DNA of 64,000 nucleotides from Octopus sinensis. Its lineage: Eukaryota. The notes beneath the pieces are model-generated. The model was given only the letters and a program-made list of their open reading frames with translations, had not been told where the DNA came from and did not search any database. Shown in pieces: positions 1 through 64,000 of the stretch. The stretch covers positions 21,576,001 to 21,640,000 of the forward strand of contig NC_043000.1 in assembly GCF_006345805.1 (NCBI RefSeq), written 5' to 3'. The translations under genes and the position numbers were made by a program. Position 1 is the first letter of the stretch; each line of letters starts with the position of its first letter.

Positions 1-295
1 AAACATTATTTCTGAGCAACACATTTATTTTCTTCAATGAGATTTTTACATTGATTTTTTTTTACAAATATATGTGAGAAAGTTTTTCAACATTAGTTAG
101 CTGCAAGAGATGATAATGTATTTTATTGCCGGCTGCATTCCTGAGTTGCGTCCGCCACACAACTTTGAAGTAGGTTGTAGATAATGTCCTATTGTTGTTT
201 AACCCAGCATCAATCCTGATTCAAGTAGTTATATGATCAAAACTATTCCAACAATGACCAGGTATCATCTATACACTAGATTACATTATTTAATG

Positions 296-677
296 CTGGA
301 GTTCTCAACCGGAGTCCATGTAAGAATTTTGGGGTCCACAGATGCAATATAGTAAATTAGGGTCCCCAGTAATTTTTCAGGGGCCATGAAAAGATTGTGC
401 CCCTGAAACCAATAAAGCTTATGTGCTATAAATTGCTTATACTTCTTAACAGTTTTTATACAAGTCCTAACAATATTTGCTGCGATGGACTGATGTCCTG
501 TCCTGCTGGGGGGAAAACATAGGCCACAGAAACTGGAAACCAGGCCTGGCTAGGCTTGAAAAGGGTGCATAAATAGAAAAAAAATATTTAATTATAAAAA
601 TACTATTGGATTTTTTTAAACATCGAATGTCTATTGGGGGGGGGGCACCAAAGTAAAAAATGGTTGAGAACCCCCTG
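296..677. mobile_element. hAT (Charlie-like) non-autonomous element, carrying a SINE tail fragment at 478-572
   Basis: Termini ..GTTCTCAACC / GGTTGAGAACCCCCTG; related fragment at 24230-24440. Confidence 0.65.
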
Positions 678-823
678 ATCCTGTGTATCATTTTTTTTTT
701 TTTTCAAGTTGATATTGTGTGTGTGAGAGAACGAGAGGCACAGGTTAACCATGTGATTAAGAAGTTCAATTCCTAACCACGTGGTCATGGGTTCAGTTTT
801 TGGGCAAGTATCTTCTATATCTT

Positions 824-1052
824 ATTTCTTTATTGCCCACAAAGGGCTAAACACAGAGGGGACAAACAAGGACAGGCAAACGGATTAAGTTGATTATATT
901 GATCCCCAGTGCGTAACTGGTACTTATTTAATCGACCCCGAAAGGATGAAAGGCAAAGTCGACCTTGGTGGAATTTGAACTCAGAACGTAGCGGCAGACA
1001 AAATGCCGCTAAGCATTTCGTCTGGCGTGCTAACGTTTCTGCCAGCTCGCCG
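824..1052 (-). mobile_element. SINE family B, inserted into a family A head
   Basis: Reverse match to 'ggcgagctggcagaaacgttagc...gcctttcatcctttcggggtcgat...aaagaaata'; 12-bp TSD CTTCTATATCTT (812-823 / 1053-1064). Confidence 0.9.
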
Positions 1053-3068
1053 CTTCTATATCTTCTGGCTGATAGAAAATGGAATGCAGCCCAAAGACTG
1101 CATCCTACTCCAGTATCTGCTTTGACATGGTTTCTATGGCTAGGTGCCTTTCCTAATGCCAACCATTTTTCAGCATGTTCTGTATGCTTTTCTCTTTGTC
1201 TTGACAATACACGAGAGTTATAGACAAACATCACCATCATACAAGCAATGTCCATTAAAACATGACTGGCCATACGTAGGGAAATATTTACCTTACTTGG
1301 AAACAGGTGAGGTTTGGCAACAGGAACACATTTCAAAAAAGAAAAATAATCTATCAGGCTTAGAATGTGAGTTGGACATTGTGTTATCTGTGATGAGAAA
1401 CATGACTGATGATGCACAAAGGATCTTGGAATACCACCAACTTCTTCAAAAATTTCCATAAAATTTAATATTGGAGTCCATGCAAATATGTAGACAGGGG
1501 AACAAGCCAGATGACATGGTTTAAATTTGGATAATAAACCACTGCACAAAGTTAATGTTAGATTTTTTTTTTCCTTCAAAACCATGCAAAGTGGTTGGCT
1601 TGTAAAAGGCCATTTAGTAAAAGGAGGCCATAAGTCACAAAACATTGAGAACATCTCCATTAGATTCATCTTGTCGTCCAACAATGTGGTCAGTTGACAT
1701 GCTAGAAATAGCTGCCAAATTCCCATACCACACTTTACTATTTCAGTAAAAATAAAGAAGTGCATATTGGGTTATGTTGTTCTGAATGTTGTCTGAAAAT
1801 AAATTTGGAAGGTCATGGCTGGAACCCAACCACTTTGATTATAAATCTGCTCTCTCAGGGTTGATCTGGAGCTAAACAATAACAAAACGCATTTCTGTGG
1901 TGCTGCTCTAACTTATGGTAAAAAAAAAAAAACACCAGCATAGATTGTGGAACTAACCAATTTCAGCAACACAACCTTTGACTTTTCAACTAGTTTATTG
2001 GTGTCTCTATTCTCTCAACCAACCAAACACATTCTACAAATAATAATTACTAGTAGCTATACTATCAATTGTTATTGTACTTTAGTTTTTGCTTTGTTCT
2101 CAGTTCTTTGTTTTGTGTAATTCTTTAACTGTTTCTCTTTACAGACAGTAGATTATCTGAATATAATCATTTTCGTATTTTCATTTATTTTATATTGTCC
2201 TTCAAAGCTATTTGGGTCTGGTCACATCTCATGTTTGTCAACAATAGGTTTTTCAAGTAATATGTATTAAAATTATCCAGTTTATTACCATTACCTTCAT
2301 CATTTTACATCTGCTGTCCATGCTGACACGGCCTGGGTTGGTATCAGAAATAAAAATAGGGTTTCTAATTCAAGCACAAAGTCTGCAACTTTTGAAAAAA
2401 GGGCTTAGTCAATACTTTATTCTATCAACCCCTGGAGGAGGAAAAGATGACCTCAGAGGGAGTTGGGATTTGAACTCCGAATGTAAAGTCAGAAGAAATG
2501 CTAAAAACATTTTTTCCAACACTGACAATTCCACCAATTTGATGCCTTAATCATCATCATCATTGTTACCTTAATATAAATATATTCACAGACATATGCA
2601 CAAATATACACACTTCATATTCTTTACATATATATATAAATTGATTGTCAATATAACATGCATCAGCACACTCTAAAGAATAGAGCAGTAAATATCTACT
2701 ATAATAATACTCTTGTGTTTTTCTATATCACAACATATGAATGAGAAAGGAAGGGGTGATGACAAAAATTTGTAGAGGGATGATGGACAGTCTATGATGA
2801 AAAAAAAAATCAGTGTTTCAACTGTGTGTGTGTGTAAAAGGGAGTCATGTGAATGTTTGTGTGTGTGTGTGTGTGTGTGTAATGGAAGTGGGATGGTGAA
2901 CATTTCAACACTGAAAAGAAAAATCAAACAACATTTCAACTCTGTGTGAGTATATGTGTGTGCATGTGCAGGGGAAGTGTGTGGATGTTTTTATGTGTGA
3001 TTATTATGTACCTTATATTGTACCTTATTTATATATAAAATACTACAATTAGCTGTTATTTTTGACAG

Positions 3069-3112
3069 CACGGGGCCAGCTAGTTAAACATAAAGTTTAC
3101 GTCTGGTCATAG
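3069..3112 (+). CDS. Candidate terminal coding exon of an upstream gene (xRGQLVKHKVYVWS*)
   Basis: TTATTTTTGACAG acceptor, phase 1, double stop TAG TAA; no upstream exon in the window to confirm. Confidence 0.3.
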
Positions 3113-3589
3113 TAACCAATGGTTTCATATCCATGAAAGCTACAGCCTTGTGGACAACTCATCAAACTTTCTTCAAAGAAAGGTAGTGCCAAGGACCCTG
3201 TTTTTTTTTTTTTTTTTTTTTTCACGGTCTCTGGAACTAGTTAGAAGTTACCCTCAAACTGGAAGCCTTGTCTGAACACTAGCAACAGTGTGAATTCCAC
3301 TAAAGACTAAAAGACCAAATCTCTCCTTTGCCTCTTTGGATCATCATTGTTTAACGTTCGTTTTCCATGCTGACATGTGTTGGATGGCTGGACAGGAGCT
3401 GGCAAGGCCAATGGCCGCACTAGGTTTCTACAGCTGGATGCCCTTCTTAACACCAGTTACTTCACGGAGTGTACTGGCTGCTTTTTATATGTGGCACCAC
3501 CACAGAGTAGGTGCTTTTTGTGTGACACCACCACCAGCACTTTAATCTTTCACCTGGTTTCACACCATTACTCCAGTACTTTTTTTTTT

Positions 3590-4675
3590 TTAAAGCCTGC
3601 CACTTATTCTCTCAGTCTCTTTTGCTGAACTGCTAAGTTTTGGGGATATAAACACATCAGCACCAGGCACTGGTGGGACATATACAAACATTGCACGCAC
3701 ATACACACACACACATATACAAGACAGGCTTCTTTCAGTTTCCATCTACCAAATCCACTGACAATGCTTTGAGCAGCCAAAGATGTCACGCAGGGAGATC
3801 GAAACTGGAACCATGTGGTTGGGAAGCAAACTTCTTATAATAAAGCCACACGTAAGTGTAGGAAGGGCTGTGTGGTAAGTAGCTTGCTTATGAACCACAT
3901 GGTTCCGGGTTCAGACCCACTGCGTAGCACATTGGGCAAGTGTTTTCTACTATAGCCTCGGGCCAACCAAAGCCTTGTGAGTGGATTTGGTAGACGGAAA
4001 CTGGAAGAAGCCCATCATATATATGTATACATATATATATGTTTGAGTATGTATATGTTTGTGTGTCTGTGTTTGTCCCAACAACATCGCTTGACAACTG
4101 ATGCTGGTGTGTTTACGTCCTCCGTAACTTATGAGAATCTAAACATCAACATTGGCTGTCAAGTGAAGGTGGAGGGACAAACATAGACTCACACATACAC
4201 TCACACACTCTCTCACACTCACACACACACACTCACGCGTGCACTCTCACACGCACACTCTCATACACTCTCACACATATATAATATATATATATACATC
4301 TAGGGCTTCTTTCAGTTTCCATCTACCAAATCTACTCGCATGACTTTGGTTGGCCTGAGGCTATAGAAGGCACTTTACACAAGGTGCCACACAGTGGGAC
4401 TGAACCTGGAACCATGTGGTTGGAAAGCAAGTTTCTTACCACACAGCCATGCTGCACCTATATATGTGTGTGTGAGTGTGTGAATATCTTTGTTCCATTA
4501 CTACCACTTGGCAACAATATTAGTGTTTACATCCCCATAACCTAGTGGTTTGGCAAAAGAGATCAATAGAGTATCAGGCTTAAAAAAGTACTGGGGTCAA
4601 TTTGTTTGACTACAAATATTCAAGGCAATGCCCCAGCATGGCCACAGTCTAAAACTGAAACAAGTAAAAGCTAAA
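3590..4675. mobile_element. Cluster of four family A SINE copies in alternating orientation (approx. 3590-3850 -, 3857-4132 +, 4140-4460 -, 4490-4675 +)
   Basis: Matches to family A blocks 'ggctgtgtggtaagtagcttgct', 'ggatttggtagacggaaactgaaagaagcc', 'cagcatggccacagtc'. Confidence 0.85.
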
Positions 4676-5420
4676 AAGGCATGTGTGTGTGTGTGTGTGC
4701 ATGTTTTTTTTTTTTTCATTCAAATGAACCTGTGAAATAAAATATTACTGAGTGACTAGAAATCAGTTTTATGGGAAAGTAAAGTGTTTTATATAGCAAC
4801 TTTAAATACGTTACGTATGTAGAAATGACTTAACATTATGCAGAAGTCTAATTAACAATTTGCTCTATAAATAAATGAGCCAAATTAATCATTATATAAC
4901 ATTCACAACATCTTTGTATTGAAATTACTTGTGTAGCTACTGTTTCACTTTGACCGTTGACATTCTAAAATAGACCCAGTGAAAGAAAATAGTCATGAGC
5001 ATCATTCGCATGAATAGTAATGGTTAGGTTAGTGTTAATATATTTAATGTAGAGAGAAAATTAGAAATAATTATGTAGTGAGGAATGGCAGTCTTAGTTC
5101 AATGACTGTTGCAGTTAGGATTATATCAGCAAGTATGGGAGGTAACTTCCACTGTGTTTTGGTCATATTATGACCTCCTCAGCAAAGCAGACTTCATCGT
5201 TCTTGTCAAAGAAGGTTAAGAGAACCACTGAGTTGAAGTACAATGTTGTACGTGAGCAAGTGTGAAAAATTTGCATATATTAAAAAAAGAAAAATCATTC
5301 AAAGAGATTCATTCAAATGTTGTCCTCGTGTAAAAAAAGAATTATTTTTAACGTACTTAATGCAGTAATAATTAAAAATAATTTTACATACAGTGTCTGC
5401 TTTGCTGAGGAAGTCTTATA

Positions 5421-5727
5421 AGGAGTGGCTGTGTAGTAAGTATCTTGCTTACCAACCACATGGTTCCGGGTTCAGTTCCACTGTGTGGCACCTTGGGCAA
5501 GTGTCTTCTACTATAGTCTCAGGCTGACCAAAGCCTTGTGAGTGGATGTGGTAGACAGAAACTGAAAGAAGCCTGTCATATACATGTATTGCGTTTACAT
5601 CCCCCGTAACTTAGTGGTTCGGCAAAAGAGACCGATAAAGTACTAGGCTTACAATGAATAAGTCCTGGGGTTGATTTCTTTCACTAGATGTGGTGCTCCG
5701 GCATGGCCACAGTCAAATGACTGAAAT
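5421..5727 (+). mobile_element. SINE family A (tRNA head, CORE-like block)
   Basis: AGGAGTGGCTGTGT head, GGTTCAGTTCC B box, 'caccttgggcaagtgtctt' resembling the CORE-SINE domain. Confidence 0.9.
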
Positions 5728-5858
5728 GTGCAAAAGTGTAATTAATATCAGGTTTCAAAATAATTACCAGGATTGATTCTTCCCACCCCACCCCAGCCCC
5801 ACTAAGCCCTAAACCTATCTTTTCATTCTTGTCATTAGTAGTACATAGTACTAACTAA

Positions 5859-5909
<51 letters not shown>

Positions 5910-6156
5910 GCTATGAGGACTGTCATCTTCATATCAGATATTGTAGATGGTTTGTCCTCTTATCTGTATACTGGTACAAATTCAATAGATCACATAATTA
6001 TTATTTTACTGTATAATGCAAACAGGTCATTCAGAACTATAATGAAGCTTTAATTAGCTATTCTGTTTACTCTTTCTGTCTTTCTTTCTTGTCAGCCATT
6101 TGCTAAGTCATTACTCAGAATGACTTCTGCTAGAGCAATTGTATTGTTTTTTACAG

Positions 6157-6251
6157 CTAGCTGCCCTACTCAGATTAATCATTCAATTCAAAAGCAGAAT
6201 AGGACTGAATCCTGTTCTCAGAACACAGCCAGTGGATATTATGAGGTTTGA
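6157..6251 (+). CDS. Candidate alternative terminal exon (xSCPTQINHSIQKQNRTESCSQNTASGYYEV*)
   Basis: GTTTTTTACAG acceptor, phase 1, ends in a PDZ-ligand-like YYEV. Confidence 0.25.
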
Positions 6252-6819
6252 ACTCCTGGTTGTAAGCACTGCAAGCACACTGGTTTTAAAACACCAGTCA
6301 ATGAAATAGATAACTATAAATAATTCAGGTTTTAATATCATGTCCAAGTTTAACATTTTGTGTACAGTTGTAGTCCCTCCTTCCTTCTTACATGTTATCT
6401 AACAATTTTTTAATTAATTATTCATTATCCATTTAACAAGCATGTATATAATTCTCTTAGCTACTGTCTGATAATTTTCCTAAGTTAATGTATCAAAATT
6501 GCAACACTTTCATTAAGAAATGAATTAAGATAGTTTCTTTTGGTTTTTTTTCTACAAAAACAGACATTAGCTCATAGCTTTATAAAATCTCAAAACATAA
6601 AATTAAAGAAATTCCCTTGCTTTGTTTGTGGGTTCAGTTTTGATTTTTTTAATAGCTGTGTTCATACATCAACCTCATTTCATTTTCCCTAAAATCCTCA
6701 TTGTCATATAACTGTTGCTATGTAATGAATCCACCTTCTTTTCCTTCAAATATCTATGATAAAACTTTGAAAATTGTAATTTGATGGTTTTAATTAGTCA
6801 AAATTTTTTCTTTTGTATT

Positions 6820-7085
6820 AATAATATTAAGCTTATTGTATACAGTGCTTAGGTGCACTACAACTCAGCAGGAAAAGTAGCCAACAGTACATAGAATATG
6901 TACTAGAAATGAAACCGTGAATGAGCCCTTTAGAAAAATGTGGTGGGCATCTGGTGGACTATTGGCGAATTTCAAGAAGAATGGAAGTTTTAAAGGATGT
7001 AGTGTCCTGACAACTAATAACTGATGTTGGTAGTTTACTGCTTCAGCAATTTTATTATTTCATTTTGTGCAAATTTTTACATTTC
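6820..7085 (-). mobile_element. CR1/L2-type LINE 3' end; homologous + strand copy at ~21490-21750, tail-only fragment at ~60285-60328
   Basis: Shared 'tcagtt(a/g)ttag(t/c)tgtcaggaca...tcctt(t/c)aaaa' and 'tgcac(c/a)t(a/g)agcactgta' blocks; tail ends in (ATT)n. Confidence 0.6.
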
Positions 7086-7423
7086 ACAGATACATATTTC
7101 AATTGAGTTTAAAACTTGCTCAAAATAAAATAATTTTGAAAGAAAAGTTTATCATTACCAAGCAAACCAGGACTTTATACTTACCTTCAGCATAAAAAAA
7201 GAGTATGTGCTTCTGGCTATCATGTTTGAAGAGCTGTCAATATTGCCAAGTGCAATAGTCAGCAAAAAACTGTCCATGATATTCTGACATGAAAAAAGTG
7301 AACATTTAAGATACTATATATGCCTGCTTAAGACCTCAACTCCTGATGGTTTTGTGGAGACTGACTAGTTACATGCCATAATTAAAACCTACACACTTTG
7401 TGTGTTCAACATTGTTTATATAG

Positions 7424-7800
7424 GGTGGCAAGCTCGCAGAATCATCAGCACACTGGGTGAAATGCTTAGTGGTATTTTGTCCACCACCGATGAGCTGGCA
7501 GAAACTTTAGCACACCTGGCGAAATGCATAGCTGTATTTTGTCTGCCGTTATGTTCTGATTTCAAATTCCGCCAAGGTCAACTTTGCTTTCATCCTTTCG
7601 GGGTCGATAAATTAAGTACCACTGGGGGCCATGTAATCGACCTAATCTGTTTGTCTGTCCTTGTTTGGCCCCTTGTGGGTAGTAAAGAAATAGGTGTTTT
7701 GTCCATCTTTGTTCTGTATTCAAATTTTGATACGGTCAACTTTGCCTTTCATCCTTGATAAAATAAGTACCAGTTGAGCACTGGGGTTGATGTAATCTAC
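7424..7800 (+). mobile_element. Family B copy nested inside an older B-variant copy
   Basis: GGT(A/G)TTTTGTCCA duplicated at ~7470 and ~7692 around the inner copy. Confidence 0.82.
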
Positions 7801-8441
7801 TCCTGGATAAGGAGTATAAAACCTGCTCTTTCTACCAAGCTATGTTGAGCCAGTGTGGCAGAGTAGGCTCATCAAACCAAAATGACCTCAAGCTCAAATT
7901 CATGTCCTCCACATCGGACCATGATTGGTAGAGAGAAAATGCTGAGGCCTTCATCCTGCAATGGACTGAACATAGGCAATCCAATCATATATATGTGGTT
8001 GCTTAAGAAGTTCCTTTTTCAACCATGTGGTTTTGGGTTCAGTTCTACTGTATGGCAGGCATAACTTGGGCAATGTCTTCTACTATAGACTTGGGCCAAT
8101 AAAAGCTTTGTGAAAAGATTTAGTAGATGAAGACTGAAACAAATATGCTGTGTGTGTATTTTATCTTGACATCACACAATAATTGTAAACAGGTGCCCCA
8201 ATCTTACAAGCTGTGTCTTTAATTCCAATCTCCCATGGAAACCTGTCCTGCCGGCAACAGGAAAGGTATCTGGCCATAGAAAATCCACTTCAAAGCATTC
8301 TATTTGGCCCATGCGGGCATACAAAAACAAGTGAACATTAAGATGATGATGTTGGTATATGCCTGCTTAAGACCTCAGCTCCTGATGGATTTGTGGAGAG
8401 TCTGTTATGACACTGTACACTGATCTTCTACATCTGTTGCA

Positions 8442-8824
8442 TGGAGGCACAATGGCCCAGTGGTTAGGGCAGCGGACTCGCGGTCATAGGATTGCGGTTT
8501 CGATTCCCAGACCGGCGTTGTGAGTGTTTATTGAGCGAAAACACCTAAAAGCTCCACGTGCTCCGGCAGGGGATGGTGGTGATCCCTGCTGTACTCTTTC
8601 ACCACAACTTTCTCTCACTCTTACTTCCTGTTTCTGTTGTACCTGTATTTCAAGGGGCCGGCCTTGTCACTCTCTGTGTCACACTGAATATCCCCGAGAA
8701 CTACGTTAAGGGTGCACGTGTCTGTGGAGTGCTCAGCCACTTGCACGTTAATTTCATGAGCAGGCTGTTCCGTTGATTCGGATCAACCGGAACCCTCATC
8801 ATCGTAACCGACGGAGTGCTTCCA
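8442..8824 (+). mobile_element. tRNA-derived SINE family D, full length
   Basis: A box TGGCCCAGTGG, B box GGTTTCGATTCCC. 12-bp TSD ACATCTGTTGCA on both sides. Confidence 0.9.
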
Positions 8825-9344
8825 CACATCTGTTGCAGTTGTGTGCTGGAATTCATGTCTCGGCTAATGATTCCCTAGCCATTTTTTGATCTCTGTCCAT
8901 CTGTTCCTCTGTCTGCCTCTCCCTTCTCCCTCCACAGCTCCTTAAAAAAAAGGATCACCACAAGGCTACTAGATGTTGCATTCCCATACCATCTCAATTT
9001 TCTTTTCTTCTCTTTTGTGTGGTCTTTGTTTTTTTCTCAATCACAGCTACTAAAAAGGAAGTATAATTTAAACTATTCTCTTTAAGTCTGTACTTATTCT
9101 AACAGTGTCTTTTGCTGAACCACTAAGTTACTGAGACATAAACCAACATTAGTTGTTCAGTGGGACTGGGACAAACAATACAAACACAAAGGCACACACA
9201 CACACAATGAGCTTCCTTATAGTTTCCATCTACCAAGTTCTCTCACAAGGCATTGCTCAGCTTGGGATTATAATAGAAGACATTTGCCCAAAGTACTGCA
9301 CAGTGGGACTGAACCCAGAACCTCATTGTTGCAAAGTTAGCTGC

Positions 9345-9559
9345 TTAACCCTTTGGCATTCAGATTACTCTATGAACTTGTTTATTCACATTGTCCCAAT
9401 CCTGCATTATCTTGTAGCTTCAATATTTCAATGATGTGATTATTTATTCTTAGAATGACATTGTAGGGCAGTTGTAAGAGACTGGATCTGGCTAGGCTGA
9501 ACTTAAAATGGGTAGAATATTTGGGCTGGAGATGGCTGGTTTAAATCCTAAAGAGTTAA
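9345..9559. mobile_element. piggyBac-like MITE, second family (also ~26174-26709, split by a SINE)
   Basis: TTAACCCTTTGGCATT ... AATCCTAAAGAGTTAA; internal 'ttagaatgacattgtaggg' shared with 26599-26617. Confidence 0.75.
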
Positions 9560-9672
9560 ACACACATTCCTGCACTTATTAGTTTAAATATTATTTTTTC
9601 CCCTCCATTTTTTGGTTGATACGTCATTAATGAATGTCAATGTACTGGATTTCCTTTTTACTATAATTTATG

Positions 9673-9712
<40 letters not shown>

Positions 9713-10095
9713 TACACACACATATATAATTCTTATTTGTTCACATCATATCTTGTTAAACTATAATTTTATGCATTTGCTTTGAAGCAACTTTTTTTCT
9801 TTTCATCTGTTCATCCTCCTCCTGTTGTTTCATATAATTTTCTCATTCTCTTTCGTCTCGTCTTTCTTCCTCTTTTTCCACCCGACCTCTTCAACTCCCC
9901 TCTCTCATTTCTTGATTTATTCTACAGTCTTTCTCCATTCCCTTCTTTTCTCTGTTTAGTAAAGATAACTTCAAGGAATGAATTATATTTTTTTCGCCTT
10001 CCCAACTGCATTCTCCTATTCTTTGTCTTTAGGATTTTCATTTGTTTTCCTTTTAATGTTCAGCCTTAAATATATTTCTCAATATTTATTTGCAG

Positions 10096-10130
10096 AAAAA
10101 AGAAAGACCAAAAAAAATTGCTTTCTCTAA
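10096..10130 (+). CDS. Candidate alternative terminal exon (xKRKTKKNCFL*)
   Basis: ~300-nt pyrimidine-rich tract, then TTTGCAG acceptor, phase 1, polybasic + Cys end, followed by ~0.9 kb of repeat-free sequence. Confidence 0.25.
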
Positions 10131-11110
10131 ATGAATCTGTGTTCTGTTCTGTTTTCTTCTGTTGCCATCCTTGTCTTTGAAATTGTTTATTTTCACAATC
10201 CCATAAATGGAAGATAGAAAGGCAAAATTAATTTACCATCAGACAAAGAGGTTACCTCAGAGACTTGTAGCAAACTCAATTGTGCTATCTACCAGCCATA
10301 GTTGTGATTTAATAAGAACTATACAAACTGGCTCTACTGATGTGTCAGAAGAAAACTGGATAAGGATGCAGTGAGGATTATTAATCAAATCAGTGTTTCC
10401 TATCTTACCATAATAGGGATTTGGGGGAAAGAAAAAAAAGTCTATTTATATATGATGTTCACAAATACTTTGTTGTTACAAATGACTTTTCATGCAGCTA
10501 AGAAAACTGACTTTAAAGGAAGATAGCTATCAACTTGGAAAAGTGGATCTGAAGAATTATGATGGATGATGGATAATAATAAAACGAAAATGTTTATCTT
10601 CCAACTAACTTATCAATAACTTGTTATTCTAACGCCAGTAAAAGTGCCGTCATTTAGCCCCCTTCTTTTATACATGTAATTTGCTATTTTTTCAACCATA
10701 TGATTTTTTAATAATTGCAGTGCTTTTTGGCTGGCAACCATGTCTTGTTCAATGTAGTAATGCTGTTAGATAAACAGAATTCTCTTTAAGAAGATATGCT
10801 CTGCTAGACTTCATTTACCCTAGCAACTAACTGATTTGTGTTTTTTAGAAGTAGCTCCAAGTCCTGGTAACTGGTTAAAATAAACAAAATACTCTGCTAG
10901 AAGTCTTCACTGGCAGTAAAGGTTCTTATTGTTTGTACTTTTTTTTTTCTTTTTTAAGTAGAAGAAAACTTATGTGAAGTGTAAGGTAGGCTGTATAATG
11001 TATGATTTCCATATGTTTAACCCCTTTGTTACCACATTTCTATTGGAAATACATTACTTTGGTTTCAATTAATTATGGAAATATTAAAGTAACTTAGTCT
11101 TTATTAAGTT

Positions 11111-11460
11111 GGCGTAGGAGCAGCTGTGTGGTCAGTAGCTTCCTTACGAACCACATGGTTCCGGGTTCAGTCCCACTGCGTGGCATCTTGGGCAACTGTC
11201 TTCTGCTATAGCCTCGGGCCGACCAAAGCCTTGTGAGTGGATTTGGTAGATGGAAACTGAAAGTAGCCCGTCGTATATATATATGTTTGTGTGTCTGTGA
11301 TTGTCCCCCCCAAAATTGCTTGACAACCAATGCTGGTGTGTTTACGTCCCTGTAACTTGGCGATACAGCAAAAGAGACCGATAGAATAAGTCCTGGAGTT
11401 GATTTGCTCAACTAAAGGCAGTGCTCCAGCATGGCCACAGTCACATGACTGAAACAAGTT
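11111..11460 (+). mobile_element. SINE family A, nested in a piggyBac-like MITE (approx. 11016-11522)
   Basis: Full-length consensus match. Flanks match the 23994-24215 MITE family. Confidence 0.88.
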
Positions 11461-11860
11461 TGAAACAAATTAACATAAAATTTTGATGGAAGATTTTAAT
11501 TTAGATCATATTAAAACAAGAACCATGGATATTCCACCCTTTTGGGAGGCAAGCTTGCAGAATCATTAGCATGCCTGGCAAAATGCTTAGTGGTATTTCA
11601 TCCATCTACATTCTGAGTTCAAATTCTGCTGAAGTCAGCTTTGCCATTCATCCTTTTGGGGTCAATGAAATTAGAACCAGATGAGGACTGGGGTCAGTGT
11701 AATCAACTCCCTCCCTCCCTGCAAGCTTGCTGGCCTTGTGCCAATATTTGAAACCAATACAGTCCACCTTTCTCAAGCAGAAAAATGTGTCAGATGTAAA
11801 CTGGATAAAGATGCAGTTTTAATCATTAAGATAGTACTTTTGTTTAAATAAACAAATATA

Positions 11861-12001
11861 GGTGCGGGTGTGGCTGTATGGTAAGAAGCTTGCTTCCCAA
11901 CCACATGGTTCTGGGTTCAGTCCCACTGTGTGGCATCTTGAGCGAGTGCCTTCTACTATAGCATCAAGCCAACCAAAGCGTTGAGTTGATTAAAGAAGCC
12001 C

Positions 12002-12043
<42 letters not shown>

Positions 12044-12045
12044 TG

Positions 12046-12078
<33 letters not shown>

Positions 12079-12083
12079 TATAT

Positions 12084-12121
<38 letters not shown>

Positions 12122-12336
12122 GTATGTGTCTTTGTGCTTTTTTTTGTCCCCACCCTCCCATCGCTTGACGCCTGATGTTAGTATGTTTACATCCCCGTAA
12201 CTTAGCAGTTTGGTAAAAGAGACCAATAGAATAAGTACTAGGCTTAGAAATAAGTCCTGGAGTCGAATTGCTCAGCAGAAACACTTTAAGGCGGTGCTCC
12301 AGCATGGCTACAGTCAAATGACTGAAACAAGTAAAA
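11861..12336 (+). mobile_element. SINE family A with expanded internal (TG)n(TA)n(GA)n
   Basis: Head and tail match family A; compound microsatellite 12004-12118. Confidence 0.9.
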
Positions 12337-12929
12337 ACAACAAAAAATATTTATATATTCTTCTTGGGTTACTATTGCGAAAATAATGGAAAACTTCATA
12401 AAGTAAATAAAATTTCGATTTTATGTAATAATTTTATATAAAAGCATTCTAGTATTACATTAGAATGTTCTTACCAATGCTGCAATAACAGTGCATCTCA
12501 TCTGATTACCAGCTATTTATTCATTTATCATGTAATTAATTATTTGACTACATCCCCTGAGCTTTATATATCATTGACCATATGATGTATTTTACATTAA
12601 ACACTGAAATAAGGTGGCAGCAGCACACTAGTCTAAAGACCATCAATTGAAACTCTGCAACATTTCTGGACTTTGTTTACCATACTGCAAAAATCAATAT
12701 TATTCCCACATCACAATTGATTTGTTGATATTTGGATGTACATCCAGCTGTAAAACAGCAGCAAAATTCCTACAAATACTTCTTTCAGAACCATTCAACC
12801 TATTTTCATATCAAAATTGAATCATTAATTACAGAATTCTGACACACCACCTTTAGTTTCTTGTTCATGTCAAGTTGGGCCCCCCCCTGCACTGGAATTT
12901 TCAAACAATTTATCTGACTCATTAACTAT

Positions 12930-13163
12930 ATTCTTTTATTTGTTTCAGTCATTTTGACTGTGGCCATGTTGGAGCACTGCCCTTAGTCGAACTAATTGAC
13001 CCCAAGACTTATTCTTTGTAAGCCTAGTACTTTATCGGTCTCTTTTGCCGAACCACTAAGTTATGGGGTCGTAAACATACCAATATCGGTTGTGAACACA
13101 CACACATATATATATATATATTATATATATATATATATAATATACATATATATATACATATAC

Positions 13164-13224
<61 letters not shown>

Positions 13225-13365
13225 CATACATACATACATACAATGGGCTTCCCTCAGCTTCCATCTACCAAATCCACTCACAAAGCTTTGGTCGGCCCAA
13301 GGTTATAGTAGAAGACGCTTGCCCAAGGTGCTATGCAATGGGCTTGAACCCAGAACTATGTAGTT
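12930..13365 (-). mobile_element. SINE family A with internal (TA)n
   Basis: Reverse-complement match; TA-rich microsatellite 13095-13240. Confidence 0.88.
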
Positions 13366-13367
13366 AG

Positions 13368-13401
<34 letters not shown>

Positions 13402-13402
13402 G

Positions 13403-13700
13403 TGAAGACACATGGCTTAGTGGTTTGGGCATTAAGCTCATGTCCTATACTTGGTAGCACATTATGTCCTTGAGCAAGACACTTTATTTCATGTTGCTCC
13501 AGTCAACTCAGCTGGCAAAAATGAGTTCTACTTTGTATTTCAAAGTGCCAACCTTGTCGCATCCTGCATCATGTTGAATCCCCCTGACAACTATGTTAAG
13601 GGTACGCATGTCTGGAGTACTCGGCCATTTACATGTTAATTTCACAAGCAAGCTCTCTCCTTGATCAAATCAACTTGAACACTTGTTGTAACTGACAGTG
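13403..13700 (+). mobile_element. Degenerate D-related SINE
   Basis: TGGCTTAGTGG head, 'gtccttgagcaagacactt', tail homologous to 8700-8815. Confidence 0.7.
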
Positions 13701-13716
13701 CTAGTTACTATATATA

Positions 13717-14215
13717 TCATCATCATCATCATTTAGCGTCCGCTTTCCATGCTAGCATGGGTTGGACGGTTCAACTGGGGTCTGGGAAGCCAAAAGGCTG
13801 CATCAGGCCCAGTCTGATCTGGCAGTGTTTCTACAGCTGGATGCCCTTCCTAATGCCAACCACTCCGTGAGTGTAGTGGGTGCTTTTTACGTGCCACCCA
13901 CACAGGTGCCAGACGGGGCTGGCAAACGGCCATGGACGGATGGTGCTTTTTACGTGCCACCGGCACGGGGGCCAGGCAAGCCTGGCAACGGCCACGATCG
14001 GATGGTGCTTTTTACGTGCCACCAGCACGGGGGCCAGGCGAGGCTGGCAATGGCCACGAACAGATGGTGCTTTTTACGTGCCACCGGCACGGAGGCCAGT
14101 CGGGGCGGCGCTGGCAACGGTCATGATCGGATGGTTCGCTTGTCACCGGCACTGGTATCACAGCTGCAATTTCCATTGATGTTGATCGACTTCGATTTTG
14201 GTTCTGCTTTCTGAT
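13717..14215 (-). mobile_element. Family C retroposon (RTE-like 3' end, (GAT)n tail) with ~62-bp internal tandem units
   Basis: Begins catcatcatc...cgctttccatgctagcatgggttggacgg; units start at 13881, 13944, 14006 and 14068. Confidence 0.88.
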
Positions 14216-14304
14216 ATCTGATTTGATTTGATTTATATATATGTATATATCATCATCATCATTATACATACATTCGCTATATATTAAGTATACATATATA
14301 TATA

Positions 14305-14700
14305 TAATCAAATTCAATGACTGGCGTCTGTGCTAGAGGGGTGCAAAGACCACCATACAAGTGGGAATATTTGTCAGAACGGCTAACTGGCTTCCGTGCC
14401 AGTGGCACTTAAAAAACACTATTCAAACATGATCGTTACCAGCATCGCCTTACTGGCACCCACGCCAGTAGCATGTGTAAAAGTTTTGAGCAAGGTCGTT
14501 GCCAGTGCCACCTGACCGGCCCCGTGCCGGTAGCACGTAAAAGCACCCACTACATTCTCGGTGTGGTTGGCGTTAGAAAGGGCATCCAGCTGTAGAAACT
14601 CTGCCAGATCAAGATTGAAGCTTGGTGCAGCCATCTGGTTCGCCAGTCCTCAGTCAAAATCGTCCAACCCATGCTAGCATGGAAAGCGGATGATGATGAT
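14305..14700 (+). mobile_element. Family C retroposon (second subtype, also at 52105-52617)
   Basis: 'ggttggcgttagaaagggcatccagctgtagaaac...catggaaagcggatgatgatgat'. Confidence 0.88.
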
Positions 14701-15028
14701 AATATATATATATTGATATATAGGTGTGTGGTTAAGAAATTTGCTTTGCAACCATGTTATAATCCCTGATTGATCAAGGCTTTGTTAGTGGAATTTGTAA
14801 AGGGGAAACTGTATGAAATCCCATTTTGTATGTATAGTTTTCATATTTTATTCTGCTTCAGTTATCAGACTGCGGCCATGCTGGGGCATTACTCTTAAGT
14901 ATTTTTAGTCAAATGAATCAACTCCAATTCTTTTTTTTTTTTTCCTAAACCTGATACTTATACTGTCGCTAAGTTACGGGATTGTAAACACACTAGTACC
15001 AGCTGTCAGGTGGTGGTAGGGGGCAAAT

Positions 15029-15077
<49 letters not shown>

Positions 15078-15084
15078 CTTTCCG

Positions 15085-15322
15085 TTTCTTATTTCTTTAC
15101 TACCCACAAGGGGCTAAACATAGAGGTGACAAACAAGGACAGACAAAGGGATTAAGTCGATTACATCGACCCCAGTGCATAACTGATACTTAATTTATCG
15201 ACCCCGAAAAGATGAAAGGCAAAGTCGACCTCGGCGGAATTTGAACTCAAAACGTAACAGCAGACAAAATAACGCTAAGCATTTCGCCCGGTGTACTAAC
15301 GTTTCTACCAGCTCGCCGCCTT
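15085..15322 (-). mobile_element. SINE family B inside a family A copy (approx. 14845-15410 -)
   Basis: Consensus match; host A sequence resumes at 'cttctttcagtttct'. Confidence 0.85.
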
Positions 15323-17867
15323 CATGTTTGCTTCTTTCAGTTTCTGTCTACCAAATCCACCCGCAAGGCTTTGGTATAGTAGAAGACACTTACCCAAGAT
15401 GCCATACACTGCATAGCTGCAGTCCAGTGACTGAAAGAAGTAAAAGATAAGGTTATCAGAACACTCAATAAGGAGGTTGGTGGTGTACCTGGTTTTTATA
15501 GGTCCTTGAGTAGTCTGGGAGAGGTAAAAATACATTCATTGATATCTGTTTAAACTTGACAAAACACTGAATGACTGATAAGAGAGCAAAGATCATGGAA
15601 TGACCGTGAATTCATTTGTTAGGTGAGACACTTTGGGAATGAAAATTTTCATTTTTGATATGAAAATAAAATTGTTTTCAAGAAGTCTATCTGAAATACA
15701 TTTTGAGATGTAGATCAGTTGGTATTTAAGTTATTTAACATGGCAAATGACTAAACATCAGCATAAGTTGCATTGGGGCAGATGGAGTTATAAAACAGAA
15801 ATTGGGAATTTAAATCCACAGGAGTAACTGATTCAAAATGTGACTAGTTTAGTGGAGTGCCTTCATTGTAGGGCAGGAAATAATCAATACCTTTTGATGA
15901 TTAGGGAAATGCAGAAACAGATTGCTTTTAGGGACAGTATTAAAGACTTTGCTTAAAAAAAAAGGTGTCAATGCTTTGAGCATTAAAGTGGGACAAATAG
16001 ATTTTGCTTTAAAAAATCAATAAAATATTTTCATGTTATATTTAGAAAATATGTAAATTTATTGCTTTACAATTTCAAATGATAATATAAAACACCTGTG
16101 TGTGTGTGTGTGTGTGAGAGAGGGGGGAGAAAGCATTGGGGTGGTTTCTCATAGTTTTAATGAGCAAAGAGTAAATTTATATTTGTCAGTCATTGACAAA
16201 TGTAAAGTCACTAACAAAATTTAAGCTTGACAGAGTACAGAGGAGGCTGTACTTTGTTGAAAAGGTCTTGTAATAGTGAAACATATTCATTTATCCCCTA
16301 TAGTTCCCAAAATCCAAATAAAATTAATGTAAGTCAATGAACTCGTGTTTTTTTTTCTTCACTACACCAGTTCATTTCTTTGTGTGTTTTTTGCATTCCT
16401 TGCTAGCATTGAGTTTGATGACTATATTATTGAAGCATTGTTTTTACAACTGGATGCCCTTCCTTTTGCTATCCATAGATTCGGATTAAGCTAGATCCAT
16501 TATTCTTTTGTAAGAAAATCTAAATGTTCAAAGAATCTTTTTGTTGCAATTGATAATCAACTCATTTCATTTGTTTAGAAATTGTGTCAAACAGTCAAAT
16601 TTGAATTGCTTCCTGGTTGCATAATCAACATGGCTTTCATTGCCCCTTCTACAGGGCTGCAAATTTCACTGTGTTACATTGTAAGGTGTAGTGGGTGTTT
16701 AGATTTTTAAGTTACCAAATGTACTCGGCCAGTGAAGTTGAATAGACCAATTTAGGATTTTTGAATGAGTGCACATGCATATAAAAGTATTTCTTGAAAT
16801 TGTTTGCTGTAGCTCCTATGTATTTTCTAGTAGTTGCCAACTACTTGACACCTGTATACTATGTTTTTGACAAGACAGTTTCTATTTAATGGGCAATTGT
16901 AAGTATTTTTAAAATTACAAGTTTTAGTATTAGGAGGCTCCTGGCAATAGTAGTATTGGATATATTGATATTTAATATCTAATCAGTTTGGATAACTGTT
17001 TTTTGCAGAGGTGCCAAAGAAATATTGTTATGTGAACAACTCTACCAGCTAACATTAGTTGAGTTCCGTTGATGATCATGTTGCAGGGATTGGAGTTCTT
17101 CAGGGACGTTTGATGCTGGAGAGTCAGAACCAGTGGTATTTAGTGGTTGGTTATTATGTATAGGGGTACCTAGATATTTAAATAGTTTAGGATTGTTATT
17201 TTGAACTTAGTCTCATCTGTGGCATCCGCAAGGTTTGGGGCTGCAGAGTAAGATAGCTTAATGATATACGTATTAAATATTTGATAATATTTGTGATGCA
17301 GTAAGTTATTTAATCTCATATTATGCTTAGTATTCAACTAACATTTTATTTTGAAGCATATATGTATTGAGTTCTAACACCAGGTTATTAGCATCTTTAT
17401 ACCTAAGTGAAACCTTTATATTTCACAAAACTTTAACCAGTTGGAATTATAGTGGAAGATGCTTGCCCATGGTTGGAAAGTGATCGTGTTAACCACACAA
17501 CCATGCCTGCACATATATGCCTACTATTTTTTTGATTAATTATTAAGGTGGCAGAAAATATTTGTGAACTGTTAATGTCTCCTTTTTAATTAGAAATAAT
17601 TTTTTGTTAATATTAGGTATTATGTATCTTTCTATCAATATTCTGATATCTTTCTAGAGAAAGTTCTGGCATTCGGACTGGTCACTAGTGGTGGGTTTCT
17701 TTTGTTTATTTCATCATTATAAAGTGGGATTTGCTTTTTTTTTTTTTTTTTTTTTTTTGTTGAAGATTGGTTAATGGGTGGGGGGATGTCCATCCTGCCC
17801 TGTTAGAATTAAGTTCTTATAAAATGCAATTTCTCAAAGTAAAGGAAAATGTATGACAAAATGATAT

Positions 17868-18352
17868 GTGCACATAGTGTCATGCACTTGCACACATATG
17901 ACACTCATGCACACATGCACTTTCATGCATATGCACACATGCACTATCTCCTGCATATGCACTTCTGTGCATATACTCTGTTGTGTGCACACACATGTAC
18001 TATCTGATGCTCACACGCACTCTCTCTCGTGCACACACACTCTCTCATGTGTATGCGCCCTCACATACACTCACTCTGACATACGTAAATGCACTCAATG
18101 CCAATACACTCACACACGCATGCACTCAAGCATGCATACACTCACGCTCACCCACATACATACACATGCTCACACTTGCACATGCATACATATGCACACA
18201 CACGCACATGCATGCACACTCACACACTCTCTAATACATATATACACAAGTGCATACACACATACACATGCATGCACACATATCTGTACATGTACATGCA
18301 TATCAATACATACCTAAGAACACACACACACACACATACTCTCTCTCTCTCT
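17868..18352. repeat. Degenerate (CA)n/(CATG)-type microsatellite
   Basis: Low-complexity alternating purine-pyrimidine tract; similar tract at 28020-28200. Confidence 0.9.
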
Positions 18353-19269
18353 TTCATTCTTCGGATATTTCCCATTGAATCTGAATTACTCTAATATTTC
18401 AAACATCAATCACATGAGCCACTCTGTAATAGCATTACAGCATCACATGATCTGCATGTTGTTCAACAATCAGCTGCTTACACTGGATGGAAGAATATGC
18501 ATAGCAACAGAGAAAGCCTCCCTTATAAGATATACATCACATACCTAACTAAACACGATGCAACATTTTATGATTAAAATAATATTAGTCATTGAGCTAA
18601 TGCTATCGTTTTTTTTTCACTGCAAAAGTATTTCTAATTAGAATTTTTTAATATCTAAAGTTCATTGTATGAAATATGCTAGCATAAATTTTGACATTTT
18701 TAAATTATTTTTTTTTTTTTAGATGGCTTCCTTGAATAATTAACCTTACTGATTTGTCTGTTTATTTTTTAATATTTTTTTTTATTATAGACACAGATAT
18801 GGCTGTGTGGTTAAGAAGTTTGCTTCCCAACCATATGGCTTCAAGTTCAGTCCCACTGTGTGTCACCTTGGGCAAACATCTACTATAACCCTAGGCTGGT
18901 CAAAGCTTTGTGGGTGGATTTGGTAGATGGAAACTGAAAGAATCCCCTTATATATATATATATATATAATTTAAAAGTTTGATTCAGCCCCTTGAAACTT
19001 ACTTTCATAGGCTTCTTACAGAACAAATTCCCATTGTGTTGAATACCTCTCTTTTGTTTGTCCATTCACCTGTGTATGTGTGTGTGTGTGTGAGAGAGAG
19101 TATTTAATATACACAATACATATTTTTATGTGCTACTAATAATTTCATATGTTAAGAAATACTTCAAACATATTCATCAGACACAAACCACTTATCATGA
19201 ACTATATGTAACTGCAAAGACCCAACAAATAATGTGAGTTCATTGCCGTTTCCTGCACCAGCCCCAGCC

Positions 19270-19717
19270 CATCCAAAGTACCTTGGATCGCAAAATGGCC
19301 TACTGTGCTTACCTTGGGTCGTATGGAGACTTACTATGCTTGAGGGGACCTATTGAGTCAAGTACATCAACATCAAAATAAAAATCAAATGGAAATTGTA
19401 GTTGTGATACCCATGCCGGTGGCATGTAAAAAGCACCATCCGAATGTGGCTGATGCCAGCGCCGCCTTGACTGGCTTCCATGCCAGTGGCACATAAAAAG
19501 CACCAACTGATCGTGGCTGTTGCCAGCCTCCCCTGTGCCGGTGGCATGTAAAAAGCAGCCATTACACTCATGGAGTGGTTGGCATTAAGGAAGGGCATCC
19601 AGCTGTAAAAACACTGCCAGATGAAACTGGAGCCTGGTGCAGCCTCCTGGCTTCCCAGAACCCGGTTGAACCGTCCGGCCCATCCTAGCATGGAAAATAG
19701 ACATTAAACGATGATGA
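19270..19717 (+). mobile_element. Family C retroposon
   Basis: Longer 5' portion matching 33960-34070 in reverse; ends aaacgatgatgat. Confidence 0.88.
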
Positions 19718-20126
19718 TATATATATATATATAAAATGGGTTGACAAAGGAACAATTATTAACTTCATTAGCTTACAGCTGTTTCTGCTACAAGGTGCAA
19801 TGCGCTGATAGTTGACTGCTTGAGTATCACCCTCTAGCTTCATCAAAGCTTCAACCATATAAGCTGTGTCAGTCATTTCCATTATTCTGCCAAATCATAT
19901 CTGGCCATGAGGAAATATTACTTTGCTTGGAAACAGGGACATAACAACAAAGTGTTGGTTTAGTTACGTCCCCATTACTTAGCAGTTCAGCATAAGAGAT
20001 GATTAAAATAATTATCAAATGTAAAAATAAAGTCCGAGTGTTGATTTGTTTAGCTGAAACCCTTCAAGGCAGTACCTGTGCCTGTACAGTCATAGTTCTG
20101 TGACTGAAACGAATAAGATAACAAAA

Positions 20127-20540
20127 GGCGGCAAGCTGGCAGAATTGTTAGCACGCCGGACGAAATGCTTAGCGGTATTTCGTCTGCCACTACGTTCTGA
20201 GTTCAAATTCCACCGAGGTCAACTTTGCCTTTCATCCTTTCGGGGCCGATTGAATAAGTACCAGTTACGCACTGGAGTCGATATAATCGACTTAATCCCT
20301 TTGTCTGTCCTTGTTTGTCCCCTCTATGTTTAGCCCCTTGTGGGTAATAAAGAAATAGGTATTTCGTCTGTCGCTACATTCTGAGTTCAAATTCCGCCGA
20401 GGTCAACTTTGTCTTTCATCCTTTCGGGGTCGATTAAATAAGTACCAGTTACGCACTGGGGTCGATATAATCGACTTAATCCGTTTGTCTGTCCTTGTTT
20501 GTCCCCTCTATGTTTAACCCCTTGTGGGCAATAAAGAAAT
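20127..20540 (+). mobile_element. Family B partial tandem dimer
   Basis: Full unit, then restart at GGTATTTCGTCTG (~20358). Flanked by a ~19-bp imperfect repeat GAAAC(G/A)AATA(A/C)GATAACAAA. Confidence 0.9.
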
Positions 20541-21059
20541 ATGAAACAAATACGATAACAAATGGCATTTCTAATAGATTGAATATGCAAAATTGAGGTT
20601 AGCTATCTTCGTGTTACTATATAAACATCTTTTAAACAATCAAACATTTACAGGTTCTGCATCAATATCCTGACCTTTCGTGTAGCATCTACCGAACGTA
20701 TCCCAAGAATAGTATCTAGTATTATTATTACGTTAGCATTTGAGAACAGCTCACATTGTAATACATATTTCTAAAGGTGTGTATGCACTCAATGACATTT
20801 ATTTTCTTCTTCTAATGAACCACAAAGTAGATAATTTCGGTCACTTGACTGGAAGTTGCACTTTTATATTTTAACGTTAACACTCAAGTGGTCAATAGAC
20901 AATTCAAGTGTCTAATACATATCACAACTGAAAATAAAAATAATTTCCATGTCTTTTTTTTTTTCCTTTTATGAATATTTTAATTGAATTTCTGTTTGTA
21001 TTTTCTAATAACTTCAGGTAGTAGTAGCTTTAAGTCTTATGCATTAAGTAGTTTATTGC

Positions 21060-21465
21060 AAATCTTTTCAGTTTGAATGGCAGTTTTTTCTAGCGGTGTC
21101 ATATGAAATTGTCACTCATAATTATGACCCTAGAATCGATCTATTGCATTTCAATCTCTTTTAGGGTTAGGGTTAGGAGTGGGGGGAAGGTATCTTTTTT
21201 TTCTTCACAAATGTAAATAAACCCAATGTGTTTCTTAAATGAGGGACATATTCATACGGCACAGAATGCTTTTTAACTCGGACATCACTGATTGGTTGAA
21301 ATTGAAGAAAAAACAACAACAAATATCTTACAAACTATAGAATTTTCTCAATAAAGCCAAGAGAAAATGATGTTTTATAAACACATTCTACCAGTATACG
21401 AAGTTTAAAATTTTTTAGTTACCTAGAAATTATGTTAAAAACTGCCGTTTAAACCGAAAAGATCC
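21060..21465. mobile_element. Non-autonomous TIR transposon (MITE) with internal TTAGGG repeats
   Basis: 26-bp TIRs 21062-21087 / 21438-21463 (23/26); 8-bp flanks TTTATTGC / TTTATTGT; TTAGGGTTAGGGTTAGG at 21161-21177. Confidence 0.82.
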
Positions 21466-21819
21466 TTTATTGTATGCTTTGATAATTCTGTTAAGTCAGT
21501 TGTTAGCTGTCAGGACATGGTATCCTTCAAAAATTTCATGCTTCACAAAACTCTGGTGCACCAATGCATCATTTCCACTTCATGACACTTTTACTGTTCA
21601 TTGCAGTCTTCCGTAGTTTTATCCTGTGTGCTTACGCATGCACCTTTCAGCTATCATTGTTGTCATCCTTCACTTGACTTTCAGCTGCTTTTTCTACCTT
21701 TTTCACCTTTTCCTGATGAGTTTTAATGCACATGAGCACTGTACACTATAAGTTCACGATATTCAGAGTTCAAATTCCACAAAGGTCAACATTACTTTTC
21801 AGCCTTTCAGGGTCTCTTT

Positions 21820-22630
21820 CTCTTTTACTTGTTTCAGTCATTTGACTGCGGCCATGCTGGAGCACCGCCTTTAGTCGAACAAATCGACCCCAGGACTTAT
21901 TCTTTGGAAGCCTAGTACTTATTCTATGGTCTCTTTTGCTGAACCGCTAAGTTACGGGGACATAAACACACCACTATCGGCTGTCAAGACACACAAACAT
22001 ATGCACACATACATATATATATATATATATATGACAGGCTTCTTTCAGTTTCCATCTACCAAATCCACTCACAAGGCTTTGGTCGGCCCGAGGCTATAGT
22101 AGAAGACACTTGCCCAAGGTGTTATGCAGTGGGAATGAATCCGGAACCATGTGGTTGGTAAGCAAGGTACTTACCACACAGCCACTCCTGTGCCTAAAAG
22201 AAATACCAGTTCAGCACAATGGAGGTGTTGGGGGGAGGTCAAGGAAATTGACGTACTCTCTCCCCTAAAATATTTCTGACCTTAGATGTGGCTGTGTGGT
22301 AAGAAGTTTGTTTCCCAACAGAGTTCAGTCCCACTACATGGCACCTTTGGCAAGTGTCTTCTGCTATAGCCTCAGGCCAACCAAAACCTTCTGAGTGGAT
22401 TTGGTAGATGGAAACTGAAAGAAGCCTGTTGTATGTGTGTCCTCCACTTGACAACCAGTGTTGTTTTTACACCCCCATAACTTAGCAGTTCAGCAAAAGA
22501 GACCAGTAGAATAAGTACCAGGCTTTTAAAAAAAATAAGTACTGGGGTCAATCATTTGACTAAAATTCTCTAAGGTGGGTCCCCAACATGTCCACAGTCT
22601 AACGACAAACAAGTAAAGGATAAAAGATAA
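21820..22630. mobile_element. Head-to-head pair of family A SINEs (21820-22195 -, 22285-22630 +)
   Basis: Both match family A consensus in opposite orientation. Confidence 0.88.
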
Positions 22631-23056
22631 GACTGTTATTATTATTATGGAGCCAACTTTACCTTTCAGGTTTTCAGGGTCAGTATAATAAGTGCCATTT
22701 GAGTATGGGTTAAATTGCTGGCTTTGTGCCAAAATTAGAAAGAATTACTATTATTGCTATTTTTATTATAACAAAATCTTAAGAACCGAGGAGATTTAAG
22801 TATAACCTTAATAATAATAATAATAAGACAAGCGTGAAGACAGAGATCTGACAGAATTGTTATTATACCAAACAATATACTGAGGGGCATTTTCTGTCTT
22901 TTCACTCTGAGTTCAGATTCTGCCAAGGTTGGCTTTGCCTTTCATCCTTTTAGGATCAATAAGATTAAATACCAGTTGAGTACTGGGCTCAATGTAATCG
23001 AGTATCCCTCTTCCCTGAAATTACTGACCTTGGGCCAAAAATTTTAAACTAATTAT

Positions 23057-23431
23057 AGGTGTAGGAGTGGCTGTGTGGTAATTAGCTTGCTTACGAACCA
23101 CATAGTTTTGGGTTCAGTCCCACTGCGTGGCACTTTGGGCGAGTGTCTTCTACTATAGCCTCGGGCCGACCAAAGCCTTGTGAGTGGATTTGGTAGACGG
23201 AAACTGAAAGAAGCCCATCGTATATGTGTGTATGTGTGTGCATATGTTTGTGTGTCTGTGTTTGTCCCCTCAACATCGCTTGACAACTGATGCTGGTGTG
23301 TTTACGTCCGATATAATATACCGATATAATAAGTACTAGGCTTACAAAGAATAAGTCCTGGGTTCGATTTGTTTGACTAAAGGTGGTGCTCCAGCATAAC
23401 CACAGTCAAATGACTGAAACAAGTAAAAGAG
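23057..23431 (+). mobile_element. SINE family A
   Basis: Near full-length consensus match. Confidence 0.9.
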
Positions 23432-23525
23432 AAATTTTAGAACAAGCATAATTCAAGTGAATTAGTTGCTTTTAAGATTGGAATTGTTCCCTTTTCTATT
23501 CTTCTGCAGAATTATCATGTCAAGC

Positions 23526-23765
23526 AGGGCTGTGGAGTCAAAACAAAAAACTTTGACTCCGACTCCTCTACTATTGGCACCTCCGACTCCTCTTTATGTA
23601 ATTAAGTGATTGTGGTCTACATATCTCATAAAGCATATGCTTGTACTTTGAGTAGGCCTATATGTTATAACTGGTTTATATTAAAGAATAAAGATATTGT
23701 GAGCCAGTCGGTATGGTTTTTCCAACTCTGACTCTAGCTACCCCTTAATCGTTTCTGACTCCGAT
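23526..23765. mobile_element. Degenerate hAT-like MITE with GACTCC subterminal repeats
   Basis: CAGGGCTGTGGAGTC start and multiple (C/T)GACTCC motifs. Confidence 0.55.
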
Positions 23766-23993
23766 GTCCAAGAAAGAACAGTGTTTTATAATGGTAAAAA
23801 GGATGCTGACTCCTAAAACTGATATGGCCGGGTGGTCTTTCTCCACATGCCATTGTACATTAAGTGTAAAATGGAGAAAGTTGTTGTTTTAGCCACAGTC
23901 CAACCCATGCCACCATAGACATCTGATCAAAGGCATTCTAGCTGGCTTTTTAGAGATATCTGGCATTGCCCAATGTATCCTGTCCTTGTTTAA

Positions 23994-24215
23994 CCCTTTT
24001 GCTACTATATTTCTATTGAGATGCTCTGTGTTTCTTTCAATTAATTTTAAATATAACAAAGAATTTAGTAAAATAACTTAGTTATCATTCAGCTAGTGTT
24101 AGGAACATAAATTGTGACTAAGGTTTGGTGGAAGATTTTAATTCAAAACTTATGAAAACAAGACATTTGTACTACAGAGCTAGAGGCGGTTTCAACCGGG
24201 TTGGTATTGAAAGGG
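23994..24215. mobile_element. piggyBac-like MITE
   Basis: TTAA|CCCTTT ... AAAGGG|TTAA; related interrupted copies at ~11016-11522 and ~47325-47812. Confidence 0.82.
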
Positions 24216-25478
24216 TTAAGACTGTAAGGCAGTAGTTCTCAATTGGGGTCCATATAAGATTTTGTTGTTAAAATTTCTGTAATAAATTAGTTATACTTTT
24301 ACAATACACAAAATATTTTAACAATTTCTTTAGTCAGTTTCTAATAATATAAAAAAATATAACATGATTTTCTAAGCCTCAAATGGCCAGGATGGTCCAT
24401 CTGAGTAAAACAGAAATCAAAGGAGTCCATAGGTAAACAAAAAAACAGAACTGTTTGACTGCTGTTTCTAGTGAGTCAAGCAATCGTGTAGGGACTCTCT
24501 CATTGGCTCAAGTAAACTAAGAAAAGGTAGCAACTACTGGATTATGATAAAAGCTCATAGGGATTTTAATCTGTGATGGTAACATTGAGAACTGAGTGAA
24601 AAGGTCTTCATTGACCCATGAAGGGATTCAAGTCAAGTAAAAATGATTTAGGATGAGGTTGTCCTATATTTTCTTTTATAATTAATATTAACAAATTATT
24701 CAATGAAGAGAGAGAGAGGATGAAAATAAAGAATGTTTTAAATTGTTACAAAATATATATACATGGTTCTTAATTGTATCAAGTTATTTCAGGAAATTCA
24801 CCATTTCCTGCTGCTAATCTAGAAAGCTAGGTTTCTACATACCAAGATATTTAATCAATACTGGTCTAATTCTTTATTTCTTTTGATCAAATAGAAAAGA
24901 AAGAGAAAAAATTCCTAATCAATATACGGCCTCTATTTCTAACAGTCTTTAACAATTTAATTTATTGAAATTTATTTATTTTCATTGAGAAAAATCATTC
25001 CAATAGGACTTTTTTTTTTTTTTTTTTTACATGAAAAGCAGGTTTTTGTAATTTTATTTCATTTTATTTTTGCTTCATTTTCTCATTTTACAAAAATTAA
25101 TAATGTATGGTTTTGTTTTGATTGTCTTCAATTAAATCGTTTTTATTGATATTTCTTTATAACCATGTTACGATTCAATGAATGCCCCTCCCCCTCTCTC
25201 TCTCTCTCAATATCTTGCTATGTTCTGCTTCTATAGACAAAGACAAAAAAACTTAACTCTCTTAATAAAAGCTACAATATAAATAATATCTGTATGTGGT
25301 GATTATGGCAGGCATATGCCGTTAGGTTTCTATGTGTGTAATATGTATTCTTTAACTGGCTTCAGTCATTGGACTGCAACCATGCTGGTGCACCACATAC
25401 AAGGGTTTTTTTGTTGGATACTTACTAAGGTCTGATATAACACCTATGACTCGTAAGGGTGAAGCTTAGCCCTTCCTC

Positions 25479-26814
25479 CAGTGCCAGATTAAGACCCATA
25501 GAGGCCCTAAGCACTTAAAAGATTTTGGTGCCCCCATATATACTCTTTTACTTGTTTCAGTCATTATTTGACTGCGGCCATGCTGGAGCACCACCTTCAG
25601 TCGAGCAAATCAACTGACTCCAGGACTTATTCTTTGCAAGCCTAGAACTTATTCTATTGGTCTCTTTTTTGCCAAACCGCTAAGTTACGGGAACGTAAAC
25701 ACCAGCATCGTTGTCAAGAGATGTTGGGGGGGGACAAACTCAGACACACAAACATACACACACACACATGTATATACACATATACACGACGGGCTTCTTT
25801 CAGTTTCCATCTACCAAATCCATTCACAAGGCTTTGGTCAGCCCGGGGCTATAGTAGAAGACACTTGCCCAAGGTGCCATGCAGTGGGACTGAACCCAGA
25901 ACCATGTGGTTCATAAGCAAGCTACTTACCACACAGCCACTCTTCAAAATATAAACAATAATAAACCATAAATTTTAGTTTTTCAATATGAAACAAAACT
26001 AACAGTAACATGAAAAATGTTTATTTTTGTATACTGCCACTTTATTTATATTTGAAAACATATCTCCTTTTTAATTGCAAAGTCTTTGTTCAGATCCTCA
26101 CTATGACACCATGAACACTTCAAAAATTATATTTCCAGTCATATAAACTGCTTTGAATATTATTTTAGCAAGTTTAACCTTCCAGCATTCACATTCTGTT
26201 GAAAGTAAAAAAAAAAAAAGGAAAAAAAAGGTAATGACCCCTTTAAGTCATGAATGACTATGGGATTGCACCTAGAAAGTTTCCCCCTCTGAGACACAAG
26301 TCCGGGAAAAGTTGTTTATGGAAGACCAGCAGTGGACCATGCATACAACCCTCCCCTCTCCACACCACTAATGTTATCCAAAGCTTGGCACCAGTGACAT
26401 CGCAACTCATTTCTGCAGCTTAATGAGCTGGAGCAATATGAAATAGTCTTGCTTGAGAACAAAACACACAGCCCAGTCCAGGAATTGAACTCACTACCTC
26501 ATGATTGTGAGCCCAACACTCTAACCACTGAGCCATGCACTTTGTTCATTCATTTTGTTTTGAATTAATCTTTTGAGATTTTGATGAGGTAACTATTTTT
26601 AGAATGACATTGTAGGGCTTGTGTGAGAGGTTAGATCTGGACAATTTAAACATAAAAGAAGTTGAATATTTTTGGCCATATATAACTGATTTAAATGCTA
26701 AAGGGTTAAAGTGATTTCTTTTGTGTTGTAAACCATTTACCATTTCTATAGTGGCCCCCTTCCCTTGATACCCTAAGCATGTACTTATTTTGCTTAATGG
26801 TTAATCCAACACTG
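25479..26814. mobile_element. hAT-like non-autonomous element with nested insertions
   Basis: Termini CAGTGCCAGATTAA / TTAATCCAACACTG; 'ccctaagca' motif near both ends. Confidence 0.65.
25542..25943 (-). mobile_element. SINE family A
   Basis: Near full-length reverse match. Confidence 0.9.
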
Positions 26815-27159
26815 ATTCATTCCCTGAACAGGATACCAGTCTGTCGCAAGGTTAACTTTCCAGCTATTGTCCGGAACTCATTTACGGCTGAGTAGGCTGG
26901 AGTAACATGAAATGAAGCTGATAATTTTTTCAAACATAAAATGCCATTAGAACAGCAGAAAAATTGAGTAAATTACCCTTACAAAGCGGAAAAATTTGTC
27001 AACAACCACCCAAGGGACACGAACCCACTTCCTTTAAAGACTTCAGCTGAGTGCTTTACCATTAAGCTAAAGTGCCCGCTAACAACCTTATCTGCAAATT
27101 TAGACACTATAAAGTTAAATACACAGTTATGTGCATATAGATATAAACAAACTAGCATT

Positions 27160-27501
27160 GTACAGAGATGTACTTGCATAGCAGGTGACCTGATCTGAGA
27201 TCATGTGCTTAAAAGAAAACTATTGCAGCGTGGAAGGTGTTTATAAGCCATTTAAGAAACACACAAAAACCATTAGATTGACTTCAACATTTAAATTTAA
27301 TTTGTCAAAATATTTTTACACTTTGAGCCCGCGACCTGTTCACTGACAAAATTCCTTGCAGCATCTCACGGAATTTTGTCAGTGAACAGGCTATGGTCTC
27401 AAAGCGAGGAAAATATTTTTGACAAATTAAATTTAAATGTTGAAGTGAATCTAACGGTTTTTTTGTGTTTCTTAAATGGCTTATAAACACCTTCCACGCT
27501 G
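27160..27501. mobile_element. Inverted-repeat insertion, probably paired Penelope-like terminal-repeat fragments with hammerhead-like motifs
   Basis: Arms 27223-27355 / 27370-27504 with 14-nt loop; 12-bp direct repeat CAAACTAGCATT at 27148-27159 and 27502-27513; hammerhead-like motif in each arm. Confidence 0.65.
27375..27426 (+). ncRNA. Degenerate minimal type I hammerhead-ribozyme-like motif (G3-C8 core variant); mirror copy at 27301-27350 (-)
   Basis: TTTGTCA-GTGAACA-G-[stem II]-GAAA-ATAT-TT(T)-TGACAAA. Stem II is damaged in this copy and G12 is lost in the mirror copy, so both are probably inactive. Confidence 0.5.
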
Positions 27502-28228
27502 CAAACTAGCATTTGTTTTTTTATAAAAGTCAAAATGTGTATTGTATGATGATCGTTTTTTCGAATGCAGAAACGCTGTTAGAACAGCAGAAATATTGGG
27601 TAAATTACTCATGGATGGTTGTTGACAAATTTTTCCGCTTTGTAAGGGTTAATTTACCCAAGGTTTCTACTGTTCTAACGGTGTCTCAGTGTTCAGAAAA
27701 AACTATAATCTTATTTGCATCATACAATACACATTTCAACACTTATAAAAAAAAAATTTGTTTTAATGTTAGTTTGTTTATATTTATATACATGAAATTA
27801 AGTATTTTGGTCAAGAACATGACATGCAGCTGGTCTGAGAATCAAAACCAGGATTTTACAATCGTGATTGCAACACCCTGGCCACTGGCCCTTATGCCTT
27901 CAGTTGGTTATAAAAAAAGAAACCATCACTCACAAGCGAGTATAACCTGATAGCTTGTACCCTGCTTTTGCGAATTTTTTTGGTACCCCAGATTTAGGAC
28001 AGATTTTAGGAAGGGTAGATACACTATAGTTAACTTATCTACTTAGCACCGCTATATCCATGCATATACTAACACCTCTATATACATGAATACACATTCA
28101 CTCATACATACACACACATCTCTATCTCACATGCATACACTTATCTACATATGCATGCATACATACAAACACACAGACCACAGTGCATACACACACATAG
28201 TTTTAAGCCAATGAAGGAGTCTCTACAT

Positions 28229-28413
28229 CAGTGATTCTCAATCACAGCTCCCAGGGTCACATGCAGCCCTCCAGCAGCCCCCTGACAGTCTTCCTTCTAT
28301 AAATATAAAATTTTCTTCAACTGACCTGTGTTTTACCTTTTTGGTGCAGCACCCTAAAAAAAAAATCCAGATTTTGGATCTGGCCTGGATATTAAAAAGG
28401 TTGAGAACTGCTG
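28229..28413. mobile_element. hAT (Charlie-like) MITE
   Basis: CAGTGATTCTCAA / TTGAGAACTGCTG termini; 8-bp flanks CTCTACAT / CTCTGCAC. Confidence 0.75.
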
Positions 28414-29512
28414 CTCTGCACTGTCACTCACCTTTCTAGAAATAGCAGTTAAATTATTTCAAAGTACACTGCCTGAGAAAAGGTGGAGAAGTCATGGCTG
28501 TAGTGTTTTAGTTATAGGTTCACTGTCTCAGAACTGCTTTAAGACCAAACTACTACACATGTACTCTTAAACAAGCAACACAGTTATAGAAGTGTGTGTG
28601 TGTGTGTGGTGTGTGTGACTTAGTGGTTTGAGAAATAGAAATCAATAAATATCAGACTTAAAAATACATATTGAGATTATGATCAATTAAAATCCTTCAG
28701 TGTAGTGCTCCAACATGGCCACTATTCAGTAACTGAAACAAGAAATAATGTATGTACGTGCAGTCACACATGCACATGCAAAGTGAAGTGATTAAATTGA
28801 TTTGGTATTGAATTCCCAAATTATAGATTGCTGCAGTTTGTTCTTTTCTGTAATAGCATTCTAAATGTCCCAGTTCACCTCGTGATTTGGAATAGGTTCA
28901 AGGTATCTGAGAGGAACCAGTATCATATTTAGGAAGAGATAGAATTCTCATTTGCACACTTCTATGAAACCAGAACCCATTATGACTTTATACATGTCAG
29001 CATGTACATTAGTTAATCAAAGACAATATACAGTCAAGCAGAGCAGTGTGTACCTACACAATTAATTGTGTGCTCACATACACTTAAATATATGGTGAGG
29101 TGGGGGGGGGGTCTCGATTTCTCTGTAGGTGTAGTGTGGCCAAACGGTTCAGTAGTTCACTTTGGAATCATGAGATCCTGGATTCGATTCCACTGCACAT
29201 CACAACCAAGAATCATTTTCTGTAATATCAGGTCAACCCGTACATTGAGTGAAACTGGGTCAATGGAAACTGTGTGGAAGACTACCTGCCTGATGGATTG
29301 TACCTGTAATTCAAATGTCGAGCCTTATCACATACTCTATCAACTTCAGAATTGCATTAAAGGTACATGACATGTCTGTGGAATACTGATCCACTTAAAC
29401 ATTAATTCAGTGACCTTAGTAGTTTAGTTTAGAGAGTAACTGAACACTCACCATCATCATTTAACACTTGTTGTCCATGCTGGCATGGATTCAGGGTCAG
29501 AAATTCCTACCA

Positions 29513-30030
29513 GGCGGAAAGCTGGCAGAAACGTTAGCACACCGGGCGAAATGCTTAGCGGTATTTCATCTGCCATTACGTTGTGAGTTCAAATTCTGCC
29601 AAGGTCGACTTTGCCTTTCATCCTTCGGAGTCGATAAATTAAGTACCAGTTACACACTGGGGTCAATGTAATCAACAATCCCATTGCCTGTCCTTGTTTG
29701 TCTCCTCTATGTTTAGCCCCGGCATGTAAAAAGCACCATCCGAACGTGGCCGATGCCAGTGCCGCCTGACTGGCATCCGTGTCGGTGACACGTAAAAAGT
29801 ACCAACCTATCATGGGCATTTGCCAGCCTCCTTTGGCCCCTGTGCCAGTGGCATGTAAAAAGCACCCACTACACTCACAGAGTGGTTGGCATTAGTAAGG
29901 GCATCCAGCTGTAGAAACTCTGCCAGATCGCACTGGACCTGGTGCAGCCTCCTGGCTTCTCAGACCCCAGTCGAACCGTCCAACCCATGCTAGCATGGAA
30001 AACGGACGTTAAACGATGATGATGATGATG
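29513..30030 (+). mobile_element. Chimeric retroposon: family B 5' part (29513-29720) joined to family C 3' part (29721-30030)
   Basis: Abrupt junction at 'tttagcccc|ggcatgtaaaa'; ends in (GAT)n; imperfect flanking repeat attcctacca / aatcctatca. Confidence 0.8.
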
Positions 30031-30399
30031 AATCCTATCAATAACAGGTGAGATAAATGAATTGTTTAATATGTTGAAACATACACAACCAATGATTATG
30101 CAAGTTCGTGTGATATTAAAGAAGATTCTGTCATGTCATTCAAATGGTATAATACACTTTGCACATGGTTATAAATGCTGTTGGTGGGAGAGGCTTAGAA
30201 TGTTGTAGTGAGAATGTGTGGAATGCTTTGGTTTTACCTGATTGTTTTCTTTTACTGTACACCCCTTCTAGCCTGGACTTCACGTGAGTGATGACTGAGG
30301 TGATCACCTACATTTTCCAAATATCTCTTTATACACGTACGCACACACACAAAAAGACTTCATAAAAACATACAAAGTGTGTAATCAAGATGGTATAAT

Positions 30400-30785
30400 T
30401 ACTCTTTTACTAGTTTCAGTCATTTGACTGCGGCCATGCTGGAGCACTGCCTTTTAGTTGAGCAAATCGACCCCAGGACTTATTCTTTGTAAGCCTAGTA
30501 CTTATTTTATCTGTCTCTTTTTGACAAACCACTTAGTTTAGGTGGACGTGAACACACCAGCATCAGTTGTCAAGTGATGCTGGGGGGACAAACATTTACA
30601 CACATACATATGATGGCTGCTCCCTCGTTATTGAGTATGGCCATTGTATGAAGCTTAACCGTTATTGCTGCTGTGATCGAATGTGACTTTTTAGCCCAGC
30701 TAAAGATCTACAATGTCTTGTACAGAATTGGCAGCTAAAACCTTTACCGGCAATATATATATATATGCTTAACACATATATATAC

Positions 30786-30816
<31 letters not shown>

Positions 30817-30837
30817 CATATATATACATATATATAC

Positions 30838-30870
<33 letters not shown>

Positions 30871-31036
30871 CGACAGGCTTCTTTCAGTTTCCCTCTACTG
30901 TATTCACTCACAAGGCTTTGGTCGGCCCGGGGCTATAGTAGAAGACACCTGCCCAAAGTGCCACGCAGTGGGACTGAACCCGGAACCATGTGGTTGGTAA
31001 GTAATAAGCTACTTACCTCACAGCCACTCCTGCACT
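30400..31036 (-). mobile_element. SINE family A with internal (TA/TACA)n and a ~140-bp unrelated insert (approx. 30612-30752)
   Basis: Both halves match family A. Confidence 0.88.
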
Positions 31037-31626
31037 TATCTTAATTCTGTATGTTCCCTATCATTGATGTGGTTAGCCAGATCTGGATTATATCAGAATG
31101 CTAATAAAGTTCTTGCCTGGATTCCAAATCCTTACTCCTTTACATTTTATATAAAGCTAGCCTCTTTTGAAAGAATGAATTCAAAGAATTAATATATAAA
31201 TTCTTCTAAGAAATATAACTCTGTTTGAATTTACACTATAGTAGTTACATGCTGAACTTTAAAACTGCTTTGCATATTTTTATTGTCCCACTTATATCAG
31301 ATTTCTGGAATATATGTTAAATGCTCATTATTTTATTTGCCTGAAACTCCAACTCTTAAAGATTATTGCCCCTATAATTTAGTAACTTAACCAAGTGTGT
31401 TGATAATTATGTAATTGTATAATCTGGGTGGGGAAGTTTTATGTTTTAAGGCAGTTGTCTTTAAATGTTCTTTCCGCTCTGATTTTGAATGAAATCTTAA
31501 CATCTGCTGGACTTTTATTTCCTGTTCCAAACATTCTATGAAAGGATTTTCTTCCAGTATTCTTTGTCTTAAAACATATGGATGTCCTAAATGTCAAAAA
31601 TGTTTCTAATATTTATCCCAAGGTTA

Positions 31627-32053
31627 AGGTGGCAAAATGGCAGAAACGTTAGCACGCCAGGCAAAATGCTTAACGGAATTTCGTCTGTCTTTACACTCGG
31701 AGTTTAAATTCCGCCGAGGTTGACTATGCCTTTCATCCTTTCGGGGTTGATAAATTAAGTAGTAGTTATGCACTGAGGGTGATGTAATTGACTTAATCCT
31801 TTTGTCTGTCCTTGTTTGTCCCCTCTATGTTTAGCCTTTTGTGGGCAATAAAGAAATAAGAAACGTTAGCATGCTGGGCAAAATGCTTAGCAGCGTTTTG
31901 TCCATTATTGTTCTCCATTCAAATTCTGCCGAGGTCAACTTTGCCTTTCATCCTTTTGGGGTTGATAAAATAAGCACAAGTTGAGCACTGGAGTCAATGT
32001 AATTGATTTATCTCTCCTCTGAACTTGCTGGCCTTGTGCCAATATTTGAAACC
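31627..32053 (+). mobile_element. Family B / B-variant composite
   Basis: Restart at AGAAACGTTAGCA (~31859); whole unit flanked by 17-bp TSD AATATTTATCCCAAGGT (31608-31624 / 32054-32070). Confidence 0.88.
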
Positions 32054-32405
32054 AATATTTATCCCAAGGTAATTTTCAGATAACATTCTTTTTATTTATT
32101 TTTTTTCGTTTTGCTTGTTTCAGTCATTGGACTGCAGCCATGCAGGGCATCCTGTTAAAGGGTTTAATCAACCAAACTAATTCCAGTACTTATTTAGCTT
32201 GGTATATCTTCTGTTGGTCTTTTGCTGAACTGCTGAATTACAGGGATATAAACAAACCAACACTGGTTGTCAATGCTGGTGACAAGCACAAAAACACACA
32301 CACACACATTAATCAAAGTGTATTATACATATATCCATTCTGGCCGATCTTACCAATCGGTTTCACACTAGGGGTTTAATAGAGTGATTATATACAATCA
32401 CACAA

Positions 32406-32620
32406 GGGGGCGAGCTGGCAGAATCGTTAGCGCGCTGGGCGAAATGCGTAGCCGTATTTCGTCTGTCGTTACGTTCTGAGTTCAAATTCCGCCGAGGTCG
32501 ACTTTGCCTTTCATCCTTTCGGGGTCGATAAATTAAGTACCAGTTTCGCACTGGGGTCGATATAATCGACTTAATTCCTTTGTTTGTCTTTGTTTATCCC
32601 CTTGTGGGCAGTAAAGAAAT
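32406..32620 (+). mobile_element. SINE family B
   Basis: CpG-intact copy; 16-bp TSD TATATACAATCACACA. Confidence 0.9.
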
Positions 32621-32799
32621 ATATATACAATCACACAGTTCCGCCCAGGCTTCCATAGTTTTCAATATCCTCGTCAGCCTAGGGCTATATAAGAAGACAC
32701 TTACCCTAGGCGTCACACAGTTGGACTGAGCCTAAAATCGCATGGTTACAAAGCAAGCTTTTTAACCACATAGCCATACCTGCACAATACCTATTGTTT

Positions 32800-33560
32800 T
32801 AGTAACGTCATGCTACTTACGAAGGTATAACCTTGATGATATTTCGAAGCATCTACTAATCTTATGTAATATTGTCACAGATGTGACATAATCAATGTTT
32901 TCAATCGTGGTTACAAAATGAAAACAATATACCAGTTTGATGTCGATTTTGGCCTTCCATAGTTTACTTAGCCATACGTGCGAGTGACATTCAGTATCCA
33001 ACTATTTTCTCATTATTCTGCTTTCCACCACAGATTTACTGAACATTTACGAATCAATAGTTGTATTCCTCACTGTTGATGTTTCTACAATATTCCTTCC
33101 TGATTGTATTCAACCATGATATATATATATTATAGCTGGAATCCTTTTAATTCCAGGCCTGAGACCAAAATGATCTAAGAGATGTTTTCTTTCATCTGTT
33201 GGCACACAATTTGTAGCTTAAAGGCAAATTTACGGTTAACGATGGTTTATTGATATCGTTTCAATAAAGAAGTTTCTTACCCAAGGCAAGGTCCTGAGTT
33301 CATGATTTAAAGTTATTAATTTTCCCTTGTGCGTATACTATATAATCCCTTTTATCTTATACGATTCAGCTTGGCTGTTGTGGATTTCGTGTTCACTGGA
33401 CATCTTGTGATCGTATCTGAATGTCTGATTCTGTAGTACAAGTTCCTGATATTTTCTTCAGATTTATTATCCAGATTACACTGGCTTGCTTTGGGTAATT
33501 TCATTATGAGTACCATGGATTAATTGGTGTTATAGCAGACTGACCAGCTATCTTGTATTC
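32800..33560 (-). mobile_element. Possible highly decayed R4/Dong-like LINE fragment
   Basis: ILHKISRCFEISSRLYL resembles the H-x-I-S-x-C-x-x-x-S-S-R-x-Y-L zinc-knuckle region; the rest is weakly similar with many stops. Confidence 0.4.
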
Positions 33561-33585
33561 CACATTATACGGGAGAGGATATATT

Positions 33586-33630
<45 letters not shown>

Positions 33631-33646
33631 CATCCCTGCTTCACAA

Positions 33647-34070
33647 TCATCATCATCATCGTTTAACGTCCGTTTTCCGTGCTAGCACGGGTTGGACGGT
33701 TCGACCGGGGTTTGGGAAGCCAGGAGGCTGCACCAGGCTCCAGTCTGATCTGACTGTTTTTACAGCTGGATGCCCTTCCTAACGCCAACCACTCCGTGAG
33801 TGTAGTGGATGCTTTTTACGTGCCACCGGCGGCTGGCAGCGGTCACAATTGGTTGGTGCTTTTTACGTGGCACCAGCACAGAAGCCAGTCGAGGCAGCGC
33901 TGGCAACGGTCACGTCTGGATGGTGCTTTTTACGTGCCACCGGCACAGGTATCACAACAACAATTTCCATTTGATATTTATTTTGATGTTGATGTACTTG
34001 ACTCAATAGGTCTCCTCAAGCACAGCAGGTCACCCTACAATCCAGGTCATTCTGCAATCCAAGGTACTTG
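33647..34070 (-). mobile_element. Family C retroposon
   Basis: Consensus match; further copies or fragments at ~1060-1200, 3340-3530, 41063-41245, 47340-47642, 48380-48562, 53960-54090 and 60450-60606. Confidence 0.88.
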
Positions 34071-34282
34071 TTTACAACCCTGTAATTTATTCATTCAGCA
34101 GTAGAGACCGAAAGCATAAGTATTGAAGTCCATTTGTTCGACTAAACCCTTCAAAAGCAGTGCCCCACCATGGCTGCAGTCCAGTGACTGAAACAAGTGG
34201 AAGATATATATATATATATTTACACACACACCTACATACATACTTATGCACACATACATACACACGTATGTGTGTGTGTGTG

Positions 34283-34334
<52 letters not shown>

Positions 34335-34502
34335 CATACACATCAGTGACAAACATGAACTGATCAATTAAGAAACATTTATAAGAACTGTTGAGTAGAA
34401 ATCAAAATAGAGTTGGGAGATGTCATATTAATAAAGTTAACATTCTAGTCAATCTTCCTTTCGACCTGTGGATTGTATTTTAGTTCGGTTATAAATATAC
34501 TA

Positions 34503-34848
34503 GTGAAGGCGCATGGCTCAGTGGTTAGAGCATCGAGCTTACGATCGTGAGGTTGTGAGCTTGAATCCCGGACCGGGCTGCGTGTTGTGTTCTTGAGCAA
34601 GGCACTTTATTTCACGTTGCTCCAGTTCACTCAGTTGTAGAAATGAGTTGCGACGTCACTGGTGCCAAGCTGTATCGACCTTTGTCTTTCCCTTGGATAA
34701 CACTGGTGGCGTGGAGAGGGGAGGCTGGTATGCATGGGCGACTGCTGGTCTTCCATAAAACAACCTTGCCCGGACTTGTGTCTAGGAGGGTAACTTTCTA
34801 GGTGCAATCCCATGGTCATTCATGACCGAAGGGGGTCTTTACCCTTAC
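34503..34848 (+). mobile_element. tRNA-derived SINE (D-related head, distinct body); other copy at 26230-26540 (-)
   Basis: TGGCTCAGTGG A box, B-box-like GCTTGAATCCC, 'gttcttgagcaaggcactt' conserved block, AAATATAC flanking repeat. Confidence 0.85.
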
Positions 34849-35167
34849 AAATATACAATATATTGTAGTAATGTTGATTGATTCATTAAACCAACAGACC
34901 TAGTCTTGTTTATGTCACATGCGAATTTGGGTTAAGATGGCAAGTTTGCAAAGACATTTTGTTTTTTGTGCAAAATAAGATTGGTAAGAAATAAATGTCT
35001 GTTTTCTGGAAACAGACCTGTTAAATGTTTTGAAAGAATGCCATTATAATCAAAATTAAAATGTTTAAAACGTATTACATTCGTTAAAGTTGATATTCCA
35101 GTTTTGGTAGCTTTTATGGTTTCTGCACAAATACAGAACTGGTAAGAAGTCTTTTAGATAAAATAAG

Positions 35168-36840
35168 ACATGGCTGTGTGCTTATTATTAAGTAAACTCG
35201 TGGTTTACTTCCCCACGATGTGGTCTCTGGTTCAGTCCCACTGTACAGCACATGTTGGTAAGTGTCTTCTGCTATAGCCCAGTGTCTTGTGAATTTGGAA
35301 TGAAAACTGTAAGGAAACCCATTTGTGTGTGTGTGTGTGTGTGTTTATCACCTCCTTGTGCTGCTTGATAGCTTGTGTTGGTTTGTTTACACCCTCTATA
35401 ACTTAGCAGTTTGGTAAAAGAGACCTATAGAGTAAGTACCAGACTTTAAAAAACTATAAGTACTAAGGTCTCAATTCAGCTAAAACCTTTCAAGGCCGTG
35501 CTCCAGCATGACCACAGTCCAGTAACTGACAAATGATAAAGATGGTATTGGCCAAAATGTTGATGCCAGACTCTAGGTTTTTCAGTATTTAGTTTTGTCC
35601 ATCTGCATTTAAAGTTCAAATCTTTCTAGAATCAACTTTACTTTTCATCCTTTTGAGGTTAATGAGATGAATTACAAGCTCGTAACTAATTATATCATTC
35701 TGGAACGAGATGTAAATTAGCTTGATCAAAAGAAAGCAATATTTGGATTAAAGATTGTTACCAAGAAGATTTCAAAACTTTATTTCTTTACTGCCCACAA
35801 GGGGCTACACACAGGGGAGACAAACAAGGACAGACAAACGGATTAAGTCAATTATATCAACCCCAGTGTGTAACTGGTACTTATTTAATCAACCCCGAAA
35901 GGATGAAAGGCAAAGTCGACCTCAGCGGAATTTGAACTCAGAATGTAACAGCAGACAAAATACCGCTAAGCATTTTGCCCGGTGTGCTAACATTTCTGCT
36001 AGCTTGCCGCCTTAAGATTTCAAAACTTTCTATTGATATTAATTCCTAAATTATAACTTTTGTAATCTCTTCTTAATCTTCATGTATCAGCCTAGTTCTT
36101 CAGTTCCTCTGCTCAAGACTTTCTCTTGCCAATAAAGGAAGCTGCTACAGGGGTACTCAACCTTCTAAAAATAGTGGCCAAAATTCTTCCAAATCACTTG
36201 TTACCAACTTATAAATTGAAGGATATCGGATTATGCAATCTTAGATTCATTTTGCAAATATGCTGGAATGATTGGCATGGTTGTGTGTTAAGAAGCTTAC
36301 TGTGCAACCATGTAGTTTCAAGTTCAATACCACTGTGTGGCACTTTAGCAAGTTTCTTCTGCTATAGTTCCAGGCCAACCAAAGCTTTGCGAGTGAGTTT
36401 GGTAGATAGAAACTATGCAGAAGCCTGTATGTATGTATGTATATATATATATGTGTGTGTGTGTATATAGGTGTGGCTGTGTGGTGAGAAGTTTGCTTCC
36501 CAACCACATGGTTCCAGGGTCAGTCTTACTGTGTGTCCTGTTGAGCAAGTGTCTTCTCCCATAGTTTCGGGCTGACCAAACCCTTGTGAATGGATTTGGT
36601 AGAAGGAAACTGAAAGAAGCCTGTCGTGTTTGTGTGTGTGTCTGTTGGTTTCCCACCACCACTTGACAACTGGTGTTGGTGTGTTTACATTCCCATAACT
36701 TAGTGGTTCAGCAAGAGACACTGATGAAATAAGTGCTGAACTGAAAAATAAATGTACTGGAGTTGATTCATGTAACTAATATTTTTCAAGGCAGTGCCCC
36801 AGCATGGCCACAGTCTAATGGCTGAAACTAGTAAAAGATA
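35168..36840. mobile_element. Cluster: family A copies (35168-35545 +, 36275-36440 +, 36468-36840 +) and family B (35779-36013 -)
   Basis: Consensus matches; the B copy has a 16-bp TSD AAGATTTCAAAACTTT. Confidence 0.82.
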
Positions 36841-36855
36841 AATATATAATATGTG

Positions 36856-37265
36856 CTTCAGCGACATTTAGGTTTCTATTATATAAACTACAGCAATCTC
36901 TAGGTTTGTTATACAGACTTCAGCAATATCTCTAGGCTTGTATTAAAGACTACAGCAATCTTTTAGGCTTGTATTATGTGAAAGTATAGAAATCTCTTGG
37001 TTTGTATTATATAAGACAACAGCAGCCTTTAGGTTTGTGCTGTATAGACTTCAGTTTATATTATATTGGCTTAAGCAATTTCTATGATTGTACAATACAG
37101 ACGACAGTAATGTCTTGTATTTATATAGACTTCAGTAATCTGTAGGTTTCTGTTATATAGATTACAGCAATCTCTAGGTTTGCATTATGTAAGACTTCAG
37201 CAATCTCTAGGTTTATAATTATGAAGACGTCAGCAATATCTCTGGTTGTATTATATAAACTTCAT
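36856..37265. repeat. Degenerate ~31-bp minisatellite, about 13 units
   Basis: Approximate unit TCTAGGTTTGTATTATATAGACTTCAGCAATC. Confidence 0.85.
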
Positions 37266-37529
37266 ATGAATAAACGAGTAGTTTTATTTTATTTTGTTTT
37301 TATTCTTTTGTGATGGAGAAAAGAAAAAAATAAACATATGAAATAATAAAAAGTATGTAATGTCTAAGTTATCTTTTGTAATATGTCTGCAAGTTAGGCT
37401 GTGAAATATGAAATTTAAAGTGTATTGTTAAAGTGTTTTTCCATTAGTGGTGTCAGGAAATCTTTAATATATGGCATCTACCAAAGCTAACTACTACAAG
37501 ATCTTATTACTTTTACAAAGACACATTCT

Positions 37530-39295
37530 GTTTCTTTATCTACATCTTTTCCTCTTTCTTTCTCTTTCCTTTTTCTTTTCACTTTCTCTCCTTTTTCCTT
37601 CACTTTCCTTTTTCTTTTTTGCTCTTTTTCTTTCTTTCCCAGTAGTTTTTTTCTCTTTCAATTTTTTCTTTTTCATTCTTTTCACTTTCTCTTCATTTTT
37701 TCCCTTTTCACTCTCTCGTCTATTTCCTTTCTCTCTATCTCCTCTCACTCTCCTTCTCTCTCTACCCTCTCCTTCCTTCTCTCTCCTCTTCTCTCTATCT
37801 CCCTTCCTCTCTCTATCTCCCTTCCTCTCTCTATCTCCCTTCCTCTCTCTATCTCCCTTCGTCTCTCTATCTCCCTTCCTCTCTCTATCTCCCTTCGTCT
37901 CTCTATCTCCTCTCTATCTATATACCTTCGTCTCTCATCTCCCTCGTCTCTCTATCTCCCTTCGTCTCTCTATCTCCCTCGTCTATCTATCCCCTTCGTC
38001 TCTCTATCTCCTTCGTCTCTCTATCTCCTTCGTCTTCTATCTCCCTTCGCTCTCTATCTCCCTTCGTCTCTCTATCTCCTTCGTCTCTCTATATCCCTTC
38101 GTCTCTCTATCTCCCCTTCGTATATCTATCTCCCTGTCTATTATTTCTCCCTTCTCTCTATCTACCTTTCTCTCTATCTCCCTCGTCTCTCTATCTCCCT
38201 TCGTCTCTCTATCTCCCTTCGTCTCTCTATTCTCTTTCGTCTCTATATCCCTTCGTCTCTCTATCTCCTTCGTCTCTCTATCTCCCTTGTCTCTCTATCT
38301 CCTTCGTCTCTCTATCTCCCTTCGTCTCTCTATCTCCCTTCGTCTCTCTATCTCCTTCGTCTCTCTATCTCCCTTCGTCTCTCTATCTCCCCTTCGTTCT
38401 CTATCTCCCTTCGTCTCTCTATCCCCTTCGTCTCTCTATCTCCCTTCGTCTCTCTATCTCCTTCGTCTCTCTCTCCCTTCGTCTCTCTATCTCCCTGTCT
38501 CCTCTATCTCTTCGTCTCTCTATCTCCTTCGTCTCTCTATCTCCCTCGTCTCTCTATCTCCCTTCGTCTCTCTATCTCCCTTCGTCTCTCATCTCTTGTC
38601 TCTCTATCTCCTTCGTCTCTCTATCTCCCTTCGTCTCTCTATCTCCCTCGTCTCTCTATCTCCCTTCGTCTCTCTATCTCCCTTCGTCTCTCTATCTCCC
38701 TTCGTCTCTCTATCTCCCTTCGTCTCTCTATCTCCCTTCGTCTCTCTATCTCCCTTCGTCTCTCTATCTCCCTTCGTCTCTCTATCTCCCTTCGTCTCTC
38801 TATCTCCCTTCGTCTCTCTATCTCCCTTCGTCTCTCTATCTCCCTTCGTCTCTCTGTCTCCCTTCGTCTCTCTGTCTCCCTTCGTCTCTCTCTCTCCCTT
38901 CGTCTCTCTGTCTCCCTTCGTCTCTCTATCTCCCTTCGTCTCTCTGTCTCTCCCTTCGTCTCTCTGTCTCTCTCTCTGTCTCTCTGTCTCTCTCTCTGTC
39001 TCTCTGTCTCTCTCTCTGTCTCTCTGTCTCTCTCTCTGTCTCTCTGTCTCTCTCTCTGTCTCTCTGTCTCTCTCTCTGTCTCTCTGTCTCTCTCTCTGTC
39101 TCTCTGTCTCTCTCTCTGTCTCTCTATCTCTCTCTCTGTCTCTCTTTCCTCTCTCTGTCTCTCTTTCCTCTCTCTATCTCTCTTTCCTCTCCTCTCCTTC
39201 CGTCTCTCCCCACTCTCCCCACTCTTTCCCTCTCCCTCTCTCTCTCCCTCCCTCTCTCTCCTGCTCTCTACCTCTCTACCTCTCTCTCTCTCTCA
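37530..39295. repeat. 1.8-kb polypyrimidine tract including an 18-bp minisatellite (TCTCCCTTCGTCTCTCTA)n at ~37790-38945
   Basis: Directly visible; gives the spurious FVSLSP-repeat ORF. Confidence 0.95.
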
Positions 39296-39574
39296 AGACA
39301 CTCTACACTTAAAGAACTTCTTACCATTCCATCTTCTATAATGAATGACTGGAGATTCATTGATAACACCAGTCATTCCAACACTGGCAAACAGTCTGCT
39401 GCCACAACTGACGTCTCGACAACTGAACTGAAATTGCTTTTCTCCTTATTAACCAACTGCAATGACTTCAGCGTGTTTGTATTATACGTTAATATATTCT
39501 GATGAGTCAACACAATGCCCATACCCATTCAGTTCCTTCTTGTCGGACTTACATCAAACAAATATCAGATCATT

Positions 39575-39925
39575 TTGTTGTTGTTGTTGTTGTTTAGGCT
39601 CAAGACTGCCTTGATCAAGTACAGCTACAATCAAAGGCATGACCATCCCATCGGTTTTGAGACGTAGTCTTTTTTAGGATTACATTAGCTAACATGATAA
39701 CAGAGGAAGATTTAGCTGCTATTTCTAGCAGACTGTGTTAGCAATTAGTTGAATATTGTTGTTGTTTAGTCCAGGACTGCCTTGATCAAAGGTCTAACAG
39801 CCTTGACCATCCCACTTATTTTCAGACAGCATATCCAGGATCACATTAGTCAATGTGACCATAGAGAAATTTGGTTGCTATTTCTAGCAGATTGAGTAAA
39901 CACATAGAGGCTACTCTTTCATGGT
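39575..39925 (+). repeat. Old dispersed repeat family E, two tandem copies
   Basis: 'gttgtttag...tgatcaaagg...tgaccatccc...tacatta...tttggctgctatttctagcag' also at ~190-290, 1690-1885 (-), 23880-23990, 28420-28560 (-), 41745-41960 (-), 51300-51670 (-) and 56705-57130. Confidence 0.7.
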
Positions 39926-40096
39926 GCTTGTTGTCTAATGACTGGACATTTACGGGTTTAACCACTGTATTAAAAGAAATATATTTTACATGTTGAAATG
40001 AACACTGGAATTATTACTATAGTACAGTTCCAATGAGGGTTGCAGATGTATATTGAGAAAGAACTGGTAAATGGTTGATTTTATTTTCTAAAAATT

Positions 40097-40795
40097 CGCA
40101 GGAGTGGCTGTGTGGTAAGTAGCTTGCTTACCAACCACATGGCTCCGGGTTCAGTCCCACTGCGTGGCACTTTGGGTAAGTGTCTTCTACTATAGCCTCA
40201 GGCCGACCAAAGCCTTGTGAGTGGATTTGGTAGACAGAAACTGAAAGAAGCCTATCATATGTGTGTGTGTGTCTGTCTGTTTGTCCCCTCCCCCCCCCAC
40301 CATTGCTTGACAACCGATGTTAGTGTGTTCACATCCCCGTAACTTAGCGGTTCGGCAAAAAGAGACTGATAGAATAAGTACTAGGCTTACAAAGAATAAG
40401 TCCTGAGGTCAAATTGTTCAACTAAAGGCAGTGCTCCAGCATGGCCGCAGTCAAATGACTGAAACAAGTAAAAGAATATGACAAGCATGGTTGTGTTGTT
40501 AAGATGCTTTCAAGTTTAGTTCTATAGCTTGGCACTTTGAGAAAGTGTCTCCTACTATGGCACTGAGCTGACCAATGCCTTGTGAGTGAATTCGGAAGAC
40601 TGAAATTGTGTGAAAACTTGTGTGTTTGTGTGTTTTTAGTCCCCACCAGTGCTCAACATGTGTTCAGCAAAAGTGATCAATAGAATAAGTGCCAAACTTA
40701 GGAATTAGTACTGGGGTCAATTTATGCAAGTAAACCCTTCAGAGGGGTGCCCCAACATGGTCACAGTTCAATGACTGAAACAAGGAAAGGATAAA
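40097..40795 (+). mobile_element. Two tandem family A SINEs (40097-40475 young, 40485-40795 older)
   Basis: Consensus matches. Confidence 0.88.
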
Positions 40796-42544
40796 AGTGA
40801 AGACAATGTTTGGTTTCAGCTATGAAGATCTGTTATTCTGCCAACAAATCATATTTCTCTTCTAACTTTTTCTCTTACTAAATGAGGCAGGAGTGTCTCA
40901 GTTCCCTGTCCAAGACACAAACCAAATACTAAATCTCACATTTTGTTGTATCTGCCTTGTTGTGTTTGGTCTTCTCTTCGCAACCAAGTCTTTTTTTTTT
41001 TACCTCAAATACATTACTTTAAAATTCCTTACCTATTACCCATATATTTTCTTCTTACAGATATCATCAACATTTAATGTCCATTTTCCATGCAGGCATA
41101 GGTTTGATGGCTTGACTGGAACTGGCAAAGCCAGGATCCACACCAGGTTCCAGAGTCTGTTTTGGCTTGGTTTCTACAGCTGGATGCCTTTCTTAATGCC
41201 AACCACTCCAAGAGTGTACTGGGTGCTTTTTACATAGCACCATCACATACTAATATCAATCTGCTCGAGTTTAACCACACCACTCTAGGAGGATCTGTTA
41301 GGACTATCTGAATTTCCTTGGCTGTCACTATCCCTTTGTCAATCCCTCTGCAAGCAAGGGTTGAGGCCACTGTAGTATAAGGGATATCATAGACCAGAGT
41401 AAAACAAAATGATTTTAGTGAGTTCCAGAGAGCAGCAATTGGAGAAAAAAAAAGCTATTAGAACAAAAAGAGTTATGACTAACATGGAGCTCAAAAGAGA
41501 AACTATGTACCTGGGAAGATAAGAAAATGACAGGGGGTACCAGAAAGTTCATCAGAGCAAGATGAAAAACTGTAGGTATGACCCTTTCTCTAAAGGTTAA
41601 TAAAGAAAACTTGTTGAGAAAAGTTAAATCTTTCTGTTCAAATCCTAATTCAGGACATACTCTTTCACTGATTTTTTGGTTCTGGTATTTATACTATAAA
41701 AATTCCTGCTCATAACCATTTTACCCTGCAAAACTACCAATGTAGAACCCTTTATGTGGTCATTCACCTTACTAGAAATAGCAGCCAAATTTCCTTCAAG
41801 TAATGCCCTACCATCTTAAAAATGAGGAAGACATATTAGATAATGTGTTCCTAAATACCACTAAATAGAATACAGTTCTGCTTGGAGAAGGTCATTGTTG
41901 GACTGCCATTGATAATCAGTATATGTGATAAGGATTGATCAAGAACTAAACAACATCAATGGCAGCCGTTTATTCTATTTAGTATTATTCAGCTCATTTT
42001 CCACTTTCAATTTTGTTCAGCAAACTGACATACATTTACACCACTTAGTCTTTACCACAGTAAGTATCCATTCATAAAATCCATGCTTCCAGCTGTAATT
42101 TACAATGGCTGTATTTGATAACCTTTTTTAGATTGTGGAGAATATCATTACCATTCATAAAATCATGTCTTTCCAGATATAACTTACAATGACTGTCTGA
42201 TAACGTCTTTTTAGATATGGCTTTCCATTGTTTTCTCTGTCACTTAGGCATGAAATTTTAAGTGCTTTAGGAAAGAGAAATGAAAGCTGTGGTGGCCATG
42301 ATTTTTTATGTTAGTCAAGTACAATAGTTACAACTAAGAATTACTACCACATTGTGAGCTCAGCTCAGTGCTTAGTTTAATAAGCATGGCTGTGTGGTTT
42401 AAAGTTTGTTTAGCAACCACAGGCTTTCGAGTTCAATCCCATCATGCTGCATTTTGAGCAAGTGTCCTTTATACCCTCAGATTGAGTGGAGCTTTTTTTT
42501 TTTTTTTTTAATTGGTTTGATCTGGAAGAAGGGATTTGCCTGAG

Positions 42545-43450
42545 GTCATCACAGGCCTTCTGAAAATGGCAGGATTGATGCTGTTGATGTTCTTTATATA
42601 TGGTTGTAAGTTGATGGCTTCAAGAAAAAACTTGCGCCAGCATTCAAAAAATTCTTGAGGGCTGATTGAGAGTGGTGTGAATTGACTGCAGAGGTGAGGA
42701 CATAGTACAAGGCTAAGGAAGGGAAATGGAGGGCACAGTATAAGTGAGGGGAGAGGAATGAGTTGGAAATACTTGGATGTTGGTGACATGGACCAGCCAA
42801 CTCAGTAGAACCAAAAGAAAAGGCAAAAAGCATGTCTGTTAGTCATAGGTTAGTGTGTTGATGGTGGAGTGACTTCATGCCAATCAGTCTGGAATTAGGA
42901 TGGTGGGGCCTGTTTGTTTTTTGGGTTTTTTTTCATTATTATTTTCTTTTATATGAAGTCTAGAATATCTGGATGTTCTAATTGTGAGAGCAGAATTCTA
43001 TTATGGGTCCCACCTGAGCTTTGTAATTGTTTAATAGTTGTTGAAGGCCAAAGTATTCTCTGGCTCCTGAAGAGGAAGGCCAGCAGCCTTTGTTATGCGG
43101 TCTTTGCTAAATTAAGGATATGTATTTGCCATGAAAGATATTAAGTGTTGGTGAGACCTAGCATTTGTGGGGCTGTCTAGGGGTCTTGTTACCTTCTAGT
43201 CATGTTTAGGAGAAGGGATATATTAGCTTTTTATGTGTGTCTATATGTGTATGTACAATGATTGTCTTTGATCTGCTAGTGGCCACGAAAAAGGTGCAAC
43301 TCAACTGGAAGATTTTTTTCTTTTTTTTTTTCATCATTTTTGTAAGAATTTGTTGGCAGAAACTGCAAAGACCCATTTTGTGTGTGTGAATAATGATGTT
43401 TAGTGGTAAAAGATAATTTGATGTGTCAAACAAAACTACCTTGTGGTATT
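42545..43450 (-). mobile_element. Decayed CR1-clade LINE ORF2 3' region
   Basis: Minus-strand translation across frameshifts: LSWQIHILNLAKTA*QR.LAFLFR..EYFGLQQLLNNYKAQVGPIIEFCSH and FLEAINLQPYIKNINSIN, typical of the CR1 ORF2 C-terminus. Confidence 0.75.
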
Positions 43451-43602
43451 CCACTGAGATACATAGACAGTCCCTTGTTACTCTTTGTACCATAAATGTA
43501 ATGATCCAGTGGTTAGTTTGTTAGAAACCTGAAACCAACAACACTTTTGTTCCCAAAATTGTCATTGAAAATGTGTCGCTCATTTCCTCTACACCATTCT
43601 AT

Positions 43603-43634
<32 letters not shown>

Positions 43635-44335
43635 AGAATTAGCAGGTGATGTATTTTCTTGGCGTACCCATCATGTATTCCTTAATTGCCTCCTTCTGCC
43701 AGGAAGTAAAAGTTGAACTCTGCCTAAAGTAGACATATGTAGCATAAATGCTGCAATTATCTACACTTATATAACATATTATGTACCATATGGTTATAAT
43801 TGCTAGCTTTTATCGCATATGAAATAATTTATTAAATGTTTCCTCAATTTGAGAATTTAAAACACTTTATAGCATATTGTCAGTTGGCGCCCTACAAAAA
43901 CACTTATTTATAACTGACAGAGACGAGAATTGCTTCAATAACAAAATATATCTATATTTTACCTTTTTTTCTCTTTTCTCATTGACACAGTATATAATTA
44001 TATAAATATTTTCTTTCAATTACCTCCTTGTTGATACTATCTCTCATCAATTTATTAAACATTCACTTCCCAACTTGATAAAATTCCACACCCCTTTTTT
44101 TTATTGAGACTTACATTTATTTGATTCTTTCTGTTTACACAAGGAAGCCAACTAATATTATCACCTCTCTTAATTGCCTTTGAACACCGTTCCCTTATTT
44201 GCCAGGTGTTCTTGTTTAGTGTTGTTGCATGGGGGAAGCTCTTAACGAAGAAAATGTATTTCATAATTGTTTTTAGCAATATGAAATCTGTATGGTGTTT
44301 TCTGTAGGACTTTTGGTAACAGTAATTTTATCAAA

Positions 44336-44749
44336 GCAGCGAGCTGGCAGAAACGTTAGCACACTGGGCGAAATGCTTAGCAGTATTTTGTCTGCCATTA
44401 CATTCCGAGTTCAAATTCCGCCGAGGTCGACTTTGCCTTTCATCCTTTCGGGGTCGATTAAATAAGTACCAGTTATGCACTGGGGTTGATATAATCGACT
44501 TAATCCTTTTATCTGTCCTTGTTTGTCCTCTCTGTGTTTAGCCCCTTGTGGGTAGTAAAGAAATAGGTATTTTGTCTTCCATTTTGTTCTCAGTTCAAAT
44601 TCCGCCGAGGTCAACTTTGCCTTTCATTATTTCGGGGTCAATAAATTAAGTACCAGTTATGCACAGGGGTCGATGTAATCAACTTAATCCTTTTGTGTGT
44701 CCTTGTTTGTCCCCTCTATGTTTAGTCTCTTGTGGGCAATAAAGAAATA
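44336..44749 (+). mobile_element. Family B partial tandem dimer
   Basis: Restart at GGTATTTTGTCT (~44566); 15-bp TSD AGTAATTTTATCAAA (44321-44335 / 44750-44764). Confidence 0.9.
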
Positions 44750-45747
44750 AGTAATTTTATCAAAAGCAAGACAATTTAAAGATAAAATAGAGAAAAATTA
44801 AATAAACACAGGGGCCTGACCAGCTGCTATCAGTTTGTGTCAATTGCCATTATGACCGCAGGTGTTCTTCAAACCCTACACTACCAAATCAGGATAACAG
44901 TGGCCTGTCTGAGAAATGAGCCCCATGAGGTAGAGTGGCTTCTTCAGTGAGTGCTGCTGACCATTCTCCATGGCATTGCCATCATGGTCATGATTGGTGG
45001 GGAGGGGCACAGCTGAGCACACCATTTGTTCTGGGATATGTGGCCCACTGCCCCCTCACTCTCCATTTTCTGCTGCTTAACCTCCTTTTTTCTTTCTTTG
45101 TTTCTTTGTATTTAAATGTTATAATCTAAAACATGATCAGCTGCTTTAAAATAAAAATATCAAGTTTTTTATGAAATGATAATTAACAAATATGAAGAAA
45201 AAAAAGATACTACAAGCTTTATTTTTTAGTAGACATTAGTTGAAATATAGTTGCTAGACACACTAAACGTTAACTGGAAAACTCACACCACACTTCAAAA
45301 AAAAGTCTCTCAGCACCTTTTTCACCTGACTGTCCAGGTAATAGAAACGAAGGGTGCTTACATAGTTGACCTGTTTCACTGATACATGAGACTACTTTAT
45401 GAAAGAAGTATGTGTAAAATGTATGACTAATTTTATTACTATTTGGGTGCAGGAAATTAAGAGTGACTGTTTTGTTTGTCCTTATTTGATCAATGATTTT
45501 TGTTTTTTCAGTGAAGCTATCAAGCCAGTCCAAAGCTTAAAAAAATTGTGTCCTTGTTTTCACTTACATATCCAATAGTATAAAACCTAGTCTTAAGTTT
45601 TTGCTATGTGACAAAAATTTATATTTATATTCATATTTATCAAATGTGAAAGATAAATTATTAAATAGAACATCAATCTACTTCTGTTACATTACCTGAT
45701 TATCTTACTTATTTCCAACAATTTACTCTGATTGTTCTTCCTTTCCT

Positions 45748-46143
45748 CACGCCTCATCCTTTCCCCGTGCCTCATCCATTCCCCACGCCTTGATCTCCCC
45801 CCCCCCCCGCGCCTTGTCCTTTCCTCGCACCTCAACCTTTCCCCGCGCCTCAACCTTTCCCCGCGCCTCAACCTTTCCCCGCGCCTCAACCATTCCCCGC
45901 GCCTCAACCATTCCCCGCGCCTCAACCATTCCCCGCGCCTCAACCATTCCCCGCGCCTCAACCATTCCCCGCGCCTCAACCATTCCCCGCGCCTCAACCT
46001 TTCCCCGCGCCTCAACTTTTCCCCGCGCCCCAACCATTCCCCGCGCCCCAACCATTCCCCGCGCCTCAACCATTCCCCGCGCCCCAACCATTCCCCGCGC
46101 CTCAACCATTCCCCGCGCCTCAACCATCCCCGCGCCTCAACCT
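45748..46143. repeat. GC-rich 18-bp minisatellite (CCTCAACC[A/T]TTCCCCGCG)n, ~17 core units plus degenerate units on the left
   Basis: Directly visible; open in several frames because the unit has no stops. Confidence 0.95.
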
Positions 46144-49100
46144 TCCTTGTCATCAGATTTATAAGCAACCCTTGGTGATTTATTTCAATAGAATATGAGA
46201 TGCACTTTTGTCCGAAAAATATCTCGAAAATATCCCCCCCAAATCCAGTATGTAACATTAGGCTTATATTACATGTTTTAATGCAGCTCTGAAATATAAG
46301 CATGTCTAATATGCCCATAACTTTTATGCCATTAAATATGGTATTTGTCATGGAATTTTTATGGATGAATACTAAGGTGATCCCCCACTCCTACAAGTAA
46401 TTTTCTGCAAAACACCATTTTGTTGGCTACATGCATAGAAGTCTGCTACTTCTGTGCGTTGGGAATGTTCAAAGCTCGAATATATTTTGTCCAAAGCTCT
46501 AACAATTCCAGCCTTGTCCTTGAATTTATTTTATTGACTAGAAGTTTAAAAAACACTGGTAACCTCAGTGGAATTTGAACTTGAAACTCAGAGCTGAAAC
46601 AAATACTGCTAGGTATTTAGTTTGATATGCTACTAATTTTACTAATTAGCCATCTAACTAAGCTTAAGAATGTACAATTACTAAATATGTTTCATAAGAT
46701 ACCTTCAGTGGATTAGAACACAAAATCTTTTAGCTGGTAATCCAATTGTACATACACTTAAAATTCTTTGTATTAATAGAGGAGAGCCAGTATAGACAAT
46801 TTTTATTTCCATTGTTAATTAGTTATTTAATTCTCTCGTACATTAGCACTTCTGCTAATTGCATAAAGTAAGAAACCTATATCAAACCTATATTAAATTT
46901 TATGTTGTTTGATTTGTCACTTAATTGTAACCTTGAAAGAAGGTCTGGGGAGCTGCCCTGCTTTCTGTGAATAAACTACAAAATATATCTTTTAGATAAT
47001 TCAGTGATTCTTTTTGGAAACATATTAGCAAGTTAGTAATAGTAAATATATTGTTGGCTTTCATCACAACCCTGCCTCATTCGGAGGTATAAAATTATTA
47101 ATTTTGTGCTTGTCCTTGATACTACAGTCTTGTGGTTGTGGTATTTACAAAATATCATTAGTAATATGCACTAAATTTACATCATTATTTTCAACCAAAA
47201 ATACTAATATAGACACCCAATTTTTTTTTTTCTTTTAGTTTCCTCGCTGCTGATTTGTTAAACAGAGGCAAACAATTTTGTATTAAAAAGACTGTCTTGG
47301 TATATAATGGCATTTATACTTTGCTTAACCCTCTTGTTATCATCATCGTTTAATGTCCGTTTTCCATGCTAGCATAGGTTGGACAGTTCAACCGGGGTCT
47401 GGTAAGCCAGGAGGCTGCACCAGGCTCCAGTCTGATCTGGCAGTGTTTCTACAGCTGGATGCCCTTCCTAACACCAACCACTCTGTGAGTGTTGTGGGTG
47501 CTTTTTACATGCCGCCGGCACAGGTGCCAGGGGAGGCTGGCAATGACCACAATCGGTTGGTGCTTTTTACATGCCACTAGCACGGAAGCCAGTCAAGGCA
47601 GCGCTGGCATTGGCCACGTTTGGATGGTGCATTTTATGTGCCTTCCTTTAATTCAGTTAATTTGTTTAAAACAATGAAGGATTTATTAAAACAGTCTTGT
47701 CGTGGCATTTGGAACATAAATCAACAAGAAATTTTGATGGGAGGCTTTAATTTGGATCTCTTTAAAACGGAATTTGTATTAGTTTCAGGTGAGTTGGTAG
47801 CAAAAGGGTTTAGTTACTTTTGCAATGAAGTATTCTAGATATTTTAACATTCTGCTGTGTCTGTCTATTAGATTATATGTGCTGTGAAAATAAAATTAGT
47901 TTAGTCTCAATGGAGATTTTATTTATTGATTTTATTCAAATGTCTATTGTAACTGATGGATAGCTGAAATATCAAAAAAAAAAATTCTTTGATGATGTTT
48001 CTGTCTAAAAGTCCCTAATGTATTTATTTAATTCTAGTGATACCTTTTGTTCATCTGTGATACATGTGTGTATATACCACGTGACTGACCAGATTCTCAG
48101 TTGTTGTTTCACAAAGCTGGTCACAATGCACTTTGTTGCATCATTTCAGTCTTCCAGTGATGCCACCCCACTGGCTAAGTGAGCAGGCCAAGATCCCCCT
48201 CCCCCCCCCCAACCTCATCACTGATCAAAAGGAGTACTGGAGTAAAATGAAACTGTGTTTTGCTCAAGAACACAACACAATGCACTGCTTGGTCTGGGAA
48301 TTGAACCCACAACCTAGCAATCATGAATGCAACAGGCTAACCACTTGGCCATACTGTCACTAATATATATATGTGTCTGTGTGTGGCATGTAAAAATCAC
48401 CCGCTACACTCTTGGAGTGGTTGGCATTAGGAAGGACATCCAGCCATAGAAACCTTGCCAAATCAGATTGGAACCTGAAGCAGTTCCCCAGCTTACCAGT
48501 TTTCAGTCAAACTGTCCAACCCATACCAGCATGGAATATAGACGTTAAACGATGATGATGATTGTGTGTGTGCATGTATGTGTGTCAAAATACAGTATAT
48601 CCATGTGCATATAAAATATTTTTTAAACCCTATTCTGTATCTTATACACTCTTAGGCATACACACATGGTTAAGAGGTTTGCTTCAAAATAGAAGGTTCA
48701 ATCCCACTGCATGGCAATTTGGGAAAGTGTCTTCTTCTGTCTTCTGCCAAATTTCACTCATTACCTTGTGAGTGGAATTTGGCTGATGTAAACTGTATGA
48801 AAGGCCATTGTGTGTGTGCATGCGCATGCATGTACATGCATACCAGTGTATCAAGTTGTGTCTCTTTGTGTTAAAGGGCAACTTAAGCCATTTGATAAAG
48901 GTCAATGAAATAAGTGCAGGGATCAATACGATTAACTTTAAGAAAAAAAACCCTGAAGATTATGCCCCAGTATGGTCATACCTCTATAATTGAAACCTTT
49001 TTTTTTTTTAAACTTCACCAATAATTTAATCAGATCATGATAATCCTCATACATCCATTTTTCCATGTTGACATAGTTTGGATGGGACTTATATCCCTTC

Positions 49101-49759
49101 TCCATCCACCAAAATCCTTTGTCATCTGGCCTGCATAGCTGCAGAAAAAAATAACAAATTAAAAGTCAACTTCGTTGTTTATGCCAATATTTTGGCATGG
49201 TTTCAATGGCTCAATTCCACTATAAGTACCAACCAATTTACAGCAAAGACTGAGTACATTTTATCTTGCTACTAAGCACTAGAGGGGTGGTCCCTTACAA
49301 GACTAAAAAGTTCCCTCTACTCTTTGTCTCTCTCTCTCTTCATCTTTTACTTTTTGGTTTTAAAAATAATAAATTAAGTAGTTGCAGTGGTCTCTCAACA
49401 AAAGATTGCTGGGTTTGTTGGCAATCTTCCAACCACAATTATCTGGTGGCACAGGAGGTAAGGACTGAAAGAGCACATGATGATGGTTTGCCAAAACAAC
49501 TAAAAAGTTATCAACAGTTTAGCTCTTACCCTAGACCTTTCACATGAAGAAAGAATTAACAGATAAATTAGATTTAATTAGCTTTAATTGCAACATAAAT
49601 AGATCTTATTACAAAAGACTCAAAGCAACTTTTATAATTTCATTCCTGAAACTTAAAAGCTCGTCATTTTCTTTTGTGGTGGTAATATAATTAATTAATC
49701 AATTAAAATCAGGAGGGCTGTAAGTTCTCAATAAGGGACATAACACACACACACGCCTT

Positions 49760-49965
49760 ACCTGATCATCAGCTAACCATGTTTTCTACCATCTTCTCTG
49801 TCCATGCATTAATGTTTCTCAACTACCACCACCTCTTTGTGGTCTTCCCATTCTTCTATTACTAGGTGTTTGTCCAAAATTAACCTTTGCTAGAGAGGTA
49901 GAATGCCCTTTTGGTGTGTGTGTTACATGATTAAACCACTTCATTTCCAACCTTTTTAAAATTAA
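49760..49965 (-). mobile_element. RTE-clade LINE ORF 3' fragment
   Basis: Minus translation ILKRLEMKWFNHVT...SLAKVNFGQTPSNRRMGRPQR matches the RTE W(F/Y)GHV...G.R.RGRP motif. Confidence 0.65.
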
Positions 49966-50005
49966 TCAAGTTTCATGGTTTGCAGTTATTTTTTTTTTTC
50001 AACAT

Positions 50006-50162
50006 TGGCTGTGTGGTAAGTAGCTTGCTTGCCAACCACATGGTTCCAGGTTCATTCCCACTGCGTGGCACCTTGGGCAAGTGTCTTCTACTATAGCCTC
50101 AGGCTGACCAAAGCCTTGTTAGTGGATTTGGTAGATGGAAACTGAAAGAAGCCTGTTGTATG

Positions 50163-50219
<57 letters not shown>

Positions 50220-50419
50220 TTGTGTGTCTGTGTTTGTCCTCCCAACATCGCTTGACAACCGATGGTGGTGTGTTTGCATCCCCGTAACTTAGTGGTTCAG
50301 CAAAAGTGACTGATAGAATAAGTACTAGGCTTCCAAAGAATAAGTCCTGGGGTCGATTTGTTCGACTAGAGGCAGTGCTGCAGCATGGCTGCAGTCAAAT
50401 GACTGAAACAAGTAAAAGA
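50006..50419 (+). mobile_element. SINE family A
   Basis: Consensus match with internal (TA)n(TG)n. Confidence 0.9.
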
Positions 50420-50959
50420 ATTGTAGGATCTTCCTGCAACATTTCATTTCAAGATCCTGTTCAACACCTAACACTCATATTTCACATCCATAGAGACAAC
50501 TGAAATTATTGTTGCTCTTAAAAAGAAAAAATACAAATCTTTGTTATAATCTTATTTTTCCAAATAGGGTAAATTTCTCTAAAACTACTTCAGTCTGACA
50601 TTTTACACAGAGTATCTACATAATGGAATGCTATATTTGGTCCATAAGTTATTCATGGAAACTCAGCACTACATATTGATTGACTGATTATTAGGCGGAT
50701 ACTAACAGATATCACTTTTTAAGGTTATCACTGCTGATATTCTATAGAGATTATAGCCAGCTTTGATTTGTTTCTCTGATCATAACAAATCAATGCTGCC
50801 TCTAATTTCTATAAAATATCTGCAGAGATGTCCTTAAAAAGTGAAGTTATAGCACTGCTAACACAGGTAGGACACATTATTGACTTATAAGGCTTTAATA
50901 TGCTTTGTAGTATGCTATGGTCACATAATGAAATATGGTGTCCTTACCAGCACTTAGTT

Positions 50960-51250
50960 GAGGCACATGGCCTAGTGGTTAGAGCAGCGGACTCGCAGTC
51001 GAGGGATCGCGGGTTCGAATCTCAGACCGGGCGATGTGTGTATTAATGAGCGAAAACACCTAAGCTCCATGCGGCTCCGGCAGAAAGTAATGGTGAACTT
51101 CTGCTGACTCTTTCGCCACAACTTTCTCTCACTTTTTCCTCCTGCATCTTGCAGCTCACCTGCAACGGACCAGCGTCCCATCCAGGTGGGGAACCTATAC
51201 GCCAAGGAAACCAGCCCTAATGAGCCAGGCATGGCTTGAGGAGGAACAAA
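50960..51250 (+). mobile_element. SINE family D variant
   Basis: TGGCCTAGTGG / GGTTCGAATCTC boxes, shared 'gagcgaaaacacctaagctcca' body, flanked by AGCACTTA repeats. Confidence 0.85.
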
Positions 51251-52104
51251 CTAGCACTTAACTAATAAATATTTTTCTATAAGAGCCAATATGGAAGCTT
51301 CTACTTAATCACTTGACTCGTGAGAAATAACAACTAAATCTTTTCTCTCAAACCACAATAAACCAACTTTAAAAAATGACACATTCTATGATACAGTCCA
51401 TGTTATTCTTGATGGAGACGGTCACGACTGAATGTCTTTGATCAGAAATGATTTGAGAATAAACAACTTAGAGCTAACGAGTGAACCTCAACATGGCTGC
51501 TGATCTGCTAGAAATAACAGCCAAATTATTTCACTCACACTCTGCTGTGTTAAAAAGGACATCTTGGATACTGTGGTCTTAGGTTCCTTGCTTATAGGGA
51601 AAAAAAACTCGATGATTCCTTTGCTCATCAGCTTGCTTTATCTGGATTGACCTGGGGCTATACAACAACTTCTACAATGGATTTAAAGTAATGACATCTC
51701 AATGCAAATTGTTTATTAGTCATAATTTTTTATATAAAATGTCAAGTAACTATTTTTCTTTGTTGGTTTTTGTCTTTCTTTCATGTATAGAAATATGAAA
51801 AGAGAAAGCAGTAGCTGTGCCAAAAGAGGTGAAAGAGAGAGAGTATTATAAAGAGAAGGGGGGAGTGACAGTGTAGGAGGTGGGTTGGGAGAGAAATAGT
51901 CAGCAGTAAATAATGCTCATGAGACAAGTAGTCATGTCAGCAAATACTGAAATATAGGGAGTGATGAAATAAAAATTGAAAGAGACAGTGTAAGTTCTAA
52001 AGTATAGGGGAAGTAAAACAAAAAACAGATATATAATAGGAGGAATTAGATAGTTAGTATGACATAGAAATTTGTTTATATTGTTTAAAGTGTACCTTTC
52101 CTTC

Positions 52105-52617
52105 ATTGGACACTAAACTCTGCTTGCAAAGACCTGTTGAGGCAAGTGAAATCAAAATCAAATTCAATGACTGCCATCCGTGCTAGTGGAGCGCTAAGAA
52201 TACTATCCAAGCATGATTGTTGCCAGAGCAACAAACTGGCTTCTGTGCTGGTGGCACGTAAAAGCACCATTCAAGCGTGATCGTTACCAGCATCGCCTTA
52301 CTGGCACTTGTGCTGGTGGCATGCGAAAAAAACATTTGAGTGAGGTCGTTGCCGCTGGACTGGCTCCTGTGCCGGTGGCACATAAAAAGCACCATTTGAA
52401 CGTGGCCATTGCCAGTACCGCCTGACTGGCCCTCATGCCGGTAGCACGTAAAAGCACCCACTACACTCTCGGAATGGTTGGTGTTAGGAAGGGCTACCAG
52501 CTGTAGAAACTCTGTCAGATCAGATTGGAGCCTGGTGCAGCCATCTGGTTCACCAGACCTCAGTCAAATCGTCCAACCCATGCTAGCATGGAAAGCGGAT
52601 GTTAAATGATGATGATG
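52105..52617 (+). mobile_element. Family C retroposon
   Basis: Colinear with 14305-14700 plus extra internal units; (GAT)n tail. Confidence 0.88.
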
Positions 52618-54399
52618 AAAGTGTCAGAGTATAAATGTTAAGAAATGAAGAGAAATGGTAGATTTTTAATGAGGCAGGGAGAAAGAGAGGGAACGGTATA
52701 GAGAAGGAGAAAAAATGTTGAAGAGTAGGGGGAGTGACAGTGTAAGAATAAGAAATGACTTTTCAAACAGAACAAGATGAAGATCTCTGTTGTAGAGAAA
52801 CTATTCAACTTTGAACTGCAGAAAGATGATTATCATAGGAAGCCTGTTGTGGATGTGTTAGAGAGTAGTAGTGCCACAAAACAAACACAAGAAAAGTAAA
52901 GCAATACTCTGTATAAAAATAATTGAAAGAAGACAAAATGAAACACATGAAGAAAATAGAGCAAGGTTTGACAAAAAACAGTAAAAGTAACTGAAAGACA
53001 ACAAAATGACACACAAGATACTGGAACAAGGCCTGGAGTAGAAAGATTAAGAATTACTCAACAAGAATAGAAATAAATCTTATAAATTTCTATGGATACT
53101 TTGCTAGCTATATATAATTCAACAGAAAAATTAAATTTTTAATAAATTTTATTTGCAGTATTAAAAATAGATCTTAGTACAAAAAACTGGAAGCAGTTTT
53201 TGAAAATTTCTTAATTCATTTCTACATTTCAAAGTTTTCAATTCATTTCACATCGACGCTGAGTTATTTAGAAAATTACAACAACAACAAAAAAACAGGA
53301 AACAAGATTAGAAAGTGAACAATAATTCATTCAAAAAGGATGAGTTTAAAAGCATTAATAGAATATTGATCCTACAAAAAGGTGTTTTGATTAGGAAAAA
53401 ATAAAATAAATGAAAGAAAGAAAACTAACTTCATTAATCTTCAAAATGTACTATAATTCAATCTCATTAATTTACTGTTTTGGTGTTTACCTTAACTGTC
53501 ATTTTTCATGCAGATGGCAGCCTTGAGCAATTAATCTCAATGATTTTTTTTTTCTAATCCAAATACTTTTTCGTTTGTACTTGTGATAATGTTATGAACT
53601 TACTTAATGATTATCTCATCACTATGTCAGCATGTATGAGGAAGTGTATACTTAACTGCGAAAGGCCAAAAGTACAGAAACATACCTTCAGTATCTCCCT
53701 TCTTTCCATTTACTCCCACCCACCACTGTATAATGTGGAGTAACCATGTATCTCCTCTACAGCAAGACACCTGGGCTTGTCCCTCTATCATACTTCTTAG
53801 TCTCTCAACACATGACATACAACCATCTCCACCTCTCAATAGCCCTTCCCACCCTCTTAGTCAAGAGGACTTATTTCCTTTTTCTTGTCTTGTAAGTTAC
53901 CTGGCAATCTCACATGCTAGTGGCAGGCAGAAAAAAAAGCACCTAATACACACTTAAGTGTTTGACATTAGGAAAGACATCCAGCCATAGAAACCATTTA
54001 GAGCTGACATTGATGCAGCCTTGCAGCTCACCAGACCCTGCCAAACTGTCCATCCCATGCCAGCATGGAAAACAGACTTAAATAATGATAAGGTTGCTTT
54101 TTTCTCATTGCAAGTACTTCTCATTAAATTTTTAAACCTCATTTAGCATTTTTGCATTATGCTAACACTAAATTATTCTAGGTCTGAAAGCTAGTTTTAG
54201 GGATGGGAACATGGCTTTTCATTAGAATGAGTGAGTGGAGGGAGTTGTTTTTTGTTTCGTTTTTAAGTCTTGTAATACCTACATTTTTGGTGGCTTAGTC
54301 AGAGATAGAATGAAGGGTTGCACCCATAACATTTTTTATGCCCTACGAAACTAGTGTGAGGAAGTTATCCCTCAAACTGGAGACCTGACTTACTTGCAA

Positions 54400-55773
54400 C
54401 TGAGGACTCTGCTGAAGGCGCTCATGGGTTTGGCGTTGAACAGGGCGATAAACTGGAGAAGTGAACAGACGGTTATATTGATCCCAGTACTTGATTGGCA
54501 CTTTTTTATGACCCCAGAAAAGGAAAGTTAAACTACGGCGGGATTTTAATTAAGAGCTGAACGAGCCGTAACTCTATATCACACTTCATTTCGCATGACA
54601 CTCTAACGGTTCTGCTTAACAGACCATCCTTAAACCGGACAACAAATTCGGTTTCCCATCAGTATATATAACAGCTAATATAACTTGCTTAATCATTCGT
54701 ATTTTTCTGTTTTTCCCGTGTTTACAATTCATCTCGTATTGTAAGGAATATTTCGTGGACGCACCTTTGTGAAACAGACACGTGTAGAATAAACCAGAAT
54801 CTTTACTTTCTAAAGTAGTTTTACCTGGGTGTTTATTATCTCCAGCTAATTGTCATTAAAACTAATTGTGACCCGTAACTTTTGTACTTTATTGTATTTA
54901 AAGCAGTGAAGAAAGAGTTTTATATAACAATGACTATACCATTATCAATTTGCTAAGTATTGTTCAGCTCGTGTTACACGACAGTTTTATAGCCACGTAA
55001 GTAGAAATCGCGAAAGCATTTTTATATTTTCGTTTTGGTTTTAAACTTTTGAAATGTAATAACTTAAGTGCCTGAGATCTGTAATGGAACATGTAGGCGG
55101 GGGACAACGTCTCTATCGCTAAGAAAACCTACTTCACTTACTACTACCCTACCTGGATGACTTTCTAGATATAAAGAGGGGGGAAGGTAAAACTGTCCGA
55201 TGGTTTAGTGCAAGGGAGGATAACTCTAACATTCCTATTGGTGACAGATCAACAAAAAGGTGAGACGAAATTAAACCGTCCCACGTTTTCTTTCATTTAA
55301 TCATTCTATGCAAATTATTTCCTGCCCAATAGATTTTCCGCCACTTATTGTAGCTCTTACACCATATATAAATCTTATCAGTAGAGGTTTGTCTTATTTT
55401 TCTTTTAAAACTCTCATTTCATTTATGTATTTGTTCTAAAAAAGTTTCGGACGGTCCATTAATAAATTAGGTAAGTCTTATCGTTTTATAGTTCAGAAAA
55501 ACTTCTTTATTGCATTTGTATTTTCTGTCGTGGTTTTTATAGACAACAGTTCGATTTGATGGGTTTAAAGAACTGTTATTACTAAAGTTTATAAGGTTGT
55601 GCAACTCTTAAACTTCTCGTAATTTCTTTTTTGTAAAAGCGGCTTACCTAGTTGTCAACTTCGATTTTAAGAGCTTCGATTCGATTTTAACAAACTATTG
55701 TAATCCCATACTTTTTCTTACGGCATTTATTATACTATCGTTTATATTCACATTAACTAATTTCTATTAGGAC

Positions 55774-55823
<50 letters not shown>

Positions 55824-56234
55824 ATCAATAAAATGTTAGGAATGTATTGATCTCGACTTTATAACAATATGAACTGTAATTTTGGCAAATGCATTCGTTG
55901 TAAGACGCTCGATATTCTATCTAATTTCCATGGCAGAGGGTTTTTCTTCTGTTTTTTAATACCTTTCTTCTCTTACAAAATGAAATATCAATGTAATCTA
56001 CCTGACCTGGCGGAAACATCCACCTTAGCAATCAGAGCTAACTTTTCAACGTGTCGAATTAACATTTGATTTTTGCTACTTTATCATTGATTTTTCTCTG
56101 CAACTTGAAAAGATTTTCTTGTGTACCGCTGGGCTTGTTGCCCACAGCTACACAAGAAATTCCTGGCTTGATCCCATCGTTATTTTATCAAAGTATTTAT
56201 TCACTAAATTCTTTTTTCTCTCTTAATCTCCCAC

Positions 56235-56265
<31 letters not shown>

Positions 56266-56330
56266 CATGTGTGCGTGTGTGTGTTGATAACTGAACAGTA
56301 TCGTAATTCCTATGCTTTTCAACTTCGGTA
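54400..56330 (+). promoter_or_regulatory. CpG-retaining promoter region with probable non-coding first exon ending at 55470
   Basis: Dozens of CpGs in unique sequence versus near absence in flanking unique DNA. GC-box-like AGGCGGGGG 55095-55103, ATTGG 55237-55241, CCAAT 55326-55330, consensus donor AG|GTAAGT at 55470/55471, ~2.2 kb upstream of the ATG exon acceptor. Confidence 0.6.
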
Positions 56331-56864
56331 GCTACTGGGTTGTTTGTATTTAATTGTGCATTTTACAAGAATGAAACTAGAATCTTTTGAATCTCATTAA
56401 CATTACATAAAATAAGTTCAATTATACATATACATAAGAAATTCAGTTTTAAGATTTGCATGTCATAGATGAAGAATATACAAGTTAATGAACCGTGCTA
56501 GCAGTGCTGCCAAGTGTGTAGGAATGTGCACAGGTGTAGCATCAATTTCTTTTAAGCTTTTGTTACTTTTTGTGTAAGTGAAAGAATGTGCAACACTTGT
56601 TTGGATGGCTAGCAGTTAAGTTTGTTCTGAAAGTAGTCCAATACAGTTAGACTAAAAGAAGCATGAAATCTCATGTTTATAGGGGAGAGTTGGTGAAAAG
56701 GATTCCTGTGTTGTTTAGCCCCAATTTGGCCCTAATTTGGTAGACCTATGATCAGACATTCCACCTGTGATGATCCTGTCTTTTTAAGGATATCTAAAAC
56801 TACATTATTTCATGCTTTTATTTAAGACATGGGTGTGATTTTAGGTGGATTTGGCTATTGTTTC

Positions 56865-57093
56865 TTATTTCTTTACTGCCTACAAGGGGCTACACAGAGA
56901 GAGTACAAACAAGAACAAACGGATTAAGTCGATTATATCAACCCCAGTGCGTAACTGGTACTTATTTAATCGACCCCGTAAGGATGAAAGGCAAGTTGAC
57001 CTCAGCGGAATTTGAACCCAGAATGTAGCGGCAGACAAAATACCGCTAAGCATTTTGCCTGGCGTGCAAACGATTCTGCCAGCTCGCCACCTT
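56865..57093 (-). mobile_element. SINE family B inserted in a family E repeat
   Basis: Flanked by TTTGGCTATTGTTTCT direct repeat. Confidence 0.88.
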
Positions 57094-57686
57094 AATAGCC
57101 TTTGGCTATTGTTTCTAGCTGGTTGAGATCTTTTCCCTGTAAGTGGAGATGTTCTAGCTAGAAAAGAAAATAATTAGATATCTGACTTGGTTTGCTCAAA
57201 ATATATTGCTGCTAAGTATCTTATAAAAAAAGGTGGAAAACTGAAACACACAAAGAAAAACAGTAACAACTTAATTCTTTATGCAGAAAAGATATAAGCC
57301 TACAAATCGTTATAGCAAAAACTTTTATATACACTTGTAAATACTGAATTTATATGATGAGCTAATGATGATAATTTTTGTAATTCTATGTTTCAAAAAA
57401 AAAATTCCAAGTATATTTGATTGTTTTTTTGTTTAATGTTTTACTTTTTGGCCTGAGATTTTGTTTTTATTAACATTTTTACAGGGAGAAAAGAAAGAAA
57501 AATAAACAAGTTATCAAGGGTGGGGATTAAGCAGTAGAAGGTGGTGGGGAGTAACAGGTTAGGAATTTGAAAAACTTGGTAATTCTTTTTAAAAAAAAAG
57601 CTAAATATTAAACTGTTTAATTTGTAGTTATATTTAACTGATTGTATTCTATTTCTGTGTTTTTCTCTTTTAGGCTAAATGCAGCC

Positions 57687-58373
57687 ATGTTTGGGTCTAA
57701 CCAAAACAACAAACTACATGATTCCTATCATAGTAGTGCACAGCCAACATTTCCAGTCTTGAAACTACATTCCCCATCAATGGAAAAAGAGAATGCTACA
57801 TTCGACCATGAAACCATGACCAATGGCTCTTTGAATCCAGAACAGCAGTCATTCCTGAAATCATTTGGGGAATTATCCTGTCATTGTTCAAACTACAGCC
57901 ATTGTCACCAGAGTAACATTCCTTCAAAAGCTAACTCTTATCACCAACAAACTACCTCCGTACGGAAACTTTCAGGGGATCCGATGAGCCAACAGAATCA
58001 ACAACGTAATACCCTTAATGAAATTTCTCATTTGGATATTGTTCAGAGGAATGGTGAAAGTATTCTACTCCACCAAGACTGTTCTTCACAGAAGCTGCAG
58101 CATCACCCAAATGTTCTATGTACCTCAGACTCCTCAAAACATTCTTTGAATAACAGTTTACTGTGTAACGATGTTGAACCAACCAAACAGTCAAATGCTG
58201 TGATTGAAAACGTAGCTATCACCCAAAGTTCATTAAAATCTCAGAAATCTCACCTGCCTCTTTGTATATATTCTCGAGGGAAATTAAACTGTGTCTCTCA
58301 AAAAAAGAAGATAAGTGCAACAAATTCTACAAAGTATGGAGTAAGTCCCAAAAGATTTCGCAAATGTACTGAG
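57687..58373 (+). CDS. First coding exon (229 codons) of a spliced host gene; low-complexity S/N/Q/H-rich N-terminus, probably an F-box/WD40 (FBXW7-like family) protein
   Basis: Polypyrimidine tract + TAG acceptor (exon starts 57674), GCAGCCATG start at 57687, non-repetitive open frame MFGSNQNN...YGVSPKRFRKCTE, donor GAG|GTAAGC at 58373/58374, phase 0. Family call is inferred from the joined peptide with the next exon. Confidence 0.8.
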
Positions 58374-58506
58374 GTAAGCCAGATTACTTTTTAACTTTAT
58401 TCCCTTTTCATTGAGTGTCACCATGTTGTGTGTGTATGTGAGAAAGAGGATGGTAGGGAAGAGAAAAGTAGAGAAAGAGAATGGTAGGGGAGAGAAAGGT
58501 AGTGAA

Positions 58507-58728
58507 AGGCGGTGAGCTGGCAGAAACAATAGCGAAATGCTTAGTGGTATTTCGTCTGCCATTACGTTCTGGGTTCAAATTCCGCCAAGGTTGACTTTGC
58601 CTTTCATCCTTTCGGGGTCGATAAATTAAGAACCAGTTACGCACTGGGGTCAATATAATCAACTTAATCCATTTGTCTGTCCTTGTTTGTCCTCTCTGTG
58701 TTATTCACTTGTGGGTAGTAAAGAAATA
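58507..58728 (+). mobile_element. SINE family B (intronic)
   Basis: Consensus match; AGGTA(G/A)TGAAAG flanking repeat. Confidence 0.88.
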
Positions 58729-59018
58729 GGTAATGAAAGAGAGAGAATGGTAGGGGAGAGAGAGTGTGTGTGTGTGTGTGTGTGTCTTTCATCTTTCACA
58801 ATATTGAAACTCAGCTAAAGCTTTCTTAAAATGAAGTTAGTCTTTTAAATACATACTTATTTGCCAGTGTGATAAAAATATGAAGCATTTAAAAAATTTT
58901 TTTCTGTTGTCTCTGTCTTAATTTTCTTCAGTTTCCAATTATGTTTTGCTTTGTGTTACTTTATCTATCAGTCAACTATATCCAGAATAATTTTTTTTTT
59001 TTAATTAAGAAATTCACA

Positions 59019-59377
59019 GGCGCAGGAGTGGCTGTGTGGTAAGTAGCTTGCTTACCAATCACATGGTTCCAGGTTCAGTCTCATTGCGTGGCACTTTGGG
59101 CTAGTGTCTTCTATAGCCTCAGGCCGACCAAAGCCCTGTGAGTAGATTTGGTAGAAGTAAACTGAAAGAAGACCATCGTGTATATATATATGTGTGTGTT
59201 TGTCCGCCCAACATCACTTGACAACCAATGCTGGTGTGTTTACGTCCCCATAACTTAGCAGATCAGCAAAAAAAAACAATAGAATAAGTACTAGGTTTAC
59301 AAAGAATAAGTCAATTTCTTCAACTAAAGGCAGCGCTCGAGCATGGCCACAGTCATATGACTGAAACAAATAAAAGA
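59019..59377 (+). mobile_element. SINE family A (intronic)
   Basis: Starts GGCGCAGGAGTGGCTGTGTGG; full-length. Confidence 0.9.
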
Positions 59378-60394
59378 ATAAAAAAAAATAAACATGATCA
59401 AGAGGTCCTTCGTTTGAAAACAGGTAAGGGTTAATGTCACGAAAAAAGAACTGGAGTTAGCAAAACTATTTTTTATAGAATTCATATTACTGTAATCTAT
59501 ATTATAATAGATTTGATTGTAGCATTTATCTTGTGTGTGTGTGTGTGTGTGTAAAAAGTGTTTTACTACCATATGTAAATATACAGTGCTTAGCTGTACG
59601 AGTAAGTGTGTATGGCCTTGGCAACATGTACTATTCTTTTGCTAATTGTTTTAGGTACCTATGTAGCTGTGAGCAGACATAGACATTCTCTCATCCCTCC
59701 CACCTTGGATCCAGCAGAACATCATGTGTATGACAGCTGGAGGGAAAGGGAATTGTTGAGTAGACTGGAGCAATGAAGTACCTTGCTTAAGGACACAATG
59801 TACTACCCAGTCCAGTAATCAAACCCCTGACTTTACAGTTTTATGACCAACACCCTAACCGCTTAAACATATGCTTTCACATATATAGTATATATAGTTG
59901 TAATAGACTTTATTTCCTAGTATCGAGATCAATAGCCAAATTGATATTAATTTATTATTGGCATCAGATTAATAAACAGCTTCCAGTTGACTTCTTTGAC
60001 CTGTGTGATGCACTTGTCATGGGAGTTTTTAAATATGATATAAAGGTAGTTCTCCGCCCCCAGTTACTTTCCTATGGGGATTTTACAACACTCTTTTACA
60101 CCTGTCTGGACACACTTGGAATATAAAGAACCAGAATAAAAGCTGCAAAACATTTTGTCTTACAGTTCCATCAAGTCATCCTTCTAGAATAGTGTTTTAT
60201 TTTATCAACCTTGGAAGGATAAAAAAGTCAGTGTTGGTATTGGGGAAATTTGAACTCAGAACACAAAGAATCGCAGCAGATACTTGCGCACCTGAGCACT
60301 GTATACAATAATTTCATTATTATTATTTTTTTAAAGATATTTTATCTAACACTCTCATGAACACCACTTTCTAACCGTGATAATAGTCTGTTAA

Positions 60395-61280
60395 CCCTTT
60401 TGAGACACACGGTGTTTTGGTATGTGTAACCAAAAAGACCAAACCTTTTTTCTGTGGTTGGTGTTAGGAAGGGCATCCAGCTGTAAAATCCCTGCCAAAA
60501 CAGACACAGTAGTCGAGGGTAGTTTTTCTACCTAGTTGGCTCCTATCAACCATCCCTACCCATGCATACATGGAAGATGGACATCAAATGTTGATGGCGA
60601 TGATGATTGAAATTGATGGGTGCATGTATTAATAGAAAACAGGATAAAGTGCCTAAAACTACTGTATTGATATGTAAAACTATATATATTATGAAAGCTT
60701 ATAAACAGTACAATACATCTATTACATAAGAAAACCTAAAACAACACAATAAAAATGATAAACGTCGCCCTTTTCAAGCCTAGCCAGGCTCATGGGCCCA
60801 GTTTCCTGGTTTCTGTGGCGTATGTGTTCCCCCCCAGCTGGACAGGATATCAGTCCATCGCAGCGTTACTCAAGAAACAGGAAGAGAGAGTGAGAGAAAG
60901 TTGGGCGAAAGAGTACAACAGGGGTCACCACCACCCCCTGCCGGAGCCTCGTAGAGCTTTTAGGTGTTTTTGCTCAATAAACACACAACGCCCGGTCTGG
61001 GAATCAAAACCGCGATCCTCTGACCACGAGTCCGCTGCCCTAACCACTGGGCCATTGCGTCTCCACAAAACAACACAATACATGTAAATAAATAAAATAA
61101 TAAGCATAAATGTTTTTGTGAAAAAATAAAATATGTGCTGAAAGATGATCTCTGATTGGCTATTACACTTCAAAACCAACCATTCACAACGTTTGTTTCA
61201 TCAGGCTGGTGGATTGGCTTCAAAATCCTTTCAACTTGTATCATTTGGGCCGATCAATTGGTCCAGATGTCCCAAGAGGG
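60395..61280. mobile_element. piggyBac-like non-autonomous element containing two nested retroposons
   Basis: TTAA flanks (60391-60394, 61281-61284); TIR CCCTTTTGAGACA vs reverse complement CCCTCTTGGGACA (11/13). Confidence 0.65.
60763..61066 (-). mobile_element. SINE family D head with an alternative 3' half
   Basis: Same tRNA head and body as 8442 up to the 'aactttctctcactct' segment, then a different tail that is also seen at 478-572. Confidence 0.85.
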
Positions 61281-61938
61281 TTAAATATAGATATTCTCTC
61301 GCATATGTCAAATCTAATACTCTATATTAAATGCTATCTAGAATTTTAGTCAACTCAAATTTCCATATCTGTTAATTTGTTTGTTTCTTTTATATTTGGT
61401 GTTTCCATAGAAGCTTAGGCTGTACAAATATTTTTGCTGCACTGCTCTGAGATCTGATTTCAAATCCCACCGTGATCGACTTTGCCTTTTTACCCTTTTG
61501 GTGTTGGTTAAAAAAAAAAATACCAATTTAGGATGGTAGATTGGCATAACTGGAAGAATATTGGACCAAATGCCATGTATTTGTTCTGGCCCCTTGAGTT
61601 CTGACCCAATGCCTGTGACAATACTCATGCCAAGTCATATCTGCTCCAAGATAGCAGTCTTTTACTTGGGCAACATTGAGAGTTTAGAGCAGGAAGGAGC
61701 TTGCTGATCAAATTTGCATACATGTGCAGATACAGAATCAACCCAAACCATTGGAGGCCTTGGAACATGATTAAAACATCATTTCACTTGTGTGCTTTAA
61801 TATATTTAAGAAAGTTATGAATGCCACCGCTTATGAGGATGGACTGAATTTTTTATTAATAACTGCATTGCTTCTTTCCTGCTAAGCTGACTGTTCAAAG
61901 AAGACTTCAAAAGTAACTGGTAGTGACTTCTCTTGAAA

Positions 61939-63338
61939 ATGGACAAAACTTGGCATTGCGGTGTTATCAAGTGTCTGCAGAAAAATGGTTTATTTCCCAA
62001 GGACATTTATGCTGACATAGTTGCTATATTAGGGGATAATGGATGGAAGCACTCCATCAGTTCCGACAACGAGTGTTCCAGTTGATCCGATCAACAGAAC
62101 AGCCTGCTCGTGGAATTAACGTGCAAGTGGCTGAGCACTCCACAGACACGTGTACCCTTAACGTAGTTCTCGGGGATATTCAGCGTGACACAGAGTGACA
62201 AGGCCAGCCCTTTGAAATACAGATACAACAGAAACAGGAAGTAAGAGTGAGAGAAAGTTGTGGTGAAAGAGTACAGCAGGGATCACCACCACCCCCTGCC
62301 GGAGCCTCATGGAGCTTTAGGTGTTTTCACTCAATAAACACTCACAACGCCCGGTCTGGGAATCGAAACCACGATCCTACGACCGCGAGTCCGCTGCCCT
62401 AACCACTGGGCCATTGCGCCTCCACGATTAGGGGATAATACTCCACCTTTATCAACAGTGCAAAAGTGGACAGCTGAATTTAGGAGAGCAAGAAAGTCTT
62501 AAAGATAACTTGTGGTCTGGATGTCCTACAACTGCCACAACTAAGGAAAATATTGACCATATTCACCACATGGCGATGGATGACAGGCAATTGACTATAA
62601 ATCAAATAGCCAATGCTATTAGCATATTATGTGAGTATATTCTGCACAATGAGCTTGGCATGGTGAAGGTTCCTGCTCAGTGGGTGCTACATCTGACACC
62701 TGATCAAAAGTGCACCAGGCTGTTCTCATCACAAGAAAATCTGACATTGCTTAAGGCAGATCCAGCTGATCTCCAAACATTTCCTAAGCCAGGATGCCAG
62801 GATATGTGTTGGCTTCATCACTTTGAGCCAGAGACAAGGAGACATTCCATGCAGTGGAAACACCCCTCCTCACCTGCTTCAAAGAAGGCCAAGATTGTTT
62901 CATTTACAGGGAGGGTGTTGGCTTTGGTTTTTGGAGGATGCAAAAGGCATTGTGTTTTTTTTACTATCTTCAAAAAAGCAACACTATCAATGGAGAATAC
63001 TATGCCAACTTGCTGAAGCAGTTACGAAATGTTATCAAGACAAAACATCCAGGAAAACAACTGAAGTTTTGTTGCATTAGGACAATACTCCATCACTCAA
63101 GTCCTTACTTTTAATGGCTGCTGTTTATGACTGGCTTTGAACTGGTTGATCACCTTCCTTATTCTACTGATTTGGCCCCCAGCTGACTATCATCTATTTC
63201 CCAACATTAAAAAATACTTGGCTGTTGATAACTTTTTTTAACCAACAGAATGAAAGCTTTTTCATCAATGGGATCCAAACACTGCAACACCGCTGGAAGA
63301 AGTGTGTGGACTGCAAGGGAAACTATGCTGAAAAATAG
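61939..63338 (+). pseudogene. mariner transposase pseudogene (frameshifts, deletions, SINE insertion)
   Basis: MDKTWHCGVIKCLQKNG...LSTVQKWTAEFRR, SGCPTTATTKENID, KVPAQWVLHLTPDQK (WVPxxL), WLHHFEPETRRHSMQW, NTINGEYYANLL, HLPYSTDLAP (YSPDLAP), QHRWKKCVDCKGNYAEK*. Confidence 0.92.
62041..62426 (-). mobile_element. tRNA-derived SINE family D (octopus OR-like), full length, inserted in the mariner
   Basis: Near-identical to 8442-8824 in reverse. Perfect 13-bp TSD ATTAGGGGATAAT (62028-62040 / 62427-62439). Confidence 0.92.
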
Positions 63339-63558
63339 ACTTCATTTGGTCACGCAAGAATATCTTGGTCAGCCTATGAACTTTTCAGCCAACCCTTGTA
63401 CTATTCCCCGACTTCCTTAGGTATTTTTCTATGTGGCTGCTAATGTTAAAGCTATCTGTGCACTGTGTGTTGCTAATTTTTCGGGGGGGGGGGGTTGTTT
63501 TCTTTCTTCCACTAGTTATTAATTTTTTTATCTCTCTTTTTTTTTTTATTCATTTCAG

Positions 63559-63624
63559 GAAATGGGAAAATGGTTTCTAGAATTTAATGATGAACAGAAA
63601 AATATTTTTCTGAAAGGGTTGTTG
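63559..63624 (+). CDS. Next coding exon (EMGKWFLEFNDEQKNIFLKGLL); gene continues beyond the window
   Basis: Long T-tract + TTTCAG acceptor, 66 nt phase 0-0, donor TTG|GTAAGA, joins in frame to the previous exon. The W-F-x-x-F-x-D-E-Q-K-x-x-x-L-x-x-L-L pattern resembles the dimerisation-type helix upstream of the F-box in FBXW proteins (recognition from memory, unverified). Confidence 0.75.
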
Positions 63625-64000
63625 GTAAGAGGCTGAACATTTTCTAACAAAATCAACATAATGAACTCTTCTCTGTGTATTTTCATAATTGCTTTCTATT
63701 GATTTGTATTGTAAATTTAAGCATTATGTTTATCCTGTCTATCACTGGTATTTATTTACTCCATTAAATGAACTATCGCAGTAACCACTACATTTTTACA
63801 TAGCTTGTCCTGGATCTGTCAGTCTGCTGCAGTATTCATGGTTTGTAAATAATATTTATGGATCTTGGTCAGAATTTCCAGCCATGATTTTTCAGTTGTT
63901 CATTCGACTGAATGATCAGGATCATTCAATTAACATGAAAGAGGCAGAATATTCCACAGATACCTGTACTCTTAACATAATAAATGCCAGTTGAGCGCTG

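What the first reader, a model, noticed from the sequence alone, without database searches (positions are those of the whole stretch)
27148..27513. Foldback of two hammerhead-like repeats with a compensatory G3-C8 catalytic core
Seen: a ~133-bp-arm palindrome (27223-27355 / 27370-27504) inside a 12-bp direct repeat CAAACTAGCATT. The + arm reads TTTGTCA GTGAACA G GCTAT GGTCTCAAA GCGAG GAAA ATAT TTT TGACAAA. The - arm reads TTTGTCA GTGAACA G GTCGC GGGCTCAAA GTGT AAAA ATAT TT TGACAAA. Combining them gives stem I (TTTGTCA/TGACAAA), core GUGAACA, stem II (GTCGC/GCGA[C]), GAAA, a palindromic ATAT in place of stem III, then UH. Established: this is the layout of minimal type I hammerheads in Penelope-like elements. 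Positions 3 and 8 of CUGANGA form a tertiary Watson-Crick pair, so G3-C8 is the compensatory swap, and Penelope insertions often carry inverted terminal repeats. Inference: a cephalopod Penelope-like family uses a non-canonical hammerhead that CUGANGA-based searches would miss. Both copies here are decayed.
Basis: partly seen in the sequence, partly recalled or inferred. Interest (0 to 1): 0.75.

Follow-up and report, generated by a model that had tools for sequence, protein, structure and literature searches.

The report
Swapped-core hammerhead in octopus Penelope element
This palindrome is a short, decayed, head-to-head copy of the front end of a Penelope-type jumping gene, likely from an octopus, and its family carries a hammerhead-shaped RNA whose normally fixed C-G core pair is swapped to G-C, likely a natural but still untested variant of a self-cutting RNA that searches for the usual core would miss.

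Summary
Confirmed. [quoted passage not shown] I found the autonomous parent elsewhere in the genome (repeat - RT/GIY-YIG ORF - repeat); the arms are its mRNA leader, the tail its first codons. The family majority has every published feature of PLE minimal hammerheads except C3-G8, which is G3-C8 (91 of 98 arms). A sister family has U3-A8 in the homologous motif; 5 of 10 pairs differ between the two, all five compensated. A second, separate PLE lineage switches between G3-C8 and A3-U8. A TATA box at -30 and an extra 5' G (23 of 33 arms) suggest copying from capped, uncut sense RNA. Both window copies are predicted dead. Cleavage is untested; RNA data show no cut ends. Natural G3-C8 was not found in ten literature searches, but one key paper was unavailable. 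The scan noted this family before on other DNA. New variant of a known kind.

The parts
27148..27159 (+). Left copy of the 12-bp target-site duplication
   Evidence: Identical to 27502-27513. The mirror arm of the older foldback into which the element inserted holds this word only once, at 27765-27776. Family: non-simple duplications of 8 or more bases in 31 of 58 copies against 1.9% in shuffled flanks.
27160..27222 (-). PLE 'tail': about 62 nt present on one arm only; it is ORF sequence between the two inferred reverse-transcription start sites
   Evidence: Tail on exactly one arm in 91 of 100 head-to-head pairs, never on both. Runs on into the long ORF in L254, L256, L264.
27159..27251 (-). 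First 31 codons of the parent ORF (ATG at 27251), one stop inside
   Evidence: Translation; tblastn 72% to residues 1-29 of the L282 ORF, E 8e-7.
27223..27367 (-). Tailed arm: mRNA leader from the inferred start site (A at 27366, extra G at 27367) through the hammerhead into the ORF
   Evidence: Extra G before the start in 17 of 25 and 6 of 8 arms that reach this point without upstream element DNA.
27301..27350 (-). Hammerhead-like motif, G3-C8 core at 27343-27337; predicted cut between 27308 and 27307; predicted dead (G12 and C11.1 lost, stem II 3' strand damaged)
   Evidence: against the family majority.
27368..27504 (+). Inverted partner arm, 5'-truncated by about 10 nt, ends 29 nt into the ORF (ATG at 27476), no tail
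   Evidence: Tailless arms end at unit positions 139-148 in 25 of 31 pairs.
27375..27426 (+). Hammerhead-like motif, G3-C8 core at 27382-27388, unpaired G 27389, G12 at 27409; predicted cut between 27419 and 27420; predicted dead (stem II broken, one extra U)
   Evidence: against the family majority.
27502..27513 (+). Right copy of the target-site duplication; first 3 bases shared with the element end

Best explanation
The palindrome is a decayed short insertion of an endonuclease-bearing Penelope-like retroelement whose family carries a minimal type I hammerhead-shaped RNA with a G3-C8 core pair, and that RNA is likely a slow, dimer- or protein-assisted self-cleaving ribozyme. Shown: the parent has the layout repeat - RT/GIY-YIG ORF - repeat; the arms are the 200 nt from just upstream of the hammerhead to the first codons; G3-C8 is the family's normal state and covaries with U3-A8 and A3-U8 in related families. 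Inferred mechanism of this copy: a capped sense transcript starts at an initiator 30 nt behind a TATA box in the terminal repeat; the element's protein nicks AT-rich DNA on both strands 12 bp apart and primes cDNA at two internal sites (about +30 and +91 of the ORF); both cDNAs run towards the cap of the uncut RNA and are joined head to head, giving two arms, one tail and the duplication. Inferred role of the hammerhead: occasional cutting of the leader or of tandem precursors 55 nt before the start codon, not needed for insertion. Both window copies would not cut.
For: Parent: 546 exact hits of a longer upstream form; L245 runs without a break from a GIY-YIG ORF stop (Pfam PF01541 over cut-off) through a 1-kb 3' region into the motif and tail; L282 has the motif at 1558 and 5919 around an ORF 1657-4868 with one frameshift; best protein hit 56% to an Octopus vulgaris protein named RT-domain-containing, other relatives carry PF00078 or PF01541. 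Architecture: 69 head-to-head pairs, 0 tail-to-tail in 86 loci, 31 and 1 in 60 more; tail on one arm in 91 of 100; duplications of 8-13 bp; all as described in PMC3846280, PMC8557442, PMC11167929. Hammerhead: stems I and II fold with pair probabilities 0.86-1.0 apart from the outermost pair; unpaired base after A9, G10.1-C11.1 and a palindrome for stem III are the hallmarks listed in PMC4209133; loop II varies between subfamilies while stem II and core stay. Covariation: sister family (homologous downstream, score 86 against a shuffled maximum of 58) differs at 5 of 10 pairs, all five on both sides and Watson-Crick, including 3-8 (U3-A8 in 24 of 25 copies); family B has 41 A3-U8, 31 G3-C8 and 6 other of 78 (tallied by hand), its two groups differ at 4 of 319 columns, two being 3 and 8; the two G3-C8 lineages are not one clade (p-AU 4e-5). 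The made C3G/G8C double mutant partly restores cutting in a PLE hammerhead (PMC11167929). Start site: TATA at -30 in 22 of 30; extra G in 23 of 33.
Against: No cleavage was measured. Truncated arms are not enriched at the cut site (3 of 35 within 3 nt) and three RNA-seq runs show no pile-up of ends (ordinary cDNA libraries of a related organism, 6% read, so weak). The family's stem III palindrome is very weak (-0.2 kcal/mol against -8.3 for the ACCGGU of other families) and position 17 is U. Conservation inside the family is mostly shared ancestry (core 2.0% against 3.5% downstream). Each covariation is a single evolutionary event, not many. Pfam finds no RT domain in the parent ORF and the PDB search finds nothing, so the RT call rests on motifs and relatives. 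Rfam gives no hammerhead match. The extra G could in part come from junction microhomology.
Confidence: 0.75

Rival explanations
1. Same element, but the motif no longer cuts: it is kept as a hammerhead-shaped fold that serves protein binding, translation control or template choice, and G3-C8 is a tolerated way of damping catalysis.
For: Inserted copies hold the whole uncut motif; no excess of ends at the cut site; weak palindrome and U17; PMC11167929 reports that catalytic mutants do not affect insertion in vitro and found no RNA-seq ends at the site; PMC4209133 leaves functions other than cleavage open.
Against: The 3-8 pair forms in the active conformation, and it is compensated in two lineages; U4 G5 A6, A9, G12 A13 A14, A15.1 and U16.1 are unchanged between families that are 63% identical.
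Confidence: 0.17
2. G3-C8 is an accident: two mutations fixed in one master copy whose hammerhead was already dispensable.
For: The family is close to star-shaped, about 4% from its majority, so within-family counts are not independent; Naiad PLEs spread without canonical hammerheads (PMC8557442).
Against: Five of five changed pairs are compensated between sister families (my rough chance estimate from 36% background divergence is under 1 in 1000); G3-C8 arose separately in family B; the younger subfamily changed loop II but not the stems or core.
Confidence: 0.06
3. The foldback is a MITE or other DNA-transposon derivative and the hammerhead likeness is incidental.
For: Short, non-coding, palindromic, high copy number.
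Against: Duplication length varies (8-13 bp); arms are variably truncated at the centre; about half of motif-selected loci are single arms (29 of 60); the sequence is continuous with an RT + GIY-YIG ORF.
Confidence: 0.01

Closest known systems
Minimal type I hammerheads (min-HHR) in the pLTRs of metazoan PLEs; Cervera and de la Pena 2014, PMC4209133 (read parts 1-2 of 4 of the text and parts 1-2 of 3 of the supplementary PDF)
   Same: Type I topology, unpaired base between 9 and 10.1, G10.1-C11.1, palindrome in place of stem III, place in the terminal repeat; head-to-head pairs on opposite strands are mentioned; U3-A8 covariation is described in Schistosoma.
   Different: G3-C8 core. Every core in the parts of the Fig. 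S3 alignment (56 motifs by its legend) that I read begins CUGA or UUGA; neither G3-C8 nor A3-U8 appears.
Poseidon of Anolis carolinensis (PAc); Frangieh et al. 2024, PMC11167929 (read parts 1-2 of 4)
   Same: Hammerhead at the repeat-ORF junction, two internal RT start sites that define a tail, AT-rich targets, uncut RNA as insertion template; the made C3G/G8C double mutant partly cuts.
   Different: PAc is C3-G8 in nature and its ORF starts inside the hammerhead; here the ORF starts 55 nt after the predicted cut, the tail is about 62 nt, and the protein has a CxxxCxxC linker before the endonuclease.
Adineta vaga Penelope families; Arkhipova et al. 2013, PMC3846280 (passages)
   Same: Terminal repeat holds TATA and initiator and the first codons, tail extends the coding part, adjacent inverted repeat head to head, 8-10-bp duplications.
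   Different: That paper favours an antisense template for head-to-head copies and leaves the question open; here an extra 5' G at the initiator points to a capped sense template.
Natural hammerhead core variants; Perreault et al. 2011, PMC3088659 (passages)
   Same: Natural covariation of the 3-8 pair.
   Different: Only U3-A8 is named in the passages I saw.
Non-LTR retrozymes; bioRxiv 10.64898/2026.07.22.740005 (read part 1 of 5)
   Same: Short non-coding PLE-related repeats with type I hammerheads.
   Different: Retrozymes are head-to-tail tandems; these copies are single or head-to-head pieces of an autonomous element's own leader.

Membership tests
EN+ Penelope-like element | Single ORF with RT and C-terminal GIY-YIG endonuclease | tested here: met
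   Parent ORF in L247, L282, L301. GIY-YIG over the Pfam cut-off on the L245 piece. RT by motifs seen in the translation (DKSG, D..SLYPSI, YVDD; motif names recalled) and by relatives named RT or carrying PF00078; Pfam itself found no RT.
EN+ Penelope-like element | Direct pseudo-LTRs flanking the ORF | tested here: met
   L282: unit at 1558-1747 and 5919-6050.
EN+ Penelope-like element | Inverted, 5'-truncated copy head to head | tested here: met
   100 head-to-head pairs against 1 tail-to-tail in 146 loci.
EN+ Penelope-like element | Tail on one end, made of the ORF start | tested here: met
   91 of 100 pairs have one tail, none two; tail translates as the N-terminus.
EN+ Penelope-like element | Target-site duplication of variable length in AT-rich DNA | tested here: met
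   31 of 58 non-simple, mostly 8-13 bp, control 1.9%; many others lie in (TA)n.
EN+ Penelope-like element | [quoted passage not shown] | tested here: met
   Seen directly in the translation, with two histidines behind; feature as stated in PMC8557442.
Neptune / Nematis clades of PLE | Zn-finger-like linker between RT and EN, and RT phylogeny | tested here: inconclusive
   A CxxxCxxC linker is present, but no reference PLE proteins were in hand; the element falls on a long branch apart from the other linker-bearing families of this genome. Clade not assigned.
EN+ Penelope-like element | Intron in the terminal repeat (some families) | tested here: inconclusive
   An acceptor-like word precedes the unit, but no shared upstream exon exists in short copies; read instead as an initiator.
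Minimal type I hammerhead | Stems I and II form around the core | tested here: met
   four compensated stem pairs against the sister family.
Minimal type I hammerhead | U4 G5 A6, A9, G12 A13 A14, A15.1-U16.1, H17 | tested here: met
   Majority at 91-100% per position; H17 is U.
Canonical hammerhead consensus | C3 and G8 (CUGANGA) | tested here: not met
   G3-C8 in 91 of 98 arms not selected on the motif; no Rfam hammerhead match at E up to 10.
Minimal type I hammerhead | Watson-Crick pair between 3 and 8 | tested here: met
   G-C here, U-A in the sister family, A-U and G-C in family B.
Minimal type I hammerhead | Unpaired base after A9, G10.1-C11.1, palindrome for a dimeric stem III | tested here: met
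   the palindrome duplex is predicted very weak.
Minimal type I hammerhead | Site-specific self-cleavage | not testable with these tools
   No assay possible; sequence data show no excess of cut ends.
Non-LTR retrozyme | Head-to-tail tandem units each with a hammerhead | tested here: not met
   Copies are single or head to head.
MITE / DNA foldback transposon | Fixed-length duplication, fixed terminal inverted repeats, no link to an RT | tested here: not met

The most novel reading that the evidence does not exclude
Octopus PLEs have explored all four Watson-Crick versions of the hammerhead's 3-8 pair (C-G, U-A, A-U, G-C), G3-C8 arising at least twice, as working, protein-assisted ribozymes whose rate is tuned down so that most genomic RNA stays uncut; the hammerhead consensus used in searches is then too narrow, some PLE groups called hammerhead-less may not be, and the capped-G footprint on thousands of short copies shows in vivo that head-to-head PLE insertions are copied from capped sense RNA primed at two internal sites.
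Probability: 0.5. Interest if true: 0.7.

Novelty: new variant of a known kind. Interest (0 to 1): 0.55.

Why it matters
The 3-8 pair holds the general acid of the hammerhead in place, and G3-C8 was known to me only as a made rescue mutant (PMC11167929, PMC8495972, PMC3884650); natural variation described in the papers I could read stops at U3-A8. A natural G3-C8 family with a U3-A8 sister, and a second lineage with A3-U8 and G3-C8 in near-identical surroundings, gives matched natural pairs for asking what PLE hammerheads are for, and shows that CUGANGA-based searches miss most such motifs in this genome (3459 hits for an open 3/8 pattern, mostly U3-A8 among the first 100 listed, against 577 for a slightly wider C3-G8 pattern). 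The extra-G footprint bears on the open question, posed in PMC3846280, whether head-to-head PLE copies come from sense or antisense RNA. The window copy itself is a dead fossil.

Tried and rejected
Rfam scan: only hairpin-type chance matches, no hammerhead. Generic GIY-YIG search: its 30 best loci were other PLE families or host genes with no match to the unit; loci also did not match. Intron idea: the longer upstream form looked like a branch point plus acceptor (note); dropped because short copies share no upstream exon and a TATA word sits at -30. A 5-copy array at 2.5-3.2-kb spacing (L243, L244) is a host tandem duplication that carries an insertion, not tandem PLEs. DNA tree of family B was muddied by unrelated flanks and is not used. 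Pfam and PDB found no RT in the parent ORF; the Atlas did not hold the protein. Sequencing runs: no RNA holder listed; raw reads of three RNA runs found by species label cover the unit in both orientations about equally (1658, 1232, 1246 reads) and the ORF far less, which fits passive transcription inside host RNAs and says nothing on cleavage. A possible third G3-C8 family with an ACAUGU palindrome (4 hits) lacks a clear stem II and sits tail to tail in the one locus read (L138); not counted. None of 20 canonical C3-G8 loci could be tied to an endonuclease next to the motif, so their PLE origin is not shown. Rows dropped before counts: duplicate loci L033, L038, L051, L091; L050, another repeat, from the extra-G count; L142, L159, L165 as duplicates. 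Luense et al. 2017 (small hammerhead variants of PLEs) and Przybilski and Hammann 2007 (3-8 exchanges) were not held; either may already describe or limit G3-C8. Part 3 of the supplement of PMC4209133 and the supplements of the other papers were not read.

Full report
Observation. The palindrome, the 12-bp direct repeat and both hammerhead-like strings are in the sequence as described. The arms align at 124 of 134 paired columns. The element is larger than the palindrome: 62 nt at 27160-27222 belong to it, because 30 aligned copies from the own genome share that end. The family is abundant: 3739 first-look candidates (40 scored) and 388 exact matches to the 47-nt majority motif, with 0 for the reversed control. 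The 12-mer is a true target-site duplication: the element sits in one arm of an older foldback whose other arm holds the word once, and 31 of 58 complete copies have non-simple duplications of 8 or more bases, mostly 8-13, against 1.9% in shuffled flanks.

Architecture. Read on the strand of the hammerhead, the unit is about 205 nt. In 86 loci there were 69 head-to-head pairs and no tail-to-tail pair; in 60 further loci picked only on the motif, 31 head-to-head, 1 tail-to-tail and 29 single arms. One arm usually starts at a fixed point about 20 nt before the core and the other is often cut short at the centre. Tailless arms end near unit position 139-148, tailed arms at 202; 91 of 100 pairs have one tail and none has two. 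Changes mirrored in both arms of a copy exceed chance at non-CpG sites (23 against a control mean of 5.9, maximum 14.8), as expected if both arms came from one template, though later conversion would do the same. This is the PLE pattern described in PMC8557442 (passages and Introduction), PMC3846280 (passages) and PMC11167929 (parts 1-2 of 4).

The parent. A generic GIY-YIG search did not reach it. A loose end in RNA reads led to a longer upstream form with 546 exact hits. In L245 the sequence runs without a break from the stop of a GIY-YIG ORF through a 1-kb CA-rich region into the hammerhead, arm end, tail and (TA)n. On the other side the unit runs on into a long ORF whose start codon is unit position 112 (L254, L256, L264); the window copy still encodes 31 of these codons. 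L282 is a whole element: motif, ORF with one frameshift, motif again 4.36 kb later. The protein shows RT motifs, a CxxxCxxC linker and a GIY-YIG domain with two cysteines inside. Pfam did not call the RT; the best relative is an Octopus vulgaris protein named RT-domain-containing (56%), and other relatives carry PF00078 or PF01541. I take the host to be an octopus from that hit. The clade is not assigned.

The hammerhead. The majority form is a 7-bp stem I, core GUGAACA, one unpaired G, a 5-bp stem II closed by G10.1-C11.1, GAA, the palindrome AAUAUU and U17. Stems I and II are the predicted fold alone and in context. PMC4209133 lists the unpaired base, G10.1-C11.1 and the palindrome as hallmarks of PLE minimal hammerheads. 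Positions 3 and 8 are G and C in 91 of 98 arms not selected on the motif. A younger subfamily has another loop II with the same stem and core. The window copies are damaged: the + copy has lost stem II, the - copy G12 and C11.1.

Is G3-C8 selected? Counts within one family are ancestry, so I looked across families. A sister family, whose endonuclease is about 49% identical and groups with this one at 100/100, has the homologous motif with U3-A8 in 24 of 25 copies. Anchored on the core, 5 of 10 pairs differ between the two majorities (three in stem I, one in stem II, and 3-8), and all five change on both sides to another Watson-Crick pair; with 36% background divergence my rough chance estimate is under 1 in 1000. 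A distant family B, 200 nt behind an endonuclease ORF in 10 of 19 G3-C8 loci and 2 of 3 A3-U8 loci, has 41 A3-U8, 31 G3-C8 and 6 other of 78 matches (tallied by hand); the two groups differ at 4 of 319 clear columns, two of them 3 and 8 (groups were defined on these two). The G3-C8 lineages do not form one clade (p-AU 4e-5 on a 20-row endonuclease tree). An open pattern gave 3459 hits against 220 control, mostly U3-A8 among the first 100 listed; a C3-G8 pattern gave 577 against 43. So all four Watson-Crick versions occur in this genome. Each switch is one event; the case rests on two or three events.

How the copy was likely made. In copies that keep upstream DNA, a TATA word lies exactly 30 nt before the A of an initiator-like word in 22 of 30 loci. 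Arms that reach this A without upstream element DNA have a G in front of it in 17 of 25 and 6 of 8 fresh cases, where the element's DNA has a pyrimidine. An untemplated G from copying the cap is my recalled explanation; it implies a capped sense template. The window's - arm has this G (27367). With the two internal start sites of PMC11167929, the simplest model is two cDNAs primed from nicks 12 bp apart, at about +30 and +91 of the ORF, running towards the cap and joined head to head. The template was uncut: arms hold the whole motif, and truncations are not enriched at the cut site (3 of 35). This model is inference.

Against activity. No assay was possible. The palindrome duplex is predicted at -0.2 kcal/mol, position 17 is U, and RNA reads show both orientations equally with no pile-up of ends (three ordinary libraries of a related organism, 6% read). 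For it: the made C3G/G8C double mutant partly restores cutting in a PLE hammerhead, which needs protein (PMC11167929), and in others (PMC8495972, passages); PMC3884650 (passages) says G3-C8 does better without C17, which both G3 families lack.

Novelty. Ten full-text searches found no natural G3-C8 or A3-U8 hammerhead; PMC4209133 and PMC3088659 name U3-A8 only; the Octopus vulgaris repeat annotation PMC13282606 has no occurrence of 'hammerhead' or 'ribozyme' in its main text. PMC6765202 and PMC6155905 were seen as passages. Luense et al. 2017 and Przybilski and Hammann 2007 were not held. Earlier notes of this scan, opened after my reading was formed, report the same swapped core on other DNA (by sequence showed nothing). 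Verdict: an ordinary PLE insertion that carries a new variant of a known ribozyme; interest 0.55.

Noticed in passing
window 27117-27159 and 27505-27807: An older, larger foldback (arms about 80% alike, pairs I3-I5) into whose left arm the finding inserted; its other arm shows the empty site. Family not identified.
   Followed up: partly
window 26929-27076 (-): A tRNA-like head (Rfam tRNA 22 bits, under the cut-off) followed by sequence shared with the centre of the older foldback (D2 and I2): likely a SINE related to it.
   Followed up: no
L131-L160, L166-L168, L173-L192: PLE family B with G3-C8 and A3-U8 sublineages in near-identical surroundings; some A3-U8 copies carry a short duplication of the stem I strand and core.
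   Followed up: yes
L302-L326: Sister family with a homologous U3-A8 hammerhead, CA-rich 3' region, the same two end points and a tail (1428 first-look candidates).
   Followed up: yes
L068, L074, L075, L126, L164, L169, L079: Several further PLE families carry U3-A8 cores, one carries A3-U8 (L079), directly behind GIY-YIG ORFs; many sit as head-to-head pairs 0.02-3.6 kb apart.
   Followed up: partly
G000:C1:182078660-182079399 and C2:188530505-188531246: Canonical C3-G8 minimal hammerheads repeated at about 355-nt spacing, retrozyme-like (listing).
   Followed up: no
L138 and three other hits: A GUGAGCA ... GAAACAUGU repeat that lies tail to tail in L138; stem II unclear.
   Followed up: no
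L247:4437-8375: A 3.9-kb insertion in the 3' region of a near-complete parent copy.
   Followed up: no
window 37468-39502 and 45692-46390: 18-nt-period minisatellites with strong strand skew that give long stop-free frames.
   Followed up: no
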